From assembly GCA_000004985.1 (NCBI GenBank), contig GG738854.1: a stretch of DNA of 64,000 nucleotides; one strand, given 5' to 3'. The stretch comes from Naegleria gruberi. Taxonomy: Eukaryota. Under the pieces are notes generated by a model. The model saw only the letters and a program-made list of their open reading frames with translations. It did no database searches and was not told where the DNA came from. The translations under genes were made by a program, and so were the position numbers. Positions 1-64,000 of the stretch are shown here, one piece after another; within the stretch, counting starts at the first letter, position 1; each line of letters begins with the position of its first letter.

Positions 1-688
1 CATTATCCACTCTTTTCATACAGGCTGGATTTAATTTCTTTTCCCATAGTCTAGTATTACAATCATCATCACAATGTTTTTCATAAAATTCATCTTGGCT
101 AATGCCCATTTGCTCACAAGTTATTTTCACATTTCTTTCCATCATTTTGATTCTTTCTGGTTTTGAATAAGTTGGAATGAATGTGATTATTTCATATTTG
201 ATTTCAATTGGTAAATCTACCAACATTTCACTCTTTGTAATCTCAAGTTGATCATATTTCTGATTTGAAAGTGTTTTTATATCCATAGTTATCCAATGGG
301 TGGTTACATTATTCAACATTCTATTAATCCTCTCTAATCCTAAACAATCACTTCGAATATTAGTTGACTGCCAAGCTCGAATCTGATTCTTACTGTTAAT
401 ATCAACAAAATCAATTTGACTAATCTCTAAAACACTTCCTTTTGCACATTGATCAAATAAAAATATCTGAATAGGACTATAATATCTAATTTCATCATTA
501 GAATATCTATCATAATTTTTTAAATTATAGGAAGGATGATTTGATAATGGACGACTAACAAGACATTCACTAGAATAAAGATGTCTCTCATCTAATACTA
601 ATACTTCAAATTTATGTGCACTCGGGAAGGAATTTGCTGCATAGTATAACTCTGCCACCAACGATTCTTTGCTTTGGTGTCTTGTCAT
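1..688 (-). CDS. F-box-like protein, partial at the window edge. The ATG is at 688..686 and the frame stays open through position 1
   Basis: A manual minus-strand translation from the ATG at 688 runs continuously through position 1. Its product includes ...SEMLVDLPIEIKYEIITFIPTYSKPERIKMMERNVKITCEQ..., whose LPxEIxxxIxxFI core resembles an F-box. The ORF track misses it because it has no stop inside the window, and the listed 612..803 ORF is in a different frame. An alternative start is the internal Met at 227..225 (MLVDLPIEI...). A 229-codon open frame in DNA this AT-rich is unlikely to arise by chance. Confidence 0.4.
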   Translation of the reverse strand, partial: MTRHQSKESLVAELYYAANSFPSAHKFEVLVLDERHLYSSECLVSRPLSNHPSYNLKNYDRYSNDEIRYYSPIQIFLFDQCAKGSVLEISQIDFVDINSKNQIRAWQSTNIRSDCLGLERINRMLNNVTTHWITMDIKTLSNQKYDQLEITKSEMLVDLPIEIKYEIITFIPTYSKPERIKMMERNVKITCEQMGISQDEFYEKHCDDDCNTRLWEKKLNPACMKRVDN

Positions 689-900
689 TTTTTTGATTTT
701 TAGTTTCCACTTTTATATGGAAATTCGTTGCATTGTCAACTTGGCTTATTAGAATGTGGCTATTAATCAAAATCCAGCCCAGAAAATTGTTGGATAATCT
801 CATGCAGTTCTTAAAAACCCCAAATGTTTCTTAAAAAATGGTTCATCAGAGAGATTTCAAAAGTTCATAAAAATTGGTTTAAGAAATTACATAAAATAAA

Positions 901-1560
901 ATGCTTGAATTGCCTGATGAAATTCTTCTCACCATCTTTTTAATGATTGAAGATGATGACAAGACATGGAGATCATTGATGCTAACCTGTAAATCTCTGA
1001 AAACAATTTGTTATGACTACAGATATCAAATGGTCAACTTTCCGAAAGCTACTATTAAATTATATCAAGGAAAACCAAATCAATACTACATAAGCCTTGT
1101 CCAATTTGATACAAACTATTCAACATACAAAATACCACATAGGATGGATTGGCCTCATCCTGGGAATACAGACGTGATTACTAGATGGTTTAAATTGAGG
1201 GTTGATCCAAAGACAATGCTTATCCATACATCTGATTATCGTTTCACTAGATCAACAGGAAGATGTTCCCACCACCCTGAAAGTGAGACTCAAATACCTT
1301 ATGCAAGTTGTTTTGGATGCGAATCACCTGGATGTGATGATGCTAAAGCTTGTTGTGATCTAACTGGCACAAGATTTAAATTCAATGCTAAATTCCATCA
1401 TGATGGCTGTGCAAGCAACGGATCATGGAAATTTGAGAAACATAATAAGAAAATTAAATTGACAGGTGGTGGTTATTGTGGTTGGACAACTCCTTTAGCA
1501 GCCAAAACAGAAATAGATGCTGTGCTTGGTGGTTGGTATGTTGGTATTGAGCTTGATTAA
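901..1560 (+). CDS. F-box domain protein with a cysteine-rich C-terminal region
   Basis: This is an ATG-initiated 219-aa ORF. The N-terminus MLELPDEILLTIFLMIEDDDKTWRSLMLTCKSLKTIC fits the F-box consensus (LPxEILxxIFxxL...W..L..CK). The C-terminal half is rich in Cys and His. No introns were detected. Confidence 0.6.
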   Translation: MLELPDEILLTIFLMIEDDDKTWRSLMLTCKSLKTICYDYRYQMVNFPKATIKLYQGKPNQYYISLVQFDTNYSTYKIPHRMDWPHPGNTDVITRWFKLRVDPKTMLIHTSDYRFTRSTGRCSHHPESETQIPYASCFGCESPGCDDAKACCDLTGTRFKFNAKFHHDGCASNGSWKFEKHNKKIKLTGGGYCGWTTPLAAKTEIDAVLGGWYVGIELD

Positions 1561-1909
1561 ACTCCCTTATTAATGTTAATATTCAATTGATTTAGCTTTA
1601 CAAATTAAATAGCCAAATATGATGCCGTCCTTAACACCTACTGAACTCCTCACCACTTGATTTAGAAAATTAAACATGGTTGTGCGCCTTTAATGGTGCT
1701 TGTTCTTCTAGTTCCCCTTACACTCTAAAGCCTTTTTGTAATGATCAGACCGTTTTTCTTGCCTTTTGGCGCCAATCACCTAAAACAGCCGTAGCATCGT
1801 ATCATCCTTGAAAATGCCGCAAAGTTTGAAACAAAAAAATTGAACTAAGCGTCGTTCACGTTCTCTTTTTCATCCCAAGTGAAGACTACTTTGAAATAAA
1901 CAGGGCACG

Positions 1910-3921
1910 ATGAGCTCGTCTAATACTACTATTGCTTCGTTGGAAGCAGCGATTGCACAAACACACACAGACATGGATACCTTGTGGGTGTTGGTATGTA
2001 CCATGATGGTCTTCCTTATGCAGACTGGTTTTTCTTTTTTGGAAGCCGGGTCTGTTAGAAGCACCTCTGTGGTTAATATTTTAACAAAGGTTAGTAAATA
2101 ACAATGAAATAATGGCATACTAACCAATTCAGAATTTATTAGGAACTTGTATGGTCACTATTGCTTGGTGGATTCTAGGATATGGTTTGGCGTAAGTAAT
2201 AATAATTATTTGATGAAGAAATTGTAATCCACTTGCTGATGATTGATGCCATCCACTATAACAGTTTTGGTGACGATACCACATCAGGAACAAGAAACGG
2301 TTTTATAGGCAATGCGTAAGTTTTTAAAAGTCCTCATCAAAATTCTGAAATAATTACTCCTATTTGATATAATATTTTCATTAATATTAATAATATGTGA
2401 TTTCGTTACTGCTTGGTAAGTGTTTTTCAAACCACAAGGCTTGTGATATTAATTATTATTTAGGAGTTCATATAAATCATGGCATATTTGGGTCTTTGAA
2501 TGGGCCTTCGTTGCTGATACTACAACAATTTTATCAGGTGCTATTTCTGAAAGAACCACTACTCATGGTTATTTGATTTATGCTGCCATCTTTGCTGGTT
2601 GGATTTATCCAGTTGTTGCTCACTGGTTCTGGTCTACTTCTGGTTGGTTGTCTCCATTAAAGAAGGATATTGAAGGACCTGGATCATTGGGAGTTATTGA
2701 TTTTGCTGGTTGTGCTGTTGTTCACCTTTTGGGAGGTGTTGCCTCTCTCTGTGGTGCTGTTATTATGGGTCCAAGAAAGGGAAGATGGGTTAAGAAGAAT
2801 GAAAATTACTTCAAGCCTCACAATATTCCTTTCCAATTCTTGGGTACCTTGTTATTGTTCTTGGGTTGGTTTGGTTTCAATCCGTAAGTATTTCCCTTAA
2901 TTACCTTAATTCATTTAACCAATTAATGATAATAATATTAATTTTATAATAATAATTCATTCACAGAGGTTCTACTACTGCCATTTCTAATGGAATGTCT
3001 ATTGTTGCTGCTAAGGCTACAGTAAATACTGTTTTAGCTGCTGCATCTGCTGGTCTTACTGGTGCTTTCATTAGATTGTGTATTCCAAAATTCCTAGTAT
3101 GGGATGCTGGTAATCTTCAAAATTGTGTTTTGGCTGGTCTCGTTGCTGTTACAGCTGGTTGTGCTACTGTTGAACCTTGGGGAGCTGTTTGTATTGGTAT
3201 TATTGCTGCTCCTATTTATATTGGACTTTCATTCCTTTTGAGAAAATTAAAGATTGATGATCCTTTGGATGCTGTTCCAGTCCATGGTGGTTGTGGTTTG
3301 TGGGGTTTAATTGCTGCTGGTATCTTCTCATCACCACGTGGTGTTTCTGCTGCTTATAATGTTGTTTCAACTGGTTCATTGTTCTGGGGTAACGGTGAAC
3401 AATTTGGTATGCAATTCTTGGGTGCTGTTGTTGTTATTGCTTGGGGTGCTGCTTGGTGTATTCCATTGTTCATTATTATGAGATTCATTCCAAGAGGTTT
3501 TGGTTTCAGAATTTCTGAAAAACAAGAAAAGGCTGGAATAGATGTTGCTTTGCATGATGTTGATGGTTATGCTAATATTAATCAAGAAGATTTGGATGAA
3601 AGTTTCAAGAATTGGGTTGAATTTGTTGAATTCCAAAAGGAAAAGAAAAAGCAAAAGATTGCTGAAGAATTGAAGGGTGCTACACCAAAGAAGTCTGAAT
3701 CAACCCAAGATAAGAATGATGTTGAATTGAAGGAAAATAAGCCAATTGAAGCACAAACTGTTGCTACTGCCACTCCAGTTGAAACCACCAATAACGCTAC
3801 TACCCAAGAAACTCCTGTTGCTACTGAAGATAAGGATGTCGCTACCGAAAAGGATGTTGAATTGAAAGAAAATATCACTGCTGAAAACATTAATGTTGAA
3901 ACACCACAAACTAATGTTTAA
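1910..3921 (+). CDS. Ammonium transporter of the Amt/MEP/Rh family. It has 5 exons, join(1910..2089,2133..2191,2265..2315,2464..2883,2967..3921), and encodes about 554 aa
   Basis: Exon 1 reads MSSSNTTIASLEAAIAQTHTDMDTLWVLVCTMMVFLMQTGFSFLEAGSVRSTSVVNILTK. The spliced product continues NLLGTCMVTIAWWILGYGLAFGDDTTSGTRNGFIGNA..WAFVADTTTILSGAISERT...DFAGCAVVHLLGGVASLCGAVIMGPRKGRW...FGFNPGSTTAISNGMSIVAAKATVNT.... These match hallmark Amt motifs, including the D-F-A-G-G-x-V-V-H region and FGFNPGS. Donors are GTTAGT, GTAAGT, GTAAGT and GTAAGT, all acceptors are AG, and reading frame is maintained across every junction by hand count. Intron 1 contains TACTAAC. The C-terminal ~100 aa is an acidic, Thr-rich tail. 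Confidence 0.85.
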
Positions 3922-3971
3922 GTAGAAATTATGTGTTTAATTTCAAACATTATAAAAAATAAACTAACTGA

Positions 3972-4925
3972 TTAATTAAAGATTTGAGCTGATCCATCAA
4001 CTATTGGTAGAATTAATTGACCTGTTTTTTCATCAATAGCAATTGCATAATGATAAATAGTATCGAGTGGAAATGATAAATCTACACGAATTAATTTTTC
4101 AAATTGTTTTTGAAACATGTTAACTCTCTTTGCTTTTCTGTCAACTTGATAAATTAAATCTGTTGATTTTTCATAGAAAATTCCATAAGAACCTCTATCC
4201 ATTAAAGTTGTGTCTGGCTTATTAATAAGGTACCACTTTCCATCTTGTTCATTAATTTTATACATTTCTAGTGGACTCGATGCTTCTAATGCAAAGAATG
4301 ATGTTCTAGATAATACCATTTCTCTTTCTGGTGTGAAAACAATTCCAAAACCACTTCCAATATCCATTTCAGGTACAAATATTGGATCGCTTACTCTTTC
4401 ACCATTTTCAATATCAAATGCAAAAATAGATAAATCAACAACATAAACCAAATTATCCAAAACTGATACGCCCCAAGAACTTTGTAAAATACCAACTTGA
4501 GTTTTCCAAATTAATCCATCATCTTCCTCATTCGTTAATAAAATATTTAAATCAAATTTAAAACACTTTGAATGACCATCTGTATCAACACCTGTCATTA
4601 ATAGAAATGATTCATATATATGCATACCATGTGTCGATATTAAAGTATTAATTGATTTTTTATATTTACTAGTAAATCTATTAAATAAATGTAATTTTCT
4701 ATTTCCTCCTAAAATTATTAAATCTTTATAAATTACAATATCATAACATGTGTAGAGCTTTAGTGATGAATGTAAAAGTGTTTGAATTTTATGATATTGT
4801 TTTGAAAATGATTTTAAATTCATTCCGATTTTATTTTTTAAATAATTAAATAAATATTGTGATGGTGATTGATTTTCACTCTTATCATCATTAGTATGAA
4901 AATCAATCAGATAAAGAGTTGTCAT
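3972..4925 (-). CDS. Hypothetical protein of 317 aa with alternating hydrophobic beta-strand-like segments, possibly a beta-propeller-like fold
   Basis: The ORF is continuous and starts at an ATG (cat at 4923..4925 on the plus strand). Codon usage is typical for the host and there is no low-complexity padding. Segments such as DIVIYKDLIILGG, LVYVVDLSIFAFD and YAIAIDEKTGQLILPIVDG suggest repeated beta-blades. No recognisable catalytic motif was seen. Confidence 0.5.
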   Translation of the reverse strand: MTTLYLIDFHTNDDKSENQSPSQYLFNYLKNKIGMNLKSFSKQYHKIQTLLHSSLKLYTCYDIVIYKDLIILGGNRKLHLFNRFTSKYKKSINTLISTHGMHIYESFLLMTGVDTDGHSKCFKFDLNILLTNEEDDGLIWKTQVGILQSSWGVSVLDNLVYVVDLSIFAFDIENGERVSDPIFVPEMDIGSGFGIVFTPEREMVLSRTSFFALEASSPLEMYKINEQDGKWYLINKPDTTLMDRGSYGIFYEKSTDLIYQVDRKAKRVNMFQKQFEKLIRVDLSFPLDTIYHYAIAIDEKTGQLILPIVDGSAQIFN

Positions 4926-5154
4926 TTTTTTCGTATTTTCAAACTATTTGCTCTTAAATACGAATATTTAAATACTAATTGACTATTTTTACAATGACAA
5001 TTACCAAAAAATAGACCATCTTGAGAATCTCATAACTCCATAGCTATATGATCCAAGCATATGATGTCAAGCAAAGCATGTTCTTGGTCTTCCTCAACAG
5101 TAGTATAATTCGTAGTGTTATCAAGCTTAAATTACCGTTATTTCTTTAAAAAAA

Positions 5155-5986
5155 ATGGCACAAAATAATCCAACGAGAGAATTATATGAAGCCGCTACTA
5201 AGGGAGATTTTTTTGCAGTGAAAAGATTAGTGGAGGGTAGTATTGCTGATGTTAATGCTTACTCACAAGTAGGATTAATAGAAACTGAGGTAAGTTTAAC
5301 ATTCCGATCATGATTAATAAGATGTTTTTAGTGGGTATGTTTTAAAATAGTTGTAATGATGATCATCATCAATAATAGACACCTCTATTTTCAGCAGCTT
5401 TTAAAGGAAATAAGGATATTGTAAATTATTTAATAACTAGGACTTCTATTAATTTAGATATAGGAGATGTAAGTCTATTCAAATGATGATCTAATGCTTA
5501 CAACAATATTAAGAAAGTATGTATTATAACATTTCATTGGAAGAAACAAATATATGTGACATGACACTAGCATGTTGAAGTATGTAGTAATTGAAAGAGT
5601 TTGATAATTTTCATTCTCACAGTGGAATCCACTTCATGGAGCTTCATCAAAGGGTAATTCAGAAATCATTCCAATATTAGTGAAAGCAGGAATTAATGTT
5701 AATAGTACAAGTGTATGTTTATTAATAATTAAATTATTTACTACTCATATTAATAGTATGTAAGTATCACCAAAAGATCATCAACCAATGAATAATAATA
5801 ATGAAATTTCAATAGTTTAATGATACACCACTTCATATTGCAGCATATTTTGGTAGAAGTAATAGTATTGAAGAATTAATTAAATTAGGAGCTGATAAAA
5901 CATTAAAGAATAGTAAAGGACAAACACCACTTGAAGTTGCAGAAATGAGAGGTCATCCAACAAAATTTTTACAACTTTTAAAATAA
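5155..5986 (+). CDS. Ankyrin-repeat protein with 4 exons, join(5155..5289,5379..5468,5623..5712,5816..5986), 161 aa
   Basis: The exons encode MAQNNPTRELYEAATKGDFFAVKRLVEGSIADVNAYSQVGLIETE, then TPLFSAAFKGNKDIVNYLITRTSINLDIGD, then WNPLHGASSKGNSEIIPILVKAGINVNSTS, then FNDTPLHIAAYFGRSNSIEELIKLGADKTLKNSKGQTPLEVAEMRGHPTKFLQLLK*. The TPLHxAAxxGxxxIVxxLI ankyrin consensus recurs. Introns begin GTAAGT, GTAAGT and GTATGT, end in AG, and are all phase 0. Confidence 0.75.
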
Positions 5987-6009
5987 ATTGAATATAATGT
6001 TGTAATAAT

Positions 6010-9000
6010 TTATGCAACATAATGTAATATTGAATTATTTTGTTCATCTCTTTTCAAAAAATCTCTTTCAAGTAAAGATTCAATTCTCTTCTTAATTTGT
6101 TTAACATCAGGAGTAAATATTGGAATTAATTGTGAACTAACTTCATTAAATAATGATTGAATATTCATTGTCTTTCTTGTTTTCATAATTCTAACAACAC
6201 ATGCATCTAAAATATGAACTCTATCTGTACTAACACTTGTTTGTGTACCTTGTGTATCTTTTTGTGTTATTCTTGGTAATGGAATTTTAAGTTTAAATGA
6301 TCGAGATGTAAAATTTTCATTCAATGAAAGTGTCATTTCCTTCTGATTAAATATTAAAATTGGAAATTTTGTTGATGATAATGAAATTATTGATTGTTTC
6401 AAATCAATATCTGAATTATTATTCAAATCAACTGTAGTATTACTTCCAAATGAACTTGATCTTTGATTCATTCCATTATTGGTACTATTATTATTATTGC
6501 TACTATTACTACTATTATTCTGATTAATTGTACCATCAAAATTTAAACCAGTTAAATCTTCAATTTGTTTAACAGATAATTGTAATTGATCATTAAAAAG
6601 TAATAAAATTGAAGCTTGTAAAGTAGAAAGTTCAAATAAATGATTACCATTAATATAATGAGCATGAATTTGAGCCATACTCTTTGAATAAACCCATTTT
6701 AAAACTCTTTTACCATTTCTAGAATCATAAAATTGTTTAAATAAATGTTGTGATTCTAAAAATTCCTTTGGAAGTAACATGTGTTCTTTTGCTTTTAAAG
6801 GCCACATTCCCATAGTTAAAACTGTAACATTAACATCATATGAAAGTTGTAATTGATTTGTTGTAATATAATTTTGAAATTCTAATTTCATATCATTGGC
6901 CATTGTTTTATCTGTTAACATTTTCTCTAATTTATAAGTATCAGCAACACCTCTATAATGATATTTTAATTTAGAAATCATCATTCTTTCTTCTAATTCT
7001 TGATAATCAGTTACTAATAATCTTATAGCAAATAATTTACGATGTTCTTCAATAAACATATCTCTATCTGAAAAGAATTGAATAAAATCAACAATACAAT
7101 CTAATTTCTTTTCATCACTCTTCTTTCTTAATACATCATCTGTATAATAGGCAAATAATTGTACAATTCTAATTTCAAATTGACCAAGTGTTATATTCTT
7201 ATTAACAAATTGTTTAAATCCTTCTGACATGGCCTTATGAAATATTACATTTCTTGAAAATGATCCATTTGTTATATTTTTCATCTTTTGATGAAGTTCT
7301 AATAAATCTTGAACATAGGAATCAATTAAAAATCTAACTACTTTACTATATACTTCATTAGATATTATATGAATATTATTATTAGATGTATTATTAGATG
7401 TATTATTATTATTTGATGTATTAGATGTACTACCATTATTATTACCATTATTATTATTATTATTTAAATTATTATCATTAGATTTAATCATTTCAGATGA
7501 AGCATTTTCATACTTGACAAATAATTCATTTCCAACAAAAATTAAATATTGTTTAAATAAATCAGCAATTGGATCTAAACCACCTTCTAATCTATTCATT
7601 AAACGATATAATCTTTTCAAATCATCAAATTTTTCATCTCTAATTAAAATTTTAACACCACTTCCACTCATTTCTAATAAACGTTTTTGCATATTTTTCA
7701 ATAATTCCAAATCACATAATTTCATTAACTTGTTTTGTGAAAAACTAGTTGGAAATATTGCTTGAATTCTAGTTTGTTCTTGTTGAATACATTCTTCAGC
7801 AAATAATAAATATTCTGTTAAATTATACTTTTCAATCCATTCATTAGCAATTTTATGATAAAATTCACTTGTTTCCTTCTCTGCATATTTTTCAAATTCA
7901 TCAACATAGACCTCACTTGTTGAATGTTGTTGTTGTTGTTGTTGTGTAGATGATGATGATAATTGATTTGATGTTGAATCAATAATCATATTATCATTAT
8001 TACTGCTTGTACCACCACTGCTTGTACCAATATTATTACTTTGTGTAGTATTAGTATTAGTAGTATTATTATTATTATTATTAGCATGATGAAGACCACC
8101 TGTATTTAAAGTAATATTTGGATCATCCATTTCAGAAAATAATTGTAAAGTTTGTTTTAATAATTGTCTTTGTGAAATGTAATAAGAATTATCGGAATTA
8201 TAAAATTTACGATCTTGTGTAATTTTATCAAGTAAAATTTGTCTTAATTGAACTTTACAATGATCAAATATACTTGTTTTAAATAAATAATAAGCTTCAT
8301 ATTTTAAAGTTCTTTTAGTATTTGAAGCAACATAAAATTGATCTAAATATTTAAATATATAGGAACAAAATTTTACAAAAATGTCTCTAAAATTAATCCA
8401 AATAAAAACAATTTCATTTAATAAATCTTCTCCATATTTATCTTTTAATTTTGGTAATATTGTTGTTTGTAAATATTTTTTAATATAAATTGAATATAAA
8501 TTATATAATTGTTCTTCATAATAAACTGAATCAGGTAAAATACATAAATTATATATAGTTGTAAATAATAATACATGTTCATCATTCTCCCATGGTTTTA
8601 ATTCATTCAAATTTTGACTTTCTCTTTTACCATTTACAAATGTTTCTAATTTTTTTAAACTTTTATAAATTTCATACCAAGTTTCACGTAATTTTTGACT
8701 TCTTGTTTGATCATTTGTATTATTAGTTGTAGTATTATTAGTATTATTACCATTATTAATAGTGGATGGAGTTGTTGAACTTGTTCCACCACTACTACTA
8801 CTAGTAGCAGTGATAGTATTATTATTATTATTAGAATTATTATTAGAATTATGATTAATTTGATGAGAATTGGTTGGAGTATGATGAAGATGACTATTTG
8901 GAGTTGAAGAATTTGGTTGAATGGGTGGTTTCTTTTGAGGAGTAGAAGGATTTGAATTAATTGATTGATTTCCTAGATTAGTTGGTGGTTGTTGTAAAAA

Positions 9001-9990
9001 GAAAGGAGGTAAATTTGATGAAGAATTTGATCTTAATCTATTTTGTAAAGTATTTTGTAAATTTGGATTTGTAATAGGAATAGGTGGTATTGGTAAATTA
9101 TTAGAAGAAGAATTTGATCTCAATCTTTGATTTGGAATTAAATTACTAGGTGTTGGAATAAATAAATTAGGAGTTATAGTTGGATTAGGATAAGGAATAT
9201 TTCCACTATTAGAAGTATTTGAATTTGATCGATTTCTTTGAGCTGCAGCTGCTGCTTGTAAAAAAGGTGGAGTTGTAAATAAGAAATTATTCATTGATAG
9301 AGGTGGTAAATTTGAAATATTTGGAATTCCATTAATTGTTGGAATAAGTGGAAGATTTGGATGATTCAAGTTTGGTTGTGGATTTAAAGTTGGTTGACTA
9401 GTTGTTGGTAATTGAGTTGAATTATTATTAGGTATTATTGAGGTAGAAGTTATTGGATTGGTCATGTGAAGAAGATTTGGAATTGTTGGATTAATAGTAT
9501 TAATTGGAATATTTGTTGAAGTAGTACCATTAGCATTGATATGATTTGGAATTTGACTTGTTGATTGTTGTTGTTGTTGAGGATTAATTTTAGGCTTTTT
9601 TAATGCTTGTTCAAAATTTTGTTGCTGAAGTCTGATAGAGGAGTTATTTATAGATTGTGAGGGTTGTGCTTGATTATTAATTAATGATGAAGTAATCCCA
9701 GCATTTGATTGAATTCGGTTATGATGACTATTAGATGGTATCGTACTATTAGTATTGTTGTTATTATTGATTGGTATCATCATTGGATTACTGTTGACAG
9801 TTGCTTGATGAGAAGGTTGATGGAAGGCATGTTGTTGGGTCAAAATTTGAGTTGATGTTGAATTTATAGTATTATTACTAGTATTATTTACTGTTCCTAT
9901 AGGAGGTTCATCGGTTTGATGTGATGAATTGGTTGACGATGATGATGTTTGTTGCTGATCCTTTAGATGATCTTCGTAGGTTCTCTTCAT
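6010..9990 (-). CDS. Cullin-family E3 ligase scaffold of 1326 aa. It has a ~430-aa low-complexity N-terminal extension and internal Asn-rich insertions
   Basis: The C-terminus reads ...[62 protein letters not shown]. This is the cullin neddylation/winged-helix tail, with the IMK lysine and a ...YVA end. The central region carries cullin-homology stretches ([23 protein letters not shown]..., [16 protein letters not shown]...). The N-terminal 430 aa are an S/T/N/P/Q-rich disordered region. It is a single exon, with the ATG confirmed at 9990..9988. Confidence 0.8.
   Translation of the reverse strand: [1326 protein letters not shown]
7375..7428 (-). repeat. Imperfect tandem 12-mer (attattagatgt)n inside the cullin CDS, encoding a T/S-N-N repeat
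   Basis: The sequence attattattagatgt attattagatgt attattattatttgatgt attagatgt was seen directly. It lies in the Asn-rich insertion of the 1326-aa cullin. Confidence 0.6.
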
Positions 9991-10411
9991 TTTTAATCAA
10001 GAAATCCAAGAGGGTTTAGCTGAGGTTTTTTTTGTTCAAAATATTTCTACACCAGCAAAAGAAGGCGGATTTGAGAGGTGTGGACTGATGATATGATATA
10101 AAAAGAGCATGGCACTTCTCAAAAGAATCTACACTATGAAAAGACATTTAAAAAAGAAACAGTGAGGAGGTTATTAGCTGACTAACACAAGATGATGATG
10201 TGGTAACATGGTATTAATTACCCATGTTGAACAATGAAGAGACAAGAGATGAAGAAGTGGCTGGTGTGTGAAAAATATCTCACTGTTCACCAAATTACTT
10301 GAAAATAAATTATTTTAATAGAGAGAAAGTTATGTGTGGTTAGTACATTCAAATCCATTGAATGTAATGAGTGTATTTCATCTTCTTTGGAAGTTGTGTG
10401 TATTTGTACAA

Positions 10412-12883
10412 TTAAGCAACGTAATGGTAAATACAATTTGCACTACCTGCTTGTGAATTATTATCTCTTTCTAAATATTCTCTGTCAATTAAACTTTCAA
10501 TTCTCTTCTTTACATCTTGACCTTGAATTGAAAAACGAACTTGAGATAAAACTTCAGTTAATAATTGTTGATGTGTTAATTGTTTTCTTGTTTTCATAAT
10601 TCTAACAATTGCTGCATCAATAACATAGGAACGATCCAATAAAACTTTTTCAGTTGTTTCTTCTCTTTCTTTCTTTGTTTCTTTCAATTGGAATGAATCA
10701 ATTTTAATCTTTGTTTTTGATTGTGAATAATCTTCATTAACAAAGAAAATATCATTCTCTTCAACTTGAGTTCCTTTAGTTTCTTTCTTAAGAATTTTTT
10801 CCTTATGGAATGCTAATGATTGTAAAGTTAAAATTAATTGTTTTTCATCTTGAATTCCTGTTGATTGTTTAAGTTCTCGTACAGAAATCTTTTCTTTAGA
10901 ATTGAATTGTAATAATACAACTGCTTGATAGAATGATATTATCAATTCCTTTTTACCACATGGGAATAAGGCTTTCATTGAACATTGTCCCAAGTTTGAA
11001 ACCCATTTCAAAATACGTCCAGAATATTTGTGTGTATAAAAATCTCTAAATGAATCTTGTAATAATGAAAGTTCCATTGGTAAATTTAAAGTATCAGGTG
11101 TATAATTTGGCCAATAACTCAATGTTAATACTTTAACACCGAGGGAGGATGCAATTTGAAGTGCTCTATCCTTTTCTTCACCTACTTCATTGATAAATTT
11201 CTTAAATTCTGCACTAGTTTCATATCCTTTCATTAATTCCGCTGAAATATCAATATCTTTAAACATTCCTTCTAATTTGTTTGAGAATTGTGTACCACAT
11301 TCTGCTCTCAATTTAGAAATCATTGTCTTTTCTGCATCATATGATGAAGTCTTTCCAAATAATAATCTTTTACCCAAATCCTTCTTATAAAATGCTTCAA
11401 ATATATCTTTACCATTAATATATTTGAAAATTGTTAGAGCATTATCCATACATCTTTCTAATTCATCATCTGTTAAACCCTTACTATTCTTTAATTTTCC
11501 ATCAATATATTTTGCAATAAGTTCACTTGGTTTGTTAGGAACAATATTTAAGAAATATTCAAAGGCTTTTCTTATAGCATGTTTAAATTCTTCATTCTTA
11601 TGGAAAGATTGTTCATGTAATTGATCAATTTTACTCTTAAATTGAAGAGTATCTTGAACCATATTTTTATCATTTTGATCATCATCAACAATTCTTTTAC
11701 CTCTAATCTTTAAATAGACTGTAAATGCTTCTTTAATTGCATCAAGTTCATTGACTAATTTAAATAATCCATACATTCTATTAAGATCCATAATACGATT
11801 AAGATCCATTAATTCTTCAAATCCTTTATCTAAAATTGTTTTAACATGTTTCTTTATCAATTCATTTTCTACTATTTGTATAAGAGGTTTCTTTGTTAAT
11901 TTACTTAAATAATTTGTAACTCTATCAACTTCTTGTCTTAATCTAGATTCAACATATTGTAAATATTCTGGTACATTTAATTTATCAATATTATTTAAAC
12001 CATCATTAGAATAAAATGATCTAGTTTCTTCTAAAAATGATTTTTCAAATTCATCTTCATATAAATGTAAAGATGTTAACATTCTAATTAAACGTTGAAC
12101 AACTGATTTATCAATACTTTCTCCACTTCTTTCATGTTTAATTAAAATTAAAATCCCAGATATTATTTTTTTAAGTAAATGTTCATTAATCTTTAAATTT
12201 TGTTTAAATATTTGTAAATTCATATCCCAAATAGATTTATCTGGTATTGTCATTACATAAGACCTATCTAAATATAAGAAAATAGATCTTATCATATTAA
12301 TTTGATCAGTGAATTCTTCCCAACTTTTAACTACAATATTTAAAAATGTTGTGTGATCTGTTGTTGCTTTATGTCCTAAATCATAAATTACATTTTCAAT
12401 ATGTTTAGAACAAAGTAATTTCAATTTGGAATAGGTACTTTCTGATTTTTTATGTCTTGCCAAATCGGAACAAAGTTGATAAAGTTCTTCTTGTCCAGTA
12501 CAAATTTTCTCCTTTTTTTGAATGGCAACAACAGCGTTATTTAACTTGTTCCATGTTTCTTCTTCAAAGTTAGATACTGTCGGTTTTAAAGACAGAGGTT
12601 TGATTTTAAGACAAGTTATCTTTTTCTTTGTTGGTGTAACTGAAGGTGATGGATTTGTTAAACCTCCTCCTGTTGATGCTGTTGTATTGTTTTTAGTAAA
12701 TCCACTTGTTGATGGTATTGTTGTAGTCATTTTAGGCTTTGGAATTTCGACAACTTCTTCTTCGTCCTCAATTATAATGGTATGATGATAGGCTTTGGTT
12801 TTTTTAGTTTGATCGGATTGTAAGTCAAGATTAGCTTGAGGTTGTTTTCTTTTCTTTGATGATGATATGGCGAAGGTAGACAT
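10412..12883 (-). CDS. culD: Cullin-4 orthologue, single exon
   Basis: The C-terminus ...[66 protein letters not shown] closely matches the metazoan CUL4A tail ([28 protein letters not shown]). The N-terminal region ...[37 protein letters not shown]... is typical of a Cul4 N-extension. The ORF track starts at 12886, but that codon is TTG. The true ATG is at 12883..12881. The symbol culD is recalled from Dictyostelium nomenclature for cullin-4 and was not verified. Confidence 0.85.
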   Translation of the reverse strand: [823 protein letters not shown]

Positions 12884-13160
12884 CAAAAACTATTACTATT
12901 AGATTTTCTAGAATGGACTAAATTGGTTTAACAACATCAAAATCCTAACTAGTAAAACTATTGAAAAATAACCCTAATAATAATAACAATAATATAATAC
13001 TACTATGGTAGGGTACAGAGAATGTGTTTCCTGTTGTTGTTGATGTATTTTTTTAAATAAGTTTTTCTTCGGAAGTAATTTTAGAGTGCATGTTATTCCG
13101 CCCTCACTTTGGATTTTAAAGCCTTCAATTCAATTGAGGATCTTTGAATAATATTATTAT

Positions 13161-13257
13161 AAAATTGATAATTTAAAATTGATAAAGAACTCTTTTTAAT
13201 TGAAATATAACATTATTAATTGATAAAGAACTCTAAAATTGAAATATTATAATAAAC
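13161..13257. repeat. Intergenic imperfect tandem repeat with a ~42-bp unit (aattgataaagaactct ... aattgaaatat), about 2.3 copies
   Basis: aaaattgataaagaactct occurs at 13175..13193 and 13218..13234, each followed by aattgaaatat(a/t). A partial third aaaattgataa lies at 13161..13171. The repeat sits in the 3' flank of the QNG1-like gene and the 5' flank of the Cul4 gene. Confidence 0.55.
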
Positions 13258-13300
13258 ATTAAAATAACATATATTTATAAACAAATTAAAACAATAATAT

Positions 13301-14425
13301 TTAATAATAAACTGAAAGAGTTCTATGATGAGGTCTAATTGTCTTTCTATTAGCTTCACCAATTTGCCATAACATCCAATCAATCTCAATACTTAAACAT
13401 TTAATAGAATGTTCTTCTAAAAGTACTTTTCTCATTTCTTCAACAGCTTGAATTGTAAAAGCTCTAATTTCAACTTCCATTTGTGAACTATATTCTAAAA
13501 CTGTTAAATTTGAAATTTTTTCTTTCAATTCATCAGAATAAACCAATACTAAATTTTCATTACTATTAATATCATCATTATTAGCAATAACATTATCACT
13601 ACCACCAATAATACCACCTTCTGTAACACTAATTGTATTTGCATTAATAAAATTAGTTGAACTATTCAATAATTGTGGAACTCTATAATCAGCAAACATT
13701 GTTAAATCATTAATATCATCAAATTGACCAATTCCTTGGCCTTTAAAACAACCATAAATATCAGCACAGAAAATTTGAGCTCTCTTATAGAAATGAATTT
13801 GATGACCTGTTTTAGAATAAATACAATGATCTCTAAATCCAGGAAAATGTTGAGTAACAAGTGAAACTAATTTGTTAACACTCTTATTTGCTGATTTAAT
13901 TAAATTAAAAGCTTTTCCATCAAAATGTTCTTCAAGTGCAAAACCAACTTCTCTAATTAATCTAACACGTTCACTTAATAATGGAACTTTGGCACCATTA
14001 AACCATTCTGTTAATTTTTCACTTGTTAATTGTTTTAATTCTTCTGATGAAAATGCATTTGGATTATTTTGTAAAACACTTCTAAGACCAGATGCTAAAT
14101 GACCATATTCAAATTCATCCTTTTCATCTTTAACAGAATCATTTAATGGCCAAAAACAAAAATTAATACTTGAAAGTACAAGTATATATTGACAAGTTAA
14201 TTCAGGTTCATTTAAATTTCTATAATGAAGTGTATCATTGTCCCATTCAATAAATAATGATTCAATTAATGATGTTGAATTGGATGTTTTACATTTTTGT
14301 TTAATAGTTTCCGCAATAACTGAACATGTTTTAATTAAAGCCTTCCTATTTAATGATACATGAGTAGCATTTTCAATAACATGTTGTGTTGTTGTTTTTA
14401 CGAGAGAAATTGGTGATGATGACAT
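13301..14425 (-). CDS. QNG1 / DUF2419 (C9orf64-like) queuosine-salvage protein, queuosine-5'-phosphate N-glycosylase family
   Basis: The motifs INFCFWPL, FYKRAQIFCADIYGCFKGQGIGQFDDINDLTMFADYRVPQLL, MEVEIRAFTIQAVEEM and the C-terminal HHRTLSVYY align with human QNG1 motifs (LNFSFW, FYKRAQILVADTW...ITMFADYRLPQVL, QEVEIRGCSLWCVE, FHRIRCIYY). The track start at 14488 is a TTG codon. The first ATG is at 14425..14423 (MSSSPISL...). An Asn-rich insertion of about 45 aa (...GGSDNVIANNDDINSNENLVLV...) is absent from the animal homologue. Confidence 0.8.
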   Translation of the reverse strand: MSSSPISLVKTTTQHVIENATHVSLNRKALIKTCSVIAETIKQKCKTSNSTSLIESLFIEWDNDTLHYRNLNEPELTCQYILVLSSINFCFWPLNDSVKDEKDEFEYGHLASGLRSVLQNNPNAFSSEELKQLTSEKLTEWFNGAKVPLLSERVRLIREVGFALEEHFDGKAFNLIKSANKSVNKLVSLVTQHFPGFRDHCIYSKTGHQIHFYKRAQIFCADIYGCFKGQGIGQFDDINDLTMFADYRVPQLLNSSTNFINANTISVTEGGIIGGSDNVIANNDDINSNENLVLVYSDELKEKISNLTVLEYSSQMEVEIRAFTIQAVEEMRKVLLEEHSIKCLSIEIDWMLWQIGEANRKTIRPHHRTLSVYY

Positions 14426-14762
14426 TTTTTTTAAAAATTCTTTATGATTTTGAGGAAACAATAATAACGCACAAGGCTTTTTGTGCAATTTTATTGATGA
14501 AGTGTGTCAAAGCCTCCATAGACTGGAGAATTTTCATCTCATTACAACCTGTCTTTGTACTATTACAACCTACTAATAATAATTTTTATAATGAAAGTAA
14601 AAAGCCTTGAAAGTTTATTATGAAACAATCAAATGTTATTATTCATTGTGAGTATCGCAGATCAAATTGTGTGGGAGAACGACGACAAACCATTTCTGCT
14701 TTCAACTGTCATTACACAAATCAAAAAAATTTCAACAACACACAAGTAACATTAAACCTATC

Positions 14763-17700
14763 ATGTCTCAGTGGGTTTCTGTTAACAAGTATGGTATTGG
14801 TATGTTTATTATTATTATCTATTTCTCATCTTTAATTTGCGCCTTTACAATTCTAATAACAACAACAACAACAACAATTTATAAACTACAAAATCATCAC
14901 TATATAACTTCATCAACATCAACATTATACCATCAATCAAACACTCTATATTAATGCTCTGTTATTATTATTAACAACAATAATAATAATAATTATCAAA
15001 ATCTAGTTGTTGATTCATTCAATAGCAAACAATATCAACAACATCAACATTTATTAGATTTAAATGTTGGTGATCTTGTGTATATTAAAGCAGAGAGAGA
15101 TGGATGGTGTAAAGGAAGTGTATTTAGAAATCGTTACATTCTCAAATATAAGAATTCACTACTTGGATATTCTACATTAGATAATAATTCATCATCATCA
15201 TCCAACACATCCGCATCAACAACATCAACAGAGAATGATGGTGCTAATTTAAACAATGATCAAGATGATCAACAATCAAGAACATCAAATAATGCTCAAC
15301 TCAATGCAGGATCAACTGAAGGTATTAAAACAGCATTGGATTTTAATGTGAGTGGAATGAATACATTTCCAATAGCTAAGGGTTTCTTTCCATCTGGTTG
15401 TATTAAGAGGATAGAAGAGAAGAGTGATAAACAATCTATTCTACCAGGTGGCTCAAGTACAGGTACAACATCATCAGGTCTGAGTTCTGGTTCATTGGTT
15501 GGTGGTAGTTCATTGATTGGTGTTGGAGGTGGTATTGGTAGTGGTATTGGTGGTGGTGGTATTGGTATTGGAGGTGGTATTGGAGGTGGTGGTGGTTCAT
15601 TAACTTCTGGTAATTCTGGTAATTCACAAAATAATTATCTTCAAGGTTTAACCAATGATAAGAATAGAGGTGGTGATAAAACACTTGTTGATTCAACACC
15701 ATTGGCAGGTATTATTTCTAGGGCAGGTAAAGCAAATAATTTAACATTTATCGATGAAATTGATTCAAGAGAATTTGAAGAATCTAAATATGGATTCTTT
15801 GAAGAGAAGGATTTTGAAGTTGAACATTGTTTTGATTTAATACAAGTAACAGAGGAATGGTTAGCATTCTTTGATGGATCTAGAGAGAGAATGGAAATTG
15901 TTGATAGAGATCAATTTGATAGAATTTATGAAATTTTAACAAGAATATTCTTTGATATTAAAGAATATGCAAGACATTGTGATTTATTAAAGGTAATGAA
16001 AGAGAAGGGTGGAAGTGATGGTATTGCAAAGATTGAATCAAAATTACTTAAATTTCAAAATAATGATATCAAACTTGTAGAAGAAGGTTGTAATGTACTT
16101 TTATATGATATTATTATTAGAAAGAAGGGTAAAATTTTAGATGATTTAATGCAAATGGATCAATTTGTTACCAATAATAATTTAGATTCTTCTCAACAAT
16201 CCAAACAACAAACTACAAGTACTACTACACAAACTAAATCTGCTACTTCAACTACTACTTTAACAAATGTAAATTCAACAAACAATTCACAAGAAGTATC
16301 CTCAACAAAAACACTCAAATCCAGATTGAGTTTTACACTTGTTGAACAAGTTAGAAAGGTAGTTGATGCCAAAACAGGTGGATTTTCCTCTACATTATTA
16401 TCAACCTCATCAACAGTAACAACCATTGTTAAGGTATTTAGAAATTATGTTCAAACTTGTGAGAGAGAACTTGAAGCACTTCAAGAGAGAAGACAAAAGA
16501 GAGTTAAAAATCATGCCAAGAAGGAAACAACAGTTAGTGGTAAAATGGGTGGTGCATTGGGAAGATTGGGATTTCCATTTCATTTGAATGATGTTCTCGA
16601 TGATACAACACATACAGCCAGTGGTGATGATAGTAAACAATTTTATCATTTACCAGATGGTAATACACAATTAATGGTTGCACTTGAAAATTGTGTCATT
16701 GATTCAGAACATCGATTTGAATTGGAAATTTCACTCTACAGTAAGAAGGCAGAACAAATTATTAGTGAAAATTTTATTTTACAAATGTCATCTGCCTCTG
16801 AAAAGAATTTAAATCCATCATCTAAAACCAATCTAGAAAGAAGATGTATCATTAAGGATATAACAAGTAGTGATATTAAGGAAGATTTGTACTTTGTTTT
16901 CAGATTGTACAGAGTTGGACCTGTTTTAATCGATGAAAAAAATAAGAAGGCAACTGCATCAGCTGATGTAGGTGATGTTAAAAGACCATTCGGTGTTGCC
17001 ATTGCAGATATTAATCCAAATGTAATTAATAATATTGTAACAGGTGAAAATGTTAATCTTCCTAAAATTAGTGCATTTGCAACAACAAAGGAAGAAAATT
17101 TCTATTCACTCCATCAATTATTAATCAAATTAACAAATGAACATGGTGGTCAAATTCCTTCAGATTTACCAAAAGATGTTTCAAAAATTCAGGAAATTAA
17201 GGATTTAACAATTTCACTTGGAATGTTAATTGGTGATTATGAACAACAAGTTTTTTCAAAGGAAAATTTAAAATCAAGACCAGTCATTCAAATGTTAAGA
17301 TTTCCAAGTGCTGTTTCACCTGGTGATAGACGTAATGATATTTATATTACATTAGAAGGTTTAGCTTCATCTGTTAAAGAATTGAAAAATGTTCTAGTTG
17401 AAGCTGAATTGTATCAAGTACCACAATCAATTTCAATCAAAAATCCACCAATTCATTCTGAAACACGTCCAATGATACCTCTCTCTACAAATCCAAATGA
17501 ATTTAATAGTGGTAATTTACCTTCTTCACTTCCACAAGAAAAGAGAAAATTATTCACCTCCACTGTTTTATATCACATCAAAAATCCAAAATGGAAAGAA
17601 ACATTTAGAGTTAGTGTTGAACCTGATTTAATTGATAGATCTATTGTTGTATTTAAATTATTTAATTGTAGATCACGTCATGCAACGAAGGAACTTGTTG

Positions 17701-20700
17701 GTTTTGCCTATTGGAAAATGACCAATTCAAGTGGTTTATTAGATGTTACATGTAAAAGTGAACAAGATTCTTCATCCTCTTCATCATCTGATAAACAATC
17801 GGCTGTTGAAATTTCAGTCTACAAGGTAACAAAGAAATTCAAGGGAGGTGATTTTGCAGGTATTTTTGATTTCCATAAAAATCCAGAAGAAAGAGAAACT
17901 CATAGAACAAAGGGTCAAAAATTGAACATTTCATTCAATGTAGTTTCAACAAGAATTACACAAAATCCTGAAATGAAAAATTTACTTGATTGGAAATTAC
18001 AAAGAAGTGTTTCAGATGTTGTTAATCAATTTACATTCAATATGGGTGATGTTATGGGTATTGCTATTTTTATTAGAGAAATATTTGGTGCATTGTTTGA
18101 TATTTTGAGTGCTAATGAAGATCAAGCAGGTGTACCTGAAAAGATATTTGAAGTTACCTATAAGGCTATTAACAATATTTTATCACAAAAACAATTTTGG
18201 CCATTCTTGAGAGTTATTGATGAATATATTACAAATTATTTCCAATCTGTCAATGCATACAAATGGTTATTGAAATTTTTAATTAGAGATTTAGCTAAAA
18301 TTCAAGCCATTAAATCAGAAGATGAATTATTAAGAGAAGATCCATATGATAAGATTATGCCATTCGAATTGGAAAATCAACAATTTGATGATTTTAATGA
18401 TAATACTACTAATAATACTACTGGTAATACTGGTAATAATACTAATAATAATAATACTACTGGTAATACTACTACCACTGGTAATACACCACCTCCAGTT
18501 CCACCTAGAAAAGTTGACGATTCTCAACAACAACAACAACAACAATTAGTACCATCAGCATCACTTGCTAAAATTGTACCAGTTCTTTCACAATCTATCA
18601 AGTGTATTGATTATTGGGCCAAATTTATTGTAAAATCTAGAGAAAATTATACAGAAAGATTTGGTTTAAATGATAAGGATGAAAGTGAATTTGAAAAACA
18701 AGTTTCAGTTTTAATGAAACAAATTACAATTCTCCTTCAACATCCACAAAAAGAAATGTTAGGTGTTAAGGCTAATTGTTTAAAATTCCTGAGTTCATCC
18801 TTCTTTGATGAAATGAATAGAGTATTCAAGGATGATAAGAAACTTGGTAGAGCAGTTGTTGATTTCATTCTAGCAATGAATAATTGTTCAGCTGCTGTTG
18901 ATACAGGCAAAACTGATACAAAGAAAACAAAGGAACAAAAATCCTATTCAAACAGAATACTTGCAATGAGTTGTGTTTTAAAGTCAAATGTTTTCAAGAG
19001 AGATGGATGTAGAAAAGTTTTACTTCCATTCATTATTGATGTTATCAGAGATGGTATTATTGAAAATAATGGTGGTGATATTGAATCAGGTGTAATTTTA
19101 TTGAATGATTTACTTCATGCCACTCAAAAATTAATGGTACAATCAAATAGAAAACAATCACTTTTATATCAATCATTACATACCAATAATTCAAATAATT
19201 CAAATAATTCAAATAATAATAATAATAATAGTGGTGGTAATAATAATAATGGAATTGGTAATACAAAGAATAATTCACAATTATTAGCTAGTTTCTCTGA
19301 GAATACCAATTCACAAGATTATTCATTCCAAAAGAAGAGAAGACAACACTTTACATGGATTTCACAACAAGAACCACAAGAAGGTGAAAATTATTCAGAT
19401 GGACTTGTTAAAACTATTTATGAAATATTCCAATTATTCCAAACTGTTAAAGATCGTTATGAATCATTAACATCAGATGTTCAATCACTTCGTAAAGATA
19501 TTGATGATAAGAGAAGATTATTAGCTGAAACTCAAAATGAAGTTGATCAATCAAAACAAAATTTGAGAAGAGGTGGTAATAATGCAACATCTAATAATTC
19601 ATCTTCTGCTGGTAATTCATCAGGAGGAGTTACAACACAACGTGCTACCAATATTAATCAAGCCAATACTCAGAAGGAAATTGATGAAAATGAAAAGAAA
19701 CTTCTCCCATTAGAAAATATCAGAAGAGAATTAATGTGTTCCATTATTAGTTTTGTTAAAATGTACAGTGGTAGTTCAATTTTATTATTATCACATTTAA
19801 TTAATGATGAAAAGGTAGCAACAGGTTTAGCACAACAATCATTGAGAAATTTAATGTATTTACATGAATTGATTACTTCTAAAACTAATAGTATACCTAG
19901 AGAATGGATTGGATTTAGATCATTCCAATTAAATACTTTATTTAGAAGTTTAATTTCAATTTCAAATGTAATGATTCATCATTTCACTATTGAAAAGGAT
20001 AGTTTAACAAGTATTGTACAATCTAATTTTATTGATAATGTAGATTTTATTAATAGTAATACTAATAGTAATACTAATATTTCTACTAATAATTCTAACA
20101 ATAATAGTAATACATCCAATAATGGTAATAATAATAATAATAATACATCTAATAATAATAATAATAATAATAATAATATAATTGGTGGTGGAGAAGAACA
20201 AACACCAATTGAATATAAAGAATTATGGGATATGTTATTTAAACATTTCTTTGGATTTATAAATTATATGGATTTGGAGAATAATAGGGCCTTTGAAAGA
20301 GTGATCATGTTATCTAAACATGAAGATTATCGTTACATGTTATTAAAACACATTTATGATAATATTTATAATCATTCCAATATGAGAAAAGATATTAAAT
20401 TAATATTTGTACCTAAATTAGTACATCAAATTATGACATTATTTAATATTGATAATAGATTATTACATGGACCTGCTATTAAATTATATTATGCTCTATT
20501 AGAAACTGAATTTGAAAATCATAAGAGATTGGCACAATGTGAAGCTGTTACACAAAGTAGATTGGTTCGATCTAAAATTGGTCGTTTATTTAAACAATCA
20601 TTTACAGATTGTTTAAAATCAATGTTTGAAAAGGACATTAATAATACCAATAATAATACAAATACAAATAATACCAATACTACAAATAATAATACTACAA

Positions 20701-22193
20701 ATACAAATACAAATCAACAACAACAACTTGGTAAAGAAGGATTATTATTATTAAATAGATTGGAAACATTAATTTCTCAAGTTGAACAAATTCAAACCTT
20801 TGAAGATAAGGATGAACATAAATTCTGTGAAGCATGTATTGATGTGATGAGATCATTTAAAATTAATCACAATTATGATTTATATTATCAATATGTTGAT
20901 AAATTATCAGCCGTACATGAAAGATATGGTAATTATATTGAAGCAGCCTTAGTATTATATAAACATGCTAAGAGATTACAATGGAATGATGAAAGAAAAT
21001 TACCCTATCATTCAGATGAATATCCAGAACAATCTGAAGCTGATAGAAAGATTAAACTCTATGAAAAGATGATTGATTTATTTGATAAAGGTAAAGATTG
21101 GGAGAGAGCAATTGAACTTTCAAGACAATTAAGAAATTACTATTTACACAATTACAAATATGCCAAAACACAAAATTTGTTAAAGAGAGAGGGTGAATTT
21201 TATAATTTAATCATGACAAAGAGAAGATTCTTTGCCTCCTATTATTATGTTAATTTTATGGGAAGAGGATTTTTAAAGATGGGTCTACAGGGACCATACA
21301 TTTATAAATCGGTGGAAGGTGAAAATTTTATGGATTTTTTAAATGGCTTAAAAGATAAATATCAAGCACAATTATTTCAAAAGACACCAACCGATCCAGA
21401 ACAATACAGAGAACAAGAAGGTAGATTCTTTGTTGCCTATCACGTTGATCAAAGTTCAGAATTTGAATGGGAAAATATATTCCAACATCGTGATAAGAGA
21501 ATTTCACCTAAAATTCTATGTTATAGAAAATTACATAATATTAATCATTTTAAATCTGAATCACGTTATAGAGAATCAAAAGAAAAAACCAATAATGAAT
21601 ATAAGGATATGCATAGAGAAATTACATTCTTTATCACTCCAAAGAAATTCCCAACCATTTGTAGACGTCAGAGAATTTTATGTGGTGATTCATTGAAAAT
21701 CTATCAAGATAAATTATCATTGAATGAGAAATTGAAATATAGAGACTATTCACAATGTATTGATTTATCAAATATTAGTTATATTGCCAATGATAAATTA
21801 TTACATTTATGTCCATTAGAGAATGCTACTAAAGATATTGAAGATAAAGTTAATGAATTGGAAGAATTGGTTATTAATCACCATTTAGATCAACAACCAG
21901 ATACTAATGCATTATCAATGTCATTGAATGGTACTATTGATGCAGCTGTTAATGGTGGTCAGGAGAAGTATATTTCTGCATTCTTCACAGAACAATATGT
22001 TTCAACACATCCAGAACATGATTTATTATTGAAGAGATTTAAAATTGCTCTACAAAATCAAATTTTCATTTTAGAAGAAGGTTTGAGACAGAGAAGATTA
22101 TTTGTTGAAGGTAAAGCTGTTGCATTGAATGAATATTTAGAAACACGTTTACAAGAAATGAAAAAGAAATTAGAAGAATTATTATTTAAATAA
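14763..22193 (+). CDS. DOCK180-family Rac/Cdc42 guanine-nucleotide exchange factor with SH3, DHR-1 and DHR-2. It has 2 exons, join(14763..14799,15007..22193)
   Basis: Exon 1 (ATG at 14763) encodes MSQWVSVNKYGI and ends at a GTATGT donor at 14800. Exon 2 is entered at the ag|TT acceptor at 15005/15007 and gives VVDSFNSKQYQQHQHLLDLNVGDLVYIKAERDGWCKGSVFRNRYILKY. Together these reproduce the DOCK180 N-terminal SH3 (MTRWVP...KYGVAFYNY...GDTVHILE..EGWYRGY...). The C-terminal region YKHAKRLQWNDE...LYEKMIDLFDKGKDWERAIELSRQLRNYY...RRFFASYYYVNFMGRGF...PYIYKS matches the DHR-2 catalytic domain pattern. RPFGVAIADI and its surroundings fit DHR-1. The ORF-track start at 15078 is a GTG inside exon 2. Confidence 0.85.
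15526..15600 (+). repeat. Coding microsatellite of GGT/ATT-rich triplets that encodes a Gly/Ile repeat in the DOCK N-terminal region
   Basis: ggtggtattggtagtggtattggtggtggtggtattggtattggaggtggtattggaggtggtggtggt translates to GGIGSGIGGGGIGIGGGIGGGGG. Confidence 0.7.
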
Positions 22194-22418
22194 ATATATA
22201 AAAAATTACAATTGTATTATATATTAATATTTAATTTTTAAATTCACTATTTCATTCATATTAATAATATTACCAGTTCCAAGATTAGATCTTCATGTAA
22301 TGCATGTGCTCGAATTGTTCAAACTGTGAAACTTCATATACTATGACATCTCCCATTTCTAGATGTTATCAGTTCTAAAAACCATGATTGCATTTTCTAA
22401 CGAATTCGTTCACACTAT

Positions 22419-22679
22419 TCAAATATTATGGCAGTAAATCCTGAGAAAGTACATCATTATTCTAAAACATGAAGAAACAATTAAAATATCATAATAAGTA
22501 TTAATTATTGCACATATCAAAACAATAATCAAACTTATTTCAATAATATAAGAAATGATATCTTGTCTAATATGAAATGGATCTTCAAATGAACTGAAGA
22601 AATTTCCACTCTTCCTAATTGTTTTCCAATTCATTATAAAATCAAATGATATAACTAAAAGTCCTATTTGTATGACCAT
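22419..22679 (-). CDS. Small hydrophobic protein of 86 aa with two predicted transmembrane helices. It may be a separate small gene or the terminal exon of the upstream membrane gene
   Basis: The ORF starts at an ATG (aagtataATGgtc) and encodes MVIQIGLLVISFDFIMNW...IISYIIEISLIIVLICAIINTYYDILIV.... Its helices and orientation match the neighbouring hydrophobic ORFs. Whether it belongs to the same transcript was not resolved. Confidence 0.3.
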   Translation of the reverse strand: MVIQIGLLVISFDFIMNWKTIRKSGNFFSSFEDPFHIRQDIISYIIEISLIIVLICAIINTYYDILIVSSCFRIMMYFLRIYCHNI

Positions 22680-22878
22680 TATACTTAAAAAGAGATAGAT
22701 GGCTTGATTTGAATAAAATCTTTGAATATCTCAAATAAGGTATTAAAATACATAACCAAATGAATGAATAATGAATGATAATAATTGACAAGTTATTAAT
22801 CTAAACTTGTCAGAAGTTTGAATTTTATGAATTTTAATTTGATTTTCTGGTATTCTCTGTAAAATAAAATAAATATAT

Positions 22879-23657
22879 TTAATATAATATAATAGTAGTA
22901 AATGCAATAGTAAAAGTTGAATAAGAACAAATAAAAATCATTAAAATCATTCTTAAAAAGGAAATGAAATCAGCAATAATAGGTGAAAATAATAGACCAC
23001 ATATAATGATTAAAATAGGAATAATATATGGAGTTGATAATCTTCTTTTAATTGATTTAGTTTTAAATACTGTTATTAATGATATATAATTTAAAATACC
23101 AATGATCATTACAATATAATTAAATATTTGTGAGAATGCTAATAATTCTGAATTATATTCACATCTATAATAGGTTGTAGCAAGTGATGAATAACAAAAT
23201 ACTTGTTTTAATTCAATTAATTCTTCATTAAAAATATAAAATTTATATGAAATATTTCTAATCATGTCTAAATTTGTAATTTCATTTCCATATCCATCTG
23301 ATAAATAGTAATTTAAAATTTAGTTTCTATATCATTGTATGTTAATGTAACATTATATATTAACCTTGCATAATTATAGAAATACTTAACATTAGTATTA
23401 TTATTATTAATAATATTGTAATCAGTTTGTGAATAAATAATTATTAAAAAATCATCCTTATTTATATTTGAAAATTTGAATGGTTTATCTTTAAATGTTC
23501 TAATAAAAGTAGGTACAATAAATTCCTTCAATATATTTAAATCAGACCATTTAAATGTTCTCATAATACTCAATTTCCATAGAATAATTTGTATTTCTGA
23601 ACTGTCACATCCAAAAAAATCAAATCTATCCACTAAATCACTTAAATCACTGCCCAA
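22879..23657 (-). CDS. Putative multi-pass membrane protein. Exon structure is unresolved, with ORF segments 23657..23313 and 23265..22879
   Basis: Segment B carries at least three hydrophobic helices (IFNYIVMIIGILNYISLITVF, YIIPILIIICGLLFSPIIADFISFL, MILMIFICSYSTFTIAFTTIILY). Segment A is a 114-aa hydrophilic N-terminal region whose listed start is TTG. One possible A-to-B splice, AAG|GTTAAT...gattag|AAAT, restores the frame but uses a weak donor. An upstream ATG cluster at 23746..23735 is out of frame by one base across an A6/T6 run at 23656..23661. Confidence 0.3.
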
Positions 23658-24212
23658 AAAACATCATGAGCTATATAATCTATTTTAGTTTTAATCGGTT
23701 TTATCATATTTAATGATTGATTTTCATTATTATTCATCATCATCATTTCAAGAACAATTTGAAACACATTTTAATCAATTATGTTGAATTTCCAATAAGA
23801 AGAATTTTCTTATCATGTAAAGATTCAATTCTTGTTAGTGAGGCATTGAATGAAAATACTATTAGATATTAATAATAACAACACAACAACAATATATCCT
23901 CATGATAATAAAACACTTTGTACAGTTTTTTTAATAAATGATAGAATAGTATGATGACAGTGTCAGTTTATTATTTCAAAATGATTAAACATCTCACTTC
24001 AGAGCTACAAAACAGGAAGTAAAACTTCTAATTATCAAAAAAACATCATAATGGCTACAAGTTCTTTGCTTAGAGCATAAAGAACATCTTTTAACCAATT
24101 TCCAATTATCTCTCTTATCAAGATATAGTGAATGCTTGAGGATTTTGAAGCAATTTCAGTTGTGTACTCAACTTTAGTGCCCACAATTTATTTACATCTA
24201 TCTTGGTATTTC

Positions 24213-24235
24213 TGTGAAATAAATGTCATTTCACA
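24213..24235. promoter_or_regulatory. Perfect 8-bp inverted repeat tgtgaaat-N7-atttcaca in the 5' flank of the hydrolase gene
   Basis: tgtgaaat at 24213..24220 and atttcaca at 24228..24235 are 80-100 bp upstream of the ATG at 24317. A direct repeat ttctgt(g/at)gaaat follows at 24209..24220 and 24243..24254, and a 6-bp stem aactcc/ggagtt lies at 24262..24289. Confidence 0.3.
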
Positions 24236-24316
24236 AATAAATTCTGTATGAAATGTTATTAAACTCCTAGGTAGTTAGGACTTGGGAGTTTTTATTAAAC
24301 AAAAAGTAAAAAAAAA

Positions 24317-26250
24317 ATGTCATTACATCATCATCATGAACAACAACAACAATATGTAATGACAATAACAAGAAGGAGGAAGAAGAATACTCTCAATTTA
24401 TTTAACATATTATTACTATTATTTATTATTACTACTAATAGTATTATTAATGTTCATTCACAATCAACAACACAATCATCATCATTAAAAATTCCAACAT
24501 TTTATTCATGTCCATTATATTCATTATCTATTAATAATACTATTTATAAATCATTTAATTATTTACATCCAAATTTTAAATTAAATTATAATCTCACTGC
24601 TGAATGTACTTTATTTAATTTACCTTTAAATAATTTAAATAATTCTAATATTAATTTAAATAGTGATAATTTAAATAATTTTAATAATTTTAATGATAAT
24701 AATATAAATGATAATAATAATAATTTAAATAATGATAATAATATAAATGATAATAATATAAATATTCTAGTTAAAAGAATTAAAACACAATCTAATAATA
24801 TATTAAAAAATAATACAGTATTATGGATAATACCAGGTATATCACCAACATTTTCTATTAATTTTAAAAATATTTATAATGAAACCTATTTTTTAGATTC
24901 ACAATCACCATCAACATCTTCATTAATATATTATGAACCATTAATAGATAGATTATTAAATTTAATAAATGAAAATTCATTACCAATTGAATATATATAT
25001 ATATTAAATCATAGAGGAAATGGAAATTCAAGATTAGGATGTGAAAATATTCAATCTGAAAGTAAAGGTTCAATTACATCAAGTATTATTGATATTAATT
25101 ATGAATTAAAATATTGTAAATTTAAAAATAATTTTAATTCTATTAATGCTGCTATTGATTTAATTAATATTTTAAATATTTTAAATAATAATAATTATAT
25201 ATATGGTAATTCATATGGTACTTTATGGATAAATAAAATGTTAAAATATATTGAAATTAATAATTTAAATAATTTAAATATAAAAGGTATTATTTTAGAT
25301 GGAATAATGTCAAATAATTTTACATTTGATAAAACTATTAAAATTCAATCAAATATAATTAAAAAATATTTAAATTATTGTAATAATTCAACTTTATGTT
25401 ATAATAAATTAAATAATTATTTAATAAATAATGAAAATATATTAAATAATTTAGATAATATTATTAAATCTATTTATAGAGATGGTGATAAATGTCCAAA
25501 TATAGTAAAAATAATAGATAATGAAGAATATTTTAGACAATTATTAACAAGATTATTAAATAATCAATATGAAAGAGTATTTATACCTGCAATATTATAT
25601 AGATTAAATAGATGTGATTATGATTTAGATTTACCTACTTTGGAAAGAATATTTAAATTTTTATTAAATAGAAGAAATGAAAATTTAAATAATTTTATTA
25701 ATTATCCAATTTCACAATCTCCTATTTTGGGTTATCAAATTATTTATAATGAATTATGGAATCATTCAATTACTGAAAATGATTTATTACAACAATATAA
25801 TCAATCTATTTTATCTACAAATGATCCAATTAATTATTTTAATGCTTTTAAAAATTTAAATAATAATTTAAATAATAATAATTGGAATTTTAATAATTTT
25901 AATAATAATTTTAATAATAATTTTAATAATTTAAATAATTTTAATAATAATGATAATAATATTAAAACAAACATTCCAATTTTAATTTTAAATGGAGAAT
26001 TAGATTCAATTACACCAATTGAAAATGCTATTGAATTATATAATTCCTTAAAAGGAAATTCTATTAAATTAATTAAAATACCATATGCAACACATTTTAG
26101 TTTAATTAATACACCAATTATAAATTCAACAATGGATTGTGGATTAGAATTATTTAATAATTTTATATTAAATAATGGTAATTTAACAAATATGGAATGT
26201 TTAGATAAATTAAGTTTTAATTTTACAGGATCAGATTATATTAATTTAGA
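24317..26250 (+). CDS. Secreted S33-family alpha/beta-hydrolase, proline-iminopeptidase or tripeptidyl-aminopeptidase-like. It is extremely Asn-rich and 3'-truncated by the 50-N gap
   Basis: A hydrophobic signal or anchor segment follows the ATG (NLFNILLLLFIITTNSIINVHS). S33 landmarks are present. LWIIPGISP aligns with the HGGPG motif, LNHRGNGNS with the DQRGxGRS motif, and YIYGNSYGTLW is the GxSxG nucleophile. ILILNGELDSITP supplies the catalytic Asp region and PYATHF the catalytic His. The ORF runs into the N run at 26251. Confidence 0.7.
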
Positions 26251-26300
26251 NNNNNNNNNNNNNNNNNNNNNNNNNNNNNNNNNNNNNNNNNNNNNNNNNN
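26251..26300. other. Assembly gap of 50 N, conventionally a gap of unknown size
   Basis: There are exactly 50 N. The gap interrupts the 3' end of the hydrolase CDS on the plus strand and the 3' end of a minus-strand coiled-coil gene. Confidence 0.99.
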
Positions 26301-26797
26301 GGCTTTTTGAAAACTTTCAACAGAATCAAATTTGACATTCTTTAGTTCAATATCATCATGGAGTTCTTCACCCATCATTAAGGTGTGTTTTGCTTGCACT
26401 AATTTACTGGAATCCATGAAATGTTTAATATCATTCTCTCTTTGCTTTCTCATTTGAAGCGGCATTTGAATTTCTTTCCATAATAAAGTTTTTTGTAAAG
26501 CTTGTTTATGAATTGTTATTAATTCATTCATTTCATCTTCCATCTTTGAGATTGACTTTCTAATATCATTATTTAAACGAGCATTGCTAATTTGTCGTTC
26601 CTTTGTTTCTAATAAAGATTCGACTTTATCAATGGCAAGTTTAACATTAACTATTCAAGGTGTAAATGAAACTATAAATGTTATTATTTACCTTTTTGTT
26701 GTTCAAACTTGTCCAACTTTTTTAGTTTCTGTTGAAATTCTTTTTGTGTGTCTAATTGAGCACTTTCGACAACTTGTCCACAATCTATTCTAGGGAA
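26301..26797 (-). CDS. Coiled-coil protein gene fragment. The 3' end is lost in the 50-N gap. At least 2 exons, join(26301..26626,26670..26790 approximately)
   Basis: A minus-strand exon encodes ...DCGQVVESAQLDTQKEFQQKLKKLDKFEQQK. A GTAAAT donor and an ...gaatag acceptor define a 43-nt phase-1 intron. The next exon reads VNVKLAIDKVESLLETKERQISNARLNNDIRKSISKMEDEMNELITIHKQALQKTLLWKEIQMPLQMRKQRENDIKHFMDSSKLVQAKHTLMMGEELHDDIELKNVKFDSVESFQKA and then runs into the N run. The heptad-like charge pattern is typical of a coiled coil. The upstream exon boundary and the start codon were not found. Confidence 0.4.
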
Positions 26798-26843
26798 GAA
26801 GGATAAATTACAGCACGCAGGGGGAGAGGGGGTCTTGGCCAAA
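26791..26843 (+). repeat. Short repeat pair A1+B1, whose partners lie at 27299..27352
   Basis: A1 is tagggaagaaggataaattacag (26791..26813) and B1 is ggggagagggggtcttggccaaa (26821..26843). Confidence 0.5.
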
Positions 26844-27298
26844 TTATTAAAATAAAAATTAAAAAATTAAAAAATAATAAATAAAATAGAATGATTTCAT
26901 TTGCAAAAACCGCTACAAGATGACCGTTAAATATTCAACAAAAAAAAAACAACAATTACTCATCATGATTTCATCACCACCCTGCTAAATAACAACCTTC
27001 ATCACGCTACCTTGATACCACCGGAGGAGAAGTTCTTTTGCTTCCTTCCACATCATAGCCAACATTCAACATCTGTCATTTACTTGAAGTTGTTGGTACA
27101 TTGAAGTGAGGGTTCAGAACGAACACCAATCACACTTGGCCATTGTTCAGAACCCAGAAAGTGCTTGTTGCTCGAAGAACAAGTGGTAATTGATACTTTG
27201 AACGCCCTGTTTTTCTCTTGGTCTAATAAAGACTTGTATTGTTAATAAACTTCTATCTATAACAAATCATGAAAAAAAATCATACAACACCCTCAGTT

Positions 27299-27352
27299 GG
27301 TAGGAGGGGGTTCCAGACGGCCAAAAAGTGTAATTTATCCTTCTTCCCCTAA
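27299..27352 (+). repeat. Short repeat pair B2+A2. B2 is a direct copy of B1 and A2 is an inverted copy of A1
   Basis: B2 is ggtaggagggggttccagacggccaaaaa (27299..27327). A2 is gtgtaatttatccttcttcccctaa (27328..27352). The reverse complement of A2 equals A1 at 22 of 23 positions with one G indel. Confidence 0.5.
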
Positions 27353-27947
27353 TCTGATAAAGTCGACGTAGTAGATCAGCCAAACCTGGTGAAGTTTGCA
27401 TTAAATCTATTGTTTCTATAATGTTAGAATCTATGTCTGCCATGTTATTTCTTTTTTTTAATTGTTTTGGTTCACTTGAGTTTGCTTTCGAATACAAATA
27501 CTGATCTGGCCGAGTAAAAAAAAAATTGCTCCAAAGCAAAAACCTTAAAAATAGATGGTTGTCATCAACTCGAATCTTAACAACAAATTCTTATTTGCCA
27601 GCCAACTTTCTTACCTACTAAGAGTATTAAAACCAATGTTTTTGAGTTTGGGTATAAAATATTGGAAGAACCTATGGACAACTGCCAATTCTATTTCATG
27701 TTATTGTGTTAGAGGAGAGTTTTACAAATATGGTTAGATTGAAATATCCTCAAGTAACATAATTTGTGACTGTAACCTTGGATAATAAGATTCTTTTGAT
27801 AGTGGTAACCAGATCTAAAAATCTCAGAGGAAAAACAACTGAAATAAAAAATCCAACAACATGACATGGCCAACAACACAACAACAAACATGGAAACAAC
27901 AAGGCTACATTGCATGTTGTATCATTCTTGTGTTATTGTGTTCAACC

Positions 27948-30900
27948 NNNNNNNNNNNNNNNNNNNNNNNNNNNNNNNNNNNNNNNNNNNNNNNNNNNNN
28001 NNNNNNNNNNNNNNNNNNNNNNNNNNNNNNNNNNNNNNNNNNNNNNNNNNNNNNNNNNNNNNNNNNNNNNNNNNNNNNNNNNNNNNNNNNNNNNNNNNNN
28101 NNNNNNNNNNNNNNNNNNNNNNNNNNNNNNNNNNNNNNNNNNNNNNNNNNNNNNNNNNNNNNNNNNNNNNNNNNNNNNNNNNNNNNNNNNNNNNNNNNNN
28201 NNNNNNNNNNNNNNNNNNNNNNNNNNNNNNNNNNNNNNNNNNNNNNNNNNNNNNNNNNNNNNNNNNNNNNNNNNNNNNNNNNNNNNNNNNNNNNNNNNNN
28301 NNNNNNNNNNNNNNNNNNNNNNNNNNNNNNNNNNNNNNNNNNNNNNNNNNNNNNNNNNNNNNNNNNNNNNNNNNNNNNNNNNNNNNNNNNNNNNNNNNNN
28401 NNNNNNNNNNNNNNNNNNNNNNNNNNNNNNNNNNNNNNNNNNNNNNNNNNNNNNNNNNNNNNNNNNNNNNNNNNNNNNNNNNNNNNNNNNNNNNNNNNNN
28501 NNNNNNNNNNNNNNNNNNNNNNNNNNNNNNNNNNNNNNNNNNNNNNNNNNNNNNNNNNNNNNNNNNNNNNNNNNNNNNNNNNNNNNNNNNNNNNNNNNNN
28601 NNNNNNNNNNNNNNNNNNNNNNNNNNNNNNNNNNNNNNNNNNNNNNNNNNNNNNNNNNNNNNNNNNNNNNNNNNNNNNNNNNNNNNNNNNNNNNNNNNNN
28701 NNNNNNNNNNNNNNNNNNNNNNNNNNNNNNNNNNNNNNNNNNNNNNNNNNNNNNNNNNNNNNNNNNNNNNNNNNNNNNNNNNNNNNNNNNNNNNNNNNNN
28801 NNNNNNNNNNNNNNNNNNNNNNNNNNNNNNNNNNNNNNNNNNNNNNNNNNNNNNNNNNNNNNNNNNNNNNNNNNNNNNNNNNNNNNNNNNNNNNNNNNNN
28901 NNNNNNNNNNNNNNNNNNNNNNNNNNNNNNNNNNNNNNNNNNNNNNNNNNNNNNNNNNNNNNNNNNNNNNNNNNNNNNNNNNNNNNNNNNNNNNNNNNNN
29001 NNNNNNNNNNNNNNNNNNNNNNNNNNNNNNNNNNNNNNNNNNNNNNNNNNNNNNNNNNNNNNNNNNNNNNNNNNNNNNNNNNNNNNNNNNNNNNNNNNNN
29101 NNNNNNNNNNNNNNNNNNNNNNNNNNNNNNNNNNNNNNNNNNNNNNNNNNNNNNNNNNNNNNNNNNNNNNNNNNNNNNNNNNNNNNNNNNNNNNNNNNNN
29201 NNNNNNNNNNNNNNNNNNNNNNNNNNNNNNNNNNNNNNNNNNNNNNNNNNNNNNNNNNNNNNNNNNNNNNNNNNNNNNNNNNNNNNNNNNNNNNNNNNNN
29301 NNNNNNNNNNNNNNNNNNNNNNNNNNNNNNNNNNNNNNNNNNNNNNNNNNNNNNNNNNNNNNNNNNNNNNNNNNNNNNNNNNNNNNNNNNNNNNNNNNNN
29401 NNNNNNNNNNNNNNNNNNNNNNNNNNNNNNNNNNNNNNNNNNNNNNNNNNNNNNNNNNNNNNNNNNNNNNNNNNNNNNNNNNNNNNNNNNNNNNNNNNNN
29501 NNNNNNNNNNNNNNNNNNNNNNNNNNNNNNNNNNNNNNNNNNNNNNNNNNNNNNNNNNNNNNNNNNNNNNNNNNNNNNNNNNNNNNNNNNNNNNNNNNNN
29601 NNNNNNNNNNNNNNNNNNNNNNNNNNNNNNNNNNNNNNNNNNNNNNNNNNNNNNNNNNNNNNNNNNNNNNNNNNNNNNNNNNNNNNNNNNNNNNNNNNNN
29701 NNNNNNNNNNNNNNNNNNNNNNNNNNNNNNNNNNNNNNNNNNNNNNNNNNNNNNNNNNNNNNNNNNNNNNNNNNNNNNNNNNNNNNNNNNNNNNNNNNNN
29801 NNNNNNNNNNNNNNNNNNNNNNNNNNNNNNNNNNNNNNNNNNNNNNNNNNNNNNNNNNNNNNNNNNNNNNNNNNNNNNNNNNNNNNNNNNNNNNNNNNNN
29901 NNNNNNNNNNNNNNNNNNNNNNNNNNNNNNNNNNNNNNNNNNNNNNNNNNNNNNNNNNNNNNNNNNNNNNNNNNNNNNNNNNNNNNNNNNNNNNNNNNNN
30001 NNNNNNNNNNNNNNNNNNNNNNNNNNNNNNNNNNNNNNNNNNNNNNNNNNNNNNNNNNNNNNNNNNNNNNNNNNNNNNNNNNNNNNNNNNNNNNNNNNNN
30101 NNNNNNNNNNNNNNNNNNNNNNNNNNNNNNNNNNNNNNNNNNNNNNNNNNNNNNNNNNNNNNNNNNNNNNNNNNNNNNNNNNNNNNNNNNNNNNNNNNNN
30201 NNNNNNNNNNNNNNNNNNNNNNNNNNNNNNNNNNNNNNNNNNNNNNNNNNNNNNNNNNNNNNNNNNNNNNNNNNNNNNNNNNNNNNNNNNNNNNNNNNNN
30301 NNNNNNNNNNNNNNNNNNNNNNNNNNNNNNNNNNNNNNNNNNNNNNNNNNNNNNNNNNNNNNNNNNNNNNNNNNNNNNNNNNNNNNNNNNNNNNNNNNNN
30401 NNNNNNNNNNNNNNNNNNNNNNNNNNNNNNNNNNNNNNNNNNNNNNNNNNNNNNNNNNNNNNNNNNNNNNNNNNNNNNNNNNNNNNNNNNNNNNNNNNNN
30501 NNNNNNNNNNNNNNNNNNNNNNNNNNNNNNNNNNNNNNNNNNNNNNNNNNNNNNNNNNNNNNNNNNNNNNNNNNNNNNNNNNNNNNNNNNNNNNNNNNNN
30601 NNNNNNNNNNNNNNNNNNNNNNNNNNNNNNNNNNNNNNNNNNNNNNNNNNNNNNNNNNNNNNNNNNNNNNNNNNNNNNNNNNNNNNNNNNNNNNNNNNNN
30701 NNNNNNNNNNNNNNNNNNNNNNNNNNNNNNNNNNNNNNNNNNNNNNNNNNNNNNNNNNNNNNNNNNNNNNNNNNNNNNNNNNNNNNNNNNNNNNNNNNNN
30801 NNNNNNNNNNNNNNNNNNNNNNNNNNNNNNNNNNNNNNNNNNNNNNNNNNNNNNNNNNNNNNNNNNNNNNNNNNNNNNNNNNNNNNNNNNNNNNNNNNNN

Positions 30901-33900
30901 NNNNNNNNNNNNNNNNNNNNNNNNNNNNNNNNNNNNNNNNNNNNNNNNNNNNNNNNNNNNNNNNNNNNNNNNNNNNNNNNNNNNNNNNNNNNNNNNNNNN
31001 NNNNNNNNNNNNNNNNNNNNNNNNNNNNNNNNNNNNNNNNNNNNNNNNNNNNNNNNNNNNNNNNNNNNNNNNNNNNNNNNNNNNNNNNNNNNNNNNNNNN
31101 NNNNNNNNNNNNNNNNNNNNNNNNNNNNNNNNNNNNNNNNNNNNNNNNNNNNNNNNNNNNNNNNNNNNNNNNNNNNNNNNNNNNNNNNNNNNNNNNNNNN
31201 NNNNNNNNNNNNNNNNNNNNNNNNNNNNNNNNNNNNNNNNNNNNNNNNNNNNNNNNNNNNNNNNNNNNNNNNNNNNNNNNNNNNNNNNNNNNNNNNNNNN
31301 NNNNNNNNNNNNNNNNNNNNNNNNNNNNNNNNNNNNNNNNNNNNNNNNNNNNNNNNNNNNNNNNNNNNNNNNNNNNNNNNNNNNNNNNNNNNNNNNNNNN
31401 NNNNNNNNNNNNNNNNNNNNNNNNNNNNNNNNNNNNNNNNNNNNNNNNNNNNNNNNNNNNNNNNNNNNNNNNNNNNNNNNNNNNNNNNNNNNNNNNNNNN
31501 NNNNNNNNNNNNNNNNNNNNNNNNNNNNNNNNNNNNNNNNNNNNNNNNNNNNNNNNNNNNNNNNNNNNNNNNNNNNNNNNNNNNNNNNNNNNNNNNNNNN
31601 NNNNNNNNNNNNNNNNNNNNNNNNNNNNNNNNNNNNNNNNNNNNNNNNNNNNNNNNNNNNNNNNNNNNNNNNNNNNNNNNNNNNNNNNNNNNNNNNNNNN
31701 NNNNNNNNNNNNNNNNNNNNNNNNNNNNNNNNNNNNNNNNNNNNNNNNNNNNNNNNNNNNNNNNNNNNNNNNNNNNNNNNNNNNNNNNNNNNNNNNNNNN
31801 NNNNNNNNNNNNNNNNNNNNNNNNNNNNNNNNNNNNNNNNNNNNNNNNNNNNNNNNNNNNNNNNNNNNNNNNNNNNNNNNNNNNNNNNNNNNNNNNNNNN
31901 NNNNNNNNNNNNNNNNNNNNNNNNNNNNNNNNNNNNNNNNNNNNNNNNNNNNNNNNNNNNNNNNNNNNNNNNNNNNNNNNNNNNNNNNNNNNNNNNNNNN
32001 NNNNNNNNNNNNNNNNNNNNNNNNNNNNNNNNNNNNNNNNNNNNNNNNNNNNNNNNNNNNNNNNNNNNNNNNNNNNNNNNNNNNNNNNNNNNNNNNNNNN
32101 NNNNNNNNNNNNNNNNNNNNNNNNNNNNNNNNNNNNNNNNNNNNNNNNNNNNNNNNNNNNNNNNNNNNNNNNNNNNNNNNNNNNNNNNNNNNNNNNNNNN
32201 NNNNNNNNNNNNNNNNNNNNNNNNNNNNNNNNNNNNNNNNNNNNNNNNNNNNNNNNNNNNNNNNNNNNNNNNNNNNNNNNNNNNNNNNNNNNNNNNNNNN
32301 NNNNNNNNNNNNNNNNNNNNNNNNNNNNNNNNNNNNNNNNNNNNNNNNNNNNNNNNNNNNNNNNNNNNNNNNNNNNNNNNNNNNNNNNNNNNNNNNNNNN
32401 NNNNNNNNNNNNNNNNNNNNNNNNNNNNNNNNNNNNNNNNNNNNNNNNNNNNNNNNNNNNNNNNNNNNNNNNNNNNNNNNNNNNNNNNNNNNNNNNNNNN
32501 NNNNNNNNNNNNNNNNNNNNNNNNNNNNNNNNNNNNNNNNNNNNNNNNNNNNNNNNNNNNNNNNNNNNNNNNNNNNNNNNNNNNNNNNNNNNNNNNNNNN
32601 NNNNNNNNNNNNNNNNNNNNNNNNNNNNNNNNNNNNNNNNNNNNNNNNNNNNNNNNNNNNNNNNNNNNNNNNNNNNNNNNNNNNNNNNNNNNNNNNNNNN
32701 NNNNNNNNNNNNNNNNNNNNNNNNNNNNNNNNNNNNNNNNNNNNNNNNNNNNNNNNNNNNNNNNNNNNNNNNNNNNNNNNNNNNNNNNNNNNNNNNNNNN
32801 NNNNNNNNNNNNNNNNNNNNNNNNNNNNNNNNNNNNNNNNNNNNNNNNNNNNNNNNNNNNNNNNNNNNNNNNNNNNNNNNNNNNNNNNNNNNNNNNNNNN
32901 NNNNNNNNNNNNNNNNNNNNNNNNNNNNNNNNNNNNNNNNNNNNNNNNNNNNNNNNNNNNNNNNNNNNNNNNNNNNNNNNNNNNNNNNNNNNNNNNNNNN
33001 NNNNNNNNNNNNNNNNNNNNNNNNNNNNNNNNNNNNNNNNNNNNNNNNNNNNNNNNNNNNNNNNNNNNNNNNNNNNNNNNNNNNNNNNNNNNNNNNNNNN
33101 NNNNNNNNNNNNNNNNNNNNNNNNNNNNNNNNNNNNNNNNNNNNNNNNNNNNNNNNNNNNNNNNNNNNNNNNNNNNNNNNNNNNNNNNNNNNNNNNNNNN
33201 NNNNNNNNNNNNNNNNNNNNNNNNNNNNNNNNNNNNNNNNNNNNNNNNNNNNNNNNNNNNNNNNNNNNNNNNNNNNNNNNNNNNNNNNNNNNNNNNNNNN
33301 NNNNNNNNNNNNNNNNNNNNNNNNNNNNNNNNNNNNNNNNNNNNNNNNNNNNNNNNNNNNNNNNNNNNNNNNNNNNNNNNNNNNNNNNNNNNNNNNNNNN
33401 NNNNNNNNNNNNNNNNNNNNNNNNNNNNNNNNNNNNNNNNNNNNNNNNNNNNNNNNNNNNNNNNNNNNNNNNNNNNNNNNNNNNNNNNNNNNNNNNNNNN
33501 NNNNNNNNNNNNNNNNNNNNNNNNNNNNNNNNNNNNNNNNNNNNNNNNNNNNNNNNNNNNNNNNNNNNNNNNNNNNNNNNNNNNNNNNNNNNNNNNNNNN
33601 NNNNNNNNNNNNNNNNNNNNNNNNNNNNNNNNNNNNNNNNNNNNNNNNNNNNNNNNNNNNNNNNNNNNNNNNNNNNNNNNNNNNNNNNNNNNNNNNNNNN
33701 NNNNNNNNNNNNNNNNNNNNNNNNNNNNNNNNNNNNNNNNNNNNNNNNNNNNNNNNNNNNNNNNNNNNNNNNNNNNNNNNNNNNNNNNNNNNNNNNNNNN
33801 NNNNNNNNNNNNNNNNNNNNNNNNNNNNNNNNNNNNNNNNNNNNNNNNNNNNNNNNNNNNNNNNNNNNNNNNNNNNNNNNNNNNNNNNNNNNNNNNNNNN

Positions 33901-36900
33901 NNNNNNNNNNNNNNNNNNNNNNNNNNNNNNNNNNNNNNNNNNNNNNNNNNNNNNNNNNNNNNNNNNNNNNNNNNNNNNNNNNNNNNNNNNNNNNNNNNNN
34001 NNNNNNNNNNNNNNNNNNNNNNNNNNNNNNNNNNNNNNNNNNNNNNNNNNNNNNNNNNNNNNNNNNNNNNNNNNNNNNNNNNNNNNNNNNNNNNNNNNNN
34101 NNNNNNNNNNNNNNNNNNNNNNNNNNNNNNNNNNNNNNNNNNNNNNNNNNNNNNNNNNNNNNNNNNNNNNNNNNNNNNNNNNNNNNNNNNNNNNNNNNNN
34201 NNNNNNNNNNNNNNNNNNNNNNNNNNNNNNNNNNNNNNNNNNNNNNNNNNNNNNNNNNNNNNNNNNNNNNNNNNNNNNNNNNNNNNNNNNNNNNNNNNNN
34301 NNNNNNNNNNNNNNNNNNNNNNNNNNNNNNNNNNNNNNNNNNNNNNNNNNNNNNNNNNNNNNNNNNNNNNNNNNNNNNNNNNNNNNNNNNNNNNNNNNNN
34401 NNNNNNNNNNNNNNNNNNNNNNNNNNNNNNNNNNNNNNNNNNNNNNNNNNNNNNNNNNNNNNNNNNNNNNNNNNNNNNNNNNNNNNNNNNNNNNNNNNNN
34501 NNNNNNNNNNNNNNNNNNNNNNNNNNNNNNNNNNNNNNNNNNNNNNNNNNNNNNNNNNNNNNNNNNNNNNNNNNNNNNNNNNNNNNNNNNNNNNNNNNNN
34601 NNNNNNNNNNNNNNNNNNNNNNNNNNNNNNNNNNNNNNNNNNNNNNNNNNNNNNNNNNNNNNNNNNNNNNNNNNNNNNNNNNNNNNNNNNNNNNNNNNNN
34701 NNNNNNNNNNNNNNNNNNNNNNNNNNNNNNNNNNNNNNNNNNNNNNNNNNNNNNNNNNNNNNNNNNNNNNNNNNNNNNNNNNNNNNNNNNNNNNNNNNNN
34801 NNNNNNNNNNNNNNNNNNNNNNNNNNNNNNNNNNNNNNNNNNNNNNNNNNNNNNNNNNNNNNNNNNNNNNNNNNNNNNNNNNNNNNNNNNNNNNNNNNNN
34901 NNNNNNNNNNNNNNNNNNNNNNNNNNNNNNNNNNNNNNNNNNNNNNNNNNNNNNNNNNNNNNNNNNNNNNNNNNNNNNNNNNNNNNNNNNNNNNNNNNNN
35001 NNNNNNNNNNNNNNNNNNNNNNNNNNNNNNNNNNNNNNNNNNNNNNNNNNNNNNNNNNNNNNNNNNNNNNNNNNNNNNNNNNNNNNNNNNNNNNNNNNNN
35101 NNNNNNNNNNNNNNNNNNNNNNNNNNNNNNNNNNNNNNNNNNNNNNNNNNNNNNNNNNNNNNNNNNNNNNNNNNNNNNNNNNNNNNNNNNNNNNNNNNNN
35201 NNNNNNNNNNNNNNNNNNNNNNNNNNNNNNNNNNNNNNNNNNNNNNNNNNNNNNNNNNNNNNNNNNNNNNNNNNNNNNNNNNNNNNNNNNNNNNNNNNNN
35301 NNNNNNNNNNNNNNNNNNNNNNNNNNNNNNNNNNNNNNNNNNNNNNNNNNNNNNNNNNNNNNNNNNNNNNNNNNNNNNNNNNNNNNNNNNNNNNNNNNNN
35401 NNNNNNNNNNNNNNNNNNNNNNNNNNNNNNNNNNNNNNNNNNNNNNNNNNNNNNNNNNNNNNNNNNNNNNNNNNNNNNNNNNNNNNNNNNNNNNNNNNNN
35501 NNNNNNNNNNNNNNNNNNNNNNNNNNNNNNNNNNNNNNNNNNNNNNNNNNNNNNNNNNNNNNNNNNNNNNNNNNNNNNNNNNNNNNNNNNNNNNNNNNNN
35601 NNNNNNNNNNNNNNNNNNNNNNNNNNNNNNNNNNNNNNNNNNNNNNNNNNNNNNNNNNNNNNNNNNNNNNNNNNNNNNNNNNNNNNNNNNNNNNNNNNNN
35701 NNNNNNNNNNNNNNNNNNNNNNNNNNNNNNNNNNNNNNNNNNNNNNNNNNNNNNNNNNNNNNNNNNNNNNNNNNNNNNNNNNNNNNNNNNNNNNNNNNNN
35801 NNNNNNNNNNNNNNNNNNNNNNNNNNNNNNNNNNNNNNNNNNNNNNNNNNNNNNNNNNNNNNNNNNNNNNNNNNNNNNNNNNNNNNNNNNNNNNNNNNNN
35901 NNNNNNNNNNNNNNNNNNNNNNNNNNNNNNNNNNNNNNNNNNNNNNNNNNNNNNNNNNNNNNNNNNNNNNNNNNNNNNNNNNNNNNNNNNNNNNNNNNNN
36001 NNNNNNNNNNNNNNNNNNNNNNNNNNNNNNNNNNNNNNNNNNNNNNNNNNNNNNNNNNNNNNNNNNNNNNNNNNNNNNNNNNNNNNNNNNNNNNNNNNNN
36101 NNNNNNNNNNNNNNNNNNNNNNNNNNNNNNNNNNNNNNNNNNNNNNNNNNNNNNNNNNNNNNNNNNNNNNNNNNNNNNNNNNNNNNNNNNNNNNNNNNNN
36201 NNNNNNNNNNNNNNNNNNNNNNNNNNNNNNNNNNNNNNNNNNNNNNNNNNNNNNNNNNNNNNNNNNNNNNNNNNNNNNNNNNNNNNNNNNNNNNNNNNNN
36301 NNNNNNNNNNNNNNNNNNNNNNNNNNNNNNNNNNNNNNNNNNNNNNNNNNNNNNNNNNNNNNNNNNNNNNNNNNNNNNNNNNNNNNNNNNNNNNNNNNNN
36401 NNNNNNNNNNNNNNNNNNNNNNNNNNNNNNNNNNNNNNNNNNNNNNNNNNNNNNNNNNNNNNNNNNNNNNNNNNNNNNNNNNNNNNNNNNNNNNNNNNNN
36501 NNNNNNNNNNNNNNNNNNNNNNNNNNNNNNNNNNNNNNNNNNNNNNNNNNNNNNNNNNNNNNNNNNNNNNNNNNNNNNNNNNNNNNNNNNNNNNNNNNNN
36601 NNNNNNNNNNNNNNNNNNNNNNNNNNNNNNNNNNNNNNNNNNNNNNNNNNNNNNNNNNNNNNNNNNNNNNNNNNNNNNNNNNNNNNNNNNNNNNNNNNNN
36701 NNNNNNNNNNNNNNNNNNNNNNNNNNNNNNNNNNNNNNNNNNNNNNNNNNNNNNNNNNNNNNNNNNNNNNNNNNNNNNNNNNNNNNNNNNNNNNNNNNNN
36801 NNNNNNNNNNNNNNNNNNNNNNNNNNNNNNNNNNNNNNNNNNNNNNNNNNNNNNNNNNNNNNNNNNNNNNNNNNNNNNNNNNNNNNNNNNNNNNNNNNNN

Positions 36901-39900
36901 NNNNNNNNNNNNNNNNNNNNNNNNNNNNNNNNNNNNNNNNNNNNNNNNNNNNNNNNNNNNNNNNNNNNNNNNNNNNNNNNNNNNNNNNNNNNNNNNNNNN
37001 NNNNNNNNNNNNNNNNNNNNNNNNNNNNNNNNNNNNNNNNNNNNNNNNNNNNNNNNNNNNNNNNNNNNNNNNNNNNNNNNNNNNNNNNNNNNNNNNNNNN
37101 NNNNNNNNNNNNNNNNNNNNNNNNNNNNNNNNNNNNNNNNNNNNNNNNNNNNNNNNNNNNNNNNNNNNNNNNNNNNNNNNNNNNNNNNNNNNNNNNNNNN
37201 NNNNNNNNNNNNNNNNNNNNNNNNNNNNNNNNNNNNNNNNNNNNNNNNNNNNNNNNNNNNNNNNNNNNNNNNNNNNNNNNNNNNNNNNNNNNNNNNNNNN
37301 NNNNNNNNNNNNNNNNNNNNNNNNNNNNNNNNNNNNNNNNNNNNNNNNNNNNNNNNNNNNNNNNNNNNNNNNNNNNNNNNNNNNNNNNNNNNNNNNNNNN
37401 NNNNNNNNNNNNNNNNNNNNNNNNNNNNNNNNNNNNNNNNNNNNNNNNNNNNNNNNNNNNNNNNNNNNNNNNNNNNNNNNNNNNNNNNNNNNNNNNNNNN
37501 NNNNNNNNNNNNNNNNNNNNNNNNNNNNNNNNNNNNNNNNNNNNNNNNNNNNNNNNNNNNNNNNNNNNNNNNNNNNNNNNNNNNNNNNNNNNNNNNNNNN
37601 NNNNNNNNNNNNNNNNNNNNNNNNNNNNNNNNNNNNNNNNNNNNNNNNNNNNNNNNNNNNNNNNNNNNNNNNNNNNNNNNNNNNNNNNNNNNNNNNNNNN
37701 NNNNNNNNNNNNNNNNNNNNNNNNNNNNNNNNNNNNNNNNNNNNNNNNNNNNNNNNNNNNNNNNNNNNNNNNNNNNNNNNNNNNNNNNNNNNNNNNNNNN
37801 NNNNNNNNNNNNNNNNNNNNNNNNNNNNNNNNNNNNNNNNNNNNNNNNNNNNNNNNNNNNNNNNNNNNNNNNNNNNNNNNNNNNNNNNNNNNNNNNNNNN
37901 NNNNNNNNNNNNNNNNNNNNNNNNNNNNNNNNNNNNNNNNNNNNNNNNNNNNNNNNNNNNNNNNNNNNNNNNNNNNNNNNNNNNNNNNNNNNNNNNNNNN
38001 NNNNNNNNNNNNNNNNNNNNNNNNNNNNNNNNNNNNNNNNNNNNNNNNNNNNNNNNNNNNNNNNNNNNNNNNNNNNNNNNNNNNNNNNNNNNNNNNNNNN
38101 NNNNNNNNNNNNNNNNNNNNNNNNNNNNNNNNNNNNNNNNNNNNNNNNNNNNNNNNNNNNNNNNNNNNNNNNNNNNNNNNNNNNNNNNNNNNNNNNNNNN
38201 NNNNNNNNNNNNNNNNNNNNNNNNNNNNNNNNNNNNNNNNNNNNNNNNNNNNNNNNNNNNNNNNNNNNNNNNNNNNNNNNNNNNNNNNNNNNNNNNNNNN
38301 NNNNNNNNNNNNNNNNNNNNNNNNNNNNNNNNNNNNNNNNNNNNNNNNNNNNNNNNNNNNNNNNNNNNNNNNNNNNNNNNNNNNNNNNNNNNNNNNNNNN
38401 NNNNNNNNNNNNNNNNNNNNNNNNNNNNNNNNNNNNNNNNNNNNNNNNNNNNNNNNNNNNNNNNNNNNNNNNNNNNNNNNNNNNNNNNNNNNNNNNNNNN
38501 NNNNNNNNNNNNNNNNNNNNNNNNNNNNNNNNNNNNNNNNNNNNNNNNNNNNNNNNNNNNNNNNNNNNNNNNNNNNNNNNNNNNNNNNNNNNNNNNNNNN
38601 NNNNNNNNNNNNNNNNNNNNNNNNNNNNNNNNNNNNNNNNNNNNNNNNNNNNNNNNNNNNNNNNNNNNNNNNNNNNNNNNNNNNNNNNNNNNNNNNNNNN
38701 NNNNNNNNNNNNNNNNNNNNNNNNNNNNNNNNNNNNNNNNNNNNNNNNNNNNNNNNNNNNNNNNNNNNNNNNNNNNNNNNNNNNNNNNNNNNNNNNNNNN
38801 NNNNNNNNNNNNNNNNNNNNNNNNNNNNNNNNNNNNNNNNNNNNNNNNNNNNNNNNNNNNNNNNNNNNNNNNNNNNNNNNNNNNNNNNNNNNNNNNNNNN
38901 NNNNNNNNNNNNNNNNNNNNNNNNNNNNNNNNNNNNNNNNNNNNNNNNNNNNNNNNNNNNNNNNNNNNNNNNNNNNNNNNNNNNNNNNNNNNNNNNNNNN
39001 NNNNNNNNNNNNNNNNNNNNNNNNNNNNNNNNNNNNNNNNNNNNNNNNNNNNNNNNNNNNNNNNNNNNNNNNNNNNNNNNNNNNNNNNNNNNNNNNNNNN
39101 NNNNNNNNNNNNNNNNNNNNNNNNNNNNNNNNNNNNNNNNNNNNNNNNNNNNNNNNNNNNNNNNNNNNNNNNNNNNNNNNNNNNNNNNNNNNNNNNNNNN
39201 NNNNNNNNNNNNNNNNNNNNNNNNNNNNNNNNNNNNNNNNNNNNNNNNNNNNNNNNNNNNNNNNNNNNNNNNNNNNNNNNNNNNNNNNNNNNNNNNNNNN
39301 NNNNNNNNNNNNNNNNNNNNNNNNNNNNNNNNNNNNNNNNNNNNNNNNNNNNNNNNNNNNNNNNNNNNNNNNNNNNNNNNNNNNNNNNNNNNNNNNNNNN
39401 NNNNNNNNNNNNNNNNNNNNNNNNNNNNNNNNNNNNNNNNNNNNNNNNNNNNNNNNNNNNNNNNNNNNNNNNNNNNNNNNNNNNNNNNNNNNNNNNNNNN
39501 NNNNNNNNNNNNNNNNNNNNNNNNNNNNNNNNNNNNNNNNNNNNNNNNNNNNNNNNNNNNNNNNNNNNNNNNNNNNNNNNNNNNNNNNNNNNNNNNNNNN
39601 NNNNNNNNNNNNNNNNNNNNNNNNNNNNNNNNNNNNNNNNNNNNNNNNNNNNNNNNNNNNNNNNNNNNNNNNNNNNNNNNNNNNNNNNNNNNNNNNNNNN
39701 NNNNNNNNNNNNNNNNNNNNNNNNNNNNNNNNNNNNNNNNNNNNNNNNNNNNNNNNNNNNNNNNNNNNNNNNNNNNNNNNNNNNNNNNNNNNNNNNNNNN
39801 NNNNNNNNNNNNNNNNNNNNNNNNNNNNNNNNNNNNNNNNNNNNNNNNNNNNNNNNNNNNNNNNNNNNNNNNNNNNNNNNNNNNNNNNNNNNNNNNNNNN

Positions 39901-42900
39901 NNNNNNNNNNNNNNNNNNNNNNNNNNNNNNNNNNNNNNNNNNNNNNNNNNNNNNNNNNNNNNNNNNNNNNNNNNNNNNNNNNNNNNNNNNNNNNNNNNNN
40001 NNNNNNNNNNNNNNNNNNNNNNNNNNNNNNNNNNNNNNNNNNNNNNNNNNNNNNNNNNNNNNNNNNNNNNNNNNNNNNNNNNNNNNNNNNNNNNNNNNNN
40101 NNNNNNNNNNNNNNNNNNNNNNNNNNNNNNNNNNNNNNNNNNNNNNNNNNNNNNNNNNNNNNNNNNNNNNNNNNNNNNNNNNNNNNNNNNNNNNNNNNNN
40201 NNNNNNNNNNNNNNNNNNNNNNNNNNNNNNNNNNNNNNNNNNNNNNNNNNNNNNNNNNNNNNNNNNNNNNNNNNNNNNNNNNNNNNNNNNNNNNNNNNNN
40301 NNNNNNNNNNNNNNNNNNNNNNNNNNNNNNNNNNNNNNNNNNNNNNNNNNNNNNNNNNNNNNNNNNNNNNNNNNNNNNNNNNNNNNNNNNNNNNNNNNNN
40401 NNNNNNNNNNNNNNNNNNNNNNNNNNNNNNNNNNNNNNNNNNNNNNNNNNNNNNNNNNNNNNNNNNNNNNNNNNNNNNNNNNNNNNNNNNNNNNNNNNNN
40501 NNNNNNNNNNNNNNNNNNNNNNNNNNNNNNNNNNNNNNNNNNNNNNNNNNNNNNNNNNNNNNNNNNNNNNNNNNNNNNNNNNNNNNNNNNNNNNNNNNNN
40601 NNNNNNNNNNNNNNNNNNNNNNNNNNNNNNNNNNNNNNNNNNNNNNNNNNNNNNNNNNNNNNNNNNNNNNNNNNNNNNNNNNNNNNNNNNNNNNNNNNNN
40701 NNNNNNNNNNNNNNNNNNNNNNNNNNNNNNNNNNNNNNNNNNNNNNNNNNNNNNNNNNNNNNNNNNNNNNNNNNNNNNNNNNNNNNNNNNNNNNNNNNNN
40801 NNNNNNNNNNNNNNNNNNNNNNNNNNNNNNNNNNNNNNNNNNNNNNNNNNNNNNNNNNNNNNNNNNNNNNNNNNNNNNNNNNNNNNNNNNNNNNNNNNNN
40901 NNNNNNNNNNNNNNNNNNNNNNNNNNNNNNNNNNNNNNNNNNNNNNNNNNNNNNNNNNNNNNNNNNNNNNNNNNNNNNNNNNNNNNNNNNNNNNNNNNNN
41001 NNNNNNNNNNNNNNNNNNNNNNNNNNNNNNNNNNNNNNNNNNNNNNNNNNNNNNNNNNNNNNNNNNNNNNNNNNNNNNNNNNNNNNNNNNNNNNNNNNNN
41101 NNNNNNNNNNNNNNNNNNNNNNNNNNNNNNNNNNNNNNNNNNNNNNNNNNNNNNNNNNNNNNNNNNNNNNNNNNNNNNNNNNNNNNNNNNNNNNNNNNNN
41201 NNNNNNNNNNNNNNNNNNNNNNNNNNNNNNNNNNNNNNNNNNNNNNNNNNNNNNNNNNNNNNNNNNNNNNNNNNNNNNNNNNNNNNNNNNNNNNNNNNNN
41301 NNNNNNNNNNNNNNNNNNNNNNNNNNNNNNNNNNNNNNNNNNNNNNNNNNNNNNNNNNNNNNNNNNNNNNNNNNNNNNNNNNNNNNNNNNNNNNNNNNNN
41401 NNNNNNNNNNNNNNNNNNNNNNNNNNNNNNNNNNNNNNNNNNNNNNNNNNNNNNNNNNNNNNNNNNNNNNNNNNNNNNNNNNNNNNNNNNNNNNNNNNNN
41501 NNNNNNNNNNNNNNNNNNNNNNNNNNNNNNNNNNNNNNNNNNNNNNNNNNNNNNNNNNNNNNNNNNNNNNNNNNNNNNNNNNNNNNNNNNNNNNNNNNNN
41601 NNNNNNNNNNNNNNNNNNNNNNNNNNNNNNNNNNNNNNNNNNNNNNNNNNNNNNNNNNNNNNNNNNNNNNNNNNNNNNNNNNNNNNNNNNNNNNNNNNNN
41701 NNNNNNNNNNNNNNNNNNNNNNNNNNNNNNNNNNNNNNNNNNNNNNNNNNNNNNNNNNNNNNNNNNNNNNNNNNNNNNNNNNNNNNNNNNNNNNNNNNNN
41801 NNNNNNNNNNNNNNNNNNNNNNNNNNNNNNNNNNNNNNNNNNNNNNNNNNNNNNNNNNNNNNNNNNNNNNNNNNNNNNNNNNNNNNNNNNNNNNNNNNNN
41901 NNNNNNNNNNNNNNNNNNNNNNNNNNNNNNNNNNNNNNNNNNNNNNNNNNNNNNNNNNNNNNNNNNNNNNNNNNNNNNNNNNNNNNNNNNNNNNNNNNNN
42001 NNNNNNNNNNNNNNNNNNNNNNNNNNNNNNNNNNNNNNNNNNNNNNNNNNNNNNNNNNNNNNNNNNNNNNNNNNNNNNNNNNNNNNNNNNNNNNNNNNNN
42101 NNNNNNNNNNNNNNNNNNNNNNNNNNNNNNNNNNNNNNNNNNNNNNNNNNNNNNNNNNNNNNNNNNNNNNNNNNNNNNNNNNNNNNNNNNNNNNNNNNNN
42201 NNNNNNNNNNNNNNNNNNNNNNNNNNNNNNNNNNNNNNNNNNNNNNNNNNNNNNNNNNNNNNNNNNNNNNNNNNNNNNNNNNNNNNNNNNNNNNNNNNNN
42301 NNNNNNNNNNNNNNNNNNNNNNNNNNNNNNNNNNNNNNNNNNNNNNNNNNNNNNNNNNNNNNNNNNNNNNNNNNNNNNNNNNNNNNNNNNNNNNNNNNNN
42401 NNNNNNNNNNNNNNNNNNNNNNNNNNNNNNNNNNNNNNNNNNNNNNNNNNNNNNNNNNNNNNNNNNNNNNNNNNNNNNNNNNNNNNNNNNNNNNNNNNNN
42501 NNNNNNNNNNNNNNNNNNNNNNNNNNNNNNNNNNNNNNNNNNNNNNNNNNNNNNNNNNNNNNNNNNNNNNNNNNNNNNNNNNNNNNNNNNNNNNNNNNNN
42601 NNNNNNNNNNNNNNNNNNNNNNNNNNNNNNNNNNNNNNNNNNNNNNNNNNNNNNNNNNNNNNNNNNNNNNNNNNNNNNNNNNNNNNNNNNNNNNNNNNNN
42701 NNNNNNNNNNNNNNNNNNNNNNNNNNNNNNNNNNNNNNNNNNNNNNNNNNNNNNNNNNNNNNNNNNNNNNNNNNNNNNNNNNNNNNNNNNNNNNNNNNNN
42801 NNNNNNNNNNNNNNNNNNNNNNNNNNNNNNNNNNNNNNNNNNNNNNNNNNNNNNNNNNNNNNNNNNNNNNNNNNNNNNNNNNNNNNNNNNNNNNNNNNNN

Positions 42901-45900
42901 NNNNNNNNNNNNNNNNNNNNNNNNNNNNNNNNNNNNNNNNNNNNNNNNNNNNNNNNNNNNNNNNNNNNNNNNNNNNNNNNNNNNNNNNNNNNNNNNNNNN
43001 NNNNNNNNNNNNNNNNNNNNNNNNNNNNNNNNNNNNNNNNNNNNNNNNNNNNNNNNNNNNNNNNNNNNNNNNNNNNNNNNNNNNNNNNNNNNNNNNNNNN
43101 NNNNNNNNNNNNNNNNNNNNNNNNNNNNNNNNNNNNNNNNNNNNNNNNNNNNNNNNNNNNNNNNNNNNNNNNNNNNNNNNNNNNNNNNNNNNNNNNNNNN
43201 NNNNNNNNNNNNNNNNNNNNNNNNNNNNNNNNNNNNNNNNNNNNNNNNNNNNNNNNNNNNNNNNNNNNNNNNNNNNNNNNNNNNNNNNNNNNNNNNNNNN
43301 NNNNNNNNNNNNNNNNNNNNNNNNNNNNNNNNNNNNNNNNNNNNNNNNNNNNNNNNNNNNNNNNNNNNNNNNNNNNNNNNNNNNNNNNNNNNNNNNNNNN
43401 NNNNNNNNNNNNNNNNNNNNNNNNNNNNNNNNNNNNNNNNNNNNNNNNNNNNNNNNNNNNNNNNNNNNNNNNNNNNNNNNNNNNNNNNNNNNNNNNNNNN
43501 NNNNNNNNNNNNNNNNNNNNNNNNNNNNNNNNNNNNNNNNNNNNNNNNNNNNNNNNNNNNNNNNNNNNNNNNNNNNNNNNNNNNNNNNNNNNNNNNNNNN
43601 NNNNNNNNNNNNNNNNNNNNNNNNNNNNNNNNNNNNNNNNNNNNNNNNNNNNNNNNNNNNNNNNNNNNNNNNNNNNNNNNNNNNNNNNNNNNNNNNNNNN
43701 NNNNNNNNNNNNNNNNNNNNNNNNNNNNNNNNNNNNNNNNNNNNNNNNNNNNNNNNNNNNNNNNNNNNNNNNNNNNNNNNNNNNNNNNNNNNNNNNNNNN
43801 NNNNNNNNNNNNNNNNNNNNNNNNNNNNNNNNNNNNNNNNNNNNNNNNNNNNNNNNNNNNNNNNNNNNNNNNNNNNNNNNNNNNNNNNNNNNNNNNNNNN
43901 NNNNNNNNNNNNNNNNNNNNNNNNNNNNNNNNNNNNNNNNNNNNNNNNNNNNNNNNNNNNNNNNNNNNNNNNNNNNNNNNNNNNNNNNNNNNNNNNNNNN
44001 NNNNNNNNNNNNNNNNNNNNNNNNNNNNNNNNNNNNNNNNNNNNNNNNNNNNNNNNNNNNNNNNNNNNNNNNNNNNNNNNNNNNNNNNNNNNNNNNNNNN
44101 NNNNNNNNNNNNNNNNNNNNNNNNNNNNNNNNNNNNNNNNNNNNNNNNNNNNNNNNNNNNNNNNNNNNNNNNNNNNNNNNNNNNNNNNNNNNNNNNNNNN
44201 NNNNNNNNNNNNNNNNNNNNNNNNNNNNNNNNNNNNNNNNNNNNNNNNNNNNNNNNNNNNNNNNNNNNNNNNNNNNNNNNNNNNNNNNNNNNNNNNNNNN
44301 NNNNNNNNNNNNNNNNNNNNNNNNNNNNNNNNNNNNNNNNNNNNNNNNNNNNNNNNNNNNNNNNNNNNNNNNNNNNNNNNNNNNNNNNNNNNNNNNNNNN
44401 NNNNNNNNNNNNNNNNNNNNNNNNNNNNNNNNNNNNNNNNNNNNNNNNNNNNNNNNNNNNNNNNNNNNNNNNNNNNNNNNNNNNNNNNNNNNNNNNNNNN
44501 NNNNNNNNNNNNNNNNNNNNNNNNNNNNNNNNNNNNNNNNNNNNNNNNNNNNNNNNNNNNNNNNNNNNNNNNNNNNNNNNNNNNNNNNNNNNNNNNNNNN
44601 NNNNNNNNNNNNNNNNNNNNNNNNNNNNNNNNNNNNNNNNNNNNNNNNNNNNNNNNNNNNNNNNNNNNNNNNNNNNNNNNNNNNNNNNNNNNNNNNNNNN
44701 NNNNNNNNNNNNNNNNNNNNNNNNNNNNNNNNNNNNNNNNNNNNNNNNNNNNNNNNNNNNNNNNNNNNNNNNNNNNNNNNNNNNNNNNNNNNNNNNNNNN
44801 NNNNNNNNNNNNNNNNNNNNNNNNNNNNNNNNNNNNNNNNNNNNNNNNNNNNNNNNNNNNNNNNNNNNNNNNNNNNNNNNNNNNNNNNNNNNNNNNNNNN
44901 NNNNNNNNNNNNNNNNNNNNNNNNNNNNNNNNNNNNNNNNNNNNNNNNNNNNNNNNNNNNNNNNNNNNNNNNNNNNNNNNNNNNNNNNNNNNNNNNNNNN
45001 NNNNNNNNNNNNNNNNNNNNNNNNNNNNNNNNNNNNNNNNNNNNNNNNNNNNNNNNNNNNNNNNNNNNNNNNNNNNNNNNNNNNNNNNNNNNNNNNNNNN
45101 NNNNNNNNNNNNNNNNNNNNNNNNNNNNNNNNNNNNNNNNNNNNNNNNNNNNNNNNNNNNNNNNNNNNNNNNNNNNNNNNNNNNNNNNNNNNNNNNNNNN
45201 NNNNNNNNNNNNNNNNNNNNNNNNNNNNNNNNNNNNNNNNNNNNNNNNNNNNNNNNNNNNNNNNNNNNNNNNNNNNNNNNNNNNNNNNNNNNNNNNNNNN
45301 NNNNNNNNNNNNNNNNNNNNNNNNNNNNNNNNNNNNNNNNNNNNNNNNNNNNNNNNNNNNNNNNNNNNNNNNNNNNNNNNNNNNNNNNNNNNNNNNNNNN
45401 NNNNNNNNNNNNNNNNNNNNNNNNNNNNNNNNNNNNNNNNNNNNNNNNNNNNNNNNNNNNNNNNNNNNNNNNNNNNNNNNNNNNNNNNNNNNNNNNNNNN
45501 NNNNNNNNNNNNNNNNNNNNNNNNNNNNNNNNNNNNNNNNNNNNNNNNNNNNNNNNNNNNNNNNNNNNNNNNNNNNNNNNNNNNNNNNNNNNNNNNNNNN
45601 NNNNNNNNNNNNNNNNNNNNNNNNNNNNNNNNNNNNNNNNNNNNNNNNNNNNNNNNNNNNNNNNNNNNNNNNNNNNNNNNNNNNNNNNNNNNNNNNNNNN
45701 NNNNNNNNNNNNNNNNNNNNNNNNNNNNNNNNNNNNNNNNNNNNNNNNNNNNNNNNNNNNNNNNNNNNNNNNNNNNNNNNNNNNNNNNNNNNNNNNNNNN
45801 NNNNNNNNNNNNNNNNNNNNNNNNNNNNNNNNNNNNNNNNNNNNNNNNNNNNNNNNNNNNNNNNNNNNNNNNNNNNNNNNNNNNNNNNNNNNNNNNNNNN

Positions 45901-48900
45901 NNNNNNNNNNNNNNNNNNNNNNNNNNNNNNNNNNNNNNNNNNNNNNNNNNNNNNNNNNNNNNNNNNNNNNNNNNNNNNNNNNNNNNNNNNNNNNNNNNNN
46001 NNNNNNNNNNNNNNNNNNNNNNNNNNNNNNNNNNNNNNNNNNNNNNNNNNNNNNNNNNNNNNNNNNNNNNNNNNNNNNNNNNNNNNNNNNNNNNNNNNNN
46101 NNNNNNNNNNNNNNNNNNNNNNNNNNNNNNNNNNNNNNNNNNNNNNNNNNNNNNNNNNNNNNNNNNNNNNNNNNNNNNNNNNNNNNNNNNNNNNNNNNNN
46201 NNNNNNNNNNNNNNNNNNNNNNNNNNNNNNNNNNNNNNNNNNNNNNNNNNNNNNNNNNNNNNNNNNNNNNNNNNNNNNNNNNNNNNNNNNNNNNNNNNNN
46301 NNNNNNNNNNNNNNNNNNNNNNNNNNNNNNNNNNNNNNNNNNNNNNNNNNNNNNNNNNNNNNNNNNNNNNNNNNNNNNNNNNNNNNNNNNNNNNNNNNNN
46401 NNNNNNNNNNNNNNNNNNNNNNNNNNNNNNNNNNNNNNNNNNNNNNNNNNNNNNNNNNNNNNNNNNNNNNNNNNNNNNNNNNNNNNNNNNNNNNNNNNNN
46501 NNNNNNNNNNNNNNNNNNNNNNNNNNNNNNNNNNNNNNNNNNNNNNNNNNNNNNNNNNNNNNNNNNNNNNNNNNNNNNNNNNNNNNNNNNNNNNNNNNNN
46601 NNNNNNNNNNNNNNNNNNNNNNNNNNNNNNNNNNNNNNNNNNNNNNNNNNNNNNNNNNNNNNNNNNNNNNNNNNNNNNNNNNNNNNNNNNNNNNNNNNNN
46701 NNNNNNNNNNNNNNNNNNNNNNNNNNNNNNNNNNNNNNNNNNNNNNNNNNNNNNNNNNNNNNNNNNNNNNNNNNNNNNNNNNNNNNNNNNNNNNNNNNNN
46801 NNNNNNNNNNNNNNNNNNNNNNNNNNNNNNNNNNNNNNNNNNNNNNNNNNNNNNNNNNNNNNNNNNNNNNNNNNNNNNNNNNNNNNNNNNNNNNNNNNNN
46901 NNNNNNNNNNNNNNNNNNNNNNNNNNNNNNNNNNNNNNNNNNNNNNNNNNNNNNNNNNNNNNNNNNNNNNNNNNNNNNNNNNNNNNNNNNNNNNNNNNNN
47001 NNNNNNNNNNNNNNNNNNNNNNNNNNNNNNNNNNNNNNNNNNNNNNNNNNNNNNNNNNNNNNNNNNNNNNNNNNNNNNNNNNNNNNNNNNNNNNNNNNNN
47101 NNNNNNNNNNNNNNNNNNNNNNNNNNNNNNNNNNNNNNNNNNNNNNNNNNNNNNNNNNNNNNNNNNNNNNNNNNNNNNNNNNNNNNNNNNNNNNNNNNNN
47201 NNNNNNNNNNNNNNNNNNNNNNNNNNNNNNNNNNNNNNNNNNNNNNNNNNNNNNNNNNNNNNNNNNNNNNNNNNNNNNNNNNNNNNNNNNNNNNNNNNNN
47301 NNNNNNNNNNNNNNNNNNNNNNNNNNNNNNNNNNNNNNNNNNNNNNNNNNNNNNNNNNNNNNNNNNNNNNNNNNNNNNNNNNNNNNNNNNNNNNNNNNNN
47401 NNNNNNNNNNNNNNNNNNNNNNNNNNNNNNNNNNNNNNNNNNNNNNNNNNNNNNNNNNNNNNNNNNNNNNNNNNNNNNNNNNNNNNNNNNNNNNNNNNNN
47501 NNNNNNNNNNNNNNNNNNNNNNNNNNNNNNNNNNNNNNNNNNNNNNNNNNNNNNNNNNNNNNNNNNNNNNNNNNNNNNNNNNNNNNNNNNNNNNNNNNNN
47601 NNNNNNNNNNNNNNNNNNNNNNNNNNNNNNNNNNNNNNNNNNNNNNNNNNNNNNNNNNNNNNNNNNNNNNNNNNNNNNNNNNNNNNNNNNNNNNNNNNNN
47701 NNNNNNNNNNNNNNNNNNNNNNNNNNNNNNNNNNNNNNNNNNNNNNNNNNNNNNNNNNNNNNNNNNNNNNNNNNNNNNNNNNNNNNNNNNNNNNNNNNNN
47801 NNNNNNNNNNNNNNNNNNNNNNNNNNNNNNNNNNNNNNNNNNNNNNNNNNNNNNNNNNNNNNNNNNNNNNNNNNNNNNNNNNNNNNNNNNNNNNNNNNNN
47901 NNNNNNNNNNNNNNNNNNNNNNNNNNNNNNNNNNNNNNNNNNNNNNNNNNNNNNNNNNNNNNNNNNNNNNNNNNNNNNNNNNNNNNNNNNNNNNNNNNNN
48001 NNNNNNNNNNNNNNNNNNNNNNNNNNNNNNNNNNNNNNNNNNNNNNNNNNNNNNNNNNNNNNNNNNNNNNNNNNNNNNNNNNNNNNNNNNNNNNNNNNNN
48101 NNNNNNNNNNNNNNNNNNNNNNNNNNNNNNNNNNNNNNNNNNNNNNNNNNNNNNNNNNNNNNNNNNNNNNNNNNNNNNNNNNNNNNNNNNNNNNNNNNNN
48201 NNNNNNNNNNNNNNNNNNNNNNNNNNNNNNNNNNNNNNNNNNNNNNNNNNNNNNNNNNNNNNNNNNNNNNNNNNNNNNNNNNNNNNNNNNNNNNNNNNNN
48301 NNNNNNNNNNNNNNNNNNNNNNNNNNNNNNNNNNNNNNNNNNNNNNNNNNNNNNNNNNNNNNNNNNNNNNNNNNNNNNNNNNNNNNNNNNNNNNNNNNNN
48401 NNNNNNNNNNNNNNNNNNNNNNNNNNNNNNNNNNNNNNNNNNNNNNNNNNNNNNNNNNNNNNNNNNNNNNNNNNNNNNNNNNNNNNNNNNNNNNNNNNNN
48501 NNNNNNNNNNNNNNNNNNNNNNNNNNNNNNNNNNNNNNNNNNNNNNNNNNNNNNNNNNNNNNNNNNNNNNNNNNNNNNNNNNNNNNNNNNNNNNNNNNNN
48601 NNNNNNNNNNNNNNNNNNNNNNNNNNNNNNNNNNNNNNNNNNNNNNNNNNNNNNNNNNNNNNNNNNNNNNNNNNNNNNNNNNNNNNNNNNNNNNNNNNNN
48701 NNNNNNNNNNNNNNNNNNNNNNNNNNNNNNNNNNNNNNNNNNNNNNNNNNNNNNNNNNNNNNNNNNNNNNNNNNNNNNNNNNNNNNNNNNNNNNNNNNNN
48801 NNNNNNNNNNNNNNNNNNNNNNNNNNNNNNNNNNNNNNNNNNNNNNNNNNNNNNNNNNNNNNNNNNNNNNNNNNNNNNNNNNNNNNNNNNNNNNNNNNNN

Positions 48901-51900
48901 NNNNNNNNNNNNNNNNNNNNNNNNNNNNNNNNNNNNNNNNNNNNNNNNNNNNNNNNNNNNNNNNNNNNNNNNNNNNNNNNNNNNNNNNNNNNNNNNNNNN
49001 NNNNNNNNNNNNNNNNNNNNNNNNNNNNNNNNNNNNNNNNNNNNNNNNNNNNNNNNNNNNNNNNNNNNNNNNNNNNNNNNNNNNNNNNNNNNNNNNNNNN
49101 NNNNNNNNNNNNNNNNNNNNNNNNNNNNNNNNNNNNNNNNNNNNNNNNNNNNNNNNNNNNNNNNNNNNNNNNNNNNNNNNNNNNNNNNNNNNNNNNNNNN
49201 NNNNNNNNNNNNNNNNNNNNNNNNNNNNNNNNNNNNNNNNNNNNNNNNNNNNNNNNNNNNNNNNNNNNNNNNNNNNNNNNNNNNNNNNNNNNNNNNNNNN
49301 NNNNNNNNNNNNNNNNNNNNNNNNNNNNNNNNNNNNNNNNNNNNNNNNNNNNNNNNNNNNNNNNNNNNNNNNNNNNNNNNNNNNNNNNNNNNNNNNNNNN
49401 NNNNNNNNNNNNNNNNNNNNNNNNNNNNNNNNNNNNNNNNNNNNNNNNNNNNNNNNNNNNNNNNNNNNNNNNNNNNNNNNNNNNNNNNNNNNNNNNNNNN
49501 NNNNNNNNNNNNNNNNNNNNNNNNNNNNNNNNNNNNNNNNNNNNNNNNNNNNNNNNNNNNNNNNNNNNNNNNNNNNNNNNNNNNNNNNNNNNNNNNNNNN
49601 NNNNNNNNNNNNNNNNNNNNNNNNNNNNNNNNNNNNNNNNNNNNNNNNNNNNNNNNNNNNNNNNNNNNNNNNNNNNNNNNNNNNNNNNNNNNNNNNNNNN
49701 NNNNNNNNNNNNNNNNNNNNNNNNNNNNNNNNNNNNNNNNNNNNNNNNNNNNNNNNNNNNNNNNNNNNNNNNNNNNNNNNNNNNNNNNNNNNNNNNNNNN
49801 NNNNNNNNNNNNNNNNNNNNNNNNNNNNNNNNNNNNNNNNNNNNNNNNNNNNNNNNNNNNNNNNNNNNNNNNNNNNNNNNNNNNNNNNNNNNNNNNNNNN
49901 NNNNNNNNNNNNNNNNNNNNNNNNNNNNNNNNNNNNNNNNNNNNNNNNNNNNNNNNNNNNNNNNNNNNNNNNNNNNNNNNNNNNNNNNNNNNNNNNNNNN
50001 NNNNNNNNNNNNNNNNNNNNNNNNNNNNNNNNNNNNNNNNNNNNNNNNNNNNNNNNNNNNNNNNNNNNNNNNNNNNNNNNNNNNNNNNNNNNNNNNNNNN
50101 NNNNNNNNNNNNNNNNNNNNNNNNNNNNNNNNNNNNNNNNNNNNNNNNNNNNNNNNNNNNNNNNNNNNNNNNNNNNNNNNNNNNNNNNNNNNNNNNNNNN
50201 NNNNNNNNNNNNNNNNNNNNNNNNNNNNNNNNNNNNNNNNNNNNNNNNNNNNNNNNNNNNNNNNNNNNNNNNNNNNNNNNNNNNNNNNNNNNNNNNNNNN
50301 NNNNNNNNNNNNNNNNNNNNNNNNNNNNNNNNNNNNNNNNNNNNNNNNNNNNNNNNNNNNNNNNNNNNNNNNNNNNNNNNNNNNNNNNNNNNNNNNNNNN
50401 NNNNNNNNNNNNNNNNNNNNNNNNNNNNNNNNNNNNNNNNNNNNNNNNNNNNNNNNNNNNNNNNNNNNNNNNNNNNNNNNNNNNNNNNNNNNNNNNNNNN
50501 NNNNNNNNNNNNNNNNNNNNNNNNNNNNNNNNNNNNNNNNNNNNNNNNNNNNNNNNNNNNNNNNNNNNNNNNNNNNNNNNNNNNNNNNNNNNNNNNNNNN
50601 NNNNNNNNNNNNNNNNNNNNNNNNNNNNNNNNNNNNNNNNNNNNNNNNNNNNNNNNNNNNNNNNNNNNNNNNNNNNNNNNNNNNNNNNNNNNNNNNNNNN
50701 NNNNNNNNNNNNNNNNNNNNNNNNNNNNNNNNNNNNNNNNNNNNNNNNNNNNNNNNNNNNNNNNNNNNNNNNNNNNNNNNNNNNNNNNNNNNNNNNNNNN
50801 NNNNNNNNNNNNNNNNNNNNNNNNNNNNNNNNNNNNNNNNNNNNNNNNNNNNNNNNNNNNNNNNNNNNNNNNNNNNNNNNNNNNNNNNNNNNNNNNNNNN
50901 NNNNNNNNNNNNNNNNNNNNNNNNNNNNNNNNNNNNNNNNNNNNNNNNNNNNNNNNNNNNNNNNNNNNNNNNNNNNNNNNNNNNNNNNNNNNNNNNNNNN
51001 NNNNNNNNNNNNNNNNNNNNNNNNNNNNNNNNNNNNNNNNNNNNNNNNNNNNNNNNNNNNNNNNNNNNNNNNNNNNNNNNNNNNNNNNNNNNNNNNNNNN
51101 NNNNNNNNNNNNNNNNNNNNNNNNNNNNNNNNNNNNNNNNNNNNNNNNNNNNNNNNNNNNNNNNNNNNNNNNNNNNNNNNNNNNNNNNNNNNNNNNNNNN
51201 NNNNNNNNNNNNNNNNNNNNNNNNNNNNNNNNNNNNNNNNNNNNNNNNNNNNNNNNNNNNNNNNNNNNNNNNNNNNNNNNNNNNNNNNNNNNNNNNNNNN
51301 NNNNNNNNNNNNNNNNNNNNNNNNNNNNNNNNNNNNNNNNNNNNNNNNNNNNNNNNNNNNNNNNNNNNNNNNNNNNNNNNNNNNNNNNNNNNNNNNNNNN
51401 NNNNNNNNNNNNNNNNNNNNNNNNNNNNNNNNNNNNNNNNNNNNNNNNNNNNNNNNNNNNNNNNNNNNNNNNNNNNNNNNNNNNNNNNNNNNNNNNNNNN
51501 NNNNNNNNNNNNNNNNNNNNNNNNNNNNNNNNNNNNNNNNNNNNNNNNNNNNNNNNNNNNNNNNNNNNNNNNNNNNNNNNNNNNNNNNNNNNNNNNNNNN
51601 NNNNNNNNNNNNNNNNNNNNNNNNNNNNNNNNNNNNNNNNNNNNNNNNNNNNNNNNNNNNNNNNNNNNNNNNNNNNNNNNNNNNNNNNNNNNNNNNNNNN
51701 NNNNNNNNNNNNNNNNNNNNNNNNNNNNNNNNNNNNNNNNNNNNNNNNNNNNNNNNNNNNNNNNNNNNNNNNNNNNNNNNNNNNNNNNNNNNNNNNNNNN
51801 NNNNNNNNNNNNNNNNNNNNNNNNNNNNNNNNNNNNNNNNNNNNNNNNNNNNNNNNNNNNNNNNNNNNNNNNNNNNNNNNNNNNNNNNNNNNNNNNNNNN

Positions 51901-54900
51901 NNNNNNNNNNNNNNNNNNNNNNNNNNNNNNNNNNNNNNNNNNNNNNNNNNNNNNNNNNNNNNNNNNNNNNNNNNNNNNNNNNNNNNNNNNNNNNNNNNNN
52001 NNNNNNNNNNNNNNNNNNNNNNNNNNNNNNNNNNNNNNNNNNNNNNNNNNNNNNNNNNNNNNNNNNNNNNNNNNNNNNNNNNNNNNNNNNNNNNNNNNNN
52101 NNNNNNNNNNNNNNNNNNNNNNNNNNNNNNNNNNNNNNNNNNNNNNNNNNNNNNNNNNNNNNNNNNNNNNNNNNNNNNNNNNNNNNNNNNNNNNNNNNNN
52201 NNNNNNNNNNNNNNNNNNNNNNNNNNNNNNNNNNNNNNNNNNNNNNNNNNNNNNNNNNNNNNNNNNNNNNNNNNNNNNNNNNNNNNNNNNNNNNNNNNNN
52301 NNNNNNNNNNNNNNNNNNNNNNNNNNNNNNNNNNNNNNNNNNNNNNNNNNNNNNNNNNNNNNNNNNNNNNNNNNNNNNNNNNNNNNNNNNNNNNNNNNNN
52401 NNNNNNNNNNNNNNNNNNNNNNNNNNNNNNNNNNNNNNNNNNNNNNNNNNNNNNNNNNNNNNNNNNNNNNNNNNNNNNNNNNNNNNNNNNNNNNNNNNNN
52501 NNNNNNNNNNNNNNNNNNNNNNNNNNNNNNNNNNNNNNNNNNNNNNNNNNNNNNNNNNNNNNNNNNNNNNNNNNNNNNNNNNNNNNNNNNNNNNNNNNNN
52601 NNNNNNNNNNNNNNNNNNNNNNNNNNNNNNNNNNNNNNNNNNNNNNNNNNNNNNNNNNNNNNNNNNNNNNNNNNNNNNNNNNNNNNNNNNNNNNNNNNNN
52701 NNNNNNNNNNNNNNNNNNNNNNNNNNNNNNNNNNNNNNNNNNNNNNNNNNNNNNNNNNNNNNNNNNNNNNNNNNNNNNNNNNNNNNNNNNNNNNNNNNNN
52801 NNNNNNNNNNNNNNNNNNNNNNNNNNNNNNNNNNNNNNNNNNNNNNNNNNNNNNNNNNNNNNNNNNNNNNNNNNNNNNNNNNNNNNNNNNNNNNNNNNNN
52901 NNNNNNNNNNNNNNNNNNNNNNNNNNNNNNNNNNNNNNNNNNNNNNNNNNNNNNNNNNNNNNNNNNNNNNNNNNNNNNNNNNNNNNNNNNNNNNNNNNNN
53001 NNNNNNNNNNNNNNNNNNNNNNNNNNNNNNNNNNNNNNNNNNNNNNNNNNNNNNNNNNNNNNNNNNNNNNNNNNNNNNNNNNNNNNNNNNNNNNNNNNNN
53101 NNNNNNNNNNNNNNNNNNNNNNNNNNNNNNNNNNNNNNNNNNNNNNNNNNNNNNNNNNNNNNNNNNNNNNNNNNNNNNNNNNNNNNNNNNNNNNNNNNNN
53201 NNNNNNNNNNNNNNNNNNNNNNNNNNNNNNNNNNNNNNNNNNNNNNNNNNNNNNNNNNNNNNNNNNNNNNNNNNNNNNNNNNNNNNNNNNNNNNNNNNNN
53301 NNNNNNNNNNNNNNNNNNNNNNNNNNNNNNNNNNNNNNNNNNNNNNNNNNNNNNNNNNNNNNNNNNNNNNNNNNNNNNNNNNNNNNNNNNNNNNNNNNNN
53401 NNNNNNNNNNNNNNNNNNNNNNNNNNNNNNNNNNNNNNNNNNNNNNNNNNNNNNNNNNNNNNNNNNNNNNNNNNNNNNNNNNNNNNNNNNNNNNNNNNNN
53501 NNNNNNNNNNNNNNNNNNNNNNNNNNNNNNNNNNNNNNNNNNNNNNNNNNNNNNNNNNNNNNNNNNNNNNNNNNNNNNNNNNNNNNNNNNNNNNNNNNNN
53601 NNNNNNNNNNNNNNNNNNNNNNNNNNNNNNNNNNNNNNNNNNNNNNNNNNNNNNNNNNNNNNNNNNNNNNNNNNNNNNNNNNNNNNNNNNNNNNNNNNNN
53701 NNNNNNNNNNNNNNNNNNNNNNNNNNNNNNNNNNNNNNNNNNNNNNNNNNNNNNNNNNNNNNNNNNNNNNNNNNNNNNNNNNNNNNNNNNNNNNNNNNNN
53801 NNNNNNNNNNNNNNNNNNNNNNNNNNNNNNNNNNNNNNNNNNNNNNNNNNNNNNNNNNNNNNNNNNNNNNNNNNNNNNNNNNNNNNNNNNNNNNNNNNNN
53901 NNNNNNNNNNNNNNNNNNNNNNNNNNNNNNNNNNNNNNNNNNNNNNNNNNNNNNNNNNNNNNNNNNNNNNNNNNNNNNNNNNNNNNNNNNNNNNNNNNNN
54001 NNNNNNNNNNNNNNNNNNNNNNNNNNNNNNNNNNNNNNNNNNNNNNNNNNNNNNNNNNNNNNNNNNNNNNNNNNNNNNNNNNNNNNNNNNNNNNNNNNNN
54101 NNNNNNNNNNNNNNNNNNNNNNNNNNNNNNNNNNNNNNNNNNNNNNNNNNNNNNNNNNNNNNNNNNNNNNNNNNNNNNNNNNNNNNNNNNNNNNNNNNNN
54201 NNNNNNNNNNNNNNNNNNNNNNNNNNNNNNNNNNNNNNNNNNNNNNNNNNNNNNNNNNNNNNNNNNNNNNNNNNNNNNNNNNNNNNNNNNNNNNNNNNNN
54301 NNNNNNNNNNNNNNNNNNNNNNNNNNNNNNNNNNNNNNNNNNNNNNNNNNNNNNNNNNNNNNNNNNNNNNNNNNNNNNNNNNNNNNNNNNNNNNNNNNNN
54401 NNNNNNNNNNNNNNNNNNNNNNNNNNNNNNNNNNNNNNNNNNNNNNNNNNNNNNNNNNNNNNNNNNNNNNNNNNNNNNNNNNNNNNNNNNNNNNNNNNNN
54501 NNNNNNNNNNNNNNNNNNNNNNNNNNNNNNNNNNNNNNNNNNNNNNNNNNNNNNNNNNNNNNNNNNNNNNNNNNNNNNNNNNNNNNNNNNNNNNNNNNNN
54601 NNNNNNNNNNNNNNNNNNNNNNNNNNNNNNNNNNNNNNNNNNNNNNNNNNNNNNNNNNNNNNNNNNNNNNNNNNNNNNNNNNNNNNNNNNNNNNNNNNNN
54701 NNNNNNNNNNNNNNNNNNNNNNNNNNNNNNNNNNNNNNNNNNNNNNNNNNNNNNNNNNNNNNNNNNNNNNNNNNNNNNNNNNNNNNNNNNNNNNNNNNNN
54801 NNNNNNNNNNNNNNNNNNNNNNNNNNNNNNNNNNNNNNNNNNNNNNNNNNNNNNNNNNNNNNNNNNNNNNNNNNNNNNNNNNNNNNNNNNNNNNNNNNNN

Positions 54901-57900
54901 NNNNNNNNNNNNNNNNNNNNNNNNNNNNNNNNNNNNNNNNNNNNNNNNNNNNNNNNNNNNNNNNNNNNNNNNNNNNNNNNNNNNNNNNNNNNNNNNNNNN
55001 NNNNNNNNNNNNNNNNNNNNNNNNNNNNNNNNNNNNNNNNNNNNNNNNNNNNNNNNNNNNNNNNNNNNNNNNNNNNNNNNNNNNNNNNNNNNNNNNNNNN
55101 NNNNNNNNNNNNNNNNNNNNNNNNNNNNNNNNNNNNNNNNNNNNNNNNNNNNNNNNNNNNNNNNNNNNNNNNNNNNNNNNNNNNNNNNNNNNNNNNNNNN
55201 NNNNNNNNNNNNNNNNNNNNNNNNNNNNNNNNNNNNNNNNNNNNNNNNNNNNNNNNNNNNNNNNNNNNNNNNNNNNNNNNNNNNNNNNNNNNNNNNNNNN
55301 NNNNNNNNNNNNNNNNNNNNNNNNNNNNNNNNNNNNNNNNNNNNNNNNNNNNNNNNNNNNNNNNNNNNNNNNNNNNNNNNNNNNNNNNNNNNNNNNNNNN
55401 NNNNNNNNNNNNNNNNNNNNNNNNNNNNNNNNNNNNNNNNNNNNNNNNNNNNNNNNNNNNNNNNNNNNNNNNNNNNNNNNNNNNNNNNNNNNNNNNNNNN
55501 NNNNNNNNNNNNNNNNNNNNNNNNNNNNNNNNNNNNNNNNNNNNNNNNNNNNNNNNNNNNNNNNNNNNNNNNNNNNNNNNNNNNNNNNNNNNNNNNNNNN
55601 NNNNNNNNNNNNNNNNNNNNNNNNNNNNNNNNNNNNNNNNNNNNNNNNNNNNNNNNNNNNNNNNNNNNNNNNNNNNNNNNNNNNNNNNNNNNNNNNNNNN
55701 NNNNNNNNNNNNNNNNNNNNNNNNNNNNNNNNNNNNNNNNNNNNNNNNNNNNNNNNNNNNNNNNNNNNNNNNNNNNNNNNNNNNNNNNNNNNNNNNNNNN
55801 NNNNNNNNNNNNNNNNNNNNNNNNNNNNNNNNNNNNNNNNNNNNNNNNNNNNNNNNNNNNNNNNNNNNNNNNNNNNNNNNNNNNNNNNNNNNNNNNNNNN
55901 NNNNNNNNNNNNNNNNNNNNNNNNNNNNNNNNNNNNNNNNNNNNNNNNNNNNNNNNNNNNNNNNNNNNNNNNNNNNNNNNNNNNNNNNNNNNNNNNNNNN
56001 NNNNNNNNNNNNNNNNNNNNNNNNNNNNNNNNNNNNNNNNNNNNNNNNNNNNNNNNNNNNNNNNNNNNNNNNNNNNNNNNNNNNNNNNNNNNNNNNNNNN
56101 NNNNNNNNNNNNNNNNNNNNNNNNNNNNNNNNNNNNNNNNNNNNNNNNNNNNNNNNNNNNNNNNNNNNNNNNNNNNNNNNNNNNNNNNNNNNNNNNNNNN
56201 NNNNNNNNNNNNNNNNNNNNNNNNNNNNNNNNNNNNNNNNNNNNNNNNNNNNNNNNNNNNNNNNNNNNNNNNNNNNNNNNNNNNNNNNNNNNNNNNNNNN
56301 NNNNNNNNNNNNNNNNNNNNNNNNNNNNNNNNNNNNNNNNNNNNNNNNNNNNNNNNNNNNNNNNNNNNNNNNNNNNNNNNNNNNNNNNNNNNNNNNNNNN
56401 NNNNNNNNNNNNNNNNNNNNNNNNNNNNNNNNNNNNNNNNNNNNNNNNNNNNNNNNNNNNNNNNNNNNNNNNNNNNNNNNNNNNNNNNNNNNNNNNNNNN
56501 NNNNNNNNNNNNNNNNNNNNNNNNNNNNNNNNNNNNNNNNNNNNNNNNNNNNNNNNNNNNNNNNNNNNNNNNNNNNNNNNNNNNNNNNNNNNNNNNNNNN
56601 NNNNNNNNNNNNNNNNNNNNNNNNNNNNNNNNNNNNNNNNNNNNNNNNNNNNNNNNNNNNNNNNNNNNNNNNNNNNNNNNNNNNNNNNNNNNNNNNNNNN
56701 NNNNNNNNNNNNNNNNNNNNNNNNNNNNNNNNNNNNNNNNNNNNNNNNNNNNNNNNNNNNNNNNNNNNNNNNNNNNNNNNNNNNNNNNNNNNNNNNNNNN
56801 NNNNNNNNNNNNNNNNNNNNNNNNNNNNNNNNNNNNNNNNNNNNNNNNNNNNNNNNNNNNNNNNNNNNNNNNNNNNNNNNNNNNNNNNNNNNNNNNNNNN
56901 NNNNNNNNNNNNNNNNNNNNNNNNNNNNNNNNNNNNNNNNNNNNNNNNNNNNNNNNNNNNNNNNNNNNNNNNNNNNNNNNNNNNNNNNNNNNNNNNNNNN
57001 NNNNNNNNNNNNNNNNNNNNNNNNNNNNNNNNNNNNNNNNNNNNNNNNNNNNNNNNNNNNNNNNNNNNNNNNNNNNNNNNNNNNNNNNNNNNNNNNNNNN
57101 NNNNNNNNNNNNNNNNNNNNNNNNNNNNNNNNNNNNNNNNNNNNNNNNNNNNNNNNNNNNNNNNNNNNNNNNNNNNNNNNNNNNNNNNNNNNNNNNNNNN
57201 NNNNNNNNNNNNNNNNNNNNNNNNNNNNNNNNNNNNNNNNNNNNNNNNNNNNNNNNNNNNNNNNNNNNNNNNNNNNNNNNNNNNNNNNNNNNNNNNNNNN
57301 NNNNNNNNNNNNNNNNNNNNNNNNNNNNNNNNNNNNNNNNNNNNNNNNNNNNNNNNNNNNNNNNNNNNNNNNNNNNNNNNNNNNNNNNNNNNNNNNNNNN
57401 NNNNNNNNNNNNNNNNNNNNNNNNNNNNNNNNNNNNNNNNNNNNNNNNNNNNNNNNNNNNNNNNNNNNNNNNNNNNNNNNNNNNNNNNNNNNNNNNNNNN
57501 NNNNNNNNNNNNNNNNNNNNNNNNNNNNNNNNNNNNNNNNNNNNNNNNNNNNNNNNNNNNNNNNNNNNNNNNNNNNNNNNNNNNNNNNNNNNNNNNNNNN
57601 NNNNNNNNNNNNNNNNNNNNNNNNNNNNNNNNNNNNNNNNNNNNNNNNNNNNNNNNNNNNNNNNNNNNNNNNNNNNNNNNNNNNNNNNNNNNNNNNNNNN
57701 NNNNNNNNNNNNNNNNNNNNNNNNNNNNNNNNNNNNNNNNNNNNNNNNNNNNNNNNNNNNNNNNNNNNNNNNNNNNNNNNNNNNNNNNNNNNNNNNNNNN
57801 NNNNNNNNNNNNNNNNNNNNNNNNNNNNNNNNNNNNNNNNNNNNNNNNNNNNNNNNNNNNNNNNNNNNNNNNNNNNNNNNNNNNNNNNNNNNNNNNNNNN

Positions 57901-60900
57901 NNNNNNNNNNNNNNNNNNNNNNNNNNNNNNNNNNNNNNNNNNNNNNNNNNNNNNNNNNNNNNNNNNNNNNNNNNNNNNNNNNNNNNNNNNNNNNNNNNNN
58001 NNNNNNNNNNNNNNNNNNNNNNNNNNNNNNNNNNNNNNNNNNNNNNNNNNNNNNNNNNNNNNNNNNNNNNNNNNNNNNNNNNNNNNNNNNNNNNNNNNNN
58101 NNNNNNNNNNNNNNNNNNNNNNNNNNNNNNNNNNNNNNNNNNNNNNNNNNNNNNNNNNNNNNNNNNNNNNNNNNNNNNNNNNNNNNNNNNNNNNNNNNNN
58201 NNNNNNNNNNNNNNNNNNNNNNNNNNNNNNNNNNNNNNNNNNNNNNNNNNNNNNNNNNNNNNNNNNNNNNNNNNNNNNNNNNNNNNNNNNNNNNNNNNNN
58301 NNNNNNNNNNNNNNNNNNNNNNNNNNNNNNNNNNNNNNNNNNNNNNNNNNNNNNNNNNNNNNNNNNNNNNNNNNNNNNNNNNNNNNNNNNNNNNNNNNNN
58401 NNNNNNNNNNNNNNNNNNNNNNNNNNNNNNNNNNNNNNNNNNNNNNNNNNNNNNNNNNNNNNNNNNNNNNNNNNNNNNNNNNNNNNNNNNNNNNNNNNNN
58501 NNNNNNNNNNNNNNNNNNNNNNNNNNNNNNNNNNNNNNNNNNNNNNNNNNNNNNNNNNNNNNNNNNNNNNNNNNNNNNNNNNNNNNNNNNNNNNNNNNNN
58601 NNNNNNNNNNNNNNNNNNNNNNNNNNNNNNNNNNNNNNNNNNNNNNNNNNNNNNNNNNNNNNNNNNNNNNNNNNNNNNNNNNNNNNNNNNNNNNNNNNNN
58701 NNNNNNNNNNNNNNNNNNNNNNNNNNNNNNNNNNNNNNNNNNNNNNNNNNNNNNNNNNNNNNNNNNNNNNNNNNNNNNNNNNNNNNNNNNNNNNNNNNNN
58801 NNNNNNNNNNNNNNNNNNNNNNNNNNNNNNNNNNNNNNNNNNNNNNNNNNNNNNNNNNNNNNNNNNNNNNNNNNNNNNNNNNNNNNNNNNNNNNNNNNNN
58901 NNNNNNNNNNNNNNNNNNNNNNNNNNNNNNNNNNNNNNNNNNNNNNNNNNNNNNNNNNNNNNNNNNNNNNNNNNNNNNNNNNNNNNNNNNNNNNNNNNNN
59001 NNNNNNNNNNNNNNNNNNNNNNNNNNNNNNNNNNNNNNNNNNNNNNNNNNNNNNNNNNNNNNNNNNNNNNNNNNNNNNNNNNNNNNNNNNNNNNNNNNNN
59101 NNNNNNNNNNNNNNNNNNNNNNNNNNNNNNNNNNNNNNNNNNNNNNNNNNNNNNNNNNNNNNNNNNNNNNNNNNNNNNNNNNNNNNNNNNNNNNNNNNNN
59201 NNNNNNNNNNNNNNNNNNNNNNNNNNNNNNNNNNNNNNNNNNNNNNNNNNNNNNNNNNNNNNNNNNNNNNNNNNNNNNNNNNNNNNNNNNNNNNNNNNNN
59301 NNNNNNNNNNNNNNNNNNNNNNNNNNNNNNNNNNNNNNNNNNNNNNNNNNNNNNNNNNNNNNNNNNNNNNNNNNNNNNNNNNNNNNNNNNNNNNNNNNNN
59401 NNNNNNNNNNNNNNNNNNNNNNNNNNNNNNNNNNNNNNNNNNNNNNNNNNNNNNNNNNNNNNNNNNNNNNNNNNNNNNNNNNNNNNNNNNNNNNNNNNNN
59501 NNNNNNNNNNNNNNNNNNNNNNNNNNNNNNNNNNNNNNNNNNNNNNNNNNNNNNNNNNNNNNNNNNNNNNNNNNNNNNNNNNNNNNNNNNNNNNNNNNNN
59601 NNNNNNNNNNNNNNNNNNNNNNNNNNNNNNNNNNNNNNNNNNNNNNNNNNNNNNNNNNNNNNNNNNNNNNNNNNNNNNNNNNNNNNNNNNNNNNNNNNNN
59701 NNNNNNNNNNNNNNNNNNNNNNNNNNNNNNNNNNNNNNNNNNNNNNNNNNNNNNNNNNNNNNNNNNNNNNNNNNNNNNNNNNNNNNNNNNNNNNNNNNNN
59801 NNNNNNNNNNNNNNNNNNNNNNNNNNNNNNNNNNNNNNNNNNNNNNNNNNNNNNNNNNNNNNNNNNNNNNNNNNNNNNNNNNNNNNNNNNNNNNNNNNNN
59901 NNNNNNNNNNNNNNNNNNNNNNNNNNNNNNNNNNNNNNNNNNNNNNNNNNNNNNNNNNNNNNNNNNNNNNNNNNNNNNNNNNNNNNNNNNNNNNNNNNNN
60001 NNNNNNNNNNNNNNNNNNNNNNNNNNNNNNNNNNNNNNNNNNNNNNNNNNNNNNNNNNNNNNNNNNNNNNNNNNNNNNNNNNNNNNNNNNNNNNNNNNNN
60101 NNNNNNNNNNNNNNNNNNNNNNNNNNNNNNNNNNNNNNNNNNNNNNNNNNNNNNNNNNNNNNNNNNNNNNNNNNNNNNNNNNNNNNNNNNNNNNNNNNNN
60201 NNNNNNNNNNNNNNNNNNNNNNNNNNNNNNNNNNNNNNNNNNNNNNNNNNNNNNNNNNNNNNNNNNNNNNNNNNNNNNNNNNNNNNNNNNNNNNNNNNNN
60301 NNNNNNNNNNNNNNNNNNNNNNNNNNNNNNNNNNNNNNNNNNNNNNNNNNNNNNNNNNNNNNNNNNNNNNNNNNNNNNNNNNNNNNNNNNNNNNNNNNNN
60401 NNNNNNNNNNNNNNNNNNNNNNNNNNNNNNNNNNNNNNNNNNNNNNNNNNNNNNNNNNNNNNNNNNNNNNNNNNNNNNNNNNNNNNNNNNNNNNNNNNNN
60501 NNNNNNNNNNNNNNNNNNNNNNNNNNNNNNNNNNNNNNNNNNNNNNNNNNNNNNNNNNNNNNNNNNNNNNNNNNNNNNNNNNNNNNNNNNNNNNNNNNNN
60601 NNNNNNNNNNNNNNNNNNNNNNNNNNNNNNNNNNNNNNNNNNNNNNNNNNNNNNNNNNNNNNNNNNNNNNNNNNNNNNNNNNNNNNNNNNNNNNNNNNNN
60701 NNNNNNNNNNNNNNNNNNNNNNNNNNNNNNNNNNNNNNNNNNNNNNNNNNNNNNNNNNNNNNNNNNNNNNNNNNNNNNNNNNNNNNNNNNNNNNNNNNNN
60801 NNNNNNNNNNNNNNNNNNNNNNNNNNNNNNNNNNNNNNNNNNNNNNNNNNNNNNNNNNNNNNNNNNNNNNNNNNNNNNNNNNNNNNNNNNNNNNNNNNNN

Positions 60901-63900
60901 NNNNNNNNNNNNNNNNNNNNNNNNNNNNNNNNNNNNNNNNNNNNNNNNNNNNNNNNNNNNNNNNNNNNNNNNNNNNNNNNNNNNNNNNNNNNNNNNNNNN
61001 NNNNNNNNNNNNNNNNNNNNNNNNNNNNNNNNNNNNNNNNNNNNNNNNNNNNNNNNNNNNNNNNNNNNNNNNNNNNNNNNNNNNNNNNNNNNNNNNNNNN
61101 NNNNNNNNNNNNNNNNNNNNNNNNNNNNNNNNNNNNNNNNNNNNNNNNNNNNNNNNNNNNNNNNNNNNNNNNNNNNNNNNNNNNNNNNNNNNNNNNNNNN
61201 NNNNNNNNNNNNNNNNNNNNNNNNNNNNNNNNNNNNNNNNNNNNNNNNNNNNNNNNNNNNNNNNNNNNNNNNNNNNNNNNNNNNNNNNNNNNNNNNNNNN
61301 NNNNNNNNNNNNNNNNNNNNNNNNNNNNNNNNNNNNNNNNNNNNNNNNNNNNNNNNNNNNNNNNNNNNNNNNNNNNNNNNNNNNNNNNNNNNNNNNNNNN
61401 NNNNNNNNNNNNNNNNNNNNNNNNNNNNNNNNNNNNNNNNNNNNNNNNNNNNNNNNNNNNNNNNNNNNNNNNNNNNNNNNNNNNNNNNNNNNNNNNNNNN
61501 NNNNNNNNNNNNNNNNNNNNNNNNNNNNNNNNNNNNNNNNNNNNNNNNNNNNNNNNNNNNNNNNNNNNNNNNNNNNNNNNNNNNNNNNNNNNNNNNNNNN
61601 NNNNNNNNNNNNNNNNNNNNNNNNNNNNNNNNNNNNNNNNNNNNNNNNNNNNNNNNNNNNNNNNNNNNNNNNNNNNNNNNNNNNNNNNNNNNNNNNNNNN
61701 NNNNNNNNNNNNNNNNNNNNNNNNNNNNNNNNNNNNNNNNNNNNNNNNNNNNNNNNNNNNNNNNNNNNNNNNNNNNNNNNNNNNNNNNNNNNNNNNNNNN
61801 NNNNNNNNNNNNNNNNNNNNNNNNNNNNNNNNNNNNNNNNNNNNNNNNNNNNNNNNNNNNNNNNNNNNNNNNNNNNNNNNNNNNNNNNNNNNNNNNNNNN
61901 NNNNNNNNNNNNNNNNNNNNNNNNNNNNNNNNNNNNNNNNNNNNNNNNNNNNNNNNNNNNNNNNNNNNNNNNNNNNNNNNNNNNNNNNNNNNNNNNNNNN
62001 NNNNNNNNNNNNNNNNNNNNNNNNNNNNNNNNNNNNNNNNNNNNNNNNNNNNNNNNNNNNNNNNNNNNNNNNNNNNNNNNNNNNNNNNNNNNNNNNNNNN
62101 NNNNNNNNNNNNNNNNNNNNNNNNNNNNNNNNNNNNNNNNNNNNNNNNNNNNNNNNNNNNNNNNNNNNNNNNNNNNNNNNNNNNNNNNNNNNNNNNNNNN
62201 NNNNNNNNNNNNNNNNNNNNNNNNNNNNNNNNNNNNNNNNNNNNNNNNNNNNNNNNNNNNNNNNNNNNNNNNNNNNNNNNNNNNNNNNNNNNNNNNNNNN
62301 NNNNNNNNNNNNNNNNNNNNNNNNNNNNNNNNNNNNNNNNNNNNNNNNNNNNNNNNNNNNNNNNNNNNNNNNNNNNNNNNNNNNNNNNNNNNNNNNNNNN
62401 NNNNNNNNNNNNNNNNNNNNNNNNNNNNNNNNNNNNNNNNNNNNNNNNNNNNNNNNNNNNNNNNNNNNNNNNNNNNNNNNNNNNNNNNNNNNNNNNNNNN
62501 NNNNNNNNNNNNNNNNNNNNNNNNNNNNNNNNNNNNNNNNNNNNNNNNNNNNNNNNNNNNNNNNNNNNNNNNNNNNNNNNNNNNNNNNNNNNNNNNNNNN
62601 NNNNNNNNNNNNNNNNNNNNNNNNNNNNNNNNNNNNNNNNNNNNNNNNNNNNNNNNNNNNNNNNNNNNNNNNNNNNNNNNNNNNNNNNNNNNNNNNNNNN
62701 NNNNNNNNNNNNNNNNNNNNNNNNNNNNNNNNNNNNNNNNNNNNNNNNNNNNNNNNNNNNNNNNNNNNNNNNNNNNNNNNNNNNNNNNNNNNNNNNNNNN
62801 NNNNNNNNNNNNNNNNNNNNNNNNNNNNNNNNNNNNNNNNNNNNNNNNNNNNNNNNNNNNNNNNNNNNNNNNNNNNNNNNNNNNNNNNNNNNNNNNNNNN
62901 NNNNNNNNNNNNNNNNNNNNNNNNNNNNNNNNNNNNNNNNNNNNNNNNNNNNNNNNNNNNNNNNNNNNNNNNNNNNNNNNNNNNNNNNNNNNNNNNNNNN
63001 NNNNNNNNNNNNNNNNNNNNNNNNNNNNNNNNNNNNNNNNNNNNNNNNNNNNNNNNNNNNNNNNNNNNNNNNNNNNNNNNNNNNNNNNNNNNNNNNNNNN
63101 NNNNNNNNNNNNNNNNNNNNNNNNNNNNNNNNNNNNNNNNNNNNNNNNNNNNNNNNNNNNNNNNNNNNNNNNNNNNNNNNNNNNNNNNNNNNNNNNNNNN
63201 NNNNNNNNNNNNNNNNNNNNNNNNNNNNNNNNNNNNNNNNNNNNNNNNNNNNNNNNNNNNNNNNNNNNNNNNNNNNNNNNNNNNNNNNNNNNNNNNNNNN
63301 NNNNNNNNNNNNNNNNNNNNNNNNNNNNNNNNNNNNNNNNNNNNNNNNNNNNNNNNNNNNNNNNNNNNNNNNNNNNNNNNNNNNNNNNNNNNNNNNNNNN
63401 NNNNNNNNNNNNNNNNNNNNNNNNNNNNNNNNNNNNNNNNNNNNNNNNNNNNNNNNNNNNNNNNNNNNNNNNNNNNNNNNNNNNNNNNNNNNNNNNNNNN
63501 NNNNNNNNNNNNNNNNNNNNNNNNNNNNNNNNNNNNNNNNNNNNNNNNNNNNNNNNNNNNNNNNNNNNNNNNNNNNNNNNNNNNNNNNNNNNNNNNNNNN
63601 NNNNNNNNNNNNNNNNNNNNNNNNNNNNNNNNNNNNNNNNNNNNNNNNNNNNNNNNNNNNNNNNNNNNNNNNNNNNNNNNNNNNNNNNNNNNNNNNNNNN
63701 NNNNNNNNNNNNNNNNNNNNNNNNNNNNNNNNNNNNNNNNNNNNNNNNNNNNNNNNNNNNNNNNNNNNNNNNNNNNNNNNNNNNNNNNNNNNNNNNNNNN
63801 NNNNNNNNNNNNNNNNNNNNNNNNNNNNNNNNNNNNNNNNNNNNNNNNNNNNNNNNNNNNNNNNNNNNNNNNNNNNNNNNNNNNNNNNNNNNNNNNNNNN

Positions 63901-64000
63901 NNNNNNNNNNNNNNNNNNNNNNNNNNNNNNNNNNNNNNNNNNNNNNNNNNNNNNNNNNNNNNNNNNNNNNNNNNNNNNNNNNNNNNNNNNNNNNNNNNNN
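27948..64000. other. Assembly gap of 36,053 N
   Basis: An uninterrupted N run extends to the end of the window. No inference about its content is possible. Confidence 0.99.

What the first reader, a model, noticed from the sequence alone, without database searches (positions are those of the whole stretch)
26791..27947. Compositionally atypical block with mixed inverted and direct short repeats and non-host codon usage, abutting the 36-kb gap
After the 50-N gap the sequence loses the extreme AT bias, with GC-rich runs such as gggggagagggggtcttggcc and ccaccggaggag. A 23-nt element A (tagggaagaaggataaattacag) occurs at 26791 and again in inverse orientation at 27328. An adjacent ~23-nt G-rich element B occurs in direct orientation at 26821 and 27299. 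Between them, a 68-codon minus-strand ORF (MADIDSNIIETIDLMQTSPGLADLLRRLYQIRGRRINYTFWPSGTPSYQ…) uses codons that are rare in this genome (CTA, CGT, CGA, CCG, CCC). This looks like a fragment of a mobile element or another complex repeat. The flanking 36-kb unsequenced gap is consistent with a repeat cluster that defeated assembly. The A copy at 26791 also coincides with the apparent 5' boundary or acceptor (ccttcttccctag) of the coiled-coil gene's upstream exon, so an insertion into or next to that gene is possible.
Basis: partly seen in the sequence, partly recalled or inferred. Interest (0 to 1): 0.5.

Follow-up and report, generated by a model that had tools for sequence, protein, structure and literature searches.

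The report
Small transposon inside a Naegleria SNARE gene
The flagged block is a 556-base miniature DNA transposon, with perfect 20-base inverted ends and a 3-base target duplication, that has landed in the first coding exon of a SNARE membrane-fusion gene of the amoeba Naegleria gruberi; this is an ordinary kind of event, interesting mainly if the cell splices the element out.

Summary
The window is Naegleria gruberi NEG-M, not a dictyostelid (exact protein match). Direct CTA triplets flank it at 26790-26792 and 27349-27351. Removing the 556 bp plus one CTA joins two minus-strand exon pieces into ...PGLADLLRRLYQIR|IDCGQVV.... This motif is uninterrupted in every Naegleria and Willaertia homologue and is contiguous in N. 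fowleri DNA. The block is therefore a complete MITE-like cut-and-paste element inserted in exon 1 of a divergent tail-anchored Q-SNARE paralogue. The "foreign" ORF is the true exon 1a (32 codons) plus 26 codons of read-through into the element. Element B is only a shared 8-mer (p about 0.03-0.07). The GC content (36.5%) equals the genome mean. No second copy could be found, because N. gruberi DNA beyond the window was out of reach, so family size and superfamily remain open. The element has no GT at its 5' edge. Its TIR plus duplication does form a good acceptor (YYYTAG), and an in-frame GTATGA donor lies 63 nt inside, so removal at the RNA level cannot be excluded. This is a new member of a known kind and of modest interest.

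The parts
26790..26792 (+). Target-site duplication, left copy (CTA; TAG on the gene strand)
   Evidence: Direct repeat of 27349-27351, immediately outside the TIRs. The chance of a 3-nt match is about 0.02.
26793..26812 (+). Left terminal inverted repeat, GGGAAGAAGGATAAATTACA
   Evidence: 100% complementary to 27329-27348 over 20 nt. No matches are expected by chance.
26813..27328 (.). Non-coding interior of the element (516 bp), containing an A/T-rich microsatellite-like stretch at 26841-26886
   Evidence: There is no stop-free frame longer than 57 aa. There are no Pfam hits and no Rfam hits.
26820..26840 (+). Subterminal G-rich block B1 (GGGGGAGAGGGGGTCTTGGCC)
   Evidence: Shares only GAGGGGGT (26826-26833) and GGCC with B2. 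The shuffle probability is 0.03-0.07.
27299..27322 (+). Subterminal G-rich block B2 (GGTAGGAGGGGGTTCCAGACGGCC), same strand as B1
   Evidence: The significance is marginal.
27329..27348 (-). Right terminal inverted repeat
27349..27351 (+). Target-site duplication, right copy (CTA)
27349..27443 (-). Exon 1a of the Q-SNARE paralogue: ATG at 27443, encoding MADIDSNIIETIDLMQTSPGLADLLRRLYQI(R)
   Evidence: Translation. It aligns to the conserved PGMADLFRRLYQIR motif of the Naegleria and Willaertia homologues.
26692..26789 (-). Exon 1b of the same gene, encoding (R)IDCGQVVESAQLDTQKEFQQKLKKLDKFEQQK
   Evidence: It is in frame with exon 1a once the element plus one TSD copy is removed. Exons 1a and 1b abut on the contiguous N. 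fowleri exon.
26651..26691 (-). 41-nt GT..AG intron (GTAAAT...AATAG), phase 1
   Evidence: It restores the frame. It has the same position and phase as the 515-nt intron in N. fowleri.
26301..26650 (-). Exon 2 (partial) of the gene, running into the 50-N gap
   Evidence: It is 98% identical to N. gruberi NAEGRDRAFT_64514 (P0001) over the 51-aa overlap.
27280..27285 (-). Candidate cryptic 5' splice site GTATGA inside the element. Paired with the acceptor at 26790 it gives a 496-nt intron and an in-frame product with 21 extra aa.
   Evidence: Enumeration of donors. This is an inference only, with no transcript evidence.

Best explanation
What is shown:
- The segment 26793-27348 is a complete 556-bp non-autonomous cut-and-paste (class II, TIR) transposon of the MITE type.
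- It sits inside codon 32 (the Arg of ...YQIR|IDCG...) in exon 1 of a divergent tail-anchored Q-SNARE paralogue of Naegleria gruberi, which lies on the minus strand.
- The element interrupts one of the most conserved motifs of this protein family.
- If the element stays in the mRNA, the ORF ends after 58 codons.

What is inferred from how TIR transposons work:
- A transposase supplied in trans bound the two 20-bp terminal inverted repeats.
- It made a 3-nt staggered cut at CTA/TAG.
- Gap repair then duplicated that triplet.

Inferred history:
- The TIRs are identical (20 of 20), the duplication is intact, and the surrounding reading frame is unbroken. The insertion therefore looks recent.
- It is probably present on only one haplotype. 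That would also explain why it sits on an orphan 1.6-kb contig between two N runs, while a near-identical gene fragment (NAEGRDRAFT_64514) is modelled elsewhere on the same scaffold.
- The 3-bp duplication and GG-starting TIR fit PIF/Harbinger (Tourist-like) best. Zator, Academ or CACTA-type elements, or a TA duplication of the Tc1/mariner type, are not excluded.
For: - The 20-nt inverted repeat is perfect, with 0 expected by chance. No comparable non-low-complexity pair exists in the other 26 kb.
- Identical CTA triplets lie immediately outside both TIRs, with chance about 0.02.
- Deleting the element plus one CTA gives a 181-codon open frame.
- The junction RRLYQIR|IDCG matches the invariant-like motif PGMADLFRRLYQIRIDCGE in N. 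fowleri, N. lovaniensis, Willaertia magna and the second N. gruberi paralogue.
- In N. fowleri genomic DNA the site is uninterrupted, and the two N. gruberi exon halves abut base for base on it.
- The interior is non-coding: no frame exceeds 57 aa, and there are no Pfam or Rfam hits.
- P0001 differs from the window copy by K to Q and continues past the point where the window contig ends. This indicates a second allele or copy on the same 665,159-bp scaffold.
Against: - No second copy of the element or of its TIR was found in any of these: the window; N. fowleri loci; JGI metagenomes, where 3 isolated 20-mer hits lacked a partner or any extended similarity; IMG/VR; GTDB genomes; a six-frame protein search; an exhaustive HMMER search, whose one hit was a spurious match to a low-complexity repeat protein; and the literature.
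- These collections do not contain the N. gruberi genome, so this absence says little.
- Multi-copy status, the usual proof of mobility, is therefore untested.
- The duplicated triplet CTA/TAG is not the canonical TWA of PIF/Harbinger.
- Naegleria genomes are reported as very TE-poor, at 0.28% (bioRxiv 10.64898/2026.06.24.734286).
Confidence: 0.75

Rival explanations
1. The element is a transposon-derived intron that is removed from the pre-mRNA, so the gene stays functional. There are two possible routes. (a) The spliceosome uses the acceptor formed by the pyrimidine-rich TIR plus the duplicated TAG (TTTATCCTTCTTCCCTAG|) and the in-frame internal donor GTATGA at 27285, giving a nascent 'introner' with 63 nt exonised. 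(b) A spliceosome-independent route like that of euglenid nonconventional introns acts on the 20-bp terminal stem, which juxtaposes the exon ends, and on the direct repeats at the junctions.
For: - The element has TIRs plus a 3-nt TSD, as Micromonas introner elements do (PMC11282704; PMC9860276).
- In the gene's orientation the 3' end is a strong acceptor.
- GTATGA at 27285 is in frame, and the 26 element codons before it contain no stop.
- The RNA fold pairs the two ends in a stem of about 21 bp.
- The host gene is otherwise intact and retains all family motifs.
- Euglenids, where MITE-like nonconventional introns occur, belong to Discoba together with Naegleria (own knowledge).
Against: - There is no GT, GC or AT at the 5' element boundary in any of the four registers allowed by the TAG repeat.
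- The euglenid signature CAG/CTG at +4..+6 and -8..-6 is absent, and a polypyrimidine tract is present (features from PMC3935182 and PMC11282704).
- Nonconventional introns are unknown outside euglenids.
- No transcript-derived protein across the junction exists in the databases searched.
- The in-frame donor has a prior chance of roughly 0.05.
- Cryptic splicing would insert 21 aa into the most conserved motif.
Confidence: 0.12
2. The block is a cloning or assembly artefact: the orphan 1.6-kb Sanger contig is chimeric, and the block is not really inside the gene in vivo.
For: The contig is tiny and sits between two N runs. A near-identical gene fragment is modelled separately on the same scaffold.
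Against: A chimera would not create perfect TIRs with a 3-nt duplication at a point where the two exon halves abut base for base and in frame.
Confidence: 0.04
3. The block is an ordinary, old spliceosomal intron or spacer, and its inverted ends arose by chance or by local duplication, with no mobile origin.
For: The gene has another intron nearby. No other copies of the element were found.
Against: There is no canonical donor at the boundary. A 20/20 inverted repeat is not expected by chance. The flanking triplet is duplicated. The site is uninterrupted in N. fowleri DNA, and the motif it splits is continuous in every family protein aligned.
Confidence: 0.03
4. This is the first reader's version: a fragment of a dictyostelid-type complex repeat (DIRS-1, Skipper, TRE, Tdd or DDT) at the edge of a repeat cluster, carrying a foreign ORF.
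For: The block has inverted repeats and a locally higher GC than the adjacent 26 kb.
Against: - The host is Naegleria gruberi.
- The ORF is the host's exon 1a plus read-through.
- The element is complete, 556 bp long, and bounded by a TSD.
- There are no RT, YR or transposase remnants.
Confidence: 0.01

Closest known systems
MITEs: non-autonomous TIR DNA transposons, especially Tourist-like derivatives of PIF/Harbinger
   Same: It is short (556 bp) and non-coding. It has perfect TIRs that start with GG. It is flanked by a 3-bp target-site duplication and inserted in genic DNA. The homologous site in a relative is empty.
   Different: The duplicated triplet is CTA/TAG rather than TWA. Copy number and an autonomous partner are unknown. 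It sits in a coding exon of a TE-poor protist. The direct-oriented G-rich subterminal blocks are unusual, if they are real.
Introner elements of Micromonas pusilla and other protists (PMC11282704; PMC9860276)
   Same: It has TIRs plus a 3-nt TSD. One splice site (here the AG acceptor) is completed by the duplicated target triplet next to a TIR.
   Different: There is no donor at the opposite boundary, so precise spliceosomal removal is impossible. There is no evidence of many intronic copies, and no transcript evidence.
Nonconventional introns of euglenids (PMC3935182)
   Same: The borders are non-GT. A stable terminal stem brings the exon ends together. There are direct repeats at the junctions. 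The position is lineage-specific, and a MITE-like origin has been proposed for them. The host belongs to the same supergroup (Discoba).
   Different: The conserved CAG/CTG (CA/TG) near-terminal pair is missing. A polypyrimidine tract is present. These introns have never been reported in Heterolobosea. RNA-level excision is untested.
Maize Ds insertions processed as de novo introns (Giroux et al. 1994, cited in PMC3935182)
   Same: A TIR transposon sits in an exon, and cryptic donor and acceptor sites in or near the element could remove most of it from the mRNA.
   Different: For maize this was shown experimentally. Here it is only a sequence-based possibility.

Membership tests
Non-autonomous class II TIR transposon (MITE) | Terminal inverted repeats at both ends | tested here: met
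   20/20 complementary, at 26793-26812 and 27329-27348.
Non-autonomous class II TIR transposon (MITE) | Short target-site duplication directly flanking the TIRs | tested here: met
   CTA at 26790-26792 and 27349-27351. Chance is about 0.02.
Non-autonomous class II TIR transposon (MITE) | Empty site in homologous sequence; removing the element plus one TSD restores the target | tested here: met
   The ORF is restored. The N. fowleri DNA is contiguous. The motif is uninterrupted in all 6 homologues that cover this region, out of 8 aligned.
Non-autonomous class II TIR transposon (MITE) | Small size and no transposase coding capacity | tested here: met
   It is 556 bp, the longest open frame is 57 aa, and there are no Pfam hits.
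Non-autonomous class II TIR transposon (MITE) | Multiple related copies in the genome with different flanks | not testable with these tools
   N. gruberi DNA outside the window is not retrievable. No copies were found in the collections that could be searched.
PIF/Harbinger (Tourist-like) superfamily | 3-bp TSD of consensus TWA | tested here: inconclusive
   The length is 3 bp, as expected, but the sequence is CTA/TAG, not TTA/TAA. The consensus is taken from own knowledge.
PIF/Harbinger (Tourist-like) superfamily | Autonomous partner with matching TIRs encoding a DDE_Tnp_4 transposase and a Myb-like protein | not testable with these tools
   There is no access to the N. gruberi genome, and no transposase gene lies in the window's large ORFs.
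Introner elements | The element plus TSD supplies both a GT donor and an AG acceptor at its boundaries, so it is spliced exactly | tested here: not met
   The acceptor CCCTAG| is present, but there is no GT or GC at the 5' boundary in any register. The nearest in-frame donor is 63 nt inside the element.
Introner elements | Many near-identical copies serving as introns in unrelated genes | not testable with these tools
The introner survey text does not mention Naegleria.
Euglenid nonconventional introns | Non-canonical borders, with terminal base pairing that brings the exon ends together, and direct repeats at the junctions | tested here: met
   The borders are GG...AG, the terminal stem is 20-21 bp in the MFE and centroid folds, and a TAG repeat lies at both junctions.
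Euglenid nonconventional introns | Conserved CAG/CTG at +4..+6 and -8..-6, and no polypyrimidine tract | tested here: not met
   Positions +4 and +5 read AA, GA or GG depending on the register, and the 3' end is TTTATCCTTCTTCCC. The features are taken from PMC3935182 and PMC11282704.
Euglenid nonconventional introns | Excised from the pre-mRNA (as full-length circles) | not testable with these tools
   No transcript data are available.
   The host is Naegleria gruberi. The element is 556 bp, non-coding and flanked by a TSD.
SNARE (t-SNARE coiled-coil homology) proteins: the host gene | C-terminal SNARE domain (PF05739) followed by a TM anchor | tested here: inconclusive
   The full-length relatives P0008, P0004 and P0006 hit PF05739 at 27.1, 23.6 and 21.7 bits against a cutoff of 26.8, and they end in a hydrophobic tail. 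The window copy is cut by the gap before that domain. Its continuation P0001 carries the motif but gives no Pfam hit.

The most novel reading that the evidence does not exclude
The element is not a null mutation but a newly born intron in a heterolobosean. It would be removed from the SNARE pre-mRNA in one of two ways. Either it is removed precisely, by a structure-guided nonconventional mechanism like that of euglenids, using the 20-bp terminal stem and the TAG direct repeats. Or the spliceosome removes it through the TSD-completed acceptor and an internal in-frame donor. That would be the first transposon-to-intron conversion caught in Naegleria. It would also extend MITE-derived noncanonical introns beyond Euglenida within Discoba.
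Probability: 0.1. Interest if true: 0.75.

Novelty: new member of a known kind. Interest (0 to 1): 0.3.

Why it matters
- Naegleria genomes are reported to be almost free of recognisable transposons. An apparently fresh TIR-element insertion in a coding exon would indicate recent cut-and-paste transposase activity in N. gruberi and give a concrete TIR sequence with which to find the family and its autonomous partner.
- It explains a mis-modelled, fragmented SNARE gene (NAEGRDRAFT_64514) and probably an orphan contig in the reference assembly.
- If transcripts show the element is removed, this single locus would be a testable snapshot of intron birth from a transposon, in a lineage related to euglenids, where such an origin of nonconventional introns is only hypothesised.

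Tried and rejected
- **Rfam:** a scan of the island at E up to 10 gave only sub-threshold noise.
- **tRNA:** no tRNA genes were found.
- **Pfam:** there were no hits on the element's open frames. A first attempt failed because of stop codons.
- **Six-frame search:** a concatenated six-frame translation of the element against the 5.8-billion protein set gave no hit at E up to 10. This index search is insensitive, because it missed a 61%-identical paralogue.
- **Exhaustive HMMER:** the 57-aa internal frame gave one hit, P0014, a repetitive low-complexity protein of unknown source matched through PP..FFC.LPH.S.HS repeats. I rejected it as spurious.
- **TIR 20-mer scans:**
  - Metagenomes gave 3 isolated hits with no partner arm within 5 mismatches and no extended similarity. 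I rejected them as chance.
  - IMG/VR gave 0 hits.
  - GTDB genomes gave 0 hits.
  - The N. fowleri locus gave 0 hits.
  - Full-text literature gave 0 hits.
- **Fetching N. gruberi DNA through exact-protein look-ups:** nothing is on record.
- **Calibrating gene order through exact ORF look-ups:** only the F-box ORF matched.
- **U12-type or GT-AG splicing exactly at the element borders:** there are no suitable dinucleotides.
- **Hairpins in the subterminal B blocks:** none were found.
- **Solo LTR, DIRS, Helitron and piggyBac:** I considered and rejected these on TSD length, TIR length and terminal sequence (own knowledge).
Full report
**Setting**

The window contains real sequence only at 1-26250 and 26301-27947. 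A 50-N run separates the two stretches, and Ns fill 27948-64000. The finding therefore lies on a 1,647-bp island contig.

That assumption is wrong:
- The ORF at 901-1557 is identical to NAEGRDRAFT_64523 of Naegleria gruberi NEG-M, on a 665,159-bp scaffold.
- The coiled-coil gene on the island is 98% identical, over a 51-aa overlap, to N. gruberi NAEGRDRAFT_64514 (P0001), which lies on the same scaffold.
- The neighbouring genes are ordinary: an F-box gene, an ammonium-transporter fragment, two cullins, a queuosine-salvage gene, a DOCK GEF, and an alpha/beta-hydrolase cut by the 50-N gap.

**Checking the observation**

- **Element A is real, but 20 nt long rather than 23.** GGGAAGAAGGATAAATTACA at 26793-26812 is perfectly complementary to 27329-27348.
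  - It has no other match in the window at up to 3 mismatches, and none in 100 shuffles.
  - Nothing comparable outside low-complexity AT runs exists in the other 26 kb.
The trinucleotide CTA lies directly outside both arms, at 26790-26792 and 27349-27351. The chance of this is about 0.02.
- **Element B is weak.** The two G-rich blocks share only the 8-mer GAGGGGGT plus GGCC. A shared 8-mer between the two 50-nt subterminal windows arises in 3-7% of shuffles.
- **The minus-strand ORF exists but is shorter than stated.** It has 58 codons from the ATG at 27443.
- **The composition is not atypical for the genome.** The element's GC of 36.5% exceeds the 27% of the adjacent 26 kb, yet 7% of equal-sized windows there reach it. 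The published genome mean is 35% (PMC6125883).

**What it is**

On the minus strand the ORF begins MADIDSNIIETIDLMQTSPGLADLLRRLYQIR and then runs into the right TIR. Directly beyond the left TIR, a second open frame continues IDCGQVVESAQLDTQKEFQQKLKKLDKFEQQK.

- Deleting 26793-27348 plus one CTA joins these two pieces in frame. With a 41-nt GT..AG intron (26691-26651) also removed, the result is a 181-codon open frame that runs into the 50-N gap.
- A homologue found with that reconstruction reads ...PGMADLFRRLYQIRIDCGEIVG... without interruption (P0002).
- Its contig is N. fowleri, since the full-length product is 100% identical to an N. fowleri protein.
- In that genomic DNA the site is contiguous. 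The two N. gruberi exon halves abut base for base on it...TATCAGAT|TAGAATAGATTG against ...TATCAAATCAGAATTGATTG.
- The motif is equally uninterrupted in N. lovaniensis (two paralogues), Willaertia magna, an unnamed Naegleria-like sequence known only from a 1,216-nt Logan contig, and a second, full-length N. gruberi paralogue, NAEGRDRAFT_73677.
- The family is a tail-anchored t-SNARE/Q-SNARE. PF05739 scores 27.1 bits in one member, just above the 26.8 cutoff, and slightly below it in others. There is also a weak syntaxin-6 match.
- The intron after ...QQK| is at the same position and phase as a 515-nt intron in N. fowleri, which supports the gene model.

The block therefore has the full set of hallmarks of a class II insertion:
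- perfect TIRs;
- a 3-bp target-site duplication;
- an empty site in homologous DNA;
- exact restoration of a conserved coding sequence on removal;
- no coding capacity of its own (longest frame 57 aa, no Pfam or Rfam hits).

It is a complete 556-bp MITE-like element, not a fragment of a larger repeat. Of the six 'rare' codons, CTA, CTA, CGT and CGA are in the host exon.

**How it most likely works**

- **Shown:** the structure, the breakpoint, the empty site, and a premature stop after 58 codons if the element stays in the mRNA.
- **Inferred from the known mechanism of TIR transposons:** a trans-acting transposase bound the TIRs, made a 3-nt staggered cut at CTA/TAG, and repair duplicated the triplet.
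- **Inferred history:**
  - The 20/20 TIR identity, the intact duplication and the otherwise unbroken, motif-preserving host frame point to a recent event.
  - The K-to-Q difference from P0001, and the fact that P0001 continues past the contig end, suggest that the filled site is one haplotype. This would also explain the orphan contig.
- **Superfamily:** from my own knowledge, a 3-bp duplication and GG-initial TIRs fit PIF/Harbinger (Tourist-like) best. However, CTA is not the canonical TWA. Zator, Academ, CACTA-type, or a TA duplication with one extra terminal G cannot be excluded from a single copy.

**Rival: removal at the RNA level**

In the gene's orientation, the right-hand end reads TGTAATTTATCCTTCTTCCC+TAG|. 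This is a good polypyrimidine/AG acceptor, and the duplicated triplet completes it, as in Micromonas introner elements (PMC11282704).

Evidence against precise spliceosomal removal:
- The 5' boundary has no GT, GC or AT in any of the four registers allowed by the TAG repeat.

Evidence that leaves other routes open:
- An in-frame donor, GTATGA, lies 63 nt inside the element at 27285. Using it would remove 496 nt and add 21 residues.
- The termini pair as a stem of about 21 bp that juxtaposes the exon ends.
- Direct repeats sit at the junctions. These are features of euglenid nonconventional introns, for which a MITE origin has been proposed (PMC3935182).

Evidence against the euglenid-type route:
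- The conserved CAG/CTG near-terminal pair is absent.
- A polypyrimidine tract is present.
- Such introns are unknown outside euglenids.
- No transcript-derived protein spanning the junction exists in the searched database.

I rate RNA-level removal at about 0.1.

**What could not be done**

The usual proof of mobility is additional copies with different flanks, and it could not be obtained. N. gruberi DNA outside the window is not in any searchable collection.

- The TIR scans gave nothing useful:
  - the metagenome scan gave three isolated, partner-less 20-mer matches;
  - the IMG/VR scan gave none;
  - the GTDB scan gave none;
  - the N. fowleri locus gave none.
- A six-frame protein search found nothing. 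That index search is insensitive, since it missed a 61%-identical paralogue.
- An exhaustive HMMER search of the 57-aa internal frame gave one spurious low-complexity hit.
- Literature searches found no description of this sequence or of Naegleria MITEs or introners.
- One recent survey reports only 0.28% TE content in N. gruberi.

**Verdict**

A is real and significant, B is marginal, and the ORF and composition were misread.
A mobile element inserted in the gene is correct. A dictyostelid repeat fragment with a foreign ORF is not.
- The best explanation is a recent, probably hemizygous MITE-like insertion in exon 1 of a divergent Q-SNARE paralogue of N. gruberi (confidence 0.75).
- This is a new member of a known kind and of modest interest (0.3). 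It would become considerably more interesting if transcripts show that the element is removed.

Noticed in passing
window 26651-26691 (minus strand): The SNARE paralogue has a very short (41-nt) GT..AG intron, GTAAAT...AATAG. It lies at the same position and phase as a 515-nt intron in N. fowleri (L001 9480-9994).
   Followed up: partly
window 26301-26543 versus P0001 (NAEGRDRAFT_64514): The annotated N. gruberi protein on the same scaffold overlaps the island's exon 2 with one K-to-Q difference. It continues (KNEIPSVDISEG...) past the point where the window has the 50-N gap and then an unrelated hydrolase gene. This means a second allele or copy, or a scaffolding problem, at this locus. The published gene model starts at an internal Met and lacks the TM tail.
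   Followed up: partly
window 27948-64000: The N run reaches the end of the window. Its length is therefore only a lower bound, and it may be a fosmid-sized scaffold gap or simple padding. Nothing about a repeat cluster can be inferred from it.
   Followed up: no
window 27913-27928 (+) and L001 9663-9678: An exact 16-nt match, CATGTTGTATCATTCT (about 21 of 24 with one indel), links the region upstream of the N. gruberi gene and the intron of the N. fowleri homologue. With E = 0.03 it is probably chance.
   Followed up: no
protein P0013 (ENA contig, 338 aa): A 30-residue SNARE-motif stretch typical of this family (EKLDILLGQIKTIGGIANSISDELEKQAHLLE) is embedded in an otherwise unrelated predicted protein from an environmental contig.
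   Followed up: no
window 1-26250: The 26 kb to the left of the island is 27% GC, with Asn-rich low-complexity coding.
   Followed up: partly
window 24317-26250 (+): An alpha/beta-hydrolase-fold gene (PF00561) is truncated by the 50-N gap. The gap must therefore hide both its 3' end and the 3' half of the SNARE gene, so the real gap is much larger than 50 bp.
   Followed up: no
tool behaviour: The word-index protein search with the reconstructed window protein missed the 61%-identical N. gruberi paralogue P0006, which a later search recovered. Negative results from that tool should be read cautiously.
   Followed up: yes
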